From a virus (lineage: Duplodnaviria; Caudoviricetes): a stretch of 64,000 bases of DNA. The stretch covers positions 128,001 through 192,000 of the IMG/VR virus record IMGVR_UViG_3300011008_000004, one strand, 5' to 3'. The stretch's first letter is position 1, and each line of letters opens with the position of its first letter. The position numbers and the translations under genes were made by a program. Positions 1 to 64,000 of this stretch are shown here, piece after piece. The notes under the pieces were generated by a model. It worked only from the letters and a program-made list of their open reading frames with translations, did no database searches and was not told the DNA's origin.

Positions 1-2318
1 CAATAATCTGCGCCGCCAGAATCAGTTGCTTTCTTACTAAATGGGTTTTCTTGTTCTTCTTCACCATTAACCGTAGATGATTCAGCCTTTTGCTGATCTA
101 CTAATGATTGCTTAGTTCCTGTAGCATTAGAGTTAGAAACATAAGAAGCAGATGAAGTAGTTTGTTGAACTGCGTTACCGCTTGTGAATCCTCTAAAACC
201 TTCACCTTTATTAGCAGATAAACCCCATTTGTTTAAGTTTAATGGGCCAGAGAATATATTACCAACAGCACCAACTAGTGAACCTAAAGCACTAAATCCA
301 ACTACGCCAGTTTTAACTAAACTTTCTAATGACATGTTAAGATCTATAAAGTTACCCATTATACCGATAGCTGGAAGTTGAATACCACCAGTTATTTTCT
401 CTAACATATCAGCAGCTTTATATATGCCATATGATGCTGCGCTATTAGCAACACCCATACCAATTCCCATAAATGTATTATCTAATACATTTTGAATTTG
501 GGTAGATATATGATATCTAGATTTTGCTTGACCTAGTTGATACTGTAACTCAGTTATAGTGTCATTAGACGTCATCGCTTGATTGTATATGCTACTTATA
601 GTACTTGATTTTAAATTCTAGAAAGCAGCCATATCGGCTATAGACACACCGAATAAATCTGCATAAGCTGATTTTACTACGTTATTATTTCCAGATGAAA
701 TCTCTTGTACATATTCAATTAAGCTCTTTAATAATTTATTAGTGTCTGTAGAACTTAAACCACCTGTAAGTACATTACCGTAATTTAATCCTGCTCTATT
801 AGCAGACATAACTAATAAATTTTGTAATGCAGCATTTCCACTTAATGCTTCTACATTACCTGTTCCTAAATAGTTGATTCCTTGAGCAATTGTCTGTAAT
901 GTGCCAGTATCTACACCGACTGATCCTAATGAACCTAACCATTTTTGAACTATATATTCGAATTCAATTGATGCGTCTGAACTCATTTGAGCAGAAGTAC
1001 CAATTAATGTTTGTTGTACACTATCAAATGCGTTACTTAAATAACTAGTATCACCGAAATAGAAGTTAAACAATCTCGTTAAATTAGCTTCTAAACCTAA
1101 TCTTTGTGCAGTTGTATCAGATTGTTGAATACGAACTATCTGCAATAAACTTGCCTGTGTTGCATCGAATGTAGTTGCTACTTCTTCAGCGATTGTTCCT
1201 AAGAAAGCTCTTTGAGCTACATTAGTAGCTATACCTTCTTCAACTAATTCATTTAATTTAGTTAATAATTTATCATATCTAACGTATGGATTTGCAGCAG
1301 TATTTTGTTTATAAAGCTTATTTATTCCCTCATAAGTATAACCAGAATTTTGAAGTCTAGTAGTTATTGACGTAAAGTTTTGAGTATAAGTCTATAGATA
1401 ATCGTCTATAGAGTCCATAGCTTTATTCCAAGCCATAGCTCCTGCTAATTTTAAACTTGCGCCTAATTGACCAGCTATATTGCCATCTGCTTTTGCAGCA
1501 TCTCTAGCATCAGTTAATTTATCCGTGTTAAATTTACCATCAACAAATGTAGCATTCTTTTTTCTTTCAGCCTCTTCCTCTCTATAGGCTTCAGCTTTTT
1601 GCTTATTTGTTTCAGTAATAACCTAGCCGCTTGCTTTTTTCTCATCAGCAATCTATTTCTTTAATTGTGTTGCACGATCCTTATCTTTAGCTTTATTAGC
1701 ATCTTTAAGTTCTTCTTTTAATGCTTTTAATCTATCTTTGCTATCTTTCTTATATTTAGCATAAGCACTAGCATCTTGAGATAATGCTTTAGCATAATTT
1801 TTTAAAGCTTCTTTTTCAGCATCCTATTTAGCTTTTTCTCTAATAGCATCTGAGTGTTGCATTAAATTAACATAAGCTTTATAATTCTTACTTTTAACCT
1901 TAGCAACCTGAGCATCTAAAGCTATTTGCTCATTTATCATCGCTAAGTTATCGTTAGTATTATCTACTAATGCTTTCTTTTTTATGTTTTTACGTTCTTG
2001 CTCTAATCTATGTAAATTTATCTTCTCTCTAGCTAATTGAATATCAGCTAAATCTGATTCATACTTAGATATTGACGTTGCAACCTATTGTTCTAATTTC
2101 TACTTCTTAGCTACAAAATCAGCCTCTAACTTAGCTCTCTATTCAGCTGTTGCGCCATTTAATTTTGACTGTAATTTCTATTCTTCAATAGCTAGTCTCT
2201 TAGCTAAATCAAGTTCTTTAGCCTCTTTGTAAGCAACAGCGCTATCTACAGCTTTCTTATAGTTACTGTCTGAACCAGTGCCATTTACTACGTCATTCAC
2301 ATTTAAACTACCAGCCAT
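1..2318 (-). CDS. Tape measure protein, runs off the left edge of the window; TAG=Gln
   Basis: ATG at 2318 with an AAGGAG SD, in frame with track ORF 618..1145 through many TAGs. Ala/Lys/Gln-rich helical sequence lying directly after tail tube and chaperone genes. Confidence 0.75.
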
Positions 2319-2333
2319 AGATATCTCCTTTTA

Positions 2334-2594
2334 TTATTTCTTCTTAATCGCTTTTTCCATCGCTTCATTTTGTCTAGTTATATCGCGATTTATAAACTCT
2401 ATTATATACTTTCGTTCAGTTGGTGTCATTAAACCGGTATCACTATAAGATATATTAGCATTTTTAGATATAAAATATCTATCTTCTACTAATTGCTTAA
2501 ATCTCATAGGACCATATGGCTTCTCTACGCCATTCTCATCTTTATACGTCTTTTGGTCTAAAAAATTCAGAGGAGAAACGAAAGGTTGTGGCAT
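2334..2594 (-). CDS. Small tail/baseplate-hub assembly chaperone (T4 gp51-like position); start uncertain
   Basis: Short ORF between the gp26-like gene and the tape measure gene. It overlaps the upstream gene and has only a weak own start (ATG 2507). Confidence 0.5.
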   Translation of the reverse strand: MPQPFVSPLNFLDQKTYKDENGVEKPYGPMRFKQLVEDRYFISKNANISYSDTGLMTPTERKYIIEFINRDITRQNEAMEKAIKKK

Positions 2595-3303
2595 AGTCTA
2601 ACCTACATCTAGGATTACTGCAAGTCTCTGTTATTGCGTTATTAATCCCCACCTGTAAATTTAATCTATCTAATGCATTCAAAATCTTATTAGTATCTTT
2701 CATGTTTAATTTCTTTAAGAAAGCATCTAATTTAAGATTATCATAGTGATTACCATCTACTAGTCTGATACCGTGTCTTAAATCAACTAAGAAATCAATG
2801 TTAACTTTACTACCTGGATTTCTATCCTTGAATTCATCAATTTCTTTATCTATCAAATCACATTCTCTTGGTGTTTTATACTTTAAAGTTAAAACATGAC
2901 CACTTTCAGGTAATTTAACTTCTAATAAATCATTAATTTCGTCTACATCTAATGCTAAAACTTGTAATTGATCTAAATTTAATTTAGATACGTTTATTTG
3001 TCCACAATAAGGACATATAGACTGATTTAAATAGTCATTGCCATATGTAATTACTCTTAATTTATATAATAAATATAAATAATCACCCATATGCATGTCA
3101 TAAGTAGACATTCCTATATCGTCTATTATACATCTATCTATAATATTACACAGCTACTTATATGGGGTCTCAGTATTAGATAATCTTAACATCTCCTCTT
3201 CAGTAGTCATAGATCTTAATTCAATAGTAGGAGTCTTTAATTCACTATAAAATTTACCTTTAGTAGGTAATGTTGCGCTCTCCGCTATAGTTATTCTATC
3301 CAT
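2542..3303 (-). CDS. Baseplate hub/tail assembly chaperone, T4 gp26-like (1 TAG)
   Basis: ATG 3303 with a GGAGGTG SD. Reads LPTKG...ELRSMT.EEE...DYLYLLYKLR..TYG...CPYC...C and joins the track ORF through TAG at 3154-3156. Confidence 0.7.
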
Positions 3304-3371
3304 TAAAATTCACCTCCCAGTGAACACATTATAATATATTATATTATACAAAATGTGCACTATAATAAAAA

Positions 3372-3403
3372 TGGTCATAGTGGCTTAGCAACCACTATGA
3401 CCA
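3372..3403 (-). terminator. Intrinsic terminator after tail tube
   Basis: Perfect 12-bp stem TGGTCATAGTGG/CCACTATGACCA followed by a T-run on the - strand. Confidence 0.8.
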
Positions 3404-3436
3404 CTAATACGTATCATCAATTTATTGCGTTAATGA

Positions 3437-4024
3437 TTAATCAGGCATATGCATCTCGAACCAGTCAACAACCATTGTTGCTTTAACGGTCATAACATCT
3501 TCACTATCTGCAGCAAATCCATCTTGTGTAACTGTATTTACCCATGCACCTTTAATATCCCAGTGTCTAACTTCTTCATAATCTGGAGTATATTCATATA
3601 ATGTACAATCAAATTTATATTTTCTAGCACCAGCTATATAGTCATATCTTGAATTATACGCTAAATTTTCCCACGCTAATAAAGTATCTTTTACATTAGC
3701 ACCTATATAATCATATGCTTCTATGTTTATATCTGAGAATGTAGGTTTACCAGCAAATTTAATTTTAGAGTTTCCTCTATTTATTTCTACTTTTCCTAAT
3801 TCTACATTTGGAATATCACAATTCTTTAATGCTAAAATTATTTCTTCACTACCATCAGCTATAATATCATCTGTTTCAGTTGAACCATCTTCAGCACCAA
3901 CTCTTAATATATTTTTTAAGCCAGGAATAACTAAGTTAAAGTTATTTCTTCTTACTGGGTTATATTCAACAGTATTGTTAGAAATGTGATAAGCACCTTT
4001 ATTTAAACTTTCAGTAACTGACAT
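3437..4024 (-). CDS. Tail tube protein (T4 gp19-like)
   Basis: KFAGKPTFSDINI...W...WDIKGAW motifs; lies immediately downstream of the sheath; TAG-free. Confidence 0.85.
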   Translation of the reverse strand: MSVTESLNKGAYHISNNTVEYNPVRRNNFNLVIPGLKNILRVGAEDGSTETDDIIADGSEEIILALKNCDIPNVELGKVEINRGNSKIKFAGKPTFSDINIEAYDYIGANVKDTLLAWENLAYNSRYDYIAGARKYKFDCTLYEYTPDYEEVRHWDIKGAWVNTVTQDGFAADSEDVMTVKATMVVDWFEMHMPD

Positions 4025-4043
4025 GTTTTATATCTCCCTAAAA

Positions 4044-5438
4044 TTAACCTTCAGTAATTGATGCTGAACCATTTTCTAAATTGATATAAATATCAAAATC
4101 TTCTACAGGTTCAATTGGAATTAGTCTAATTTTACAAGCGATTGTAGCTTTCTTATCTGTAGGAATTCTTACAAACTTGTAACCAGCTAATTTACCACTA
4201 GCAACCATTCTATCTAAAAGTTCTTGAATCTCTATTTTATAATTTGTCCAAGTAACATCATTATTACTTTCAAATGTATTATTTATAGATGCGTTATACG
4301 CTCTCTTAGCAATATCACAAACCATAAATCTTATACTTAAAAAAGATGTAGCTTTTAATCCTGTTCCTGGATTATTTTTAATTAATGTTCTATCACCCCA
4401 GATAGTCCAACCATAAGGTCTTACTTTACAAATGCCATTATAAGAAATGCCGTCAGATGTTTGAATATCATTATCTAAGGTGTACTTATTCATTTTAATT
4501 AAAGACGTGTTATAAATATCATTAACAACACCCCTTTGAACACCTGAAACACTATCCCATCTCTTATTAGCATTATTAGCTGCAGCTAATTTTACTAAAT
4601 AAGTATATGAACCAGGCATTGTGGTATTATAATCCCAATCTACGAATGAAGCGCCGTAAGATAAGAAATTACTGTTTAAATTTGCTAAACCTGATTTTAC
4701 AGTTATCATACTGTCTGAATCTTTAGTAGGATAATCAATTAGTGCTAAACAATCTTTTCTTACGCCACATATGTTTAAAAGCATTTCAGCTAAAGTACTA
4801 TCAAAACTTTGAGGTATAACTGCAGGAGCACCCATAGTTAAAATCTCTACATTATAAGCATTATAGTCTTTTAAGAAATCTAATTCAGTTGCGGCATACG
4901 CACCATCAGTTCTAATATAATAAATTACACCTAAACCTGCTTCTAGTAAATCTTTAGCATATTTATATGATTTATCATTTCCTTCTACTAAATATTTTTT
5001 AATATCAGCACCTTTAGGAATTACTAAACAATTATTTTCATCTACAGGATTTAATACAATGTATTTATATATTGTAAACGTTTTAGTCACGTAATTATAT
5101 ATAATTTTATATTTCAAATTACCACTAGTGCAATCTTTCTCGACATTAGCGTCTATATCTTCATCAATAGTGATTTCAGCTTTTGTTTTAGATATAACTA
5201 TTTTATCTGCGCCAACTTCTTTTATGTAATATGTAACATTTGGAACTACATTAGTATCTTTAAATGTAACATACTTTTTTGCATTATCGCCAGATCCTTC
5301 TGTATACTCTTCAACATCTAAACCTAAATCAGGTTGTGCAGATAACGCAGAACAATTTCCTGGAACAAACACATTTATTTCATCGCCATTGTAAGTTGAA
5401 CCAGTAGCGTCATTTTCGTATATAGTAATTTTAGGCAT
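4044..5438 (-). CDS. Contractile tail sheath protein
   Basis: C-terminal sheath signature (GW.IWGDRTL...FE.N...TW...L..M...G.L..Y...P..PVE); TAG-free. Confidence 0.9.
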   Translation of the reverse strand: MPKITIYENDATGSTYNGDEINVFVPGNCSALSAQPDLGLDVEEYTEGSGDNAKKYVTFKDTNVVPNVTYYIKEVGADKIVISKTKAEITIDEDIDANVEKDCTSGNLKYKIIYNYVTKTFTIYKYIVLNPVDENNCLVIPKGADIKKYLVEGNDKSYKYAKDLLEAGLGVIYYIRTDGAYAATELDFLKDYNAYNVEILTMGAPAVIPQSFDSTLAEMLLNICGVRKDCLALIDYPTKDSDSMITVKSGLANLNSNFLSYGASFVDWDYNTTMPGSYTYLVKLAAANNANKRWDSVSGVQRGVVNDIYNTSLIKMNKYTLDNDIQTSDGISYNGICKVRPYGWTIWGDRTLIKNNPGTGLKATSFLSIRFMVCDIAKRAYNASINNTFESNNDVTWTNYKIEIQELLDRMVASGKLAGYKFVRIPTDKKATIACKIRLIPIEPVEDFDIYINLENGSASITEG

Positions 5439-5462
5439 TTAAAATTCTCCTTAAATCTCTTC

Positions 5463-6116
5463 TTATTTCAAAATATCGAACCATTCAGAATCATCACTAA
5501 ATGACGGCTGTTTGTTCGCTAAGTCTTTATTCGCTTCTATACCCGTTAACTCAACTTTCTTAGTATGCTTCGTATTATATGAATATAATTGAGCATCTTG
5601 TAATGTAAACTTAAGTGTAAATCTATAAAATTGAGTAGGTATCAATCTTTCAGGTATGTCAGAATTGTCTGATATACTTTCTCTTAATTCCATAAAACTT
5701 GTATGACATAATTTAGAATCATTATATGGAATTTCTATAGTCACTTTTGGGTGATTTATTATACTAAACACGAAATTTCTTGCATATTCATCCGCCTCTT
5801 CAAAAAACTTCGTATATATATCTATCTTATAATTTAACTGAATTGGCACATGATTTAAATGATCTATAGCTTCTTTATTGCCTGTAAAAGATCTTCCTTC
5901 AAATTCGGCCATACGCTTATTTGTTAAAATTAAAGGTATGTCTCTTTCTCTGCTAATAGCTATCATTGGTAAACTTATAGGTTTATCATTGCCTTTATCA
6001 GCTCTAATCTATAATAATTTAGCTGTCTAGTCAGGCGCTAGAACACACATATTCGGGTCCTAAACCCAATTCTATATCTTATCAGTTATAGCTTTATCAT
6101 ACAGTCTAATTGACAT
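5463..6116 (-). CDS. Tail terminator/sheath stabiliser (gp15-like), several TAGs
   Basis: ATG 6116 with a GGGAG SD, in frame with track ORF 5463..5966. LPMIAISR...VPIQLNYKIDIYT motif; precedes the sheath. Confidence 0.7.
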
Positions 6117-6531
6117 GATTTGTCATCTCCCACAATTCATATAAACTCTATAACTTATTTTCAAAATATTTTATCATCTTATCTATAATAGGATAAGCTT
6201 TCTAATCTAATGTTCCAAAATTTATAATAGAAGCTAATTGATAATAACTTATATTAGAATTAGTATATTTAGCTCTATCATCACAATAAATTGAGTAGCC
6301 TTCATAATCTTGTCTATATGTTAAATTATTAGCGTAACCTATCAAAATATCTCTTATAGTTGGTGGTTTTTGCCAACCAAAATTATTCTCTAAAAAATAT
6401 GTTTGCCACTTTACGTCTTCTTTAAAATCATATATAGAATTATCTTTTACATATTCCTATATGTTTTTTATAACATAATTTATATAAGGTATTAAATCAT
6501 CTTGTGGTTTACATAATATCTATAAAAACAT
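6097..6531 (-). CDS. Hypothetical virion-module protein, visible only in code 15
   Basis: ATG in a TAATG overlap with the upstream gene; open to TGA 6097 when TAG=Gln; fills a gap in the track. Confidence 0.6.
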
Positions 6532-7337
6532 TAAGGTCTCACATTAATAGGTATTACACTTAGTTGAGAAACAATCTCATCAGCTGCATCTTTTATATCA
6601 CTAGCTTTAGCATTTAGTAATCTCTTTAAAAGTCGCTAATCTTTAACTAATACCTCTATAGCTAATTTATACTACTCATACTTTTGACTATAATTAACTT
6701 TACTATCACTTAATAATTCTTTAATAGCTTCTTTAACTAAATTACCATTAGTATCATTTACATCATAGTTTATTGCATTAAACTTCTAACTATCTATAGA
6801 TTTTAAAAATGATATTACGGATGCCTCTCCGCCGCTCTTACTCTACCATTCACTTAGAAGTCTTTTTATAGTCTCATCATTTGTAGCTTCTAAAACTTTA
6901 CTAATAAGTTTATCTGGATTATCACCAAATCTTGTAGCTTGTTTAGAAGATAGAAAAGCTAATGCTTTTAACTTATAATCAGACGTATAAGCTTCAGGTT
7001 TATATAGCCACTCATTGTCTGCTTTAACATCTTCATTTTTAAAAAAATTCTAAATTAATTTTATTCTATCACTGTTAAGATTCTAATAAACCGGTTTACA
7101 GTTTAAACTAAATAATAAAAATTTATTATAAGTTGTATCAAAACCATCATTAAGTAATGAATGAAATATTGAAGCATAATATGGAGAATTTTCATCAAAC
7201 ATCTAATGACTATCCGCAAACGATCTCATTATAGTTGTTATATATTTCGCTATTTCTTTAGTATTATTGCTAGCTTTTAATTCGTCAAACTTTCTTTGAT
7301 ATGTAGGCGTTAAAATTGATCTATTTAAATAATCCAT
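6531..7337 (-). CDS. Hypothetical protein (~268 aa), visible only in code 15
   Basis: TAATG coupling at both ends; continuous frame apart from TAGs. Confidence 0.65.
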
Positions 7338-7855
7338 TAGTCTTCATCATCCTCATCATCATGCAATAACTTAAAATCATTTTGCTTAAAATATAAAGTA
7401 TCATTTGGTAAAGTATCTTCATATTCTGGAACACAATAACAGGTTATAGATGCAGGATACATTATTCCTACTTTCATCTTATCTACTCTGAATAATCTTC
7501 CAGGCGCATTATCAATACCACTCGGTATAACAAATAAAGCACCACTTTGAATATCACATAAGTCATATGGAACATCTATTAAAGATGCTTCAATTTGTTG
7601 TTCTGCATTCCACCCAAGCTTTTTCATAGTGTATTGATCAGGATGATCATTAAATAGACAACCAGTGATTATCGGTTCTTCAAAGTTTTCTTCTAATTCA
7701 CCCCAAGTAGTATAATGTTTTCCAGGCTTAGGTCTATAATAAACTAATTGAACACCATGAAGTTTTATCATTTCTTCAAAGTATTTTCTAAATAGTTTTA
7801 TATCTTTTTCATGTATTAAGGAGCCAAATTTTTGATTTTCTGGTAATTGTATCAT
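7337..7855 (-). CDS. Head closure/neck protein (gp14-like)
   Basis: FEEMIKLHGVQLVYY...WGE...KLGW...LFRV pattern and position between head and tail genes. Confidence 0.6.
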   Translation of the reverse strand: MIQLPENQKFGSLIHEKDIKLFRKYFEEMIKLHGVQLVYYRPKPGKHYTTWGELEENFEEPIITGCLFNDHPDQYTMKKLGWNAEQQIEASLIDVPYDLCDIQSGALFVIPSGIDNAPGRLFRVDKMKVGIMYPASITCYCVPEYEDTLPNDTLYFKQNDFKLLHDDEDDED

Positions 7856-7873
7856 TTTAACTCCTCTTGCTTA

Positions 7874-8392
7874 TTAATCTTTAAAATCTAAGTGTTCACC
7901 CCTAGATTCAATACCTTTCTTACATCTATCGCAAATATAACCCATATCTTTTTCTTTATGCAATTCTTCTTCTGGATATTTTTCACCACACCAAGCACAA
8001 GTAGCCATATCATAAAGATTTATATCATCATCTTCTTCGTCTACACTGAAGTGATCATCTTCTTCAATTTCATCATCGTCTAATAAATCTTCATCTTCTC
8101 TAGCTTTGTCTACATAGATCATATATTTATTATATAAATCATCTATGAATTCTGAAGTTTCATCGCCTTTCAATAAGCCATAATTATCTAATTTTTCTTT
8201 AAAAGCTTCTTCATTAAATTCATCTAAAACTTCATTATTATAAAAATCTTCTAAAGCCATATCAGTCATTAAGCCATCATAGTCAATTTCATCATCAACT
8301 ATATCGTCTAAATTGCTCATTTCATCATCTTCTATTGCTTCAGTGACCTCTTCAGCATTCAAGATCTTCATAATCTTTTCATAATTAGTCAT
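7874..8392 (-). CDS. Acidic putative head-internal protein with C-terminal CxxC..CxxC
   Basis: Very Asp/Glu-rich; N-terminal TNYEKIMKIL motif. Confidence 0.5.
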   Translation of the reverse strand: MTNYEKIMKILNAEEVTEAIEDDEMSNLDDIVDDEIDYDGLMTDMALEDFYNNEVLDEFNEEAFKEKLDNYGLLKGDETSEFIDDLYNKYMIYVDKAREDEDLLDDDEIEEDDHFSVDEEDDDINLYDMATCAWCGEKYPEEELHKEKDMGYICDRCKKGIESRGEHLDFKD

Positions 8393-8394
8393 CT

Positions 8395-9216
8395 TTATTC
8401 CTCACCATTCTAATCATCTAGGTCATCTAATGACATCTAATTAGGATCTGGTTTTATCTTTTTCTAATAACGATACGTATTACCTGGTTTAAATTGAGTT
8501 CTAGTTCTTCCATATTCATTTGATGTATCAATATCAGACTTACTAGTATCTAAAGTATCTTTATTATCTAAATCGTCTATGCTTAATTGAACAGGTTCTT
8601 CATATTTCTTTCCAAACACTGCAGGATATATAACATCTGCGTATTGTTTGAATCTATTTTGTTCAAACCAGTGTATATAGTTATTTATAACACTTGCAAC
8701 TTTTATTAAAAAACTAGTATTAGATAATACTAGTGCCGTGTGCTTACAGCAAGGTCCTAAATCATTATTAGGATTAGTTATCTTTGCAGGTCTATTTTCT
8801 TTTGGTCCTGTAATAATATCACTTACAGACTGCCAGTACGCGAAACGATATTTAGCATCAGGACAATTACATCTAATATAGACATTATCACTATTAAAAG
8901 CATTCATTAAAGCTCTTAAAATGGACTTTAATTCTAATTTATCGTTATTCTACTTAACTTCTCTTTTAATCTCATCTAAAACAGATCCAAAAGAAATTGT
9001 TACTAAATAATCATCTGTTTCACCAACTACTGGGATAGATACGGTTAGAATATTCTTTCTAAATAACTAATCCATATCTATCTCATTGAACGATCTTACA
9101 GTATTTGCAACTCTTGATCTAGTCCTCTTTTCATAACGACTTAAACCATCTTTTTCTTTTTTACCTCTTTTAGATTTAGAAATGAGTTCACTTCTTCTAT
9201 CTTCTAAAATAATCAT
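8395..9216 (-). CDS. SWIM-type Zn-finger protein (TAG=Gln)
   Basis: ATG 9216 in frame with track ORF 8464..8907; CNCPD..YRF.Y...CKH motif; TAA at 8395. Confidence 0.65.
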
Positions 9217-9240
9217 TTACGAACTCATCTCCCTCTAAAA

Positions 9241-10554
9241 TTATTTGCTTATAGTACCGTATAACTTAGTAGATTTTCCAGTCTTTTCATCTTTAGCTCT
9301 ATAGTTATATGTAAACTTTTCAATAATTAATTTCTTTTCATTTAAAGTTCCAGTTAAAGTAAATGCTCTCTTATTTTTAGCAAATTGTAAATTTTCACCA
9401 AGTAATTTAACTTTACCACTCTTTGTTACAAAGGCTTCATTGAATTTGAAACTTGTATTTACTTTTTTACCAGATTTAAATGTTAACTCACCATCTAATG
9501 TGATATCTGATTCATTTAATTTACAAGCAGTTGATTTGAAAGATTGAACATTGTCATAAACTCTTGTAAAATATTGTTCTCCAAGTTCATTTAAATCGTC
9601 ATCATTGATTTCATCAAAATCTAAATCAGCATCCTCTTCATCTTCTACATCTAAAGCTACTTGGCCATCATCTTCTTCTTTATTTATAATCTTATCTTTC
9701 TCATCAGCAGATAGAGGTTTAATAACTTCAGCTTCTACTTCAGCTTCAGGAACATTTTCATTTTTAATAGGTTCAGTAGTTACTGTTACTTTACCATTTT
9801 CATCTGAAGTCATTTCCATATGTGTATCATCAGTTGTTATAGAAACATCTTTAAAATCTTCCTCTAAAGATTCTTCTTTCTTTGCAGCTCTAAGAACTTT
9901 CATTACTTTTTCGTAATTTGTTTCCTCTTTAAGTTCTTCTTCATCTTCTTTATCTTCGCCACACTCTTCTTTTACTGCGTCACATTCATCAATAACTTCT
10001 TCATCTTCTTTGCATTCACAAGGATTTTTGCCACATTCAGGACAAACTTCTTCCTTAGCTTCAGTTAAAGATTCATTAACTTCAATATTTGCATCTACGT
10101 CAATATTATCAATATCTTTTTCGCCATGAACTATTTCTGCTCTTTCTTCTTTTTCAGCATCAACTACTTCTGGTTCTTCTTTAACTTCAGATTCTTCTTT
10201 AGCTTCTTCAGTTTTATAAGGAGCTACTACACCGACAACCTTATAACCCATATCATTGTGACAATAGCAGCACTCTTCGCCAACGTTAGCTAAATCATTG
10301 CCTTCTTCAATTACAACATTCTTAGGTTCTTTGAAAAAATGTGATTTACAAACATCGCATTGAAGAATAACCTTGCCTTCATATGAATCTTGTAAGTCTT
10401 CCTCATTTTCAGCGTCAGCATCATATACGATGATTTCATCATCAATATCTGATTTCATAAAATCCTTTAATTTGTTAAAGCCTTCACTATCGGTTGGGAA
10501 TAAATCTTCATCGATTATATTTAATTCTTTAAAGGCTTCAGTTAAATAAGACAT
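9241..10554 (-). CDS. Acidic putative prohead core/internal protein
   Basis: Many L/I-x-E sites (LTEA, LKEE, LEED), Cys clusters and a TNYEKVMKVL motif. Confidence 0.55.
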   Translation of the reverse strand: MSYLTEAFKELNIIDEDLFPTDSEGFNKLKDFMKSDIDDEIIVYDADAENEEDLQDSYEGKVILQCDVCKSHFFKEPKNVVIEEGNDLANVGEECCYCHNDMGYKVVGVVAPYKTEEAKEESEVKEEPEVVDAEKEERAEIVHGEKDIDNIDVDANIEVNESLTEAKEEVCPECGKNPCECKEDEEVIDECDAVKEECGEDKEDEEELKEETNYEKVMKVLRAAKKEESLEEDFKDVSITTDDTHMEMTSDENGKVTVTTEPIKNENVPEAEVEAEVIKPLSADEKDKIINKEEDDGQVALDVEDEEDADLDFDEINDDDLNELGEQYFTRVYDNVQSFKSTACKLNESDITLDGELTFKSGKKVNTSFKFNEAFVTKSGKVKLLGENLQFAKNKRAFTLTGTLNEKKLIIEKFTYNYRAKDEKTGKSTKLYGTISK

Positions 10555-10656
10555 ATTTATCTCCTTTTATCTTACACAACCTACATAGTACATAGGCTTT
10601 AAATTCTTTTTAACTATATTTTATATTTATACAAAATTATATATTTATATATAATT

Positions 10657-11931
10657 TTATTTATTATTTGGATTATTTTCACAAGTAGCGCAATCTCTAT
10701 CATCATCATCACTAGAACAATATATACTATCATTATAAATGCAATTATCATTCTCATGAGTATCATTAGAAACTGTTTCATTCATTTTTATGCCATTAGC
10801 GATATCATCTTCATCGGCCGCATAAGCTATAGGTTCACCTAAATTATTTAATTCAGCAAAATCTTCTGCTTCTGCATATCCATCAAATATAGCTACTTTA
10901 CCATTAACTTTAAATAAACCTTTATTAGTCTCTAAAACATAATAGTCTTCGTTTAGAGATTCATCAACTTCTTCGTATGTTTCATCATCGTATTCATCGT
11001 CTTCTTCACCAGGAACACCATAATCATTATCAAGATCTTCGCCATATTGTTCAAGCCAATCATATAATAATCTATCTAATTCATTATAAGCATCTCTATT
11101 TAAACCATAAATAGAAACACCATAAGGACTTACATCTATACTAGATGAACAATCATCTATACTTCCTTGAAATGAAATTTCCCATGAACCAATTTCCCAC
11201 TGTAAATCTCTATAACTTATATCATCATTGTCTAAATGAGCTTTTACATTTTCAGGAAGAGAAATTTCTAAATCATACTCAGGTTGATTATCTTCAAGTT
11301 CTGAATAATCGTAATCTCTTGAATCTATTTCATTCTTATCAACCATAGTATCTGGATTATCGATAATATAATCAACTAACTTATTGCTTATATCTTCTAA
11401 AGCATTAGTATAGTCATCGTCTGTCAAACCTTTAGCTGAAATAGCTTCAAAATCATCACGTAAATCAGCGTCACTATCCATTAAGTATTGAGCTGAAGAA
11501 CCGCATGTTTCTAAGCCATAGCCTTCATAGAATATATCACCATCATTCTAGTCTCTATACATGATTCTCATCATTGCACGAACTAACTCACCGGCCACTG
11601 TATCAGCAGCACCTGAATCAGGAACTAATTCATCAAATAATGCTTGAAGTTTATCTTCTGCTCTGTCTACTTTATCTAAAATAGGTTTTATTCTTAACTT
11701 TAATTCAGCTATTCTTTTAGCCTCAGCTTCCTCTGCGGCTTTCTTATCAGCTTCAGCTTTTTTCTTACTTAATATGTCTTTGAAATCAACTGAATCTGGA
11801 TTAAATAATTTATCTTTAGGAATAGTTGCATCAATGTCATCTTCATTTATAACATCTGCAAAATCACCACTATCTTCATTTATAATTCCAAATTTTCTTT
11901 CAAATGATTCGTTAATATTTACTAAACTCAT
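10657..11931 (-). CDS. Acidic modular putative head-internal protein (1 TAG)
   Basis: Track ORFs 11548..11931 and 10657..11481 are in frame across TAG 11548-11550; INES/INED/LNED sites. Confidence 0.65.
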
Positions 11932-11944
11932 TATATTAAACCTC

Positions 11945-12649
11945 TTAGTCTATTCCTAAAACAAGTTGATTATTCTTTTTAAATTCTTCTCTTAAAGCTG
12001 CTAATTCAGCGTTTCCTTCTTCAAGAAGTGTTTGGCCGTCTTGTGTCCACAATGCGTTAGACTATGTGTATCTAGTTCTTATTCTTCCAACAATAGTTTT
12101 AGCTAATGCCGTTGATAATCTTACTAAATTATCAATCCAATAATCTGACTTTACTTGACTAACGTCATTATATCTTGGAACAAACTCTATAGTTATTCTT
12201 TCAGGTGTATCAAATGCGCAATTTATATACAATTGTTGTTTATCCCTATCAAATCTAAACGATAGATCTGTTGAGATAGTATTTCTCATTTGAAGCGCTG
12301 TATTCCAAGCTGCATAATTATAAGCCCAAGCATCGGTATTATAATTCGCGCCATTTCCAGCAAATATTTGCCATTGAGCCATATAAATAGGATCAGCCAT
12401 TCCAGTCTGTGTATTAGCTAACATTCCCTCAGTTCTAAAAACTCTTGATACAGAACTTGCACATAATTCTGATGTATCAATACAATGTGTATATGGAACT
12501 GTAACTAATGTAGTCGAACATATATAACGTTGTAGCTCTCTAAAAGCGGCCTATATTACCTTAGTGATTGTAGAATCATCTAACTCAGTTTCTAAAACAT
12601 AGCCTGTTAATGAGAGTTTAATTTCGTCTATGTAACTTTGTAAATCCAC
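11945..12649 (-). CDS. Neck protein/head-tail adaptor (gp13-like), TAG=Gln
   Basis: GTG 12649 with a GAGAGG SD. Reads YIDEIKL.L.G..LE.EL.D...ALAK..VGR.R.RY...DGQ.L.EEG..EL..L.E through TAGs at 12551 and 12062. Confidence 0.8.
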
Positions 12650-12782
12650 AGAACAAGGCCTCTCTTTATGATTATATAATAATTTAGCTATTATATGATG
12701 CATAAAATAAGCATAGACCAGTTGCGGAGGTGATTCAACCAGCCTATGCTCTATATCATACAGTTTACACTGATATGAACTA

Positions 12783-13604
12783 TTAAACAATTCTTATACG
12801 ATTAAAGCCACGTTTTTCTAATTCATCATTCAAATATTTAGCAAAATGAGGATCTTTAAATAATTCTACTCTCTCACTGTCTCTAATATGTTGCTTTAAA
12901 TCATATTCTATATTCCAAAAAGACCACACTAAATGTTCTATATCTGTAAATGATAATTTCTCTATATCTAACTTATCAAAAGGCCATATAACTTTCATTC
13001 CAACCTTAGCAACAGCGTCATCCAACATTTTTTGTTTTTCAAAAAATGTATTCATATGACTTTCATTATTTACCATTACTCTTATTTTCTTACGTTTAGT
13101 GCCTGTGTCTACAAGTGATTTCACTTCAGCGCTAGGCATACGCTCTCTAAGAGTTTTTAAAATATGTTTTACATTTTCTTTGCTATCATCTATAAGCCAG
13201 ACATAATATGATCCTGCTTTTCCAGTTATCTTCTTATAATCTAAGTCTTCTAAGGCATCATACAATTCAATAGGAATATCTTCCATAGCTTCTTTCAATT
13301 TCTTTTCAGGAACTATTGCGGGATAAATCTCATATTCGGCCTTAGCTAATGTATCTTCTAAATAATCTTTCTTAACAGGATCTTTTTCATTTTTAACTAA
13401 TCTTCTCAATGTTTGTACATCATCGCCTGTATAATCAAACATCAAATCCTCGTTAAGTCTATCTATATAAGATTCATAAGATGTAACTAAATCTTCATAT
13501 TCAGATTCTTCTAAATACTTTTTAGCTATGGTTTTTATATCATTTAAATCTAATAAAAGTTGTTCTTTATCATCTTTAAAATTTTGAAGTCTTCTTAAAT
13601 ACAT
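12783..13604 (-). CDS. Hypothetical modular protein with LNED/LKEA sites
   Basis: Intact 273-aa ORF. Confidence 0.55.
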   Translation of the reverse strand: MYLRRLQNFKDDKEQLLLDLNDIKTIAKKYLEESEYEDLVTSYESYIDRLNEDLMFDYTGDDVQTLRRLVKNEKDPVKKDYLEDTLAKAEYEIYPAIVPEKKLKEAMEDIPIELYDALEDLDYKKITGKAGSYYVWLIDDSKENVKHILKTLRERMPSAEVKSLVDTGTKRKKIRVMVNNESHMNTFFEKQKMLDDAVAKVGMKVIWPFDKLDIEKLSFTDIEHLVWSFWNIEYDLKQHIRDSERVELFKDPHFAKYLNDELEKRGFNRIRIV

Positions 13605-13628
13605 ATTATATAAAGCTGTTGTACCTAA

Positions 13629-14006
13629 CTATTCAACTAAATGTTTAACATCTTTATCTGCTAAAACAAATTTATCAACATATTCTTGAGCAAATACATC
13701 AACAACTTTATTATCAATTATAAGTGCGACATCATAATATTCATCAAATTCATAATCATATTTAGAATCATTAGTCAAAAACCAATCTTCATCATATCTA
13801 CTTTCTAAATTATCAAATTCTTCAGGGTCTTCATACATAGCTAATATAGCATCTTTTTGAGGATATGACAATTTTATGTTAAAAGTATCTTTAGAAGTTT
13901 TCTCAGAATCTATATCATCATAAATCATATTTTCATCTGATTCTAAAATAATCTTATTATCATTATATAATTTTTCAAAACTTTCATTTAAATTTAATCT
14001 TGGCAT
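13629..14006 (-). CDS. Hypothetical acidic protein (N-terminal LNESFE)
   Basis: Intact ORF with a GCTAAATT motif upstream. Confidence 0.55.
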   Translation of the reverse strand: MPRLNLNESFEKLYNDNKIILESDENMIYDDIDSEKTSKDTFNIKLSYPQKDAILAMYEDPEEFDNLESRYDEDWFLTNDSKYDYEFDEYYDVALIIDNKVVDVFAQEYVDKFVLADKDVKHLVE

Positions 14007-14099
14007 TTTGCATTCCTAAAATTAGTCTTACAATGTTTAATTTAGCTTAAATATAGAGATCATAGAATGACCTTCAGGATTAGTTAAATACTACGCTAA

Positions 14100-14252
14100 T
14101 TATTTATATTGCTTATGTTCTTTCAAATAATCTATGACTGCTTGTCTTATAACTGCAGCGACCGTGGTTTCATTATCTTTAGCAAAATCTTTTAACTTAG
14201 ATAATAATTCTTTAGATATTTGTAAACTTATCATTGTTTTATCTTTTTTCAT
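14100..14252 (-). CDS. Ribbon-helix-helix (CopG-like) DNA-binding protein
   Basis: ISLQISKELLSKLKDFAKDNETTVAAVIRQAVIDYL is a typical RHH pattern; ATG 14252. Confidence 0.8.
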   Translation of the reverse strand: MKKDKTMISLQISKELLSKLKDFAKDNETTVAAVIRQAVIDYLKEHKQYK

Positions 14253-14300
14253 ATTTAATTTAGCAACACAAAATAAAAGCAGTGAAAATATTTTCACTGC

Positions 14301-14741
14301 TTAAATTATTTCACCATCATCAATCTGAATTGATCTTGATCTTGATCTTATATTATATTTTATATTATTTTCACAAGTTTTCCAATCGTCTGAAAATTCT
14401 AATAAATGAATCGCTCTTGATTTATCTAAGCAATCTTTTAAGCTATCATCTATTATTAACTGTATTGTTCCAAAATCATTTTCAACATTACCTTCATCTA
14501 TATAGGTTGCATCTATATAAGCGTATATGTCTTTAAATTTATTTTGAACATCAGATAAATCTATGCAAAAATAATAACCTCTTATATTAAATTGTATGAC
14601 ATTATTACTATAGTCTATTATAAAATTATCTACGCTAAGAAGTTTATTAACTATATTAGTTAAATTAAATTCTTCTTGTGAAATCATTTTAAATTTATAA
14701 TAAAACTTATTATTTTCTTCACATTTGTCTACTAATTTCAT
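14301..14741 (-). CDS. Hypothetical protein
   Basis: Intact 146-aa ORF. Confidence 0.5.
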   Translation of the reverse strand: MKLVDKCEENNKFYYKFKMISQEEFNLTNIVNKLLSVDNFIIDYSNNVIQFNIRGYYFCIDLSDVQNKFKDIYAYIDATYIDEGNVENDFGTIQLIIDDSLKDCLDKSRAIHLLEFSDDWKTCENNIKYNIRSRSRSIQIDDGEII

Positions 14742-14759
14742 ATAATTAATTATACAAAA

Positions 14760-15233
14760 TTATATATCTAATAGTTTATACTTTTTAGCTCTACTAAATA
14801 CATTTTTCTTATCATAATCTTTTCCAAAATAATTTAAAGCAAATTCATTTAATGCATTACCTTGATGTATCTGCCAGTCTTGTATATGTGGTTTACCTAA
14901 TATGTCACACACTCTATTTATACGATATCTACAAACTGGTATAATTTTAAAATCATATTCATTTCCAAATATCTTATCAGAATCAGCTCCTGCTATTAAA
15001 CAAGCAATTAGTAAATTACCAGAGCCACAAGTCGGATCAAGTATCTTTAAACCTGACAATGATTCACATTCAAATTTTTCTAACATCTGAATACATACAT
15101 CTGCAGGAGTATAGAATTGTCCTAAATTCTTTCTATCTTCTTTATAAAGACCTTCATATAGATTAGATTTAAATTCCTCACTATTTAAGATAGTTTTTAT
15201 ATTAAGTTTTTGTTCATCAGTTAACTTAAACAA
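14760..15233 (-). CDS. N6-adenine DNA methyltransferase SAM-binding half (motifs X, I-III; no NPPY)
   Basis: LGQFYTP, ILDPTCGSGNLL, GNEYD and GNAL motifs; ends before catalytic motif IV. Confidence 0.75.
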   Translation of the reverse strand: MFKLTDEQKLNIKTILNSEEFKSNLYEGLYKEDRKNLGQFYTPADVCIQMLEKFECESLSGLKILDPTCGSGNLLIACLIAGADSDKIFGNEYDFKIIPVCRYRINRVCDILGKPHIQDWQIHQGNALNEFALNYFGKDYDKKNVFSRAKKYKLLDI

Positions 15234-15246
15234 AATAACTCCTAAA

Positions 15247-15825
15247 TTATATACTTGTTAGTTTCAATAGTCTTTTATAAAATATTTCTCTGTCACTATC
15301 AGTTAAATCTAAATGATTAAGCCAGTACTTCAAAAGATCACAGTAATCATCATAATTATACTCAATAATACTAAATGCTTTTTCTTGCCAAGGTTGTAAT
15401 TTTATACTATAACTAAACCAATCGTTTAATTGTGGTATCATAAAATTTATAACACCATCAGATATAAAGCCACCGAGTTGTTCTTTTCTAAGAAGATTTA
15501 TTTTTATATGAATAATTAAATGTTCTAAATAATTGCAATATGTAAGATTTTCAGCATGCTGATACATATAGTCAAATTGTCTAGCAACTTTAGGATCTGA
15601 TAAATTATTTACTAACGAATTCGCAGGATCATATTCATAATCATGATGGACAAACAATCCCTCATTACCTCTACCGTTCTTAGTTGACTTTCTCGTGCAG
15701 TTAACATCCATGAAATAGTTCTCAGAAACAGGTCCGTATTTTTCTTTTAGATATTGATATAGAGCCGGAAGTTCTAGATCCAACTCTTTCTTGATTTCTG
15801 ATTTATTCATATTTATATAAATCAA
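15247..15825 (-). CDS. HNH-like (beta-beta-alpha-Me) nuclease
   Basis: GLFVHH.YE...NLTYCNYLEHLIIH. Confidence 0.55.
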   Translation of the reverse strand: MIYINMNKSEIKKELDLELPALYQYLKEKYGPVSENYFMDVNCTRKSTKNGRGNEGLFVHHDYEYDPANSLVNNLSDPKVARQFDYMYQHAENLTYCNYLEHLIIHIKINLLRKEQLGGFISDGVINFMIPQLNDWFSYSIKLQPWQEKAFSIIEYNYDDYCDLLKYWLNHLDLTDSDREIFYKRLLKLTSI

Positions 15826-16015
15826 TAATTTCTTTCTTTAAATTAGACAATAGTTTGTCATTTAATTTTAGGTCAGAATAAGTAGTAATAAGTGATGCTA
15901 AATATCTATAAGTTTCTTCTACTCTAGCTAATTCTTCCTCCAAGGTGCCAGTTAGTCCCAAATGTTCTCTAGCTTCTCTATTTAATGCTTTTATTTGTTC
16001 TTGTTGAAAATTCAT
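15803..16015 (-). CDS. Small hypothetical protein
   Basis: 70-aa ORF coupled within the operon. Confidence 0.5.
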   Translation of the reverse strand: MNFQQEQIKALNREAREHLGLTGTLEEELARVEETYRYLASLITTYSDLKLNDKLLSNLKKEIIDLYKYE

Positions 16016-16018
16016 AAT

Positions 16019-17170
16019 TTATAATATCTCCTTTACAATTTTACATATTTCTTTTTCTTTGTCATTTAGTTCAAATTTTTCAGCGGCTTCGATTAAGATC
16101 TTTTGATTTTCTTCGCTCACATTTAGCTTTGTAAATACGTCATTCCAAGTTAAACAATCTGAATAGTCAATGTCAGCCCATCTACACCAACCTTCAGGAC
16201 TTGAGCTATAAATTAATTTAATGAATTTTAAACCCAATTCTGAATATACTAATTTTTTAAACTGTAAACATCCTTTAATTTTAGCTATCGGACAATTAGG
16301 ATAGTCTGCTCCATCTTTATAATCTTCTTTGAAAATGTTATATCTAGTGGAATATGTCCAATCTTTTCCATTTGCTACTGCTAAATACCCATGAATGACA
16401 TCAAAGCCCCCAGAATTTTGAGTAAATATAGTGTCATCATATACTAACTTAGATCCACATCTACCTCCATTAAAAATGGTCTTATTTTCACATACATGAT
16501 GTAGATAATCTATTATAGCTGATTTAACTTCTTTATCATTATGTCTAATTTGAAGTAAACATCTTGCATCCACTTCAGTGAAATTATTTTCTACTCGTTG
16601 AATCTTTGTAAGTGCTGGAGTTACGGCTGCATCAGAAAAAGCATTAGGACAAATATTAGGAGTGCTATCAGTATCAATATATCTATAAATATTATTTGAA
16701 AAGAAGTAATCATTACCAGGTTCAAGATTTACATATTCCTTAAATTCAACTGTATCAATAATTTTCTTTGTGATATTAGCCCCTATTTTCCCATAAGGTG
16801 GATTGGCTATAATTAAATCAAATTTCATTGTATTTATATCCTTAAATTTAACAAAATTTATATTAATATTCTTATACACATCCTTTATAAAATATACAAT
16901 ATGATCAAATATTGAATCATTGTCACCTGTATAAAAAGTTAATGTAATATCTAAATTACTTTTGGTTAAAAGTTTATTAACTATCTGTAATCCGGCATCA
17001 TCAATAACTAAAATAGATTTCTTATTATATAAATTTGCATAATCAATTATAGTATTTATACTTTCTTCTGAAAAACAAAAATACTCTCTACCAATGTGCT
17101 TAGTTACTGCATTTATGCTATTTATAAGTCGTTTAGATATATTAGTTTTATTATAATTAAAAATATTCAT
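16019..17170 (-). CDS. Amino-methyltransferase-like protein with NPPY motif and probable target-recognition region
   Basis: FDLIIANPPYG; lacks a canonical FxGxG motif I. Confidence 0.65.
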   Translation of the reverse strand: MNIFNYNKTNISKRLINSINAVTKHIGREYFCFSEESINTIIDYANLYNKKSILVIDDAGLQIVNKLLTKSNLDITLTFYTGDNDSIFDHIVYFIKDVYKNININFVKFKDINTMKFDLIIANPPYGKIGANITKKIIDTVEFKEYVNLEPGNDYFFSNNIYRYIDTDSTPNICPNAFSDAAVTPALTKIQRVENNFTEVDARCLLQIRHNDKEVKSAIIDYLHHVCENKTIFNGGRCGSKLVYDDTIFTQNSGGFDVIHGYLAVANGKDWTYSTRYNIFKEDYKDGADYPNCPIAKIKGCLQFKKLVYSELGLKFIKLIYSSSPEGWCRWADIDYSDCLTWNDVFTKLNVSEENQKILIEAAEKFELNDKEKEICKIVKEIL

Positions 17171-17172
17171 AA

Positions 17173-19038
17173 TTACTCAACACAAACTTTATCTAAATAT
17201 TTATATATCATTGACACATATCTTGGATATTGTTTTAACACATAAGTCCAAGCTTCTCTAGGACCAAACAAACCCTCAATAACATATTTCCATTTCCCTT
17301 CATCATATAAATCAGTAGCAATAACTGTATCCTCATCATCGCCTGAATCTTTTAGATGACTTATAGTGTTTACAAAACTAGCTTCCAAGCGCTGTCTATA
17401 ATCTTGCGTGTATTTATCTACTTCATCAGCTTCATTATCTTTACCTATATTTCTTAAAGCTTTTGCAAGCTACTGTGAAGTGCTAGCTCTTTTAACAGCT
17501 TCACTATCTCTAAGTGAGGGATCTCTTCCAAACAACTCTTCTTTTATATCATTTAAAGATTTAGCATCATCGAAAAATCTAAACACTTCAGGGGAGAATA
17601 ATTCAAAATTAAATTCTTCAAATAATAGTCTTTGTCCAGGTCTATAAGTATTAAGAATATCTATAATTTGATTATAATCTTTAACTTCTTCTAAATTAAG
17701 AATTAATTTAATAGCGCCATTGTCTATTGCTTGATTAAACGCATCTTTTTCAGAAGTATTAGATGATTTATTCATAAGTTTAGCGTAATCATTGAAAGCT
17801 GTTAAGCCTTGCCACTGATTAAAACATAAACAATAGCCCACAGTTTTACCTTCTTCAGGCGTTCTAACTCTCTGACTTTTTTGAATAAATGGAATAGCTT
17901 GAGTCGTATCTTTTAAGAAAGCTACAGCATCAAGATGTTTTAACGTAGTGCCGGTGCCACATTTATTACAAGTTATACCTATTTTAACTTTCCCATTATT
18001 CGTAGAATAAAAGTCATTTAGCTTATCAGCTTCTGTGTCAAGTTTCTTCTCATCTTCAGACTCAGTTGTATTATCAGAAATGTAATCTCCACATAAATTT
18101 ATAAATTCTATTTTATTTAAATATAATTTAGAATAATTTTTAACAATATCATTACCTACTTTCTTAAGAGGCACAAAAAATAAAAAATTATTTATATGTT
18201 TAGTGTCTGCAAACTCTATAATCTTGTCTAAAAATTCAATAGCATATTCTTTATAATGATAATCAGAAAATATTTTCTTAAAGTATGCTGAACTTACGCC
18301 ATACTTCTTACTGTCATTAGCATCTGAAATTACGTCCATAGCTGAATCGCAATTTTTAGCGTAATTCAAAACATGCATCTCGAGTTGAACCGGTATATAA
18401 TCAGTTATAAGTCCACTATTAAAATCATCTCTTTCATCAGCTATAGTGTACATATATGACTTGTCATCTCCATCGGCAGTATCTAAGCTAAATTCTTCTT
18501 TTAAATAATTCCTATAAGGAGTTCCAGATAAATAAACCTTATTATAGTTGCGTAGTCTATTTAATATAGTATTGTCTGTACGTTCAGTGCCAGCGCCAAT
18601 ATGTGATTCATCGTAAACTAATGTTCTAATACCGTCATGATTATTAAAAAATTTCAACAATTCTAAACTTTTTTGAGATTCATTACCAAGTTTCTGTGTA
18701 GAACAATATATAACGTGTCGTCCGGTATAAGATAAACTATTAAAATCTATATCATTTATCTCCTGTTCTAATATAGAAGTATCAAAACCAACCTTTTTAG
18801 CGCCATCTCTCCATTCATTTTTAATAGATAAAGTAGATATAATTAAAATGATTTGATTAGATATATTTAATTCATCGGCTAAATCTTTCAATGTTTGTAA
18901 AGTTGTTATAGTTTTACCAAATCTACAATTAGCAGCTATAAGAAATTCTTTTATGCCTTTTTTATAACTATTTATTAGTTTATTATGACACTCTTCTTGT
19001 CTCAATCTAAGTTGCCAACCATTACTTAATTTAATCAT
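17173..19038 (-). CDS. SF2 helicase/ATPase, restriction (Res)-like (1 TAG)
   Basis: LRLRQ, CRFGKT, YDESH, LSGTP, GTGTT and QRVRT motifs. Track ORFs 17470..19050 and 17173..17388 join in frame through TAG 17470-17472. GAGGTG SD before ATG 19038. Confidence 0.8.
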
Positions 19039-19067
19039 ATTACACCTCATTTACAATTTACAAATTT

Positions 19068-19096
19068 ATTGTAATACAAAATTTAAGATAAGTCAA
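19068..19096 (-). promoter_or_regulatory. sigma70/sigmaA-type promoter of the helicase/MTase island
   Basis: TTGACT-N17-TACAAT. Confidence 0.65.
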
Positions 19097-19109
19097 CTAA
19101 ATATTTAAC

Positions 19110-19147
19110 AAAAAAAAATGCTGATAGAAATTCATCTATCAGCATTT
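19110..19147 (-). terminator. Intrinsic terminator after major capsid gene
   Basis: Stem AAATGCTGATAGA/TCTATCAGCATTT plus a long T-run on the - strand. Confidence 0.8.
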
Positions 19148-19170
19148 AATTTCAATTTAACTTACTTCAA

Positions 19171-20502
19171 TTAAGCAAGAGTCTTAATATTAAGACCAGT
19201 GTTCTTGATTTCAGTAAAGTCTTCGTAAATCTTACCAGCAACTAATAAGTTCTTGTTTAAGATCTTAAGGTCATATAAAGTTGACCAACCTTGTGTCATA
19301 TTACCGTCAGCGAATCCAAGTAATTGAGTTGGAACGATAGGCATATAAGGAGCATAAACTGCTGCACTTGAAGCCATGTCAGAACCATTAACACCAAATA
19401 CGAATTTACCAGCTTCAAGAGCAGGAGATACGTAAACTTTAATACCACCGATTGTACCACACATATAAGGACCATTGATTGCACCTACAGGAGCTGCAGT
19501 AAATCCTTTGCAGAATTGAACAACAGGAAGAACGTCAGAAGCAATTAACATGTATGTAGGAGCAAATCTCTTTGTTCTATCATAGATGATTCTTGTTGCA
19601 TCAGCGATAACTTTTGCAAATGCTTCATATCTTTCAAACATTGTTTCACCAACTCTTTGAGCGATATTGAATTTTAATGTGTTATCTAATTCAGCATTAT
19701 CAGCTAAAAGTTGAACAACTTCAGAGTCGATTTCATAAGATAATTGACCTACAGCTTTTTCAGCTAATTGGTCGCCAAGATCGAAACCATAATCTGTTTT
19801 AGCTTGGAAAGCAGCAAATTGAGAGAAGTAAATAGCAATGTGTCTAGCTTTTGCAACTAAAGGCATTGTCTTCATTTGTGCTTTAATAGTAGGAAGATCG
19901 TTTTGAGGAACGATTTGGTTGTCATATACATATGCAACTTTAACTACGTTTGTAGCACCACCAAAATCGATAGTGCCGTCTTTAGCAACGGTTACGCCTG
20001 CAACTTCTGTGCCATCACTTGCGAAAGCTTTGAATGTTTCAGGAATAACAGGTGTCCAAACAACTTTTGTTTGACCTGCAGTTAAAACTTCAACAACTCT
20101 AGCGCCAGTGTAGTCAGGGTCAACTTTACCAAGACCAAATGGACTATTGAATAAGTCACCTTGTTTAATAGCACCTTTGTTACTTCCAGCAACATATTCA
20201 ACATAGTTGATATAACCACTGTAAGAAGTCATAGGATGAACTATTACGATATCATGTGCTATTAAGTTAGGTAATGCAACTGTAACTAAGTTAAGTGCAA
20301 ATTTCTTATAAGCACCTAAATCACTTCTTTGAGTTCCAACAGAACTTTCAAAAGCTTCGTTAATGCAACGATTTACGTTTTCAAGGCACTTAGCAACTAC
20401 TAATTTTTTATTGTCGCTCATCTTAGCACCATTATGTGCTTGCATGTGCATTTTTTCAGAAAGAGCGAGTCTATTTTTATAACTTTCGAATAAAGTATTC
20501 AT
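19171..20502 (-). CDS. Major capsid protein (T4 gp23-like)
   Basis: LPNLIAHDIV.V.PM....G.I, AKAR, EIDSEV and AVYAPYMP motifs; follows the protease; TAG-free. Confidence 0.92.
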   Translation of the reverse strand: MNTLFESYKNRLALSEKMHMQAHNGAKMSDNKKLVVAKCLENVNRCINEAFESSVGTQRSDLGAYKKFALNLVTVALPNLIAHDIVIVHPMTSYSGYINYVEYVAGSNKGAIKQGDLFNSPFGLGKVDPDYTGARVVEVLTAGQTKVVWTPVIPETFKAFASDGTEVAGVTVAKDGTIDFGGATNVVKVAYVYDNQIVPQNDLPTIKAQMKTMPLVAKARHIAIYFSQFAAFQAKTDYGFDLGDQLAEKAVGQLSYEIDSEVVQLLADNAELDNTLKFNIAQRVGETMFERYEAFAKVIADATRIIYDRTKRFAPTYMLIASDVLPVVQFCKGFTAAPVGAINGPYMCGTIGGIKVYVSPALEAGKFVFGVNGSDMASSAAVYAPYMPIVPTQLLGFADGNMTQGWSTLYDLKILNKNLLVAGKIYEDFTEIKNTGLNIKTLA

Positions 20503-20533
20503 AACTCTTTTAATTCCTTAAATATATAGAATC

Positions 20534-22174
20534 TTATTGATTCATTTGTTTATTAGCGAGATTTATTAGACTTTCGTCTACAGTATCATCATGCCAAGCA
20601 TCTCTCGTTAAAGGCTCGACAGATTCAGTTACTTTAAATCTAACATCTTTACGATCATTAGCAAATGGTAACTTGTTAACATTAATTTGATAGTCTCTAA
20701 TACCTTCACAAATTTTATCTATATCTGCAAAAGAATAATTTTCAGACAATCTATTTTTAATTTCATTAGCTGAAACTCTTAATTGTCTTGCCTTAGAATC
20801 TATATATCTGTCAACAGCTGTATTAGCTATTTTTTGATATTTCTCTGCAATAGATTTCATTTTGCTAATCTTATCAGAGTATTCTTTACTCTTAATGATA
20901 GCATTTTTCTTAGCTTCCTCTAAATCTTCTTTTAAAGAATTATTGGTTGCTTTAATACTTTCAACTAACTTTCTTTCAGTAGCTAAACTTTCTTTTAAAC
21001 TATGTATAGTCTTATCTTTAGATGCGACTGACTCATTTAAAATAGTTTGTTTACTTGCTTCAGATTTTTTAGCTTCAAGCATTTGTCTAATTTTAATATT
21101 CTTTTGATTGATAATTCTATCTTTTGTCTTTAATTGTTCATTAAGTTCAGCAATAGTCTTATCTTTCTCTGATATATCTTCACTAGACTGTTTAACTTTA
21201 CTTTGAAGATTAACAACTTCAGATCTTAAAACTTTAGAATTTTTACTTGATTCACTTAATTCAACTGTAGAAGATTTAAATCTTCTAAGTTCTTCTTGCA
21301 ATTCTGCTTCTTTCGCATCGTGAACTGATAGCTTTTCTTGTAAGGAAATAAGCTAATCTTTTAAAATTTTGTTTTGTCTTAATTGTTCTTGCAATTCTTT
21401 AACTACTTCTATTCCGTTATCATCGGCTACAGGTTTGTCATCGACTGCTTCAATCTTCTCTATATTCGATTCAGATTCAACTTTCGTTTCTTCTGATTTT
21501 TCGACTTTTTTATTTTCTTCTAAATCTATACCTATTTCTTTTAAAGCTTCAATCATTACTTTTTTATCATTTTCATTTTTAGCTTTAGCTATAGATTCAG
21601 TTAAAACCTTTTCTAATGTTTTGCCTTTCTTTTTAGTTTGTAAAGATTCTGTAACATATTGTAAACGAGCTTCTTTAACTGCTGGAATCAATACAACATC
21701 AAAACATTCAAAATTATATGTATCAGGATCTACTGATTCTTCACCATTATAATCTTCAATAGTTTCACCAGTTCCTCTTGAAGAAATACCTACAGTACTA
21801 CCATATTGACATAATGTATTTAATATATTGCCACATGGTGTATCTAATATATCTAAAACAGCATAAAGCTTATTGTCTTTACCACGTTTAGGCATTTCAG
21901 GCATTGATACCGCTACTTTTTCGATATCAAGCTCTGTTCTATCTTCAGGGTGTCCTAATTCACCATAACATACTTTATTTTTAAATTTTTCCTGAGTTAA
22001 TGGATCACTAAAAACCTTTTCCCATAATTGCTCAGAATATCTACGTCCATTTCTTGTAGGAAAAGCTATATCAGCAACAGGACCAACTAAACGAGCAAGT
22101 ATTTTTCTAGCTTTCATTTCCTCTGCAGATAACTTTTTATATTCAAATTTAGGTGTATTTAAACTTTCTAACAT
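20534..22174 (-). CDS. Prohead protease (gp21-like) fused to a coiled-coil scaffold domain (546 aa, 1 TAG)
   Basis: NGRRY, YGELGHP, ILDTP.G, GISSRG.G and FDVV..PA motifs; continues in frame through TAG 21353-21355 into ORF 20534..21301. Confidence 0.88.
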
Positions 22175-22366
22175 TTAAATCTCCAGAAGCCAATAACTCT
22201 TAAAATATATGACATTTTATCATATATAATAATTTAGCTATGGCTTTATAAGCTTATTTTAATATTTATGCAATATGATTAATTTTATTTCCGGAAGTCG
22301 TTTATATATTAATTTAAAATATATAATTATTATATAATATATTAATATAAACACTATTTCCGGAAG

Positions 22367-22822
22367 TTAAATATTCTTTAATTCTTCAAATGCTTTTATA
22401 TCAATTTTAATAAGTCTTAACAATTGTTGAATATTTGTTAAATCATAATTTTGAAAATATAATGTTAAAACTTTTGATATTTCTAATGCTCTTGCATGTT
22501 TTAAAAATAATTGTTTGTCATCTGCTCTTCTACTAAATAATAAAATTTGATTTAGCATAGCTGCTAATGTTGTTAAAGCTTCATTCGGATCTTCAACTTG
22601 TTTCATTATATTAGTGTATAATTTACTTTTATTTTTATTATGATTTTGTCTTATTCTTTCATAGAACGCTATAACATCTAATTGTCTATGATCATTTATA
22701 AATTTTATAACATCTACTGGAAGTTCTTTAGACTTATATAATGTCTAAATTTGTGTAGTAGTATCTATGCCATTGTTTTCAATTTCAGATAACAATAACA
22801 ATAAATCATTTTTAGTTATCAT
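22367..22822 (-). CDS. Hypothetical protein between portal and protease (TAG=Gln)
   Basis: ATG 22822 with an AAGGAG SD, in frame with track ORF 22367..22606. Confidence 0.65.
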
Positions 22823-22868
22823 GTGATATATTTCTCCTTTCGTATCACGAATTGGTTTTTAATTATTT

Positions 22869-24794
22869 TTAGAAATTACTTGAATCAGTAAAATCTAAAT
22901 TTAAATCAGCTGGTCTTGGAAGTGGTTGAATTGAGTCATTAGTTTCAACTGGCCCTTCTATTTCAACTGGTTCTTCTATATTTTCTTCAGGTTCAGACCC
23001 TATGTTATCAACAACTTGATCCATAGGCTCATCTATACTCATATTTAAATCTAATGAATCATTGTCGTCTACATCACTAATCTCATTAGTAGTATCATCT
23101 TCAGATTTAGGTTCTTTTTGTTCTTCTTTTTCAGCGGCCATAGCATCTATAGCGTCTTGAATAAGCTGCATTGCTTCACCATCATTAACAATGCCTGACA
23201 ACAATGTTTTAGTAATCTGTAATTTAGTAACTTCGTCTGTAATGCCTTCTAATAATTGCATAACATCTCTTGTAACAGATACTTTATTCTGTAAGTTACT
23301 ACGTCTATCAACTTCTTCTTGAGTTGTAGGTGCTACCATATGTAATTCAAATTTATTTACGTATTCAGTTAAACCAGCGTCTATACACATTAAGTTTATA
23401 GCATCTGTTAATGCTTGCATTAAAGCATTTTGATTATGTTTAACTGTCTTAGCATATCTACTTGATTGTAATGCTAATGAAGATCCGCCATTAAATCCTG
23501 CAGCATCATCAGTATCACCTAAGAATTGTTTAGGAATTTTTATACCTGCGTATAATTTATTCTTAAAATAGTTAATATCATCTAAGCCTTTAACGTTAGG
23601 ATCACCGCCAATTTCTTTAGTGTCAATATTTCCTACGCCACCATGTGTAGGAATATAAACGTTATTTTCAGTAGGACCAGCATTATTATATTCAGTTAAT
23701 GAACCACCAGCATTTATAGCTGTTTTTTGCTCCATTAAAGATTTAATACCTTGTAAGTGTGGTCCAACATTTTCTTTTGGCATATCACCTACTTCAACTT
23801 GAATAACTCTTACAATAGATGATTTAGTTACTCTGTTAAGTAGCATTGAATTTTCAAGTAAATTCATTTCACGCCATATTTTATATTGTGAATAAAATAC
23901 TGATTGACCACGTTTTACAGTGTAGTTTAAATCTTTTCCTTGAGTACCATCTAATTGATCATTATCAGGTATAAAAATACTAACTTCTTCAGGAGTTCTA
24001 GTTGTATTATCTTCTAAAACGGCATGAACAAAGTCTCCTGCTCCGTGTAAATCAACGTCATTTTTATTGAATCTATATTTAAACATTGAAGAATACATAC
24101 CTTCATTAGCTCTTAAATCAGCATTAGTGCTATTTAAGTCAGCTTCTACGTAAGCGTATGTTTTACCATGTTTAACTAATTCAAATATTTTTGCAGGATT
24201 AGGCTACATTTCAACATAACCAGTGTAATGATCATTGGGTGAGTATGCAATTATATTTACGTTTTCATTTAATTGTTTTCTTTCTTCAACTTTATTACCA
24301 AATAATTCATCATCTTCATAATCAGATTGTCTATATAATCTTAAGTATAGGTCACCGTATTTACATAGACTTAGCATCCACTTGTATGCATTCTTATCAG
24401 CATTCATTGTGTCTAATAAATATGTTACATATTGCGTTACGTTGTCATCTGCGGATTCACACCAAATTATTTTACCGCTGTCATTATATTCAGTACCGTC
24501 TTGTGCGTATATTTCTAAAGCTGAAGCAATACGACTATCTTCACACATAGTGTCAATCATTTGATACATCTAGTCTCTGCGTTGAGATACACTAGTAAAA
24601 GACTATATAGAACTAATATCTAAAACTTCAGTTGATCCTTCATTTACAATATTAGTTAAAATAGTATTTTTAGTATCAATACCTATATTAGCCTAAGGCT
24701 TAGGCATTGCTTTAGGCTTCTTATTATAAATATTTTTATTATCTACAAATGCAGAATCTTTCTCTGTATTTAATACACTGTCGTTATTTGGCAT
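22869..24794 (-). CDS. Portal protein (T4 gp20-like), TAG=Gln
   Basis: LLENSMLLNR, VEVGDMPK, DINYF.NKLYAG.KIPK and KYGD.YL motifs; two track ORFs plus the N-terminus join in frame. Confidence 0.9.
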
Positions 24795-24807
24795 TTAAAT
24801 TAACCTC

Positions 24808-26826
24808 TTATAAAACGATAATACCTTGAGATAAATACGCTCTATTCCAATCTTCTTCACTTATCTCTTCTTTTTCTTGAGCAATGCTATTATACTAACC
24901 CATTGTTCTCTGTAGTTCTTCTTCGAATTGTCTATTCATCTCAGCGACCTAAGATGATTGACTTGCAGAAGAACTTACTTGTTTAATAATATCAAGTGTC
25001 TCACCGTAATCAAATGCATATTGCTCTGCAAATTTGCTAGCTGTGAATACTGATCCACATACTGCGTCGAGTACGTCCTTGTGTCCATTTGCAGGGTGAT
25101 CTACTTTACCACTATTTATATTTCTTTCAATCTAAACAAATTCATCAAATAATCGTTCAGATTTATACATTACAAATCTTTTCTCATACACAGAAGATTG
25201 TAAATACTAATATGGTTTGCATATATGATCACTATCAACTCTATCAACTGATAGAATTTCACAATCAAAACCTTCTGCTATTAGTTGTTGTCCAGTGTCA
25301 TAAGATTGGAATGTATCGTATGTAATTTTCTTTATCTTAAATCCGACATTTTTAAGCCATCTTATAAAATTTCTATTCTTTTCAAATGAAATCTATCGGC
25401 CTTTAGGTGCTTTTATACTTGTACTAAAAGCTAATCTAAAACTTAAATCTCTTGCCTATTGATTTGGATCTGTACTAACTTTTTTACCTATTATCCAAGT
25501 TCCAGCAATACCAGTCATATCCCCACTTACTGACATATCTAAATGAATAAATAAAGGTTTACTCATTAGTTCTTTTGGAATATTCTGCATGTCAAAATAG
25601 TTATAATACTAATCAACATCTTCAGAACCATTACCCGTTTCTATTATGTCTGGAAATGGGTTTTTAAAGTCAGGATTTATAGCTTCTGTAACTCTTTCAG
25701 CTGACATGTACTTATTAACAGATGCACTTGATATACCAGCGTAATCGCATAGCATTCTCTCTAAGTCTTCTAACGCTTTTGCTTTAAAATCTATAGGAGC
25801 TGCTATTACTCTATAACCTTTATCTTTATAGAATTGTATATCAGCATCATTAGGTATAACCAAACTTGCCTTATACTTATCACCTACGCCAATATAAAAT
25901 ATTTCATTACTATATGTGCCTTTAGGTTTAACTTCCCAAACAGGTTTATCTACAACTAAAGTATTACTGCCTTCTGTTTCCTATAATGTTTTTATATACT
26001 CTTCCATAAATGATTGCTCACTACGTTTAGAAGAAGCAACACATAACATTGTAGGATTTTTACCCTCATGAACGAATCTGGTTAACATGCCGCCTATAGC
26101 TGTATCAATCATATTCTTTGCTTTTTCTTTCTGTTTATCTATATCTTGATTTCTAATAAAGCTGATTTCATCAAAAAATGCAAAAAATACAGGTTTACCA
26201 ATTACATCGTCTGCTTGAGATCCAATAACTATATTTATTGGATCAGGAGGAACCCAGTAAGGTTGATTATTTCTCTAAGTTATACTTCCTTTTGACATAA
26301 ACCAAGGAGACATCTATATTGTTTTCTAAAACTTACTAATAGCGATCTCTTCTGATAGCGCTAATTTAATATTCATAAAAGCAAATATTATTTTTTCAGT
26401 AAGTTTTATATGATAATAAGATAATGGATCTTTTAAACACATTAAACGATACATTAAATATGTGCCTACTGCACCACAAGCCACTTCAGATTTGCCAATA
26501 CCACGAGCGCCAGACTCAAGTAATGTGTTATAATCAGTATCTATATTATTAGGAAATAATTTCTTTAATATATCTAACCAAAAAGGATACAACTTTAATT
26601 TGCCACTAGCATCTTTCCAAGCTTTTCCTAAGAATCTATCATCTGTTAGAAATGTTTCTATGTCTACAGGGATTTCTTTAAAGTCGTCATAAAGTAAATC
26701 ATCAAAAGTCTATGACTAACCTTTATCTGACATCTCTCCTAAAATCTACATAACCATAGATTTTTCTTGTTCAGATAAATCATTTAAGTTATTTAATTGT
26801 GATATATCTAGTTCATTCGACATCAT
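24808..26826 (-). CDS. Terminase large subunit (at least 14 in-frame TAGs by my count)
   Basis: Walker A GARGIGKS, Walker B FFDEI, ASS coupling motif, nuclease FIHLDMS, ITYDTFQS and HKDVLDAVCG. Confidence 0.9.
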
Positions 26827-26844
26827 CGACCTGAAATTCCTATT

Positions 26845-28284
26845 TTAATTTAGTAGTTTCCCAGATGAGTAATATCTATTTATCTTATCTAGTACCTCAT
26901 CAGATGTGTAATCATTATAGTTGTACGTTTTATATTCACCATTTGTTTCAGTATGAATTAATACTGTTTGTTTATTTGAGAACACAAAATCTAACCAAGT
27001 TAACAACGAGTATAATTGAGTTACAGAAGGTTTATGTTTAGGTAAAACTATGTATGGACTTATCCAAGAATCTTTACCGCCTCTGCTTCTAACTCTTATG
27101 CAATTTAATTTAACTTCTAAAAATTGACTGCCATCAGCAAAATCTAAATCTTGATTTTTAATATACTTCTTTTTCATTAAGTATTTATCTATATCTAAGT
27201 GATTGTTTGATTTTAAAAATTCACCTGTAGGTAAAATATAGTATCCACCATAAGCTGGTTTATTTGTTACCTCAAAATTATTTTCTAAATCTTGTAAAAT
27301 AGTTTCATCATCTACTTCGCTTGATAAATCAATCTCATTATAGTAGCTTTCTTTTAATATCAAATCATCTGGATATTTTATGTCATTTACATTTTGAACA
27401 ATTAAAACAGGCTATGGTTTATCATACCCACACAATTCACCTGCAACAATCATTCTATGACGGCCTTCTTGACCATCGTCATTATAATTTAAAAAACAAA
27501 TAGGAAATTTTCTATGATATCTAATTATTACATCTCTTAAATGTTCTATAATATTTTCATCATTTTTAGTTTGCTATATTTGTTTTTCTCTAGTGCTATT
27601 AAATAATTTAGCACATTCATCAAAGTACTAGTTAGGCGTCATCATTATGATAGAACCAATAACACCTTTTCTATCTCTCATATATTTAGCATCATGTAAT
27701 ATATCATCATAATAGCTTACGCCTGTTTTGTTTTTGTCAAATATGTCGCATGACTCCACATTAGAAGCTGAAGTACCATAATCATAAAATTTCTACTCAC
27801 TATCTAAATAAGCTTCATTTTGTGGGACTTTATTTGTTTTAAAATAATACTTTAAATCTTCAATAATAGATTTAATTGAAATATGTTCATAATCCCAAAA
27901 ATCTATTTGATAACCATTTTTATCTGAAATTTGAATTGAAAAATATTGTCTATTGTAACCTAACTGTTTTATAACATTTAAAAGTGTATTATATTGAGCA
28001 TTTGTAGGTTCTAATATCAGTTCGATACCCGGTATTTCTGGCGATAATCTAATATTACCTTTATTCATAAATGCTAATAAACTTTCAGGACCTTTGTAGT
28101 ATAATTCACCATCAAAAGCATCGCATATGGATCTATGATCTATTATACGTCTATTTTGACCACCTGAAAAATCTAACAAAGAGCCATTAATCGTTATAAA
28201 AGCTGCTTTATTAGCATTAGCAGTAGTTCCAAATATTTTTATAGCATTCTATTCTATATTTTCATTCAAATGTATTAATTTCAT
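26845..28284 (-). CDS. Three-module protein (479 aa in code 15) with a central ParB/Srx-like motif
   Basis: Single frame from ATG 28284 joins track ORFs 27793..28179 and 26845..27363; QEGRHRM in the middle. Confidence 0.65.
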
Positions 28285-28393
28285 GTTTTTATTATATAAT
28301 ATACAAAAATTGTGATATACAAAATCAAAAGGGAGATTTCAGCACTTTTAGCTAAAATCTCCCAAATAATTTCCTAATTAGTTAAAGTGCAAC

Positions 28394-28777
28394 TTATTTA
28401 TTTTCAACCTTTAAAGTATAAATTGTACTTTCAATTAAGCTCTTTAAGTAATCACTCATATCACCAAAATTCTTAGTAATATAATCTATAGCTTCTGGTG
28501 CTAATTGATGTTTTATTTTATTTAAGCAAGCTTCTAATGCTGCTTTTTGAGCATCTTTATCAAACTTACCTTCTTCTTTTAGTTTCTCAACATATGTTTG
28601 ATATGTTTCTTTAACAGCATTTGTTGTTATTGAGACTATATTCGTTAAATAACCAGCTGCTTTTTTATCAGCTATTTTAGTACTTATCCATTGACTAAAT
28701 TTTGTAACTGCTAGTGTGCATAAGCCAGTTATAATAGTTCCTAATGCTGCAAGTAAAATTTGAACAATTTCATTCAT
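28394..28777 (-). CDS. Holin-like protein (single N-terminal TM helix, LL-H-like)
   Basis: TM helix followed by AVKETYQTYVEKLK.EGKF...IES.I..LK. Confidence 0.65.
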   Translation of the reverse strand: MNEIVQILLAALGTIITGLCTLAVTKFSQWISTKIADKKAAGYLTNIVSITTNAVKETYQTYVEKLKEEGKFDKDAQKAALEACLNKIKHQLAPEAIDYITKNFGDMSDYLKSLIESTIYTLKVENK

Positions 28778-28792
28778 CTTTCAATCACCTCT

Positions 28793-29209
28793 TTATTTGT
28801 TATTTTCTTTAATAGGTAGATTTTCCATTTCTTCAGCCCAATAATTTACATATTCTTTAAAACTATTTCCACCTAAATTTTCATAAGTTTCCATTAATTG
28901 TTTAAAAGTAGATTTATCACCAATATCGGCATAACCTTGTTTTCTACATCTTTCTAAGATTGCTTTCATATTACATCTAGATTCTAACACGTCACTCGCT
29001 AATGATAGATTAGTCTTTTCCTCTAAAGCATCTATTTTTTTAGATATAAGATCTATCTCTTCTTTTATGACTTCCCTCATTTGCTCTTGTTTTTCAGATT
29101 TAACTCTATCTTTAGCTTTTTTAGTATTAGACTTGATTGCACACCATAGTTCTTTTATGACTAGACTTGCAATACCAGTACTACAAATAATAGTCAACCA
29201 TAGTGGCAT
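28793..29209 (-). CDS. Membrane-anchored holin-associated protein
   Basis: N-terminal TM helix, coiled coil and Y.NLGGN...LP C-terminus typical of lysis-cassette proteins. Confidence 0.55.
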   Translation of the reverse strand: MPLWLTIICSTGIASLVIKELWCAIKSNTKKAKDRVKSEKQEQMREVIKEEIDLISKKIDALEEKTNLSLASDVLESRCNMKAILERCRKQGYADIGDKSTFKQLMETYENLGGNSFKEYVNYWAEEMENLPIKENNK

Positions 29210-29254
29210 TGTAATATCTTCCTTTTAAATATAAATTTTATTTAATCTTAATCA

Positions 29255-29842
29255 TTACTTATATAATTTAGCTCCAATTTTAGACGCAGATGCTTCCACC
29301 CAAAAATCATCATAATATACATAAGCGCCATTTTCATATTTTGGAATTTCTATGGTTATCAACCATATAAATATAATTATAAAGTAAGCAGCTATACAAG
29401 CGCCTATTATCTATAAAAATAATAAATCAAATAAAATTCCAAGAATTATGCATGCAGCACTTATTATCCAAAATATGGTACAAAGAATTAATGAATAAAG
29501 TGTTTTACTTCTCTATGTTTTAAACTCTCTGAGCCAATATCTTGTAGCACTCGGTATGCATACTATGAAAGGCATTAAAGGACCTAAAATTATATTCTGA
29601 ATACCGTGTCCTGATTCATGTTGTTTTAAATGTTTTCCAGGATTTTTACAACATATGAAAAAACATCCAGCTTCAAAACCACCCCAATTTTCACCAACTT
29701 CAAAATATATGTTCTAATAAAATCTTTGGGGTTTATGTCCCGTTATCAATAAACCTAAGGCACAAAAACAACCAAATAATGTCATAATTACACCCCAGGT
29801 AAATGATAAAATATAGAATAATATAATTTTAATAGTTTTCAT
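29255..29842 (-). CDS. Multi-pass membrane protein with HExGH zinc-peptidase-like motif, visible only in code 15
   Basis: ATG 29842 to TAA 29255; LKQHESGHGIQN...FWVEASA; several hydrophobic helices. Confidence 0.65.
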
Positions 29843-29900
29843 ATATAATCCTAAAATGATCCTAGAGGCTTTTACACCTCTAGGATTTATTTATGTTTAA

Positions 29901-31931
29901 TTATTGAATTTCGCCATCGTCTATAACTATATCAATAACTGTATAGTTTGTAGCACCATTTAATTTTACTTTTAATTGATTGTTACCAGTACCATCTGAT
30001 ATATATGTTATATCATCAGCTGCTTTTGTAATAGTACCATTACTATCTATGCTTAAGCCGTTACCATTGGTAACTTTAACAGCTCCAGCTGTTCCAGTTG
30101 AGCCTAAAGCCATTGCAACGACACCATTACTATCTATGCTTAAGCCGTTATTATTAGTAATTTTAACTGTACCTAATGTTGAAGTAGTAGCTTTAAACGC
30201 TGAGTTAGAATGATTAGTCCAAGTAGGTGCTGTATTTGCGCCATTGGATATTAATACTTGATTAGATGATCCACTTCCAACAGGAGCATAAATATTGAAT
30301 CCGCCAGTTATACCTAATTCATAGCCATAACGTCCAGTACCAAAATCATTTTTAGGTGTTAAAGTGAAATTTACATCAGATCCAGTATCTGCAGTACCAT
30401 TTATTTTAATTGCAGGGGCTGTACCATTATATCTAAATTCAGCGACTGGGATTTTTACATCATCAGGATTTTTATCATCTGAATATGCGATATTTAAAGT
30501 CTGTTTATGATCAGCGTAGTCATTTTCAGTAGTTTCTATTTTTGATATACCACGTCCATTGATTATTTTAAATACTTTTGTATCTTTTACATATTTACTA
30601 CTATCATCTTTTTGATCGTACTCAATATCATACTCATTCACACCAGAAGATGCATCATTGTATGTGCCATTAAGTTTAACTTCTTTTATACCACGTCCAA
30701 CAATATTATCTAAAGTTATATCCAAACCAAATTTAAGATTTGCTTCGTCTAAATAAACAGTTGTACTACCTGTAGGACTCCAAAGATTTGTTCCTGGATT
30801 CGCTACATTATATGTTACATCTACATCTCTAGCTATTGGAAGGAAATCACCCCTAGTAAATGAACCAGTTGGACCGGTTGGGCCTGTTGCACCTTGAATA
30901 CCCTAACCACCTTGAGGGCCTTGTGGACCTGTAGCGCCTGTGTCACCTTTTACACCTTGTTCGCCTTGAGGACCAGTTGGACCTTGAATACCCTGAGCGC
31001 CAGACATGTCTGTTAAAAATGCAAAGTGTGCGGTATCTTTATCTAACAATGTGGTATTATCTTTTCTTACATATAATCTACTATTTTCTTCTTGTTCAAC
31101 AGAGTTAGCTATTAGAACGAATTTACCTAGATTCACATTAGCATAATCAGCTTCCATCAATTCAACAGAAGAGTATGTTTTATAAATACTAAATCCTTCG
31201 CCTTTATCACCTTTGTCGCCTTTGGGACCAGTAGGACCTTGATCACCTTGAATACCTTGAATACCTTGAGGACCTTGAGGACCAGTTGCACCTATATCGC
31301 CTTTTTCACCTTGAGGTCCGGTTGGGCCAGTAGCACCGGTAGCGCCGGTATCACCTTTTGCTCCAGGAGCGCCATCTTGGCCAGGAACGCCTTGAATACC
31401 TTGAATACCTTGAGGACCTGTAGCTCCAGTTGGACCTGTAGCACCATCTTGGCCATTTATGCCATCAGCTCCAGCGGGGCCTGTTGGACCGGTTATGCCA
31501 TCTTGCCCATCTCTACCGTTTGTACCAGGAGCTCCAGTCGCGCCTGTTGCACCAGTAGCACCTGTAGGTCCTGTTTCGCCTTGAATACCTTGGCCACCTT
31601 GAGGACCTTGAGCTCCTGTAGGACCAATTTCACCTGCAGGACCTGTTGGACCTACTTCGCCTAATTTTTTCCACTCAAAATTAGTTGGAGCTACAGTTAT
31701 AGCGCTTTGTATAAAATTGTCTAATATATATAAGCAGCAATCCTCTTGAACAGACACTATCATACCTTTATATATAGGATAGTATATGTTACCAGCACTT
31801 ACAACTGCCCAAGTGCTTGCCGAACTAAGATCAGATATACTATTAACAGTTTGTCTAGCGTCAAATGGACTAGCTTGTGTTAAATCATACGAAGTATCAA
31901 TAGTTAGGGCAAATTCATCTAATTTTCCCAT
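29901..31931 (-). CDS. Collagen-like fibre protein (TAG=Gln)
   Basis: Long G-X-Y tracts; the two track ORFs join via TAG 30903-30905 inside a collagen repeat. Confidence 0.85.
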
Positions 31932-31943
31932 GTCTATATCTCC

Positions 31944-32696
31944 TTAAATGTTGCGATGTTATATCTACTTTGTAACTATTATGCATAGTTTTAAATTTTG
32001 TAACTATGAATTAGCTACACTTATGCCTATATCACTTAATGTATATTGTGCAAAACCATCAATTTCAGTACGTATAAGCATCTATTCAATTGTTTTTTTA
32101 CCTGAACCAAAAGGCTTATAGGAATCTGTTAAACTGTCATATAACATAATGCCTATAATTTGCATATTAGAATCTATCTATATATTAAATGCATCTTTAG
32201 ATAATTTAATATTATAATAACCTTCAGCGTCTACTAATCCGCCTGCATTTAAATCTATTTTAAATCCACCATGCTCTAAATCTTTAGATGAAAAATAATA
32301 CTAATTATTTTCAAGAGGATTTATTTTAACGTTATTTACATAAGCAAATCTATTAGCAGCGGTGGCTTCTTGATTGTAATACTCATAAATATTATTTACT
32401 AAATCACTAACTGTGAAATCAGTTTTACCACTATCGGATAAATAGTTCCACCAAGCTGTTAAACCTACTTGTTCTTTGCTTATGTTAGTAACTGCTTTCT
32501 ATAACGAGTCTGTAGTAACAATGCCTGTAATAAGATCTGTAGTAGGCGTTGGCTTATAATTAGATCTATAAAGAGCATTTATTAACTCATACGTTTTGGT
32601 TTTATCAGATAAACCATACCAAGATTTAAGTTTATAATTTAAGGAGCTAAAATCATCTACTAATTTTACAAGTGTTCTTGTGTCATTTTGAGACAT
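31944..32696 (-). CDS. Hypothetical fibre-module protein (several TAGs)
   Basis: Track ORF 32499..32696 extends to TAA 31944 in code 15. Confidence 0.6.
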
Positions 32697-32709
32697 TTAT
32701 AATCCTCAC

Positions 32710-33477
32710 TTAAATTAAATTATTTAAATCAGTTATTGCTGTGCCTATTGTTGTCTGTAAAGCAGTTACAGTACTCTATAAAGAGTTTATATTATTTTTA
32801 TTTGTAGTAATTTGAGTCACGCCAACATCAGTAATTCCAGAATTAATAGCATTTAACTGATTCGTGGTTAAAGAATCTTGCTTACTACCTAAAGCAGCTT
32901 CAGTTTCTGATTTAGTTAAAAATTCACCACCTATAGTGATAAGTCCATCTATTTGTGTATAAGTTAAACCATTAAATTTAACAGATGTGGTTAGTCCAGC
33001 AGCACCAATAGGACCAGTTGCACCAGTAGGTCCAGTAGGACCAGTTGCGCCTGTAGCGCCTTTTGCTCCGGTCGGACCAACTTCACCTTGATCACCTTTA
33101 TCACCTTTATCACCCTTTTCTCCAGGTTCGCCTGCTGGACCAACTACTTCACCTGCATCTAAAATAGTATCATCATTAAAATGAATAATTAAATGACCAT
33201 TAATTATTTCTGTAGTAACAATAGACTTATTATCAGCGTCAGCTATAAAAGCATATTCACCTTCAGCATTCTTTTTGTATGTATAGAATTTATTTTCAGC
33301 TTCAACAAAAACTTTTAAGCCGTGATATGCTGCACCGTATTGTTCGTCTATAGATTCAAAATAAGTTGTATCAGGAACAATAAATCTTGCATCAATTGGA
33401 TTAGGACCTAAAACTGCAAAGCCTGTAGCAAAATCAACAAAACCTTTAGTTTTTATATATTCTCTAAAATCTGACAT
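32710..33477 (-). CDS. Collagen-like fibre protein with C-terminal coiled coil
   Basis: PIDAR head motif and G-X-Y tract; reads through TAG 32776 to TAA 32710. Confidence 0.75.
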
Positions 33478-33489
33478 GCTTAATCCTCA

Positions 33490-34059
33490 TTAAAATATAA
33501 ATTTATATGAATATGTATATGAACCAGTTGAATATGCTGTTTGAATATATACATTGTAAGTTGCTTCATTTATAACTAATTCTAATTTACTAAATGAAGT
33601 AGTAACATCAAAACCTGTTTGTACATGTATAATTTTATTCAAATCGCCATAAACAGCTGGATAAGCAAATAAACATCTATTCTTAAGAGCTTCATAGGAG
33701 TATTCTTTACCTATACTCTTTTCGATTTTAATCTTATCTACTTCACAATTGTCCAATATAATTTGACTGGTTAATTCTGCTAAACTTGGTATAGTTACAC
33801 AACCATGATAACAAGGTTCAGAATTTGCGCCACCTGTTGTCCAACTCAAAGTAATCACCCCATCAATAACTTCTGCTTGTAGAATATAAGCGCCATCTTT
33901 TAAAGTTCCATCTGGATTTTTAGGTAATGTACTAAAATTAAGATCAGCTTTTATAGTTCTATCATCATTATTAACATCAGTTATAATTGAATCTGTAGCT
34001 AGTCCTGTGAAATCACATTCACCAACTTCATAATCTAATTTACCTTTTACTATTTCCAT
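33490..34059 (-). CDS. Virion structural/decoration protein
   Basis: GAGG SD before ATG 34059; FAYPA.YGDL..I...TGFD...F C-terminal domain resembling the end of 42200..43570. Confidence 0.55.
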   Translation of the reverse strand: MEIVKGKLDYEVGECDFTGLATDSIITDVNNDDRTIKADLNFSTLPKNPDGTLKDGAYILQAEVIDGVITLSWTTGGANSEPCYHGCVTIPSLAELTSQIILDNCEVDKIKIEKSIGKEYSYEALKNRCLFAYPAVYGDLNKIIHVQTGFDVTTSFSKLELVINEATYNVYIQTAYSTGSYTYSYKFIF

Positions 34060-34073
34060 TAAAAAATCCTCAA

Positions 34074-34448
34074 TTAATCTAAGATACACATCTAAGTCTT
34101 AGGAATTACTGATGTTATAAACTCTTCTTTCTTCCTAAAATACTTTATCTTTATTTGGTAATAATATTTACCGTCACATAAGTTTTCGGTCATTCTAGGC
34201 GGTATCTCAACCACTAAATCACCTTCTTTTGTTATAGTGGCATTTTCTTCTGTATATTTAAATTTTACATCAGCATGTTCAAACTTTTGGTTAGGAGACA
34301 TTATTCCCATATAAATCTCCCAGTTTCTATGCTTTAGTAAATTATATCTCACTGGTTTAAGCAATGTGCCTTGATTTATAAATAATGCAAACTTAACCGT
34401 ATCGCCTCTTGCGAAAGATATGTTATTGTTTTTGCACACTCTAAGCAT
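34074..34448 (-). CDS. BppU-N-like beta-sandwich fibre/baseplate adaptor
   Basis: I..RGDT...EIPP..TENL..GKYYYQIKI; reads through TAG 34092. Confidence 0.55.
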
Positions 34449-34499
34449 AACTACTTTTCCTCATTATATACTAATTTAGCTTGATTTAACGTAAAAAAT

Positions 34500-34531
34500 A
34501 AAGACCAGTGTAATTTTTACACTGGTCTTTT
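34500..34531 (-). terminator. Intrinsic terminator
   Basis: AAAAGACCAGTGTAA/TTACACTGGTCTTTT inverted repeat. Confidence 0.75.
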
Positions 34532-34543
34532 ATATACTATATT

Positions 34544-35002
34544 TTAGAAAGACTTCACAAACATATTAAATTTAAAAAGTAATTCTTGTAAACTTTCAGC
34601 TTGAAATATTTTATAACCATCATTTATATTTATATCAGATAATTTAGGTGTGTATTCACCTGGTTGAGTTTTTACAAATAATTTAAATTTATTTAATAAA
34701 TTTTTTAAGTATTCTTTTTCAAATTCTCTTATAAGATCATAACTTGTTTCAATGTCTAAAAAGTATTGCTTAGAACCTCTATTATAATATACTAATAAGT
34801 CATTTAGTGAATAGAATGAAGGTTGCATTGTTTCTGTTGGAGATACTACTGCAAATATAAATTTGTTATCTGCACAATTATATTCGTTGTCTTCCCAATC
34901 TGGATATAATTTTTTATATTTTTTAGCGTTTTTTACACGTATGTTTTTGCATCTTTTAATTTCTTTGTTCATTAATTTGTTTAGTTTTTTATTATTAAAC
35001 AC
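34544..35002 (-). CDS. Hypothetical protein downstream of the tRNA
   Basis: Intact ORF flanked by terminators. Confidence 0.55.
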   Translation of the reverse strand: MFNNKKLNKLMNKEIKRCKNIRVKNAKKYKKLYPDWEDNEYNCADNKFIFAVVSPTETMQPSFYSLNDLLVYYNRGSKQYFLDIETSYDLIREFEKEYLKNLLNKFKLFVKTQPGEYTPKLSDININDGYKIFQAESLQELLFKFNMFVKSF

Positions 35003-35046
35003 TATGTAATTTCCCTATATTTTAAATATATAATTATATACAAAAC

Positions 35047-35071
35047 AAAAGACGTAGATATCTACGTCTTT
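35047..35071 (-). terminator. Palindromic hairpin/terminator after the tRNA
   Basis: AAAAGACGTAGA-T-ATCTACGTCTTT near-perfect palindrome. Confidence 0.65.
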
Positions 35072-35135
35072 ATTATGTCTTATTACAGACAATCACTATA
35101 AATAGTAATGTATTTAGCTATATATTTTATAGTTA

Positions 35136-35233
35136 TGGCTGGGGTGGAGCGATTCGAACGCTCACATCACGCTTCAAAGGCGCGCTTCCTACGATTTTAG
35201 AGATCGCTTTCTTACCAATTAGAATACACCCCA
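35136..35233 (-). tRNA. Amber suppressor tRNA-Gln-like (CUA) carrying a second anticodon-like arm (UUG); 98 nt, CCA encoded
   Basis: TGGGGTG TA TTCT AATTGGTA AGAA A GCGAT CTCTAAA ATCGT A GGAA G CGCGC CTTTGAA GCGTG ATGT GAGCG TTCGAAT CGCTC CACCCCA G CCA. U1-A72, G2-C71, G3-C70 and G73 match bacterial tRNA-Gln. Confidence 0.9.
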
Positions 35234-35238
35234 ATATT

Positions 35239-35258
35239 TATATATATATATATATATA
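35239..35258. repeat. (TA)10 microsatellite in the tRNA leader/promoter
   Basis: Pure TA dinucleotide run 5 nt upstream of the tRNA 5' end. Confidence 0.85.
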
Positions 35259-35276
35259 CAAAATAGAAAGCATAGT

Positions 35277-36482
35277 TTATTTAACTATGCTTTCTCCTAA
35301 TTTATCTTCTAACCATTTTACATCAATATAGAATTTCTGATTATAAGCTTCTTGATAATCTTTTAATTCTTCTATATTTTTATAAGCCTTTTTAAATAAT
35401 TCTTCGGCTTCTTCATACTTACCTTCCCAACACTTAGCATCAGCAATTATTTGCAAAGCTTTCCATTCTTTAGTTGTCCAAGGTTGAAGTCTCCAGTCTT
35501 CTAAAATTTTAGCATCTTTACTCATATTATCTAAAACTTTATATACTTGTGTGTACTTACCTTGATAAGCTAACATTTGTGCTAGTCTAATGTACGAATC
35601 TATAATTGTTTTATCAAAATTTATAGCCTTTCTAAAGTAAAATTCGGCATCTTCAAATAAGCCTATTTCATTATAGTACGTCCCTAACGCGATACAAATA
35701 ACTGCTCTCATCATAATGTTATTATCATTTATTATTTGCATTCTAGCATAATATTGTTGTGCATATTTTATCGCATTTTGGTAGTCATATCTAAATGAAT
35801 ACTCTCTTTGTAGATAGAATAGTCCATAGTTATCTGTGGGATTCTCATCTACTCTTAATTGTAATAAGTTTAAATAACTTCCTCTAGATTTAGTATGGTC
35901 TGGATAATGATGTAAATAAATTTTATTAGAATCTAAATAATAGCAACCTTGATAATTGTAATTATCTCTATCTAAAGTTAATTCTTCATGAACTGGATAT
36001 CTCCACTTCCAGCCTTTTGCTTGAACTGCTTTATCATACCAGAATACGCTTAATGGATTTCCTAATTCATCATGACTCCAAGCATATTTATAAAATATTC
36101 TATCAAAATTAGGATGTTCAAATATACACTGTCTATAATCGTCCCAGAAATCTTTATCTAATATTTCATCGATATCTGTGCAGATTAAAGCATCACAATC
36201 TTCTGGAATTAATTTCATAGATTCATTTCTTGCTACATCGAATCTCCATGGTTTGATTTCTTGTTCTGCAATTATTAACTTATTTTTAAATTCTGGAAGT
36301 TCTTGTTTTTTCTTAAAATATGTGTAATTAGAATCATCTTTTTTAGTAATTAAAACAGTTATATAGTTTGCTGGCTTCATGCTTTCAAGCCATCTATCTA
36401 TAAATTCTTCAGGTTCTGATGCACACATTGCATAGCAACATATTTTAACGTCTTGATATGAATTGAAGTTTTTATTTGACAT
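35277..36482 (-). CDS. GT2-type glycosyltransferase with C-terminal TPRs
   Basis: PWRFDVARNES, CTDIDE, W.YPVHE and HYPD.TKSRGSYL.LL motifs, then TPR helices. Confidence 0.85.
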   Translation of the reverse strand: MSNKNFNSYQDVKICCYAMCASEPEEFIDRWLESMKPANYITVLITKKDDSNYTYFKKKQELPEFKNKLIIAEQEIKPWRFDVARNESMKLIPEDCDALICTDIDEILDKDFWDDYRQCIFEHPNFDRIFYKYAWSHDELGNPLSVFWYDKAVQAKGWKWRYPVHEELTLDRDNYNYQGCYYLDSNKIYLHHYPDHTKSRGSYLNLLQLRVDENPTDNYGLFYLQREYSFRYDYQNAIKYAQQYYARMQIINDNNIMMRAVICIALGTYYNEIGLFEDAEFYFRKAINFDKTIIDSYIRLAQMLAYQGKYTQVYKVLDNMSKDAKILEDWRLQPWTTKEWKALQIIADAKCWEGKYEEAEELFKKAYKNIEELKDYQEAYNQKFYIDVKWLEDKLGESIVK

Positions 36483-36536
36483 ATACGTATAAATCTCCTA
36501 AATAGTTTATACAAAATATATTAATTTAGCGTAAAT

Positions 36537-36564
36537 AAAAGCACCAAGCATTTTACTTGGTGCT
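36537..36564 (-). terminator. Intrinsic terminator
   Basis: AGCACCAAG/CTTGGTGCT stem plus T-run. Confidence 0.7.
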
Positions 36565-36586
36565 AGTAATTTATACATTATATGTT

Positions 36587-38059
36587 TTAAAAAGCGGTTG
36601 AAACTGTGTCTTCAGTTATCTGAAAAAGTTTAGCAAGATCGCATATTGTATATATGGATGTTTTAGAAGGATCTACACTAGTGTTAGAATCTTTCGTGTA
36701 GTATAAGCACATGTCATTCTAATCAATTTTAGGTTTAATGTGAATATCTAATATGTAACCTTTACTATTAGATCCGCTTGAATCTAGTATTTTTTTACAT
36801 CCAAATATATCAGTTATATGATAAGTTTCATATAATTGCACTAATGTTATTTCATTTCCATCCACTATTTTATTAGGATAAGTGCTATAGAAATACATTG
36901 AACCACTGCTAGTCATCCATTCAGGATATGGGGAGCTATTATCAAGAAATTTTAGTAAAGATATGCTATGTTTATATATTGTTTGAAACATGCCATACTG
37001 ATAGCCACTATATGGCGTAGATAACGTTAATGATACCCATTGGTTATTAATCATAGTGCCTTCAATATGCGTAGCGTCTACATATGCCTTAGTAGCTACA
37101 TCGTTATCTAATACAGGAGTGCCTGCTTGAAATCTTCCTCCATCTCCTCTATACACTAGTGTCCAAGCTGCTGCGCTTTCAGCCATAGTAGTTGTGCCTT
37201 CAGCACCACTAGATGTATGAATATATGCTTTATTTGTGCCACTACCAGTGATCTGCTTTACATAATTATTATTCGCGTATACTTTAGTTATAAGGTCTTT
37301 ATCCGCACTAGGACTAGCATTTGGTGCTTCTACGTTGCCATTATCTTTTACTCTTAAACCTGTTTTTCTAGTAGGATTATCAGTGCCTATACCTACAACA
37401 AATGTAGATGTATTATCTTGTGCGTATGCATTATATCTACCTACTAATGTTTGATTATCTTTGCTAGCTCTCAAGCCCTATCCATATAAATTTGTATCAT
37501 TATAATCACTAACGTTATATCTACCTTGTACATGAATATCTTTCTATCCTGCAGTGTTTTTAGATAGATCATTGTTATCTCCATCTACAGATGATGTATA
37601 AGCATTTATATAGTTTGTAGAACCGCATGCTCTAGATGCGCCGCCATGAATACCCATAGTATTATCATTACCTGTTACAAAACTATGGACGCCACTAACA
37701 TCATTTTTTAGGCCACCAACAATTATATTGCTATTCCTAACTATATTTAACTTACCTGCAACTAAATTTCTTTTTGCTGAAGCTGTATCAGTATTTGCCT
37801 CACCTAATAAAGCTTCACTTTCCCCTAAAGCTTTACTTTGATAATGATCAGTGTCTACTATTCCTGAATATTTTAAAACTATAGAATCATTTACATCATT
37901 CAAAATATTGTTGTTAACTGCAATTAAATCTTTTAATTGAGTTGTATTGTCACCTACATAGAGTCTATTTGTGTCAGTCTCAAAAAATGGCTATCCTGCA
38001 CTTAAGATATCATCTGAAGCCAATCTTTGAGCAGACGTCCCACGTCTTAATTGAATCAT
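36587..38059 (-). CDS. Tail fibre/receptor-binding protein with Mtd_N-like N-terminus and YadA-head-like repeats (TAG=Gln)
   Basis: MIQLRRGT...GQPFFETDTNRLYVGD; G..N beta-roll repeats; DVATKAYVD motifs; joins two track ORFs. Confidence 0.75.
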
Positions 38060-38189
38060 TTAAATATCCTCATATTTAATTATTTGAATATTTAACTAAA
38101 AAAAAACCTGAAGATGCTTATGACGTAAATAAAAGACTGACTAGAATTCTCTAATCAGTCTTAATTAGTTAATTATTTACTTAAATTTC

Positions 38190-38996
38190 TTATGAAATTT
38201 CGCCATCATCTATTGAAATATCAGACCAAGTAGGTGCTGCATTAGCGCCATTAGATTTCAAATACTGTCCACTAGTTCCAGAACCAGTTGCTGCATATAT
38301 AGAAGTAGCAGTTGTAGCGCCATTAACAGCGTTTATTAAACCGCACTCACCTTTAGCGCCTGTCGGACCTGTGGCTCCAGTTGGACCGATTGCTCCAGTA
38401 GCACCAGTTGGTCCAATGTCTCCTGTTTCACCTTTTGCGCCAGTAGGACCAGTTGGTCCAATAACACCTTGTGGTCCAGTAGCACCGGTTGATCCTGTGT
38501 CACCCTTTATACCTTGAATGCCTTGTTCACCCTTAGGACCTGTGGGTCCTATAGAACCTGTATCACCTTTAACGCCCTAAGGTCCAGTAGCACCAGTATC
38601 ACCTTTATCACCTTTGATACCGGCTTCTGCCATATCAATTATAAATGTCCAGGTTGATTGACCAGCACCAGCTGTTGCTTTTCTATATACTTCGCCATAT
38701 TCTGGATCGTATTTATTACCAGTATCAATTATAACATATTGGCCAACTTTTACAGTAGTATCAGCATACATTTGAGCTAAGCTTGTAAAAGTCTTAGATA
38801 ATTCCCATGTAGGTCCTTGAGGCCCTGTAGGTCCTGTTGCACCTTGAATACCTTGAGGTCCAGTAGGTCCATATAATTTACCTATTTCAGATCTAGGTAC
38901 ATAATTCTCTTTGACCTAAGCGACTTCTTGGGTTAGATTGGCGTCTTTCAAATCATAAGGTATATTATTTAATTTTATCCTAGATATGTTAGACAT
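38190..38996 (-). CDS. Collagen-like fibre protein (TAG=Gln)
   Basis: ATG 38996; G-X-Y tracts either side of track ORF 38577..38771; ends IDDGEIS. Confidence 0.8.
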
Positions 38997-39027
38997 TCAT
39001 CAGCCTCATTTCTTAAATTATTTTAAT

Positions 39028-39058
39028 TAACTAACTAGCGATTTCTCGCTAGTTAGTT
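39028..39058 (-). terminator. Intrinsic terminator
   Basis: AACTAACTAGCGA/TCGCTAGTTAGTT stem. Confidence 0.65.
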
Positions 39059-39086
39059 TTATTTTGTTTTATATGATTATAATTGA

Positions 39087-41090
39087 TTAAGCTTTCTTTG
39101 AAATATTAGCATCATCAACAACGATATCACCAACATCAAGACTAATAGCTTTTCCATTAAATGCTACTGTTCCAAGGTTTGCTTTGTCATAGTTACCAGA
39201 AACGGAAACATTAACAGCCGAACCAGAAAAACTTGCACCGTTAGCCGTAGCTTTGTCATATTGACCAGAAACCGAAACATTAACTTCGGAACCAGTGAAT
39301 GTAACAGTGCCAACTTTGTCTGCTTTTACTTCGTCGAATGTAGGCATTGCACCGCCATCAAACGTATCAGCAGCTTTAGAACCACCACTAAATTTAGCCG
39401 TGTTAATAACAGTAGCAGAACCACCGTCAAAAGTACCAAAGTCAACATTACCAGCACTGAACGTACCTTGCGCCGTAACAGCGTTATCAAAATAACCAGT
39501 TCCAGACGTCAATTCTTCAAAGCCTAATACCAAACATTCAGAATCCGTCGTATCTAAAGTATATGTAGGTTTCAAAATCTTCTTTGCAAAAGAACCTGTC
39601 GTTGCGTTACCAAGAGATGGAGCAGTATAATCAGCTCCAGTCCAACTTGCAGCTTGACCAGCTGTGTAGAAGCCTTCTTGGAAAGCGGCAGGAGTAAATT
39701 CACCCTCAGTGAATGTTGCAACCGTACCAGCCGTTTTAACTTTACTTGCAGCAACTTCTGTCGTAGCAACATCAACGTCACCAGCAGCAGTTACTTTACC
39801 AGTAGAAGTAATATCAGTAGCTGTTTGTGTAAATGCATTTAACGTAACGCTACCAGCTGCGGTAACAGAACCAGTAGAGGTCATACCAGTCGAAGCATAG
39901 CCCAACGCACCCGTTAATTCACCAGTTGAAGTACCAGTTGCTTTAACACCAGAAATCGTTTGTCCTTCTGCTTTAATATCGTCTATATCAGTATCAGCTA
40001 AATCACCAAATTGATGATCAATAGGAGTTGTATTATCGCCTTTATTAATTGTTAATTTACCATTAGTATAAGAAGCGCCTGTTAATACATTTTCTGTAAT
40101 AGCAATGTTTCCTAAATCTACGTATTTACCATGAGTTTCATCAGTAGAAACTGTCTTAAATTCACTGCCAAGTTTAACAGTGTTTAACTTAGCGTCCCAA
40201 CCATCTTCTTTACCTTCTATAGCATCAACTCTATCGTCTAAACCATCGATTGCTGATTGTAAACCTTCTTCTACGCCGGTTGCCCTTTCTTCTTCTGCTT
40301 CAACTGCAGCCTTAGCACCAACTTCATTGTTCCAGTTAGTAATTTGTTGAGTAGTTATATTATAAGCAGGTTTACCTTCAATAGTTTCAACCTTACCTTC
40401 CAATGTGTCTATAGCACCTTCAGCGGTTGTCAATCTAGTATCTAAACCACCTTCGACACCAGTAGCTCTAGTAACTTCAGCAGCAATAGCAGCAGCATTG
40501 GCTTTTTCAGCAGTATCTGCTCTTGTAACTTCAGCCGCTAAGCCACCAGCAACTTCAGCAATATCATCAGCTAGATCATCTTCAGCTTCTTTTGCTCTAT
40601 CAGCTTCAACTTTAATAGCTGCATCAACTTGGTCTTTGGTATAGTAATTGCTCAAGTCAATTCTTGTGTCACCGATTTTTTCCCATTGATAATTAGAACC
40701 AACTTTAATACAAATGTATTCACCATAAACATCTTGTTCTTTTCCAGAACCAGATTCATTCTTTAAATAAATCGTCTTAGATTTATTAAATTCATGAGCA
40801 GCATCTGCAGTCGGTAATTCGGTAACTACTTCATATGTAATAAGAATGATTTGACCAACTTTTTCATTTGTGTAAGCTTTTGCATCTACTAATACTTGAG
40901 CATCTTGAGCATCTACGTATTCAATAGTAGCATAATTTTCTTTAATTTCACCAATATCATCTTGTATTTCTGGAATATCGGTGTCAACTACAGTAGTTAA
41001 AAGCGCTCTAGCATCTGCATCTTTTAAATAATAGTCTTGTGTACCAATTTTAATTTTACTTAAAACAGGAGTGTTACTATAAGTAGCCAT
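39087..41090 (-). CDS. Fibre protein (coiled coil plus Thr/Gly-rich beta region)
   Basis: YYLKDADAR N-terminus, WEKIG...DLSNYYTK, AEV.RA..AE repeats; TAG-free. Confidence 0.75.
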   Translation of the reverse strand: MATYSNTPVLSKIKIGTQDYYLKDADARALLTTVVDTDIPEIQDDIGEIKENYATIEYVDAQDAQVLVDAKAYTNEKVGQIILITYEVVTELPTADAAHEFNKSKTIYLKNESGSGKEQDVYGEYICIKVGSNYQWEKIGDTRIDLSNYYTKDQVDAAIKVEADRAKEAEDDLADDIAEVAGGLAAEVTRADTAEKANAAAIAAEVTRATGVEGGLDTRLTTAEGAIDTLEGKVETIEGKPAYNITTQQITNWNNEVGAKAAVEAEEERATGVEEGLQSAIDGLDDRVDAIEGKEDGWDAKLNTVKLGSEFKTVSTDETHGKYVDLGNIAITENVLTGASYTNGKLTINKGDNTTPIDHQFGDLADTDIDDIKAEGQTISGVKATGTSTGELTGALGYASTGMTSTGSVTAAGSVTLNAFTQTATDITSTGKVTAAGDVDVATTEVAASKVKTAGTVATFTEGEFTPAAFQEGFYTAGQAASWTGADYTAPSLGNATTGSFAKKILKPTYTLDTTDSECLVLGFEELTSGTGYFDNAVTAQGTFSAGNVDFGTFDGGSATVINTAKFSGGSKAADTFDGGAMPTFDEVKADKVGTVTFTGSEVNVSVSGQYDKATANGASFSGSAVNVSVSGNYDKANLGTVAFNGKAISLDVGDIVVDDANISKKA

Positions 41091-41166
41091 ACTTTAAATA
41101 TTTCCTTTATTTAATTTATTTTTCTTTTATTTTATATGTTTATTTTAAACGTATATTTACTATAAT

Positions 41167-41736
41167 TTAGCTCTTTTTAGTAGTACGTTTTCTAGGTTTT
41201 TTAAGTACTAAACAATCATCTCCAGCAACATCAAAATCAATAGTATCTATACTATCTGTGATTGCTTTTTGAGTCATTGTTCCGTCTTCATTATCACCTA
41301 AATCATCATACAATTTTATTATACCCGCTTTATCAGATGTAGCATATGTAACGCAAGTTATGAAGTGTCCATCTAATATAGATTGACCAGCTTCAACTAC
41401 ATATGTAAACAATCTGTTTGTTAGGATATCTAAGTATAATTTACTTCTTAATTTTGGAAGAGGATCTACAGATGTTGGAGTTGGGTAGAATTTCCCGTCT
41501 GCTTCTTTAAAATATCCTCTTAATAAGATGTCTGTGTCTTCAGGTTCTGGTCCTGTGCCATTTCCTATATAAGGAAGATCAACATAGTCATTTATACCAT
41601 TACCTATTTTTAATTTGTTTGTATCTAATTCAAATATAGGTTCACCTTCAAGTGGTTTGTTGTCTCCAACTAACTTTAACTCTAAAGTTTCTTTATCACC
41701 TCTTTTGAATTTGATGCTCTCTATTGTAGTATTCAC
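41167..41736 (-). CDS. Mtd_N/hyaluronidase-N-domain fibre-associated protein
   Basis: IKFKRG...EGEPIFELDTNKLKIGNG...DLPY. Confidence 0.7.
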   Translation of the reverse strand: MNTTIESIKFKRGDKETLELKLVGDNKPLEGEPIFELDTNKLKIGNGINDYVDLPYIGNGTGPEPEDTDILLRGYFKEADGKFYPTPTSVDPLPKLRSKLYLDILTNRLFTYVVEAGQSILDGHFITCVTYATSDKAGIIKLYDDLGDNEDGTMTQKAITDSIDTIDFDVAGDDCLVLKKPRKRTTKKS

Positions 41737-42182
41737 TCTACTTTACCTCCGTCCACAGTTAATACTTCAACTACATCTTTAATTTTCTTTTCAACTGAAC
41801 CATCAACTGTAGCATCGCCATTTAATATATCAATAGCATCTGTATTAATGTCAGTCTTTACTTCTACTTCAGTTATATCAGCGTCTATGTTTTGAATAAC
41901 TGAAGAATTATTTAAAGCTGTATTTAATTGTTGTTGTGCTTCAGATGTTTGATAGTTTAATGTTTCATCAATTTGTCTAAATTTACCTGTTGCATTTGAT
42001 GGCGTATTATTTACATTAAATAAATATAATTTACCATCATCTGGACAAATGCAAAAATAAACATCTGGTAAATTAAAATCATCCTCAGCTGTAAGCATTT
42101 GAGCTTTAGTTAAAGATAATCTTTTATCTACAGCGGAATTTGAAGTTATGTCAAAACCGTTACTAAAACGAGTATAAGCCAT
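41733..42182 (-). CDS. Fibre-associated structural protein
   Basis: GF.ITS..AVDKR head, coiled coil, C-terminal VDGG. Confidence 0.55.
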   Translation of the reverse strand: MAYTRFSNGFDITSNSAVDKRLSLTKAQMLTAEDDFNLPDVYFCICPDDGKLYLFNVNNTPSNATGKFRQIDETLNYQTSEAQQQLNTALNNSSVIQNIDADITEVEVKTDINTDAIDILNGDATVDGSVEKKIKDVVEVLTVDGGKVE

Positions 42183-42199
42183 TCATTATCCCCTTTTTA

Positions 42200-43570
42200 T
42201 TATTTCCATCTTAACTCATATTTGTCTATACCAGCAGTATATCTTTCATGAGGAGCATATATATAATATTCTGCACCTTCATATGTAACAACCTTTGGAG
42301 GTGTCCAATTAGATAATAAATCAAATAAAGTTAAATCATTTTGATATATGTGAACTAACTCACCTAAAGATTTGCTAAACGCTATTGCATAATATGATTT
42401 AGCTGAAGTGTTGAAAGTATGAACTAAGTTAGTATCCTTTACTAAGTTTGTTATTGTTTCAGATTCCCAATCACTCGTAATAGTTTCAGGATCAGTAGGT
42501 CCAGCATAATAGAAAGCTTTTAATTCAACTGTAGGTGTTCCAAATAATATATTATAAAGAATATCTGCAATTTTAGTATCACCACTAATTGATGTACCTG
42601 CTGCTAAATTTCCGACAGTTACTTGCGTTGTAAATGTTTTGCCTATTTTAGCTTCACCGGCAATTTTATAAATAACATTATCTATAGTTAAACTATTTAA
42701 ATCAACAGTAGGATTTGCTTCATTAACTTTTAGCTAATCTTGTTTTTTATCAATAGCAGTTTGCAGTAAATTATCACCAGCAACTCTTCCAGCATGTTCA
42801 CTGGCGTCTTGTTGATCTATGTAACGCATTGTATCAGTAATACTTGCATCAACATAATCAACAGAAGGAATGATATCTGGGTCTCTACCGATTACGTTAT
42901 TATTAATTATAATACCATTATAATCTTCTCTTGTGTCAACTGATAAAGTATCTTGTTTTGCTGCTAATTCTGTTTTTGTAGCTAAATGACTAATGTCTTG
43001 GTGTTCAGTTAAATAACCTTTACCTTCAACCCAACTTTCAGTTGCATAGCCATCTAAGCTTGGTATTTTTTCTTCAACTTCGTCTATTTTAGCGTCTAAA
43101 ATAGCGACATCTGATGCTAACTCATCTTTAGTAGCTAAATGACTAATATCCTAATGTTCGGTTAAATAATGTTTGTCTTCTACCCAGGTTTCTGTAGCAT
43201 AACCTTGTAGCGCTTCATCAGTTATAAATCCAGCATCATTTTCTAGATCACTAATTTTCTCAGGTATAAGTTCTTCAATCGCTGTAATTTTTTCATCAAT
43301 CTATGCTTTAGTATAAAACATAGATAAGTCAACTTTACTTAATTCTTGCCAATCTGATAACTCACCTGAATCAGTTTCTAAAGTCCAAACGTATTCTCTT
43401 CCTAAATCAGTAGTGGTATATAAATCGCCTAAAGTATTTCCTGAAAGAGGTAAGTCTTCCTTAGAAGCCACAGAGCCCTTATAAGTCATGCCTTTGGAAA
43501 CTATTTTTATTTGTTCATCTGTATAATTCTTTGCATATTTTTTACAAAGAATCCATGTTATTACATCCAT
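42200..43570 (-). CDS. Fibre/decoration protein with YLTEHQDISHLATK repeats (TAG=Gln)
   Basis: Track ORF 43301..43570 extends through TAGs at 43301, 43151 and 42734 to TAA 42200. Confidence 0.75.
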
Positions 43571-43591
43571 TGATAATTTCCTTTACGATAA

Positions 43592-43753
43592 TTATGATAA
43601 TTCTAACCACTCTTTTGATTCTGCACTAAACATAAATACTTTAGTAGTATCCATTTCTACAAATGTAGAACCATTACCTACGTCAGTTGGTTTTGTATCT
43701 GTACTTAAACCGTAAAGTTCGAATACTCTATCGCCATATGCACTAGTTATCAT
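43592..43753 (-). CDS. Small structural protein (53 aa)
   Basis: GLSTDTKPT...NGSTFVEMDTTKVFMF...W; AAGGTGG SD. Confidence 0.6.
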   Translation of the reverse strand: MITSAYGDRVFELYGLSTDTKPTDVGNGSTFVEMDTTKVFMFSAESKEWLELS

Positions 43754-43765
43754 AGTTATTCCACC

Positions 43766-44050
43766 TTAATTAATACTGATATCAAAAATAGCTAATACAG
43801 TGTTATTAGCTGTAGCTACAACAACTGAATGACCTGTTTTTAAACCTAATACAACACCACAGTTATTTACGTTTAATACACTTAAATCACTAGAAGCCCA
43901 TGTGATATCATCATAGGCTTCAGATATATTCTAACGTAAAGATTTAGTTTCATTTACGTTTAACGTTATATTATATCTCGATGTATTATTTTCTTTATCT
44001 GTAAATTTTTTGTAAGCTTTTAAAGTTGTAGTTAATTTGCTATAATCCAT
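43766..44050 (-). CDS. Ig-like (Big_2) domain protein (TAG=Gln)
   Basis: ITWASSD.SV..V...GVV.G.K.G...V.AT; GGAG SD. Confidence 0.7.
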
Positions 44051-44062
44051 TTTAATCTCCAA

Positions 44063-44518
44063 TCAACCTACATAAAATTTGCAGACATCGTTATCTGCTA
44101 AAGTTTGACTTACTTTGTTATCTTTATCTAACAAAGTAAGCTTGCCGTAATACATACCTTTATATAATTTGGCTGATAGTTCAGAACCTATATTTATATC
44201 TATAATATTATTAGAATTTGTTACAGTTTCAAAAACTTTTTCATATCTAAAATTAAATAATTCAAATTGATAATTTTTATTTTTAAGATATGTTTCTGCA
44301 TCTACGTATGTGCCATCGTCATACATAACTTGTCCAGTTACAACAAATTCAAGAACTATAGGATCACCTTGATTCCAACCAAAACCAATAAGTTCATTGT
44401 TTATGTTATACATCTCTAATGGCATGTGTGGTCTTTCATGAAGCTAGATATCTTTAGCATAAGGATTATTGATATCTAAGTCTTTATCTAAATTTTGATA
44501 ATTGTCAAACATGCTCAT
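44063..44518 (-). CDS. BppU-N-like beta-sandwich structural protein (1 TAG)
   Basis: ATG 44518 in frame with the track ORF; W.QGD...ELS.KL.KG.YY. Confidence 0.55.
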
Positions 44519-44534
44519 ATGTTAATTTCCTATA

Positions 44535-45440
44535 TTATATTTCGTCATCATATGAACCCGCACTCATTGCGCAAGTTTCACTTAAATCAGGATTATTGTT
44601 TACATTATTTTCATTTAATAATTGATCTTTATAATCACTCATCTTTATGTTTTTAAGTTCATCTAACATAGATTCCTTAGGAGCTGATTCATTTAATTTA
44701 TCTCCAGCTGTAGATTCTCTGTCATCTGCAGGTTCTTCACCATCACTTAATTTCTTTAGAGATTCTATATCTTTTTCTGATAAAAGTATATCATCGTCAT
44801 GAGCATCAAATGATTCACCTAAATCATCATCTTGAGGCTCTAGATCAGCATCTAAGTCACCTAATTCTATATTCTTTAGATCTTCTATTGAATCTAATTC
44901 TTCATCATTAAGGACATTTTGTGAATCAAGTTTATCGACATTAAAATCATCGATATTATCATTTACTTGATAATTATTAGCTATCATAAATCTATTTATT
45001 TCTTCATCTGGTAGCCAAGCTAATAACTGTTCACATAAAGTTTCGTATTTAATAGTACCTTGATTTAGCATGTCTTTAAGCTTTGTTTCATAAGGTCTAG
45101 TATCAACAGTTTCTTCGAGATTAGATTCTTCATTCATGACAGCATTGCATTCATCTAAATTTTCAACATCATCTTCAGCAACGTCCATACTTCCGGTAAA
45201 ATCATCAAACCATTCTTTTGCTTCAGCCTCTGTTTCAGTTTCCCAATCTTCTACGCCATCATAGAAAAACTTAGAACGACCGTCTTTAGTCATATACCAA
45301 GCATATTCAGCCGCAAAACCATCTTCATCTTTTATGTCTTTTACAGCTACAAATTCAAATTCAGGATCTAAATCATAGGGTCTGTCATCATCCTTGAAAT
45401 TTATATCATCTAAATTCTCAACTAATTTAACGTTTAACAT
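44535..45440 (-). CDS. Acidic modular putative head-internal protein
   Basis: LVEN, LDEC, LEET, LNES and LNEN sites. Confidence 0.55.
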   Translation of the reverse strand: MLNVKLVENLDDINFKDDDRPYDLDPEFEFVAVKDIKDEDGFAAEYAWYMTKDGRSKFFYDGVEDWETETEAEAKEWFDDFTGSMDVAEDDVENLDECNAVMNEESNLEETVDTRPYETKLKDMLNQGTIKYETLCEQLLAWLPDEEINRFMIANNYQVNDNIDDFNVDKLDSQNVLNDEELDSIEDLKNIELGDLDADLEPQDDDLGESFDAHDDDILLSEKDIESLKKLSDGEEPADDRESTAGDKLNESAPKESMLDELKNIKMSDYKDQLLNENNVNNNPDLSETCAMSAGSYDDEI

Positions 45441-45460
45441 TTAATCACCTCTTTAAATGC

Positions 45461-47278
45461 TCAATTATTTTCATTAGCTATAGGTTCTTCACCTTTAGCT
45501 ATTTCTTCAGACGCAACTGCGATAGTCTCATCTGCTTCTTCTTCGCCATCTTTTATTTGATTAGCATCTGGATTTATTTCTGTTAAGCATTTTTGAAGTT
45601 CACCAACATGAACTAATTCTTCATTCTTAATATCTTCTAAAACAGCTTGTACTGCTTCATATTCATTTAAATTTTTCAAAGTAGCTATCGCTGAATTATA
45701 GCCATCGACTGCTTCAAATTCGTCTTTAATTAAGTCACTAATAATCTGTTCAATACTAATATTTATTAAAGCACCTTCAACATTTTCTTCATCTTTAGTT
45801 TCTGGAATTACTTCTTCACCATCAACTTCAACGTCAAGATCTTCTTTTAATTCTTCATGATATTCGCCATACCAATTATCTTGCCAGCCACCTTTTATAC
45901 ATGAATTATATAATTTATTTAAAACTTCTGTGCTAACATTATCTGCTGTAGGATTCTTTATATTTTCTATAGGCATCTTCGTGCAAACTTTGTCGTAATA
46001 ATCCATACACAAAACTGTTTCACCATCAGTGAAAAAACTTCTTACTTTTTCTTCATTTAATGATTCATTTAAATAGTTATCTAGTAAAACGCTTTCATAG
46101 AAATCTTTCATATCGCTATTATTAAGATCTCTCCAATCATGTTTACCAAAGTGATCTAAAGCTAAATCATTCAATAAATCTTTATTTAAACCACTATTAG
46201 CAATTAAATCTCTATAATTATCTTTATAATTTACTTCTTCGGTTATAACAGTTTCTGTTTCAGATTCTTCTTTAACTTCTTCTGTTATTTCTTTAGATTC
46301 ATTTATAATCGCTCTTTTAGCTTTTAAATCGTTTATTTCTTTTTCAGTATTAGCAATAGCTTCTTCAACTTCTGCTTCAGAATCAAAGTTACCGCCTCTA
46401 TTTATTTCATTAAAAGCATGATTGTTTAAGTAATGTAAATAATGTTGTAAATCTACAATCTCTTCATCTACCTTAGCAATCCAAGCTTCTTTGCCACCAG
46501 CGTCTTTAACTTCTGTATCTAATTCAGACATCACGCTTTCAACTATATTCTTAGATTGTTTAGATTCATTCAAGCTTTCATCTAAATCAATACCAAGTCT
46601 ACCTATTGCGCCAACAATTGCAGCTCTAGCATTATTATATACTTGAGGATCTGAATTTAAATCCCAATCAACATATATTCCATTATAGTTATCTGGATTT
46701 GACATATCAATAAATATATCTTCTATTGTAGGATGTTCTACTTTACCACTTGAAATTAAAGCATCATATGAATCTTTAACATCGTCATCAAAAGAAGATG
46801 ACTCATTTAAGTTTTCATCTAACTTTTCATTTATATATAATTTATTCCAAACTCTTAAGCCATCACCTTTATTAGCTACTTCAGCGTTAATAACTTTTTT
46901 GCAATCTTCAATATAATCACAACATGTTTTTTCGCCATCTAATTCAAAACAATATTCACCAGGTTTATCTTCATCTAAGTTACCTGTTTTATTTACAGCT
47001 ATTTTATAACCTTTATAGACTAACTCTTTAGCATCAATAGGATCACCTACAGCTTCTTTTATGATACACTCAGAAAGTAATTTACCTTCAGTAGCTAATT
47101 CATTAAATTGTCTTATAGCATCTTCATCTGATGCCGCGTAAATCTTTTTAACAAAATTACCATCATTAAGAATAGAATATCCTCTTGGATATAATTTTTT
47201 TAATGTTACAAAGAATTTTCTAGCAATTATATCTTCGCCTTCATTTTCAACTATAGCATTTTTCTTAGTTATTTTCAT
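45461..47278 (-). CDS. Acidic modular putative head-internal protein with a C-terminal ferritin-like ExxH helix pair
   Basis: Repeated ESLNE/IKEA sites; DEFEAVDGY...DIKNEELVHVGEL. Confidence 0.6.
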   Translation of the reverse strand: MKITKKNAIVENEGEDIIARKFFVTLKKLYPRGYSILNDGNFVKKIYAASDEDAIRQFNELATEGKLLSECIIKEAVGDPIDAKELVYKGYKIAVNKTGNLDEDKPGEYCFELDGEKTCCDYIEDCKKVINAEVANKGDGLRVWNKLYINEKLDENLNESSSFDDDVKDSYDALISSGKVEHPTIEDIFIDMSNPDNYNGIYVDWDLNSDPQVYNNARAAIVGAIGRLGIDLDESLNESKQSKNIVESVMSELDTEVKDAGGKEAWIAKVDEEIVDLQHYLHYLNNHAFNEINRGGNFDSEAEVEEAIANTEKEINDLKAKRAIINESKEITEEVKEESETETVITEEVNYKDNYRDLIANSGLNKDLLNDLALDHFGKHDWRDLNNSDMKDFYESVLLDNYLNESLNEEKVRSFFTDGETVLCMDYYDKVCTKMPIENIKNPTADNVSTEVLNKLYNSCIKGGWQDNWYGEYHEELKEDLDVEVDGEEVIPETKDEENVEGALINISIEQIISDLIKDEFEAVDGYNSAIATLKNLNEYEAVQAVLEDIKNEELVHVGELQKCLTEINPDANQIKDGEEEADETIAVASEEIAKGEEPIANENN

Positions 47279-48675
47279 AAATCTTCACCTTCATCTTCAT
47301 CATCTACAGGCTTAGCAGCGCTCATAGTAAAACTTGGAACAACTATGTCTATTGAATAATTATAATAAGGGAATCTAGAATCAACATCACCTTTAATAGG
47401 TTGTGGTAAACGTTTTAATTCATAATCTAAGCCATAATATTTTGCAACTTTATAAGCATATTTTAAACCATCTTTATCAGGAGAGATAACAGTTACAATT
47501 TCATCTCCATTTTTAGGTTTATTAGTTACTTCAGTGTAATCATAACTTATAAAGTTTGAACCATCTTTATCTTTTAAACCTTCTGGACGTTTTCTTGACC
47601 AAGTAGCACCTCTAGATAAGGCATCTAGAACGTCAGCAAGAAGGTCATCATTGATGCCTTCTCTATTAGCTGATTTAGACACTTTCATCAGCCACTTAAA
47701 ATCTTCAAAGTTTGGATCATCTTCCGTCACTTTAACGAAATCTAATCTTATAGCATTTCCAAACTTAGTGTCTAACTATTTTCTTGCGAATTTGCATTCA
47801 TCTTCATCCATTAAATAGAATCCAGATTTAGCATCTCCGTCTACATCACCTAAAAGATCTCTTACAGCTTTTTCAACTTCATCACTTACAGGTTCATTGT
47901 AGTCTTCGTTTAAATTTTCTTTTAAAGATTCCTATGCTTTTTCTACTACAGACCAAGTTGAGTCTTCATTTTGAATAATAACGCCTTGATCTAATAAATA
48001 ATTAACAACTGCAGCATCTGCTTTATCATATACTTCAGCGTTTTCTTGCATTGCTTTATTAAATCTATCTCTTGGATCTGTCATATAAAATACATATTGA
48101 TTCCAATCAGTATTTATATCACCATCTTTTACAGCAACGTCCATCCAAGCTGAAAAATCAACATCTTCATCTTCTAATAAAACTGAGAATAAGCCATAGC
48201 CATTGTCTTCAAATTTGATAGCTTTTGGATTATATTTATCGGCAAGATCTTCAACGTCAAATTCATTCTTAACATCATCTTCAGCTTCAGTTAAAGCTTC
48301 TTCTTTTTTATAATTTTTAAGAACCTTCATAACCTTTTCATAATTAGTTTCTTCTGTTAATTTTTCATCACCTAAGTTTTCACTTAAATGCATTTTCTTT
48401 AAATCAGGAGATTTAACTTTCTTTATTTCAGTTCTATCTTTTTCAGTATTCTTTAATGCGCCACTCTTATTTGCATCATCTACTTGCTTTTTAGCCATCT
48501 TCTTAATTTCTTCAGAATGTTCTTTAGCTTTGGCAATAGCGTCTGCCCCAGCATATGGAATTTGAGCATACATAGATCCAGTGGCTGAACCAACTACATC
48601 AGGAATCTTATCAAAAGGATCTGATCCAAATTTATCTATTTCTTCAACTAGTTTCTTTGTTTTAATTACTTTCAT
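47275..48675 (-). CDS. Acidic modular putative head-internal protein (TAG=Gln)
   Basis: Track ORFs 47932..48675 and 47275..47730 are in frame across TAG 47932; TNYEKVMKVL motif. Confidence 0.65.
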
Positions 48676-48699
48676 CTTTTTACCTCAATTTCGGTATTA

Positions 48700-48999
48700 T
48701 TAATCTTCAGGTGCGATATCATCTAATTTATCTATCTCGTTTTCAAATTCTTCATCTTCATCGAAATATTCATTAGAATCAAACATTGCATCATCTATAT
48801 TTTTACCATAATAATATTTAACAAAATCAGCAATCTTATCATCTGGTAAAAATTCTAATAGACCTCTAAATAAATCTTCAAAATCTGTTTCAATATAATG
48901 CGCTTCAATAGCATTTAAAAATCTAGTTTCATTAGGTCTAGCTAATTCGTAATTAACATCTTCTTTAATTAATTTATCAAAATTAAAATGTTCTTTCAT
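48700..48999 (-). CDS. Small acidic protein
   Basis: Shares an LL..LPD..I..F module with 44535..45440. Confidence 0.55.
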   Translation of the reverse strand: MKEHFNFDKLIKEDVNYELARPNETRFLNAIEAHYIETDFEDLFRGLLEFLPDDKIADFVKYYYGKNIDDAMFDSNEYFDEDEEFENEIDKLDDIAPED

Positions 49000-50078
49000 C
49001 TCTGTAAAGACATCCTTTCTCTTATTAATTCAGCTTGAATGCTAGCTAATCTATCAAATTCATCTCTATCATAATCTTCTTTTTCAAGCATTATATCTAA
49101 TTTAGCGCCTAATTCATCTATTCTGGAGTTCAATTTAGCTATTTTGTCATCTTTTATCACCTTATCTAAAGGATGTTCAAAATCTTCAACCTTTTTAGAC
49201 ACGTTTAATCTAGTAGGAATAACTTTAGTCATGTTACAATTATCACAACATAAACCGTCCTTCACTGGTTGAGCGTTATTGCCATGACCTGTAAATTCTT
49301 TTCCACATATCACGCATGTCTTAGTATCATTAGATTGCGTAATATCTTCATCTAAAGCAGTAGTAGCTTTTAAATTTAAATTGTCTTGATCTGGCGGTAT
49401 GCGTAAAGATATCATTTGAAGATTAAATGAATCCCCTAACTGTTTAGCGAATTCCTTATCTGCATATATATGATTTGTAGAAGATTTATATAATATTATT
49501 TTATTATATAATTTATGACCTTCATTTAAATTGCTACAACTATCTTCAAAACCTTCATCTAATTCATCTCTGTCAAGTCTTATCATTAAAACTTTTGTAG
49601 GTTTAGATACATTTTCTTTATCAGATTGCACAGCGTTGTACTCTTTAGGAATGTCTAAAACATACATATCTTTACCTATTCTATTTTTAATTTCTTTTAA
49701 TAGATCATCCGTTAATGGTTCTTTAAAATTAAAATAATAAGTATAAGGCGCATTAGATGTTTGTGTAACTCTTAAGCCATAGAATTCATCTTCATTTAAT
49801 GATTCATCAAAATCTTCATCGCCATCATGATCAATAACGTTGCCATCCTCATCTGTAAAATTATAGTATTCTATAGCTGTTTTATACTCTTCAACAGTGT
49901 AATCATCATCATACTTAGCACAAGCTCTAGCAACTTCATCTAAATTTGTTAGATCTTTAGGACTATAGTCTCTCTCCCATGCTGTAACATTGTGAATAAC
50001 ATAGCCAAGATGATTTCTATCAGGTATACTATCTAGTATAGATTCATTTATCTTTTTTATATTTTTAATAACTTTCAT
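48996..50078 (-). CDS. Modular putative head-internal protein with CxxC Zn module
   Basis: MKVIK...INES start; ESLNED; CVICGK...CCDNCN. Confidence 0.6.
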   Translation of the reverse strand: MKVIKNIKKINESILDSIPDRNHLGYVIHNVTAWERDYSPKDLTNLDEVARACAKYDDDYTVEEYKTAIEYYNFTDEDGNVIDHDGDEDFDESLNEDEFYGLRVTQTSNAPYTYYFNFKEPLTDDLLKEIKNRIGKDMYVLDIPKEYNAVQSDKENVSKPTKVLMIRLDRDELDEGFEDSCSNLNEGHKLYNKIILYKSSTNHIYADKEFAKQLGDSFNLQMISLRIPPDQDNLNLKATTALDEDITQSNDTKTCVICGKEFTGHGNNAQPVKDGLCCDNCNMTKVIPTRLNVSKKVEDFEHPLDKVIKDDKIAKLNSRIDELGAKLDIMLEKEDYDRDEFDRLASIQAELIRERMSLQR

Positions 50079-50086
50079 AATTAACC

Positions 50087-50458
50087 TCAATGTCTATCTT
50101 TAACATTGCCAATTTTATTATAATGTTTATCATATAAATCGCCCGTTTTAGGATCTACATAAGTTCCGCCACCAGGCATACTTGGATTAGCAACATCATA
50201 AAGTAATTGATCAATGTTATTCATTTTGAAATCTTTTCCAACTTCTTTAGACCAAGCTCTCATTGCTTCTAATGGATCGTCTATTTTCATTTCATCACAA
50301 ATTTTCTACCAATCTGTAACTTTTTCTAAACCATATTGAGCTGAAAGTTCCATTAGTTCTTTAAATTGTTGTCTATTATACCCTTCATCTAAAATATATG
50401 CTTTACGAGACTCAGGTATTGTTAATTTTGATTCATTTACATTTTTTATAACTTTCAT
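50087..50458 (-). CDS. Hypothetical protein (MKVIKNVNES start; TAG=Gln)
   Basis: ATGA overlap with the upstream gene; in frame with track ORF 50087..50290. Confidence 0.6.
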
Positions 50459-51669
50459 AATTCGTCCTCAGATGCTTGTTCATCTAAATCTTTTTTCAAT
50501 AATTTAATAAGTTCATCTACTCTGTTATCAAAATCTTTCAATAAAGCATAATCTCTATCAACATTTTCTCTAACTTCTCTATTAGCTTCTTCAATATCTT
50601 CAGAATCATATTCGCCATCATAATTAGAGTAATAATTAGAGCCAATATATTCATTCACAGCATCATCTAAATCTTCAAAATCAGCGTAATAATTAGGATC
50701 TATAACTTTCTTGTCCAAAATCAAATGACCACCCATTCTGCCGTCTTGATAAATATCATGAGCTAAGTCATTATATTTATTCCAAAATCCTTCAAGATTA
50801 CCATTATCCCAATATTTATAGAAGTTTTCTTCCTGTTTTTCAGTTAAATCTAAATCATCTATCTTACAAGGTCTTGTGAAATAAACGCCATTAGAACCAT
50901 TATATGTAGGATAATTTTTTATATAGTCAAATTTGTCATCTATAGTTAAAGGTTTTTCAATGGATTCAGTTAATTTTTTACCATTATTGCTAATTTTTAA
51001 AGAATCGCCTATATCATCATAATCTGTAGGATCGTAATCATAGTCTATATCAAAATCTAAATCTATGTATCTTTCTTCAAATTTTATATGTTTTATAAGG
51101 TCTTCAATCGTGTCTAAATCATATAAAGGTATTTCTAGCTCTATAGTCTGTCTTTTACCTTCAGCACTAGCTTCTATAGTTATGTTAAATAATTCGTATG
51201 ATTCACCGTCTGCGTCAGTTTCAATTACTCTTTCATAATCTTCTATAGAATAATCTACACTTACGTCTCTTTCTTCCCAGTCATCTGCATCAAATTGTCG
51301 GCCATACACTGTGTAAGTATCTGGAAAATATTGATAAATAGCTTCATCTATAATATCAGCAAGTTCTTTTTCAGATAAATCTTTTAAGTTTTTACTAGTA
51401 TCTATATTCTTTAAGCTTTCACCCATTACAACGCTTTCTCCAGCACTAGCGCCGCCATCTGTACTAGATCCGCCATCATATATAGGACATCCACCATCTG
51501 GACTATACTAACGATTAAACGCTGCTGCGTTTATTTCACAATTACCAGCATTTATTTTTACGCCATCTGAAAATTTCTAAAACCAACCGAGTTGATTCTT
51601 TTTATATTTTTTAAACTTTTTAGCTTTCTCATTCAAGCTTTTGTTTTCAGCATCTATGAAAATTGACAT
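50455..51669 (-). CDS. Acidic modular putative head-internal protein (TAG=Gln)
   Basis: ATG 51669 with a GAGG SD, in frame with the track ORF; SLNEK and LTES sites; GRMGGHL motif. Confidence 0.6.
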
Positions 51670-51739
51670 AACTCATCCTCAAATTTTATATTTATTTTAG
51701 CTTTAATACGACTAATTATAAGAAGTTATTCAATATTTG

Positions 51740-52225
51740 TCATTTCGATAACTCTTTAAATATATTATTTACAACGATATCTTTAAAACGAAAATCATAG
51801 TCTTCAACTACAAAACAATTAAACATTTCACCATATTTTGAAAATAACTTTAATTCTTGACCTATAAATTTATTGTTATTTTCTGAAAAGTCTTTCTCAC
51901 CTTTAAGTTCATAGTTTCTGTGTAAAGTACGTTTATCAGATAGTAATATAACATATACTACATCTTTTGATAAATTTTGTAATATGTCTTTTACATCTTT
52001 TTGATTAAATTTAAAATCTCTTTCATAAATCTCAGAGTACACCAATTCACTTATAGGACCTCTATCCAGTATAATGTTATCTCTATTTAATAAGTCTATA
52101 AAATAGTCTCTAGAGATCTCTGAGTGCTTAGAACAATGAACTACATCTAAATCTAAATATCCTGTGATTGTTTCAATGATTGAGCTTTTTCCTACGTTAT
52201 TTGGTCCATCAATAATGATTTTCAT
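51740..52225 (-). CDS. P-loop (d)NMP kinase, thymidylate-kinase-like
   Basis: IIIDGPNNVGKSS, ILDRG..SELVY. Confidence 0.75.
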   Translation of the reverse strand: MKIIIDGPNNVGKSSIIETITGYLDLDVVHCSKHSEISRDYFIDLLNRDNIILDRGPISELVYSEIYERDFKFNQKDVKDILQNLSKDVVYVILLSDKRTLHRNYELKGEKDFSENNNKFIGQELKLFSKYGEMFNCFVVEDYDFRFKDIVVNNIFKELSK

Positions 52226-52254
52226 ATTTCACCTAACTAATTTATTTTAATTTT

Positions 52255-52283
52255 ATTATAAAATATAAAAGAAAAAGAGTCAA
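52255..52283 (-). promoter_or_regulatory. sigmaA-type promoter overlapping a terminator hairpin
   Basis: TTGACT-N17-TATAAT. Confidence 0.7.
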
Positions 52284-52305
52284 TCAAAACGATTGACTCT
52301 TATGA

Positions 52306-52560
52306 TCAAAACTCTTTTGCATTATAGCCGTATTTCTTTTTAAAATTTCTTAGCCTTTTTAGCTCGATAGATCTCTGTAATTTAAGAGCCTCTTCGTGTT
52401 TTAATCTTTTCTTGACACTTTTAGATACATAATATTCTTTCTTCTTCATATCTAATAGAATGCCTTCTTTTTCGACTTTCTTTTTAAAACGTCTAACTAA
52501 AGAATCTACGCTTTCAGAAGTTCTAGTATCTTTGTCATACCTGGCATACACTGTAGCCAA
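52306..52560 (-). CDS. rpsU: Ribosomal protein bS21 (phage-encoded)
   Basis: ESVDSLVRRFKKKVEKEGILLDMKKKEYYVSKS.KKRLK; TTG start with an AAAGGTGG SD. Confidence 0.85.
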   Translation of the reverse strand: MATVYARYDKDTRTSESVDSLVRRFKKKVEKEGILLDMKKKEYYVSKSVKKRLKHEEALKLQRSIELKRLRNFKKKYGYNAKEF

Positions 52561-52580
52561 AATAAATCACCACCTTTGGT

Positions 52581-52946
52581 TTATAAATTTTTATCGTCTG
52601 CAATAAATTGTAGGATTTCTCGACAATTGCTTAAAGCTTCTTGCTTTGAAATAACTCTTGCATCAGTTATTTCATAAGAGCTATTATTTAAGAATGATTT
52701 AATTGTTTTTGATATTCTTTTACTATCAAAATTTATCTTGTCATATGTACAAGTTACTTTGTCAGGCATCAGTCCTGTGTCAATAGAAGGTCCATAGAGC
52801 ACTATATGTGTCTGTCCTAAATTAGTCATTATAAATAAGTAATAATAAGCACCAACAGCACCCTTAGCCTCTATAACAACATTTCCAATATCTTCTATTT
52901 CTAGATTGCCAACATAGGCTTGTGTTAAATAATATTCGAAATCCAT
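52581..52946 (-). CDS. Hypothetical protein
   Basis: Intact ORF. Confidence 0.55.
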   Translation of the reverse strand: MDFEYYLTQAYVGNLEIEDIGNVVIEAKGAVGAYYYLFIMTNLGQTHIVLYGPSIDTGLMPDKVTCTYDKINFDSKRISKTIKSFLNNSSYEITDARVISKQEALSNCREILQFIADDKNL

Positions 52947-52967
52947 AAAATTATATACAATAATTAT

Positions 52968-53159
52968 TTAAATAATTCTACTCACGCCTGTGTCGCCTCT
53001 ACTTATGATAATATTGTTGAAATCTGTCGTTACATTTCTATTAGCATAGTATCTAGCAACTATAATGTTATTAAAATTATAGTAAACTTTATCGCCATTA
53101 GACTTAGTGTCAACCCAACCTTTAATTATATTATTAAAATTTTTAATAGGTTCTTTCAT
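52968..53159 (-). CDS. Small beta-repeat protein (3x FNNII)
   Basis: GAGG SD; internal repeats. Confidence 0.55.
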   Translation of the reverse strand: MKEPIKNFNNIIKGWVDTKSNGDKVYYNFNNIIVARYYANRNVTTDFNNIIISRGDTGVSRII

Positions 53160-53194
53160 CTAATGTTCCTCAAAAATTTACTCTTATTTATAAT

Positions 53195-54250
53195 TTAGCA
53201 AGATTTATCTTCATACAAGTGTTCTTCATTTAATTCTATCACAAATTTATTGATGGCGTCATAATCAGGTTTACCTGGAAGTTGAGTATGTTCTGCAGCA
53301 TTTTTTAACCAAGCGTTTAAATCATCTATCATTTCAAAAAACTCTTTATCATAAGTACCATCTTCTAACTGATACATGCCATTTCTTAAATCTTTAAGTA
53401 ATTTTAAATCATTTGGTCTAAAAGTATGGATATCCTCATTTTCTAATAAATCTATTCCTGTTAGTAATAAACGAACTGTATGGGAACAGTGCTTCCCGAG
53501 ATGATCATCGTCTTTTCTATTTCTATGATTTATCTTACCATAATTTCTAAGAGTACAAGTAATATCTTCTTGAAAGTTTTTGTAATCTCTTAAAGCAAGA
53601 TGTTTAAAATTTCCATCACAGAAAAGTTCTTTCTCAAGACCTTCATCTAATCCACGTTGAGTAGCTTCATCTATGTAAATCTTAAATTGTTGACCAAGTT
53701 CTCCATATTTGTATTCAATAGAATCAATCATACGATCAATTGAATTTTTCATATGTTCTTCTAACTGCGCTTGAGTCATTGAATCTCTCGCTATTGCGTT
53801 AGTAAGTCTATCAATTTGTGCTGAAGCATATCCGCCAAAAGATTTAACAGCTATTTTAGAGAAAAATAAGTGTCTATTATCTACTAGCTTTTGTCCCAAC
53901 TTACTTCTATATAAGTTATTTCTATCACACGGGTCTAACATCTCAATAACATTAGGATTGCAACCTGCAGCTAATGAAGCAAACTTATTTAAACTATAAA
54001 TTACAGTGTCAGTTTTAGCGTCAATCTTTTGTTCAAATATCTTATTACCAAGAAGTGCTTCTTTAGGAGAAAACATGATACCTCTAACATCAATATCTGA
54101 TAAGAGTTCTCCTGTTTCTTTATCATATCTTTCAGTGCCATAAGATAAAGATCCACCTAATACACAGGTTAACAAATCTGACTTATCTTTTAAAAATTCG
54201 TACTCTTCCGCTGAATTAATGTAGTCTTTCACTTCATTTATATTTTTCAT
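53195..54250 (-). CDS. Pol-beta superfamily nucleotidyltransferase, RlaP/YcgL-like
   Basis: GGSLSYGT...SDIDVRG, CNPNVIEML, SFGGYA and KH.SH.VRL motifs. Confidence 0.85.
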   Translation of the reverse strand: MKNINEVKDYINSAEEYEFLKDKSDLLTCVLGGSLSYGTERYDKETGELLSDIDVRGIMFSPKEALLGNKIFEQKIDAKTDTVIYSLNKFASLAAGCNPNVIEMLDPCDRNNLYRSKLGQKLVDNRHLFFSKIAVKSFGGYASAQIDRLTNAIARDSMTQAQLEEHMKNSIDRMIDSIEYKYGELGQQFKIYIDEATQRGLDEGLEKELFCDGNFKHLALRDYKNFQEDITCTLRNYGKINHRNRKDDDHLGKHCSHTVRLLLTGIDLLENEDIHTFRPNDLKLLKDLRNGMYQLEDGTYDKEFFEMIDDLNAWLKNAAEHTQLPGKPDYDAINKFVIELNEEHLYEDKSC

Positions 54251-54271
54251 AATACTCACCTCTATAATTTT

Positions 54272-54300
54272 ATTTTATCATATATAATAAAAATAGTCAA
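54272..54300 (-). promoter_or_regulatory. sigmaA-type promoter overlapping a terminator hairpin
   Basis: TTGACT-N17-TAAAAT with TG extension. Confidence 0.65.
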
Positions 54301-54320
54301 CTGTTAGTTGACTATTCAAA

Positions 54321-54581
54321 TTAACTTAGTATTACACCATAAGTTTTCTTAGCATAAGCTTCAATTCTAGTAATTAGATCTTGAATATAGATCATCTGTG
54401 AATCATATCTATGCCAATCTATTGTACATTGGTCTACTACATCTTTATTAATTTCATGTCTATGCGTATTTATATAATTTTCTACTTCATCTCTTTTATC
54501 ATGAACCACATGAAAATCACCCACTAATGTTCGTTTAAGATTAATAAATTCATCTAATAATTGCGTTTCAATACTCTTCAT
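54321..54581 (-). CDS. Hypothetical protein
   Basis: GAGG SD before ATG 54581. Confidence 0.55.
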   Translation of the reverse strand: MKSIETQLLDEFINLKRTLVGDFHVVHDKRDEVENYINTHRHEINKDVVDQCTIDWHRYDSQMIYIQDLITRIEAYAKKTYGVILS

Positions 54582-54589
54582 AGTATGCC

Positions 54590-55525
54590 TCAATTCTTTT
54601 CAAATAATAATTTAGGTCTATAACCTATTCTTTCTACACAATAGCACGAAGCCGCTGCATTATCTACGTAATTCGGGGAATTATTTTTTAATCTACCTTT
54701 AGTAAATCCTTCAGGACATTCAAATGTCATAATTTCACATTCACCATTATTGTACCAATGGGAACCTTTAGATTGACCGTGCTTCCCCTTATTAGATTCA
54801 CTTTTACGTTTTTTATCTTCCTCTGTTAAAGGCAAATTTCCTCTAATAAATCCTTCTGGGATATCATCTGTATCTTTTAAATATAATCTATCTTTGCCAT
54901 TATTATACCAATGTCTACCAAATGCTGGATTATTTTTTCCATTTACGTTTGGATGGTTTAATGACATATTTATACAAGCTTCTTTACTCATCAATTTACC
55001 TTTGTGGCTTTCTGAAATTTTAAATTTAGTTTCTTCAGTTCTTTTAGTACCAATCATTCTATTATAGGAACTTTCTGAAATACGTCGTCTGCCTTCTTCT
55101 GAGATAGCATGCCCTTGCATATGCATTGCCGTAGCTTTATTACACGTTATACGAATCTCATCATAATCAGCGAATTTTATCTTAAAATCTTCGATGGTTT
55201 CAGGAAAATTTTTATCTCCAAACAAAACATGACAAGCATAAGCATTAGCTCTTTTATACATTTCTGAAGTACAGTGATATAAATAATAATGAGCTAAACA
55301 ATGATTATAATGAGATAAATAAACCGTGTTTTCTTTACTATTATCTATAGACAAATTGTTAGTTCGAAAATAAAATCTAGGTATTATATGATGTTTCTAA
55401 TTTTCATATTTAATTTTGACATTGTTAATATTTTCAAGTATTAATTGAATATATAAATCTAAATATTCATTTTCTTCACATAATAAAGTATCAATTAATT
55501 TTTTCTTTAAATCTAAATAACTCAT
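54590..55525 (-). mobile_element. HNH homing endonuclease with NUMOD3-type and WYNNG repeats (1 TAG)
   Basis: ATG 55525; KHHIIPR...N.V.L...H..AH; TK.KISESHKG; WYNNG twice; C-terminus copies the phosphoesterase tail. Confidence 0.8.
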
Positions 55526-55601
55526 AAATATGTCCTTTTAAATTTATTATATATAATTTAGCATTACATATTTATGAATATGTCCATAATAATTAAACTT
55601 T

Positions 55602-56084
55602 TTAATTTTTTTCATAAAGCAATAATGGTCTATAGCCTATTCGTTCTACACAAACGCATTGGGACCATGGTGTATCTATATAATTAGGGTCTGTATGAAC
55701 GTGACCATAAATATTTTTATAACAAGTTAGTTGTGGCATTTGTATAGGTGCATGACTCATTAAGTAAAAATCTGCATATAATATAGGAAATCTACTTACT
55801 GTATGGAATCCCATATCTCTATATGTTTGTTCAGACCAATTATCATGATTTCCCATAATTAAAATTTTCTTGCCATTAAGTCTCTTAGCTATACTTGCGA
55901 TGTACTCTTTTTTGCCTAAGCCGAAATCACCTAAATGAATTACTACATCATCATTAGAAACTGTTTCATTCCAATTCTTAATAAGAGCCTCATCCATTTC
56001 TTCTGTAGATTTAAATGGTCTATTACAGTAGTCTATTATGTTTTTATGACCAAAATGCGTATCACTAATAACAAAAACTTTCAT
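55602..56084 (-). CDS. Calcineurin-like metallophosphoesterase
   Basis: SDTHFGH, HLGD, GNHD, SH.P and GHVH motifs. Confidence 0.9.
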   Translation of the reverse strand: MKVFVISDTHFGHKNIIDYCNRPFKSTEEMDEALIKNWNETVSNDDVVIHLGDFGLGKKEYIASIAKRLNGKKILIMGNHDNWSEQTYRDMGFHTVSRFPILYADFYLMSHAPIQMPQLTCYKNIYGHVHTDPNYIDTPWSQCVCVERIGYRPLLLYEKN

Positions 56085-56089
56085 AGTGT

Positions 56090-56317
56090 TTAGCCTTCTT
56101 GCATACTAACATTAAAACGTTTAGGAGTTTCGCCATTTATCGCTTTAATCTTACCTTCTTTGATATCTTTGTTAGTTCCATTCGCAATTGAATCTGTATG
56201 CGTATCAACAACTGTAGCAAAACCAGTGCCGCATGTTACCTTATATGGATTATTTGGACACCAAAAACATGAATCGTCTACAGTATATTCACCTCTCATC
56301 ATTTTTTTGATAAACAT
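56090..56317 (-). CDS. Small Cys-containing hypothetical protein
   Basis: Overlapping ORF within the operon. Confidence 0.4.
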   Translation of the reverse strand: MFIKKMMRGEYTVDDSCFWCPNNPYKVTCGTGFATVVDTHTDSIANGTNKDIKEGKIKAINGETPKRFNVSMQEG

Positions 56318-56618
56318 GACAATCTTTACAACTCTTTCCCATTTGCTGCGTTGCCCACGTTATATCTGGTTTACCCGGATAGACAATGTCAGGAACTGTC
56401 ATTGGATCATAAACTTTTTGATCACAAGGAATCATATTAGGATAAGGATAATTTGTGATACCTTTTAGTTTATTTATGTGTAGTTGTTCATGACAAAATG
56501 GACACTCTACAATGTCTCCTGGTTCAATATCCTCTAACTCATAAGTAAATACGCACCCGCAATAAGGACACGTGTATTCAAATTCTTTCTTTCCTTCTTT
56601 AATAATCTTTATAGCCAT
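56289..56618 (-). CDS. Zn-ribbon protein
   Basis: IKIIKEG...CPYCGCVF.Y...CPFC. Confidence 0.6.
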   Translation of the reverse strand: MAIKIIKEGKKEFEYTCPYCGCVFTYELEDIEPGDIVECPFCHEQLHINKLKGITNYPYPNMIPCDQKVYDPMTVPDIVYPGKPDITWATQQMGKSCKDCHVYQKNDER

Positions 56619-56619
56619 T

Positions 56620-57144
56620 TTAATCCCACCAACCTCTTAAATGTTTTCCTATGTAAGTATAAGCTTTTTCATAAGCTTTTCGTTCAGCTTTCATAGCTTC
56701 TTTATAAGCCTTATATTTCTCTTTTGCTTGATCTTCATTTAAACCATCGTCAAATTTCCAACACTCAAATCCATTTTCATCAGTATACTTTATAGGCTCA
56801 GGGGTTGGATATTTTTCTATATAATTAGTATAAGCGTCCTCTCTTGCGTCTTTGAGTCTAAGGGCTTCTTTTAATTCATCTATAATTTCTTGTTTGCTTT
56901 CTTCAACTTGCCAAACATTCCAACCTAATTCGTAGTAATCTTTCATCTGAGCAATTAAATTGAATATCAGATCGTCAAGAAAACCCCAATCCCACATACG
57001 AAACTCTTTCGCCCACTTAATACGTTCCTTCTTTTGTTTACGCATAAGTTTCTTATAAGCTCTTTTCTTCAAACGTTCTTCTTTTTTAGACATATTTGCA
57101 TCTAAATTTAATTGTTGAATTTTAGTGTTTAACATATTACTCAC
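56620..57144 (-). CDS. Hypothetical phage protein (ends in WWD)
   Basis: R.WD.GFL...LRGWWD pattern. Confidence 0.6.
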   Translation of the reverse strand: MSNMLNTKIQQLNLDANMSKKEERLKKRAYKKLMRKQKKERIKWAKEFRMWDWGFLDDLIFNLIAQMKDYYELGWNVWQVEESKQEIIDELKEALRLKDAREDAYTNYIEKYPTPEPIKYTDENGFECWKFDDGLNEDQAKEKYKAYKEAMKAERKAYEKAYTYIGKHLRGWWD

Positions 57145-57232
57145 CCAATTTTTTATACAAATAATGATTTACAACTTTCAATGTTATAGCGCTTACACTT
57201 AAGATACAAGCAATAATTGCTTCTATTAACAT
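57137..57232 (-). CDS. 31-aa membrane peptide
   Basis: AAGGAG SD; MLIEAIIACILSVSAITLKVV... Confidence 0.45.
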   Translation of the reverse strand: MLIEAIIACILSVSAITLKVVNHYLYKKLGE

Positions 57233-57242
57233 GTTACTCTCC

Positions 57243-57325
57243 TTAATCAAAATTTATTAATCTTTCTATGTAGTTTCTACCTTCATTGATAAAGATAGGT
57301 ATTTTTTTTTAGTAGCATCCAGTTG
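57243..57325 (-). pseudogene. Stranded remnant of an original thg1 3' end
   Basis: Reads NWMLL / KKIPIFINEGRNYIERLINFD*, with a one-base shift in an A9 run; resembles Thg1 C-termini as recalled. Confidence 0.5.
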
Positions 57326-57332
57326 TGTTATG

Positions 57333-58274
57333 TTATACAATCTCAAAATGTTTGTTTAGAGGAAGGTATTCGCCACTTTTTGCAATCTCTGTCATTAAAT
57401 ATCTTGGAATATTATAATATAATGCACAGTCTTTCAATGTATCAAATACAACATCATCTTCAATACATTTGATTCGTTTGGCTTTTGGATTTTTTCCACC
57501 AATAAAAGCTGATGAAATCTTTAATTTTTCGCTTATTTTTTGACGTGTTTCATCACTTTCAACATGTCCTTTTAAACTCTCAGAAATATGCAAAAGCATA
57601 CTTTTATACGCATCTTCCGTCATAAAATCTTTCACATGTTTACCAAACATAGGATTATTCTCACCTTTACGTTTTTCGCTGAGACTATCTTTACGTTCTT
57701 GTGACCACTTAGGCAAATGTTTACCTAAGTGCGCTTTTCGTATTTTTTCTCTTTGTGCTTGAGAAATCTCTTTGCCTTTGTTTGATTCACTTATTTTTCT
57801 CTTAGTTTCCTGTGAATGTTGTAATGTTCCATTTTTTCGCTTAGTATTTAACATTTTGTTTATTTGCTGTTTTGAGAGCTTTCTTCCTGTATTTAACTCG
57901 CTACTTCTGCTTATTGCGAGCAGTTTTCCAGCCTCATACTCCTCAGGTGTAACATTTCTTCCTCTACCATCTGTACATAATCGCCAATATGCAAAATCTA
58001 AACGTGAATCATTAAATATTTGAGTTAAGTAAAAGTGCGCTAATAAATGTTCTCTCGCAGTCAATAATACAATATTAGTCGAAAGTTTTTCATACTCTTT
58101 AAATAAGCACCTTGGCAAAATATGATGCGCTTCATAATAAATATAATCTACATTATTATGAGGTAACTTAACCCTATTTTGAGCAATAGCAGTCTCTATT
58201 AACTCAATATAATTATAGTAATTTTCAGTTATAATTGCATTTTCTTCTAGTTTTAGTTTAATGATTTCATTCAT
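57333..58274 (-). mobile_element. HNH homing endonuclease with NUMOD3/NUMOD1-type repeats
   Basis: YYEAHHILPRC...NIVLLTAREHLLAH; HSQETKRKISESNKG; GENNPMFGK. Confidence 0.85.
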
Positions 58275-58364
58275 ATTTTTATCTAATAGCTCCTTATTAG
58301 CATCTAGCTGTCTTCATATAATTTAGCTATTAAATAACGCTACTTCTAATAAAATTATTTCGAA

Positions 58365-59165
58365 TTATTTATAAAATATAAGATTGTCGATCATCACTCG
58401 GATATCTGGCTCTTTAAAAATCAACTCAATGTATTGCCAGTGATGTGACTGCGCGTCTTTGACGCAGCTGATTCCGAATCTTTTCACAAAATCAAACTCA
58501 TCAAAAATTATATCTTTACTAGTTAGTAGGTCTTTTACTTCTTGCTGTGATTTTTTCTGTAGCTGTTTTTGACCAAAATAAAATTGACCGACAGAATTTA
58601 CTGCATTTCGATAGCAATCTACTTGTCTATAAATTAGTGCATTTACAACTTCTTCTTTAGGCACATTAAAACATCTTGCATCAAACATTGCGCCCTTTTT
58701 AGCAGCAATATCATATATGTCTAAAAGTTTCATATAATCTTTAGTATAAATAGATGAATGAAATACCGGATCAGCGTCATTTATTAAATCTTCTACTTCT
58801 TTACTAAAATATTGATTGAATTTCATTGTCGCCATACTCGCAGCAATGGAACAAATTTTTTGTACTTCATAATTAAAGAAAGCATCTGTAGTTAATTCTT
58901 TATAATCTTGTAAAACTAAAGTAATTTCGTCAGATTGAGTATAACCTAAAACACAACCCTGAATATTCTCACAAAGATACTTCATAGTCTCTTGCATAGA
59001 TTTCATTAAAAGCTTATCAAAAGGTTTCACAAAATGTTTTGTAAATGTATGAAATGATTTCCCATCAATTCTAATAATTACAGGCATTCTACGAACAAGC
59101 TTGGTTTTAGCTCTTTCTTCATAATTTTCTTTTATTCTTTTTCCTAATTCATCATTTACTGGCAT
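58365..59165 (-). CDS. thg1: tRNA(His) guanylyltransferase Thg1 / Thg1-like protein
   Basis: IIRIDGKSFHTFT, YTQSDEITL, FDAR and RQ.D..RN motifs; ATG 59165. Confidence 0.92.
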   Translation of the reverse strand: MPVNDELGKRIKENYEERAKTKLVRRMPVIIRIDGKSFHTFTKHFVKPFDKLLMKSMQETMKYLCENIQGCVLGYTQSDEITLVLQDYKELTTDAFFNYEVQKICSIAASMATMKFNQYFSKEVEDLINDADPVFHSSIYTKDYMKLLDIYDIAAKKGAMFDARCFNVPKEEVVNALIYRQVDCYRNAVNSVGQFYFGQKQLQKKSQQEVKDLLTSKDIIFDEFDFVKRFGISCVKDAQSHHWQYIELIFKEPDIRVMIDNLIFYK

Positions 59166-59166
59166 C

Positions 59167-60567
59167 TTATAACTCCTTATAAATTGTTTCAGCAGTCCAA
59201 AATCCTGATATAGCACTTTGCATTATGCCGTGTGTTACACCGCTACCATCACCTAAGAAAAATATTCCTGGATAATCTTCAACTTCAAATTGATTATTTA
59301 CGTCTATTTTTGAAGAATAGAATTTTATCTCTGGTGAATATAATATAGTTTGATTGCCATTTATTCCTGGAATAATATTGTCCATTTTCTCTAGCCATTC
59401 TAAAATAGAATCTAAAATGTTAGAAGGTAATACATATCTTAAGTCTCCAGGTTCAGCATCACTTAATGTAGGTTTAAACACTAAGCGCTTCATTCTATCA
59501 ATTGTGCTTCTTTTATGTATTTTAAGGTCTGTAAGTCTTTGTACCATTATATTCCCATTAGCTAACATATTTGATAGCTTACAAATACTCTTGCCATATT
59601 CTATAGGTTGATCGAATGGTTCTGTGAATTTGGTAGATACTAATAATGCAAAATTCGTAGCATTACTATCATTGGTGGAATATGAGTGACCATTTACACA
59701 AACTATCTCGTCTTGATAGTTTTCTTGTACAACGTGCCCACCAGGGTTTACACAAAAACTTCTTGTTTTATTTCCTGTACTGGACCAGTTTGTAATCTTA
59801 AATTCATATAGTTCTTTTGTTATAGGATCAGTTATTGCTGCAGGACACTCTACTCTTACACCAACATCAATTGAATCGTTTATTAAATTTACATTTTGTT
59901 TTTTACATTCATTTCTAAGCCATTCTGACCCATATCTACCAACTGCAAAAGAAATAAACTTACCCTTAAATGATAATCTTGCAGAAGAAGAATAAGGTGA
60001 TTTTGCTGTAATTTCATGATTTTTAAAATCAGTATATTCTACGCTACAATTAAATAATAACTCAACATTTGGATAACTTTCAAAATATTCTTGAATTTTA
60101 AGCATTACATCATAAGTGCCATCAGTTCCCAAATGTCTTATCTTATTTTTAGTTAGTTTAAGACCGTATTGTGAACACTTATAATTCAACTCATTAGCGA
60201 ATTGTTCATTATAATTATAAGTTTCTTTCCCGCCAAAGTCAGTAAACATTTTATCAGCTTTGTCTAATAATCTATAAAAGTTATCTTCACCAATATAGTC
60301 TATAACATTGCCGCCTACTTCAGGTGAATAACTTAACTTACAATCTGAAAAACTTCCAGCTCCAGCGAAACCAGTAGTTATTTGACAAGATGGCTTACAA
60401 TCTACACACTTGCCAATTTTACTTTTAGGACAACTTCTATTTTTAATAGAATTACCTTTTTCAATTATTAAAATTTTCGCATTAGGTAATGTTTCTAATA
60501 CGCCTAACGTAAGAGCGATGTTAGCTATACCAGCTCCTACACAAATCAAATCATAACTATTATTCAT
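59167..60567 (-). CDS. FAD-dependent oxidoreductase (COG2509-like)
   Basis: VGAGIA, GFAGAGSFSD.KL, RHLGTD, GVRVE, R.FC.NP.G.V, NGHS and GDG.G.T.G motifs. Confidence 0.85.
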   Translation of the reverse strand: MNNSYDLICVGAGIANIALTLGVLETLPNAKILIIEKGNSIKNRSCPKSKIGKCVDCKPSCQITTGFAGAGSFSDCKLSYSPEVGGNVIDYIGEDNFYRLLDKADKMFTDFGGKETYNYNEQFANELNYKCSQYGLKLTKNKIRHLGTDGTYDVMLKIQEYFESYPNVELLFNCSVEYTDFKNHEITAKSPYSSSARLSFKGKFISFAVGRYGSEWLRNECKKQNVNLINDSIDVGVRVECPAAITDPITKELYEFKITNWSSTGNKTRSFCVNPGGHVVQENYQDEIVCVNGHSYSTNDSNATNFALLVSTKFTEPFDQPIEYGKSICKLSNMLANGNIMVQRLTDLKIHKRSTIDRMKRLVFKPTLSDAEPGDLRYVLPSNILDSILEWLEKMDNIIPGINGNQTILYSPEIKFYSSKIDVNNQFEVEDYPGIFFLGDGSGVTHGIMQSAISGFWTAETIYKEL

Positions 60568-60573
60568 ACTTAA

Positions 60574-61812
60574 TTATACAATTTCTAAATTCAATTTATT
60601 TACAAAGTTTATTAAAGCTTCTTTATTATTACTGTCTGGAAATTCCCATACATATTCTTGAACTTTTTTAAGAATATCACCAACAGCTTTACCGCTGTAA
60701 CCTAAATCTATAATATCACTACCAGAAATAGCCAAATCTGAGATGAGTATAGGATCGTCATCGTCTATAGCTTTTAATAGTATATATCTCTGATCTTCAG
60801 ATGTAAACTTTAAACTTTCAAATATAGCGTCTCTTTCACTAACTAATTTGCATTTTTCTAAAATAGCTTTAAGCATAAAACCTGATTCTTTCTTTAATAG
60901 TTCTTCTGCAAAGTAAATATGTTCTAAACTATCTATAAAATCATTACCAAAAGCAAAAGAATTTAAAAATTCACGACAATTATGAGTGAGTTTATAATTT
61001 TCAAAATATAAACATCTTCGTAAATCGTAGTAAGCTCTGCTCATAAAGTTTATACCTCGTGTTAAATCAGCTGTTTTATCCCAAGAATATATTGAAGTTA
61101 CAAATAAATGACTAATAATATTCTCTAAAACTGTTATAAATTTGCTATCATCTATATACTGACAGCTCCAAATTTGCATTAATTCAGAGCCTATTCTTTC
61201 TTTAGATACATTATCTATTAAAGAATATAGTTTATTCATTGCTTTATACGTATCATTATCAATTCTAAAATTAAATCTACAAGCAAATCTTAAAGCTCTT
61301 AAAATTCTTAATGAATCTTCTGTAAATCTATCAATTGGATTTCCTACAGTTCTAATTTTCTTAAGTAATAAATCTCTTTTACCTTCAAATAAATCTATCA
61401 AACCATCTTTAGGATTCCAAGCCATAGCATTTATAGTAAAATCTCTACGACTTAAATCATCTTTAATGTAAGTTCCAAATGTAACGTTATCAGGTCTACG
61501 ACCATCTCCATAAGTTCCATCTGAACGATAGGTTGTAATTTCATACAATTCATTACCAAACTTAAATGTCATTGTGCCATACTTTTCTCCAGTAGGTATA
61601 ATCTCACAATCATAAACTTTACTGGCTTCTTCGCATATTTTCTTCATTTGTTCAGGGGTAGCATTTGTAGTAAAGTCGTAATCATGTGGGGTATTTGACA
61701 TAAGTAAATCTCTAACGCATCCTCCTACTAAAGATAGTTCATAATTAAAACAATCAAATATATCAAATAGAATTCTTATGTTATTAGGTAAATTTTCAAA
61801 ACTAATTTTCAT
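60574..61812 (-). CDS. cca: CCA-adding tRNA nucleotidyltransferase (class II)
   Basis: VGGCVRD, DYDFTT, EITTYR, RRDFTINAMA, EDSLRILRALRF and LAISGSD motifs. Confidence 0.92.
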   Translation of the reverse strand: MKISFENLPNNIRILFDIFDCFNYELSLVGGCVRDLLMSNTPHDYDFTTNATPEQMKKICEEASKVYDCEIIPTGEKYGTMTFKFGNELYEITTYRSDGTYGDGRRPDNVTFGTYIKDDLSRRDFTINAMAWNPKDGLIDLFEGKRDLLLKKIRTVGNPIDRFTEDSLRILRALRFACRFNFRIDNDTYKAMNKLYSLIDNVSKERIGSELMQIWSCQYIDDSKFITVLENIISHLFVTSIYSWDKTADLTRGINFMSRAYYDLRRCLYFENYKLTHNCREFLNSFAFGNDFIDSLEHIYFAEELLKKESGFMLKAILEKCKLVSERDAIFESLKFTSEDQRYILLKAIDDDDPILISDLAISGSDIIDLGYSGKAVGDILKKVQEYVWEFPDSNNKEALINFVNKLNLEIV

Positions 61813-62258
61813 AAATTAAATGTAATTTCCTGTAAAATCTTTTTTGAATTAGAAATAATTTTATAATCATCATATTTCACAATTTCAGCGCTATTTAAAT
61901 CTAGCTGTATGCAATGATCTATTATATCTATTGCTTTTTGTTTGCTATCAACGCCATGGGTTTGCGTTATAAACTCAATGTCATTACTAATGGTAGTTTT
62001 ATACACAACTATTTCGCCCATAAGCACTTTAATGATATACGTAGAAAAAAGATTTGGTGGAGTACTTATCTCTATGTTTAATCTTAATTTGAACGTTTTA
62101 CATAAGATAAAACATATCATAGTAAACGCTAAGTCATAAGTACCGAATTCATTATTAAAAATATTATGAATTATTTGCACAATGTCAGATATATGTTCTA
62201 CACTGTTTATTTCATTTGTATATTTATTTAATACTGTTTGAATTTTTGAATACGTCAT
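61809..62258 (-). CDS. Hypothetical protein
   Basis: Intact ORF with an ATGA overlap. Confidence 0.55.
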   Translation of the reverse strand: MTYSKIQTVLNKYTNEINSVEHISDIVQIIHNIFNNEFGTYDLAFTMICFILCKTFKLRLNIEISTPPNLFSTYIIKVLMGEIVVYKTTISNDIEFITQTHGVDSKQKAIDIIDHCIQLDLNSAEIVKYDDYKIISNSKKILQEITFNL

Positions 62259-62260
62259 AG

Positions 62261-62896
62261 TTATGCTAACTTTATTGTTGTAGTTTCAAAATTTAACATA
62301 CTTTCTAAATTTGTGATATCTGTATCATTACCGAACGTTTCTAAATACAAATTCTTGAGAGCATCTGATATCATGTTAGGTCCTACTGACATAACTGGAT
62401 TTATGTGTAAATTTGATTGAGTGTGAAATACATGCATTACATCAGGGACATACTCTACTGCATCTTTCTCTATTTTATCATTAGACAAATAAAGCATATC
62501 GCTATTTATATTGTATTGCACACTTACTCTGTAACCCTTCGCTATAGCGACTATAATCTTTGCAAACATCACGATTTCAGATGAAAATGCGCTTCCTGCT
62601 TGCAATTGCATATGAGTACAAAAATCTTTAAAAGATTTATTATCATGTATACTATTTATAGAAGGCTGAAACATAGTTAATAATGATTCAAGATTATCTA
62701 AATTTTTCTCTTGTGTATCAAGATTGCGCTTGTTCCACGCGCCACTTGCGTAGTAGCCACTCGCTGTTGAATAACCACTTGTAGCATTAGAAGTTCCAAC
62801 GGCTACACTACAGCTTCCTGACGCTGTAGGTATAGGATATATAGTCACTTTAGCGTTGAATCTATTTTTTAGTAGATTCATATAGTTTGAATTCAT
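62261..62896 (-). CDS. Hypothetical protein, first gene of the putative early operon
   Basis: GGAG SD; consensus promoter upstream. Confidence 0.55.
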   Translation of the reverse strand: MNSNYMNLLKNRFNAKVTIYPIPTASGSCSVAVGTSNATSGYSTASGYYASGAWNKRNLDTQEKNLDNLESLLTMFQPSINSIHDNKSFKDFCTHMQLQAGSAFSSEIVMFAKIIVAIAKGYRVSVQYNINSDMLYLSNDKIEKDAVEYVPDVMHVFHTQSNLHINPVMSVGPNMISDALKNLYLETFGNDTDITNLESMLNFETTTIKLA

Positions 62897-62928
62897 AATA
62901 TTTCTCCAAAATACTTATTTTCAATTGA

Positions 62929-62957
62929 ATTATAACATGTTTCATTATATATGTCAA
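62929..62957 (-). promoter_or_regulatory. Consensus sigma70/sigmaA promoter (putative early)
   Basis: TTGACA-N17-TATAAT with TG extended -10. Confidence 0.85.
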
Positions 62958-62972
62958 CTAAAATCTATACAT

Positions 62973-63008
62973 AAAAAAAAACTCACTACATTTAAGTAGT
63001 AAGTTTTT
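62973..63008 (-). terminator. Intrinsic terminator
   Basis: AAAAACT.ACTAC/GTAGT.AGTTTTT stem with A/T tails. Confidence 0.65.
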
Positions 63009-63026
63009 AATATATTGTTTATGAAA

Positions 63027-63725
63027 TTAGCACCATTTATCAATAGCTTCTTTTAAAGCTTCTACGGTTAAATCATTAGAAATATTTTGATCTCTTCTTT
63101 GTTTTAACAAATCAAGTAAACCATCATCTCTAAATTTTTTAAAAATTAGATTACCTTCACCGAATTCACCATCTTTAATCAAAGATTCTTTTCTTATTAA
63201 ATATAACTTATTTATGAAGTCTTCGCATTCATAATCTTCTAAATGACTATATTCATTTAAAAGTTTTTTATATTCTTCAGAATCTTCTAAATTAGTAACT
63301 TCTGGTTCATCTATTTCTTGTGGGAATTTAATCCAATCATTTTTATTCAATGAATAAACACCATTAGTTATTGAGCTAGAATCAACATCTTCAACATATA
63401 ATTCTACAGGCAAACCTTTACATGTTATATCATATTTAGCATTAAAAGTTGCTTTAAAATAATTATATAATAATTGTAAAACATCTGGATCTTCAGATGA
63501 TTCTTTTACATTAGCTATTATATGAATATCTATATCACTTGTAGGTTTATAATTATATGAAGCATTAGATCCAACAATCCAGCAATCTAAAACATTTATC
63601 GGTATGTTAGATTCTTTTAACTCAGAAATAAACTTATCAGTTACTCTCCTGAGGCCTTCTAAGACCTCAGGTTTTAACTTATTCTATTCATTAAATAATT
63701 TATTATTGAGTGTATTTTTTATCAT
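63027..63725 (-). CDS. Pol-beta superfamily nucleotidyltransferase (1 TAG)
   Basis: ATG 63725; VGSNASYNY...SDIDIHI, PVELYVED and GEFGEGNLIFK motifs. Confidence 0.8.
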
Positions 63726-63733
63726 ATCTACAA

Positions 63734-64000
63734 TTAAGATTTAAGACCTTTTAATATGTCTTGAACTTTTTCAAAGTTTGTTTTTTCTTTCTTAAATACT
63801 TCTGAATCAGTGCCACCCTTTAAAGCGTCATTAGCTTTATCATCAATGTCAACATAATTTTGAAGAATTCTATCAATCATATTATACTTTAAGTTATTAG
63901 AATTCTTTTTCCAATTATTTAAGAAATCGTCTTTTGTTCCATCACTATTGTTTATAGCTTGTTCAAAAGATCTATAATCAAGAGGTAACTTATTCCATCC
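63734..64000 (-). CDS. 3' end of a hypothetical protein (partial)
   Basis: Open frame from the window edge to TAA 63734; ends KTNFEKVQDILKGLKS. Confidence 0.5.
   Translation of the reverse strand, partial: GWNKLPLDYRSFEQAINNSDGTKDDFLNNWKKNSNNLKYNMIDRILQNYVDIDDKANDALKGGTDSEVFKKEKTNFEKVQDILKGLKS

Follow-up and report, generated by a model that had tools for sequence, protein, structure and literature searches.

A conserved phage suppressor tRNA with a second, glutamine-type anticodon arm in its variable region

A T4-like phage that uses TAG as a glutamine codon encodes a 98-nt tRNA with two anticodon arms. The arm in the normal anticodon position carries CUA, and a second arm, inserted in the variable region, carries UUG. 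The same architecture recurs in Gln-type CUA tRNAs of other phages, and Trp-type UCA tRNAs carry a corresponding CCA loop. These molecules form a conserved and apparently undescribed structural variant of the phage suppressor tRNA, for which a plausible identity mechanism can be offered. The reading that we consider probable is that the 98-nt tRNA is a functional Gln-type amber suppressor whose variable-region arm, a mimic of the tRNA-Gln anticodon arm, would present the Gln anticodon identity to the host charging enzyme and so lead to loading with Gln.

The 98-nt tRNA, its locus and the meaning of TAG

The stretch of DNA analysed (the window) is 64 kb long and comprises bases 128001-192000 of a 214,257-bp IMG/VR record that has direct terminal repeats and is rated complete. 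The phage is T4-like, its G+C content is 30%, and nearly all of its genes are on the minus strand. ARAGORN finds a single tRNA in the window, with anticodon CTA. The tRNA gene, its parts, its flanks and the virion genes around it are listed below in window coordinates.

20534-22174: S77 prohead protease gene of the virion module.
22869-24794: gp20-type portal gene, whose homologues carry PF07230.
24808..26826, minus strand: 672-aa virion-module gene with 14 in-frame TAGs, used for the code check (TAG = Gln).
29901-31931: tail-fibre gene of the virion module around the tRNA.
35048..35071, minus strand: terminator-like hairpin of 10 pairs with a T run, 65 nt past the CCA end.
35136..35233, minus strand: 98-nt tRNA gene with Gln-type acceptor (U1-A72, G2-C71, G3-C70, G73), encoded CCA and anticodon CUA (ARAGORN, RF00005).
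35164..35167, minus strand: 3' linker AUGU, a 4-nt variable loop in both folds; AUGU, UAU or GUGU in relatives.
35168..35184, minus strand: hairpin 2, the putative pseudo-anticodon arm, CGCGC / CUUUGAA / GCGUG, with UUG at 35175-35177.
35186..35189, minus strand: GGAA, a copy of the D-stem 3' strand within the purine-rich linker AGGAAG, which pairs with UUCU to give fold B.
35191..35207, minus strand: anticodon arm 1, GCGAU / CUCUAAA / AUCGU, with CUA at 35198-35200, which reads UAG.
35209..35224, minus strand: D arm, with UUCU at 35221-35224, loop AAUUGGUA and AGAA at 35209-35212 (from fold, alignment and sequence).
35234..35263, minus strand: TTTTG-(TA)10-AATAT leader directly 5' of the tRNA, a likely promoter region predicted from sequence.
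35265..35295, minus strand: terminator-like hairpin of 13 pairs with a T run, which closes the upstream TPR gene and parts it from the tRNA.

The gene scores 54.2 bits against Rfam RF00005 (gathering score 29, model positions 1-71), and the alignment treats 24 extra nucleotides that follow the anticodon arm as a variable-region insertion. In its cloverleaf the acceptor stem has 7 bp, the D arm contains GG, the anticodon stem of 5 bp carries a 7-nt loop, and the loop of the T arm is GTTCGAAT. From 5' to 3' the first half reads TGGGGTG (acceptor), TA, the D arm TTCT / AATTGGTA / AGAA, A, arm 1 GCGAT / CTCTAAA / ATCGT and A; the second half reads GGAA, G, arm 2 CGCGC / CTTTGAA / GCGTG, ATGT, the T arm GAGCG / TTCGAAT / CGCTC, CACCCCA, G and CCA. 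The minimum-energy structure (-29.3 kcal/mol) is fold A, in which CUA is the anticodon and the variable region holds the UUG hairpin. The last U of the AUGU linker could make an A15-U48 Levitt pair, which would give the linker a tertiary role.

The acceptor identity elements of tRNA-Gln named in the first-pass annotation are all present, as seen in the TGGGGTG start and the CACCCCA-G-CCA end, and they agree with the published identity set (PMC9976931). The molecule departs from tRNA-Gln in having CUA instead of YUG at positions 34-36 and U10-A25 instead of G10-C25; UUG is found only in the loop of hairpin 2. That loop, CUUUGAA, is identical to the anticodon loop of a phage tRNA-Gln. The gene thus joins a stop anticodon to a cognate sense anticodon loop in U33/A37 context in its variable region.

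The same annotation had divided the gene into two adjacent 23-nt units, and its sequences and coordinates are exact. Unit 1 (35212-35190) is AGAA-A-GCGAT-CTCTAAA-ATCGT-A and unit 2 (35189-35167) is GGAA-G-CGCGC-CTTTGAA-GCGTG-A. TTCT at 35224-35221 pairs with AGAA or with GGAA, and deletion of either unit leaves a tRNA of 75 nt. The units are identical at just 9 of 23 positions.

The tRNA lies between two terminator-like hairpins and behind the (TA)10 tract, and therefore looks like a small transcription unit of its own. A T4-type late promoter was considered and rejected. The motif TATAAATA stands 1 nt before the tRNA, so that a start from it would fall within the tRNA, and it is not enriched upstream of genes (22/81 intergenic, against an intergenic fraction of 20%). 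The one metatranscriptome run compared (X8) matches the window at 35271-35469 only, outside the tRNA. A horse-gut metagenome contains a relative (X5) with 144 other letters in place of 35077-35295, and the cassette between the two hairpins is thus exchangeable. Relatives reached through the TPR gene (L005-L008) have no tRNA at the corresponding place or within 4 kb, so synteny yielded no tRNA homologues, and the phage collection contains no BLAST match to the surrounding 3 kb. An independent study supplied a 564-nt contig (X2) that covers 35102-35612; none of its listed differences lies within the tRNA, and its flanks differ by about 3%, a pattern that we count in favour of purifying selection on the tRNA.

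Reading TAG as a sense codon raises the long-ORF cover from 68% to 88% and places 230 in-frame TAGs in 70 of 204 ORFs. At the TAG columns of the 672-aa protein, Q accounts for 816 of the 1652 residues aligned from 118 homologues and E for 3.7%. Six of these columns are invariant or near-invariant Q across the 118 homologues, and the closest homologue has Q at 11 of the 14. The portal gene, with four TAGs, gives a mixed signal, with Q at one column and mostly E at two. Judged by these alignments TAG is Gln in this phage, and it is the 14-TAG protein that settles the matter. The features of a code-15 suppressor are accordingly found here: a CUA anticodon, genes that need TAG as sense, and TAG aligned with Gln. 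The genome has two CUA tRNAs, and the alignment of TAG with Gln does not assign decoding to either one. The other lies in a tRNA cluster at 2.6-11 kb of the genome, which includes an ordinary 75-nt CUA tRNA without the mimic and a tRNA-Gln(UUG). A phage RF2 gene is also present (450 bits to TIGR00020). No tRNA-synt_1c (GlnRS/GluRS catalytic) domain occurs in the complete phage genome, so charging must use a host enzyme.

The second anticodon loop in relatives and controls

Relatives of the tRNA were sought among the virus sequences of IMG/VR. An initial scan for a pair of fixed loops, separated by 16 nt and accompanied by a T loop, returned one chance match, L001. An anticodon-blind scan required a CUCUAAA loop followed, after 25-45 nt, by a T loop and CCCA, with the variable region unconstrained. 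Together with the window it gives 16 distinct real Gln-type CUA tRNAs with long variable regions, from about 12 lineages and about 24 contigs. All 16 have YUG in the loop of a variable-region hairpin, nearly always in full anticodon-loop context. U35 and G36 of the mimic loop are invariant and position 34 is C or U. The loops are as follows.

CUCUGAC: L020/L022, L042, L029 group, L031/L036, L043.
CUCUGAA: L026, L028/L041, L045.
CUUUGAA: window, L038.
CCCUGAA: L030/L039.
GUCUGCU: L024.
UCUGA: L018/L019/L023.

Most of these mimic loops read CU-YUG-A-A/C, and they are the loops of genuine phage tRNA-Gln genes, among whose anticodon loops are CUUUGAA, CUUUGAC and CUCUGAA. A long class of seven distinct sequences (97-100 nt; window, L020, L042, L024, L029, L034 and L031) has a complete second unit with the alternative D-stem 3' strand. 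The short-class Gln members are 88-94 nt long, with mimic stems of 2-5 bp. ARAGORN misses three of the seven long-class sequences.

In the long class both hairpins are 100% paired. Arm 1 shows compensatory changes, and four of the five pairs of hairpin 2 are changed on both sides. The covariation of both hairpins that had been sought in related tRNAs is thus present in these seven sequences. The UUG loop, whose loss or free variation in relatives was to count against the first-pass annotation, is instead retained as YUG with covarying stems. The architecture recurs with compensatory changes in six other distinct sequences, which, with the low identity of the two units, bears out the earlier view that both stems are under selection and are not a fresh duplication.

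Controls were drawn from tRNAs of other types. When loop 1 was left free and the mimic was required, all true double-arm matches had CUA in loop 1, and the remaining matches were normal tRNA-Gln genes with a chance TGGGG upstream. Long variable regions also occur in 28 distinct sense-YUG Gln-type phage tRNAs, none of which has YUG or CUA in that loop (0/28). The difference from the suppressors (16/16) gives a Fisher p of 2e-12, and tests across the controls range from 7e-9 to 2e-12; because the sequences are related to one another, such values exaggerate their independence. The reverse arrangement, with YUG in the canonical arm and CUA in the extra arm, was not found among the long-armed sense tRNA-Gln. 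In class-II-type CUA tRNAs whose acceptor stems are of other kinds (L049-L054), the variable-arm loops have 4-6 nt and the stem follows the anticodon arm immediately, unlike the 98-nt tRNA with its 6-nt single-stranded linker and 7-nt anticodon-type loop.

UGA-reading suppressors provide a counterpart. An anticodon-blind scan for Trp-type UCA tRNAs (A1-U72 and G73) gave 29 distinct sequences with long variable regions. CCA, the Trp anticodon, is in the variable-region loop of 25 of these 29 and of none of the 16 Gln-type tRNAs. The Trp-type mimic loops are CUCCAAA, UUCCAAC and GUCCAAA. Their linkers are purine-rich (AAAGA, AGAAAA) and lack a repeat of the D-stem 3' strand. The contrast between 16/16 suppressors and 0/28 sense tRNAs, together with the Trp counterpart, indicates that the extra loop is a suppressor-specific copy of the cognate sense anticodon loop; on these sequence comparisons the relationship is all-or-none over many lineages.

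Charging, refolding and other explanations

Recognition by E. coli GlnRS involves G73, the acceptor stem, the pair 10-25 and the anticodon, where U35 and G36 matter; mutations in the anticodon lower kcat by as much as 10^4-10^5 (PMC9976931). TrpRS identity lies in C34, C35, A36 and position 73, and U1-A72 matters to GluRS2 and amidotransferases (PMC9976931). A CUA anticodon is without G36 and a UCA anticodon is without C34. The invariant positions of the mimics, U35/G36 in the Gln type and C34/C35/A36 in the Trp type, are these anticodon identity nucleotides, and the simplest reading is that the arm offers them to the synthetase, so that each suppressor would receive the amino acid of the codon family from which it derives.

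In detail, the CUA arm in the normal anticodon position would decode UAG, a Gln codon in this phage. Hairpin 2, on its flexible purine-rich linker, would act as a natural "pseudo-anticodon", a copy of the tRNA-Gln anticodon arm. It would supply to the anticodon-binding domain the nucleotides missing from CUA, above all G36, with U35. The host enzyme would be GlnRS, or a non-discriminating GluRS followed by GatCAB, and the suppressor would thereby be loaded with Gln. We infer from the conserved loops that a synthetase binds the mimic and that charging is raised as a result. Two designs may serve this end: a flexible linker, with 5-7 unpaired nucleotides on one side of the hairpin, in all classes, and a second cloverleaf in the long class. 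In the latter the mimic's own copy of the D-stem 3' strand would let the tRNA refold with the Gln arm in the canonical position, a possible route of the mimic to the enzyme.

Both GlnRS and GluRS, which are monomeric and of class I, approach the tRNA from the D-arm/minor-groove side, and the variable region faces solvent. The mimic of fold A is therefore not obviously reachable by either enzyme, a difficulty that fold B would solve. The 98-nt tRNA has U10-A25, not the G10 that is important to E. coli GlnRS, an observation that stands against the proposed mechanism. Ordinary CUA suppressors without the mimic coexist with mimic-bearing ones in this phage and in other genomes (L020/L022, L045), so the mimic is not indispensable for suppression.

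The first-pass annotation had proposed that the tRNA is charged through the UUG arm and decodes through the CUA arm, by means of a conformational switch. The division of labour between the arms fits the selection on the Gln loop, its restriction to suppressors and the Trp parallel; refolding as the general mechanism does not fare as well. According to the switch reading, which we hold to be unlikely as an account of the family though not negligible, the tRNA would be charged as tRNA-Gln(UUG) in fold B, with the CUA hairpin extruded from the D loop, and would refold to fold A to read UAG; fold B might also decode CAA, which would make this a dual-decoding tRNA. The predicted pairing of TTCT with both partners is indeed found. 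The normal D stem is 96% paired over the seven long-class sequences, and the alternative one (columns 10-13 with 46-49) is 100% paired in all seven, with double changes at three pairs (UUCU-GGAA, GCUU-GAGC, GUCU-AGGC). L024 pairs better in the alternative D stem than in the normal one, with U.G where the latter has U.U. Unit 2 retains a 4-nt variable loop and a closing pair like G26.A44. The complementarity has been kept while the rest of the units diverged completely, which argues for selection rather than fresh duplication of the D strand. Against this, nearest-neighbour energies make fold B less stable than fold A by 2-4 kcal/mol in each of the seven sequences, and the covariation comes from three D-stem types, hence from few independent events. 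Linkers throughout the family are rich in purines, and such a linker would pair with UUCU by composition alone. The short-class Gln members have no alternative cloverleaf within 4 kcal/mol, and they and the Trp type keep the mimic where a second cloverleaf is not possible; the missing reverse arrangement also weighs against a switch. Fold B, if populated, is thus at most a refinement of the long class and not the general mechanism. Two further proposals of the annotation, a timed on/off switch for amber read-through and a precursor cut into one of two tRNAs, drew no support from the analysis.

The presentation of Gln identity to a host synthetase by the mimic has also to be weighed against readings in which no synthetase is involved. 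The extra hairpin might bind some other partner (a modification enzyme, a phage protein, or a host anticodon nuclease for which it is a decoy) or simply stabilize the tRNA as a long variable arm. The 28 distinct tRNA-Gln genes whose long arms lack a mimic imply that such arms have another use in phages, and the tie between the arm and a synthetase is itself drawn by inference. A purely structural arm, however, would not be expected to preserve, over about 12 Gln lineages, a 7-nt loop identical with that of the cognate anticodon, nor CCA in the Trp type. No conserved partner gene adjoins the two-armed tRNAs, and relatives that keep the TPR gene do so without the tRNA. We know of no nuclease or modification enzyme that is common to the loops of tRNA-Gln and tRNA-Trp and relevant to suppressors alone, and consider these roles improbable. 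Far less credible still is a relic or artefact, whether a duplication scar, a chimera of two tRNA genes, or a removed precursor or intron-like insert that gives a 75-nt tRNA. The normal 75-nt tRNA left by removal of either unit would suit such an origin, as would the failure of ARAGORN to report three long-class relatives. The low identity of the units and the recurrence of the architecture with compensatory changes oppose it, as does the independent contig, which carries the same 98 nt and so answers the concern raised earlier about an assembly chimera. The 23-nt insert lies 3' of the anticodon arm and is far below the size of a group I intron, and neither a bulge-helix-bulge nor any other splice-type motif was seen in the sequence around it. 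It matches no Rfam intron family, and tRNA is the sole Rfam family that reaches its gathering score at the locus.

Relation to known systems and significance

Code-15 phages (crAss-like, Lak and other gut phages) carry suppressor tRNA-Sup(CUA) and translate TAG as Gln (Borges et al. preprint 10.1101/2021.08.26.457843; Peters et al. PMC9523058). The present phage shares with them a CUA tRNA, a Gln-type acceptor, many in-frame TAGs concentrated in virion genes, and TAG aligned with Gln; its RF2 gene is of the kind reported for some recoded phages. The described code-15 suppressors have been treated as ordinary tRNAs, to which the 98-nt tRNA adds a second arm with a Gln anticodon. Suppressors of the supE/su+7 type also place CUA on a Gln tRNA body, and supE has no extra arm. 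As in the class II tRNAs (Leu, Ser, bacterial Tyr), a long extra arm stands between the anticodon and T arms. The class II variable-arm stem starts directly after position 45, its loop is usually 3-5 nt, and the body is that of Leu, Ser or Tyr; in the 98-nt tRNA a 6-nt unpaired linker precedes a 5-bp stem whose 7-nt loop is of anticodon type, and the acceptor is that of tRNA-Gln.

No natural tRNA with two anticodons or a pseudo-anticodon was found in the full-text literature searched, in the 2023 identity review (PMC9976931) or in the recoding papers. The statement in the first-pass annotation that no equivalent had been described thus stands for natural tRNAs within that literature, and has to be amended for engineered ones. 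In a design meant to recruit an anticodon-binding domain and so improve aminoacylation, an amber suppressor given a GUG pseudo-anticodon arm in its V-arm gained in His charging by way of an appended domain of that kind (Mukai 2020, Int J Mol Sci 21:7793, PMC7590224). Those tRNAs are likewise amber suppressors with a variable-arm hairpin that copies the cognate anticodon arm, a likeness that is architectural only. The engineered design is synthetic: a 9/3 allo-tRNA serves as its chassis, and the His system is combined with a synthetase to which an extra anticodon-binding domain has been appended, whereas the phage two-armed tRNAs are natural, have a 7/5 Gln or Trp body and would need unmodified host enzymes. 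Mimics of anticodon arms that are read by the anticodon-binding domain of a synthetase are known from the E. coli thrS operator, yeast synthetase mRNAs and an HIV-1 tRNA-like element (PMC9976931, PMC6542539, PMC5113203). These regulate or sequester the enzyme and are not aminoacylated; the phage mimic stands in cis on the tRNA to be charged.

Stop-codon-recoded phages are common in gut viromes. Host synthetases read anticodons, and how they give the suppressors of these phages the correct amino acid is recognized as an open question (Borges et al. preprint 10.1101/2021.08.26.457843). A suppressor-specific cognate loop, Gln on UAG readers and Trp on UGA readers, offers a concrete answer. The long-class tRNAs missed by ARAGORN may partly explain recoded phages that seem to be without a suppressor. 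If the switch reading were true, identity and decoding would be taken from two anticodons on one molecule. If the presentation of identity by the mimic is true, these phages have a new encoding of tRNA identity, in which decoding and identity are read from different loops, and would provide a natural precedent for the engineered pseudo-anticodon tRNAs of genetic-code expansion.

Setting of the two-armed suppressor tRNA

The 98-nt CUA suppressor lies in a segment of 219 nt (window 35077-35295) that is replaced by 144 other letters in a relative from a horse-gut metagenome. The swapped segment is situated between two terminator-like hairpins and contains the tRNA and its leader. A contig from an independent study shows one gap somewhere within 35102-35612, possibly located in a dinucleotide repeat next to the gene:

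Window 35234-35263: (TA)10 microsatellite, directly 5' of the tRNA

Release factor and the meaning of TAG

Outside the window, the phage genome also encodes these genes of the translation apparatus.

L134:1414-2514 (genome about 76.1-77.2 kb), minus strand: full-length release factor 2 gene (TIGR00020 score 450 bits, cut-off 370)
Genome 2606-2680, minus strand: second CUA suppressor, an ordinary 75-nt tRNA (U1-A72, A73)
Genome 4011-4085, minus strand: tRNA-Gln(UUG)

The release factor is consistent with a code-change toolkit in which RF2 terminates at UAA and UGA and UAG is read as Gln. At the far end of the genome, the two tRNAs form part of a cluster of 10 tRNA genes. A normal suppressor is likewise accompanied by a two-armed one in the phage loci L020/L022, where they are directly adjacent, and L045.

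At two of the four in-frame TAGs in the portal gene (window 22869-24794, minus strand), most homologues have Glu (96 and 75 of 119). The simple reading is that Gln has replaced Glu at these two columns. A more exotic explanation is that amidation of Glu-tRNA is incomplete.

Long variable arms in sense tRNA-Gln

At least 28 distinct phage Gln-type tRNAs (L137-L203) combine a UUG or CUG anticodon with a class-II-like long variable arm, for a length of 86-96 nt. Their variable-arm loops are GNRA-like, UUUAC or of other sequence. Since tRNA-Gln of bacteria belongs to class I, long-armed phage sense tRNA-Gln is unusual in its own right. Examples are:

L153: region 1482-1537
L181, L193 and L198

A 146-kb relative carries an 85-nt tRNA (L009:866-950, plus strand) whose class II body resembles tRNA-Leu (GCCGAGUGGCGAAAUUGGUAGACGC), yet its anticodon is UUG (Gln).

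Annotation and kinship of the mimic-bearing tRNAs

Three two-armed CUA tRNAs of the long class (97-100 nt), L024:3481-3579, L029:10551-10649 and L031:2669-2768, are missed by ARAGORN even though they fold into clean cloverleaves. Suppressors in recoded phages will thus be undercounted by routine annotation.

Among UCA tRNA-like genes, L118, L130 and L131 lack the CCA mimic. Their variable arms are long and GC-rich (GGGCGGGGUGACGAGCCUCGCC), and these phage-contig genes could encode tRNAs of the selenocysteine type.

The D arm GUGU-AAUGGUA-GCAC is common to Gln-type CUA tRNAs of the short class, 88-94 nt (L028, L041 and L043), and to Trp-type UCA tRNAs (L102 and L108). This shared sequence suggests that the Gln-type and Trp-type mimic-bearing families are related or swap bodies.
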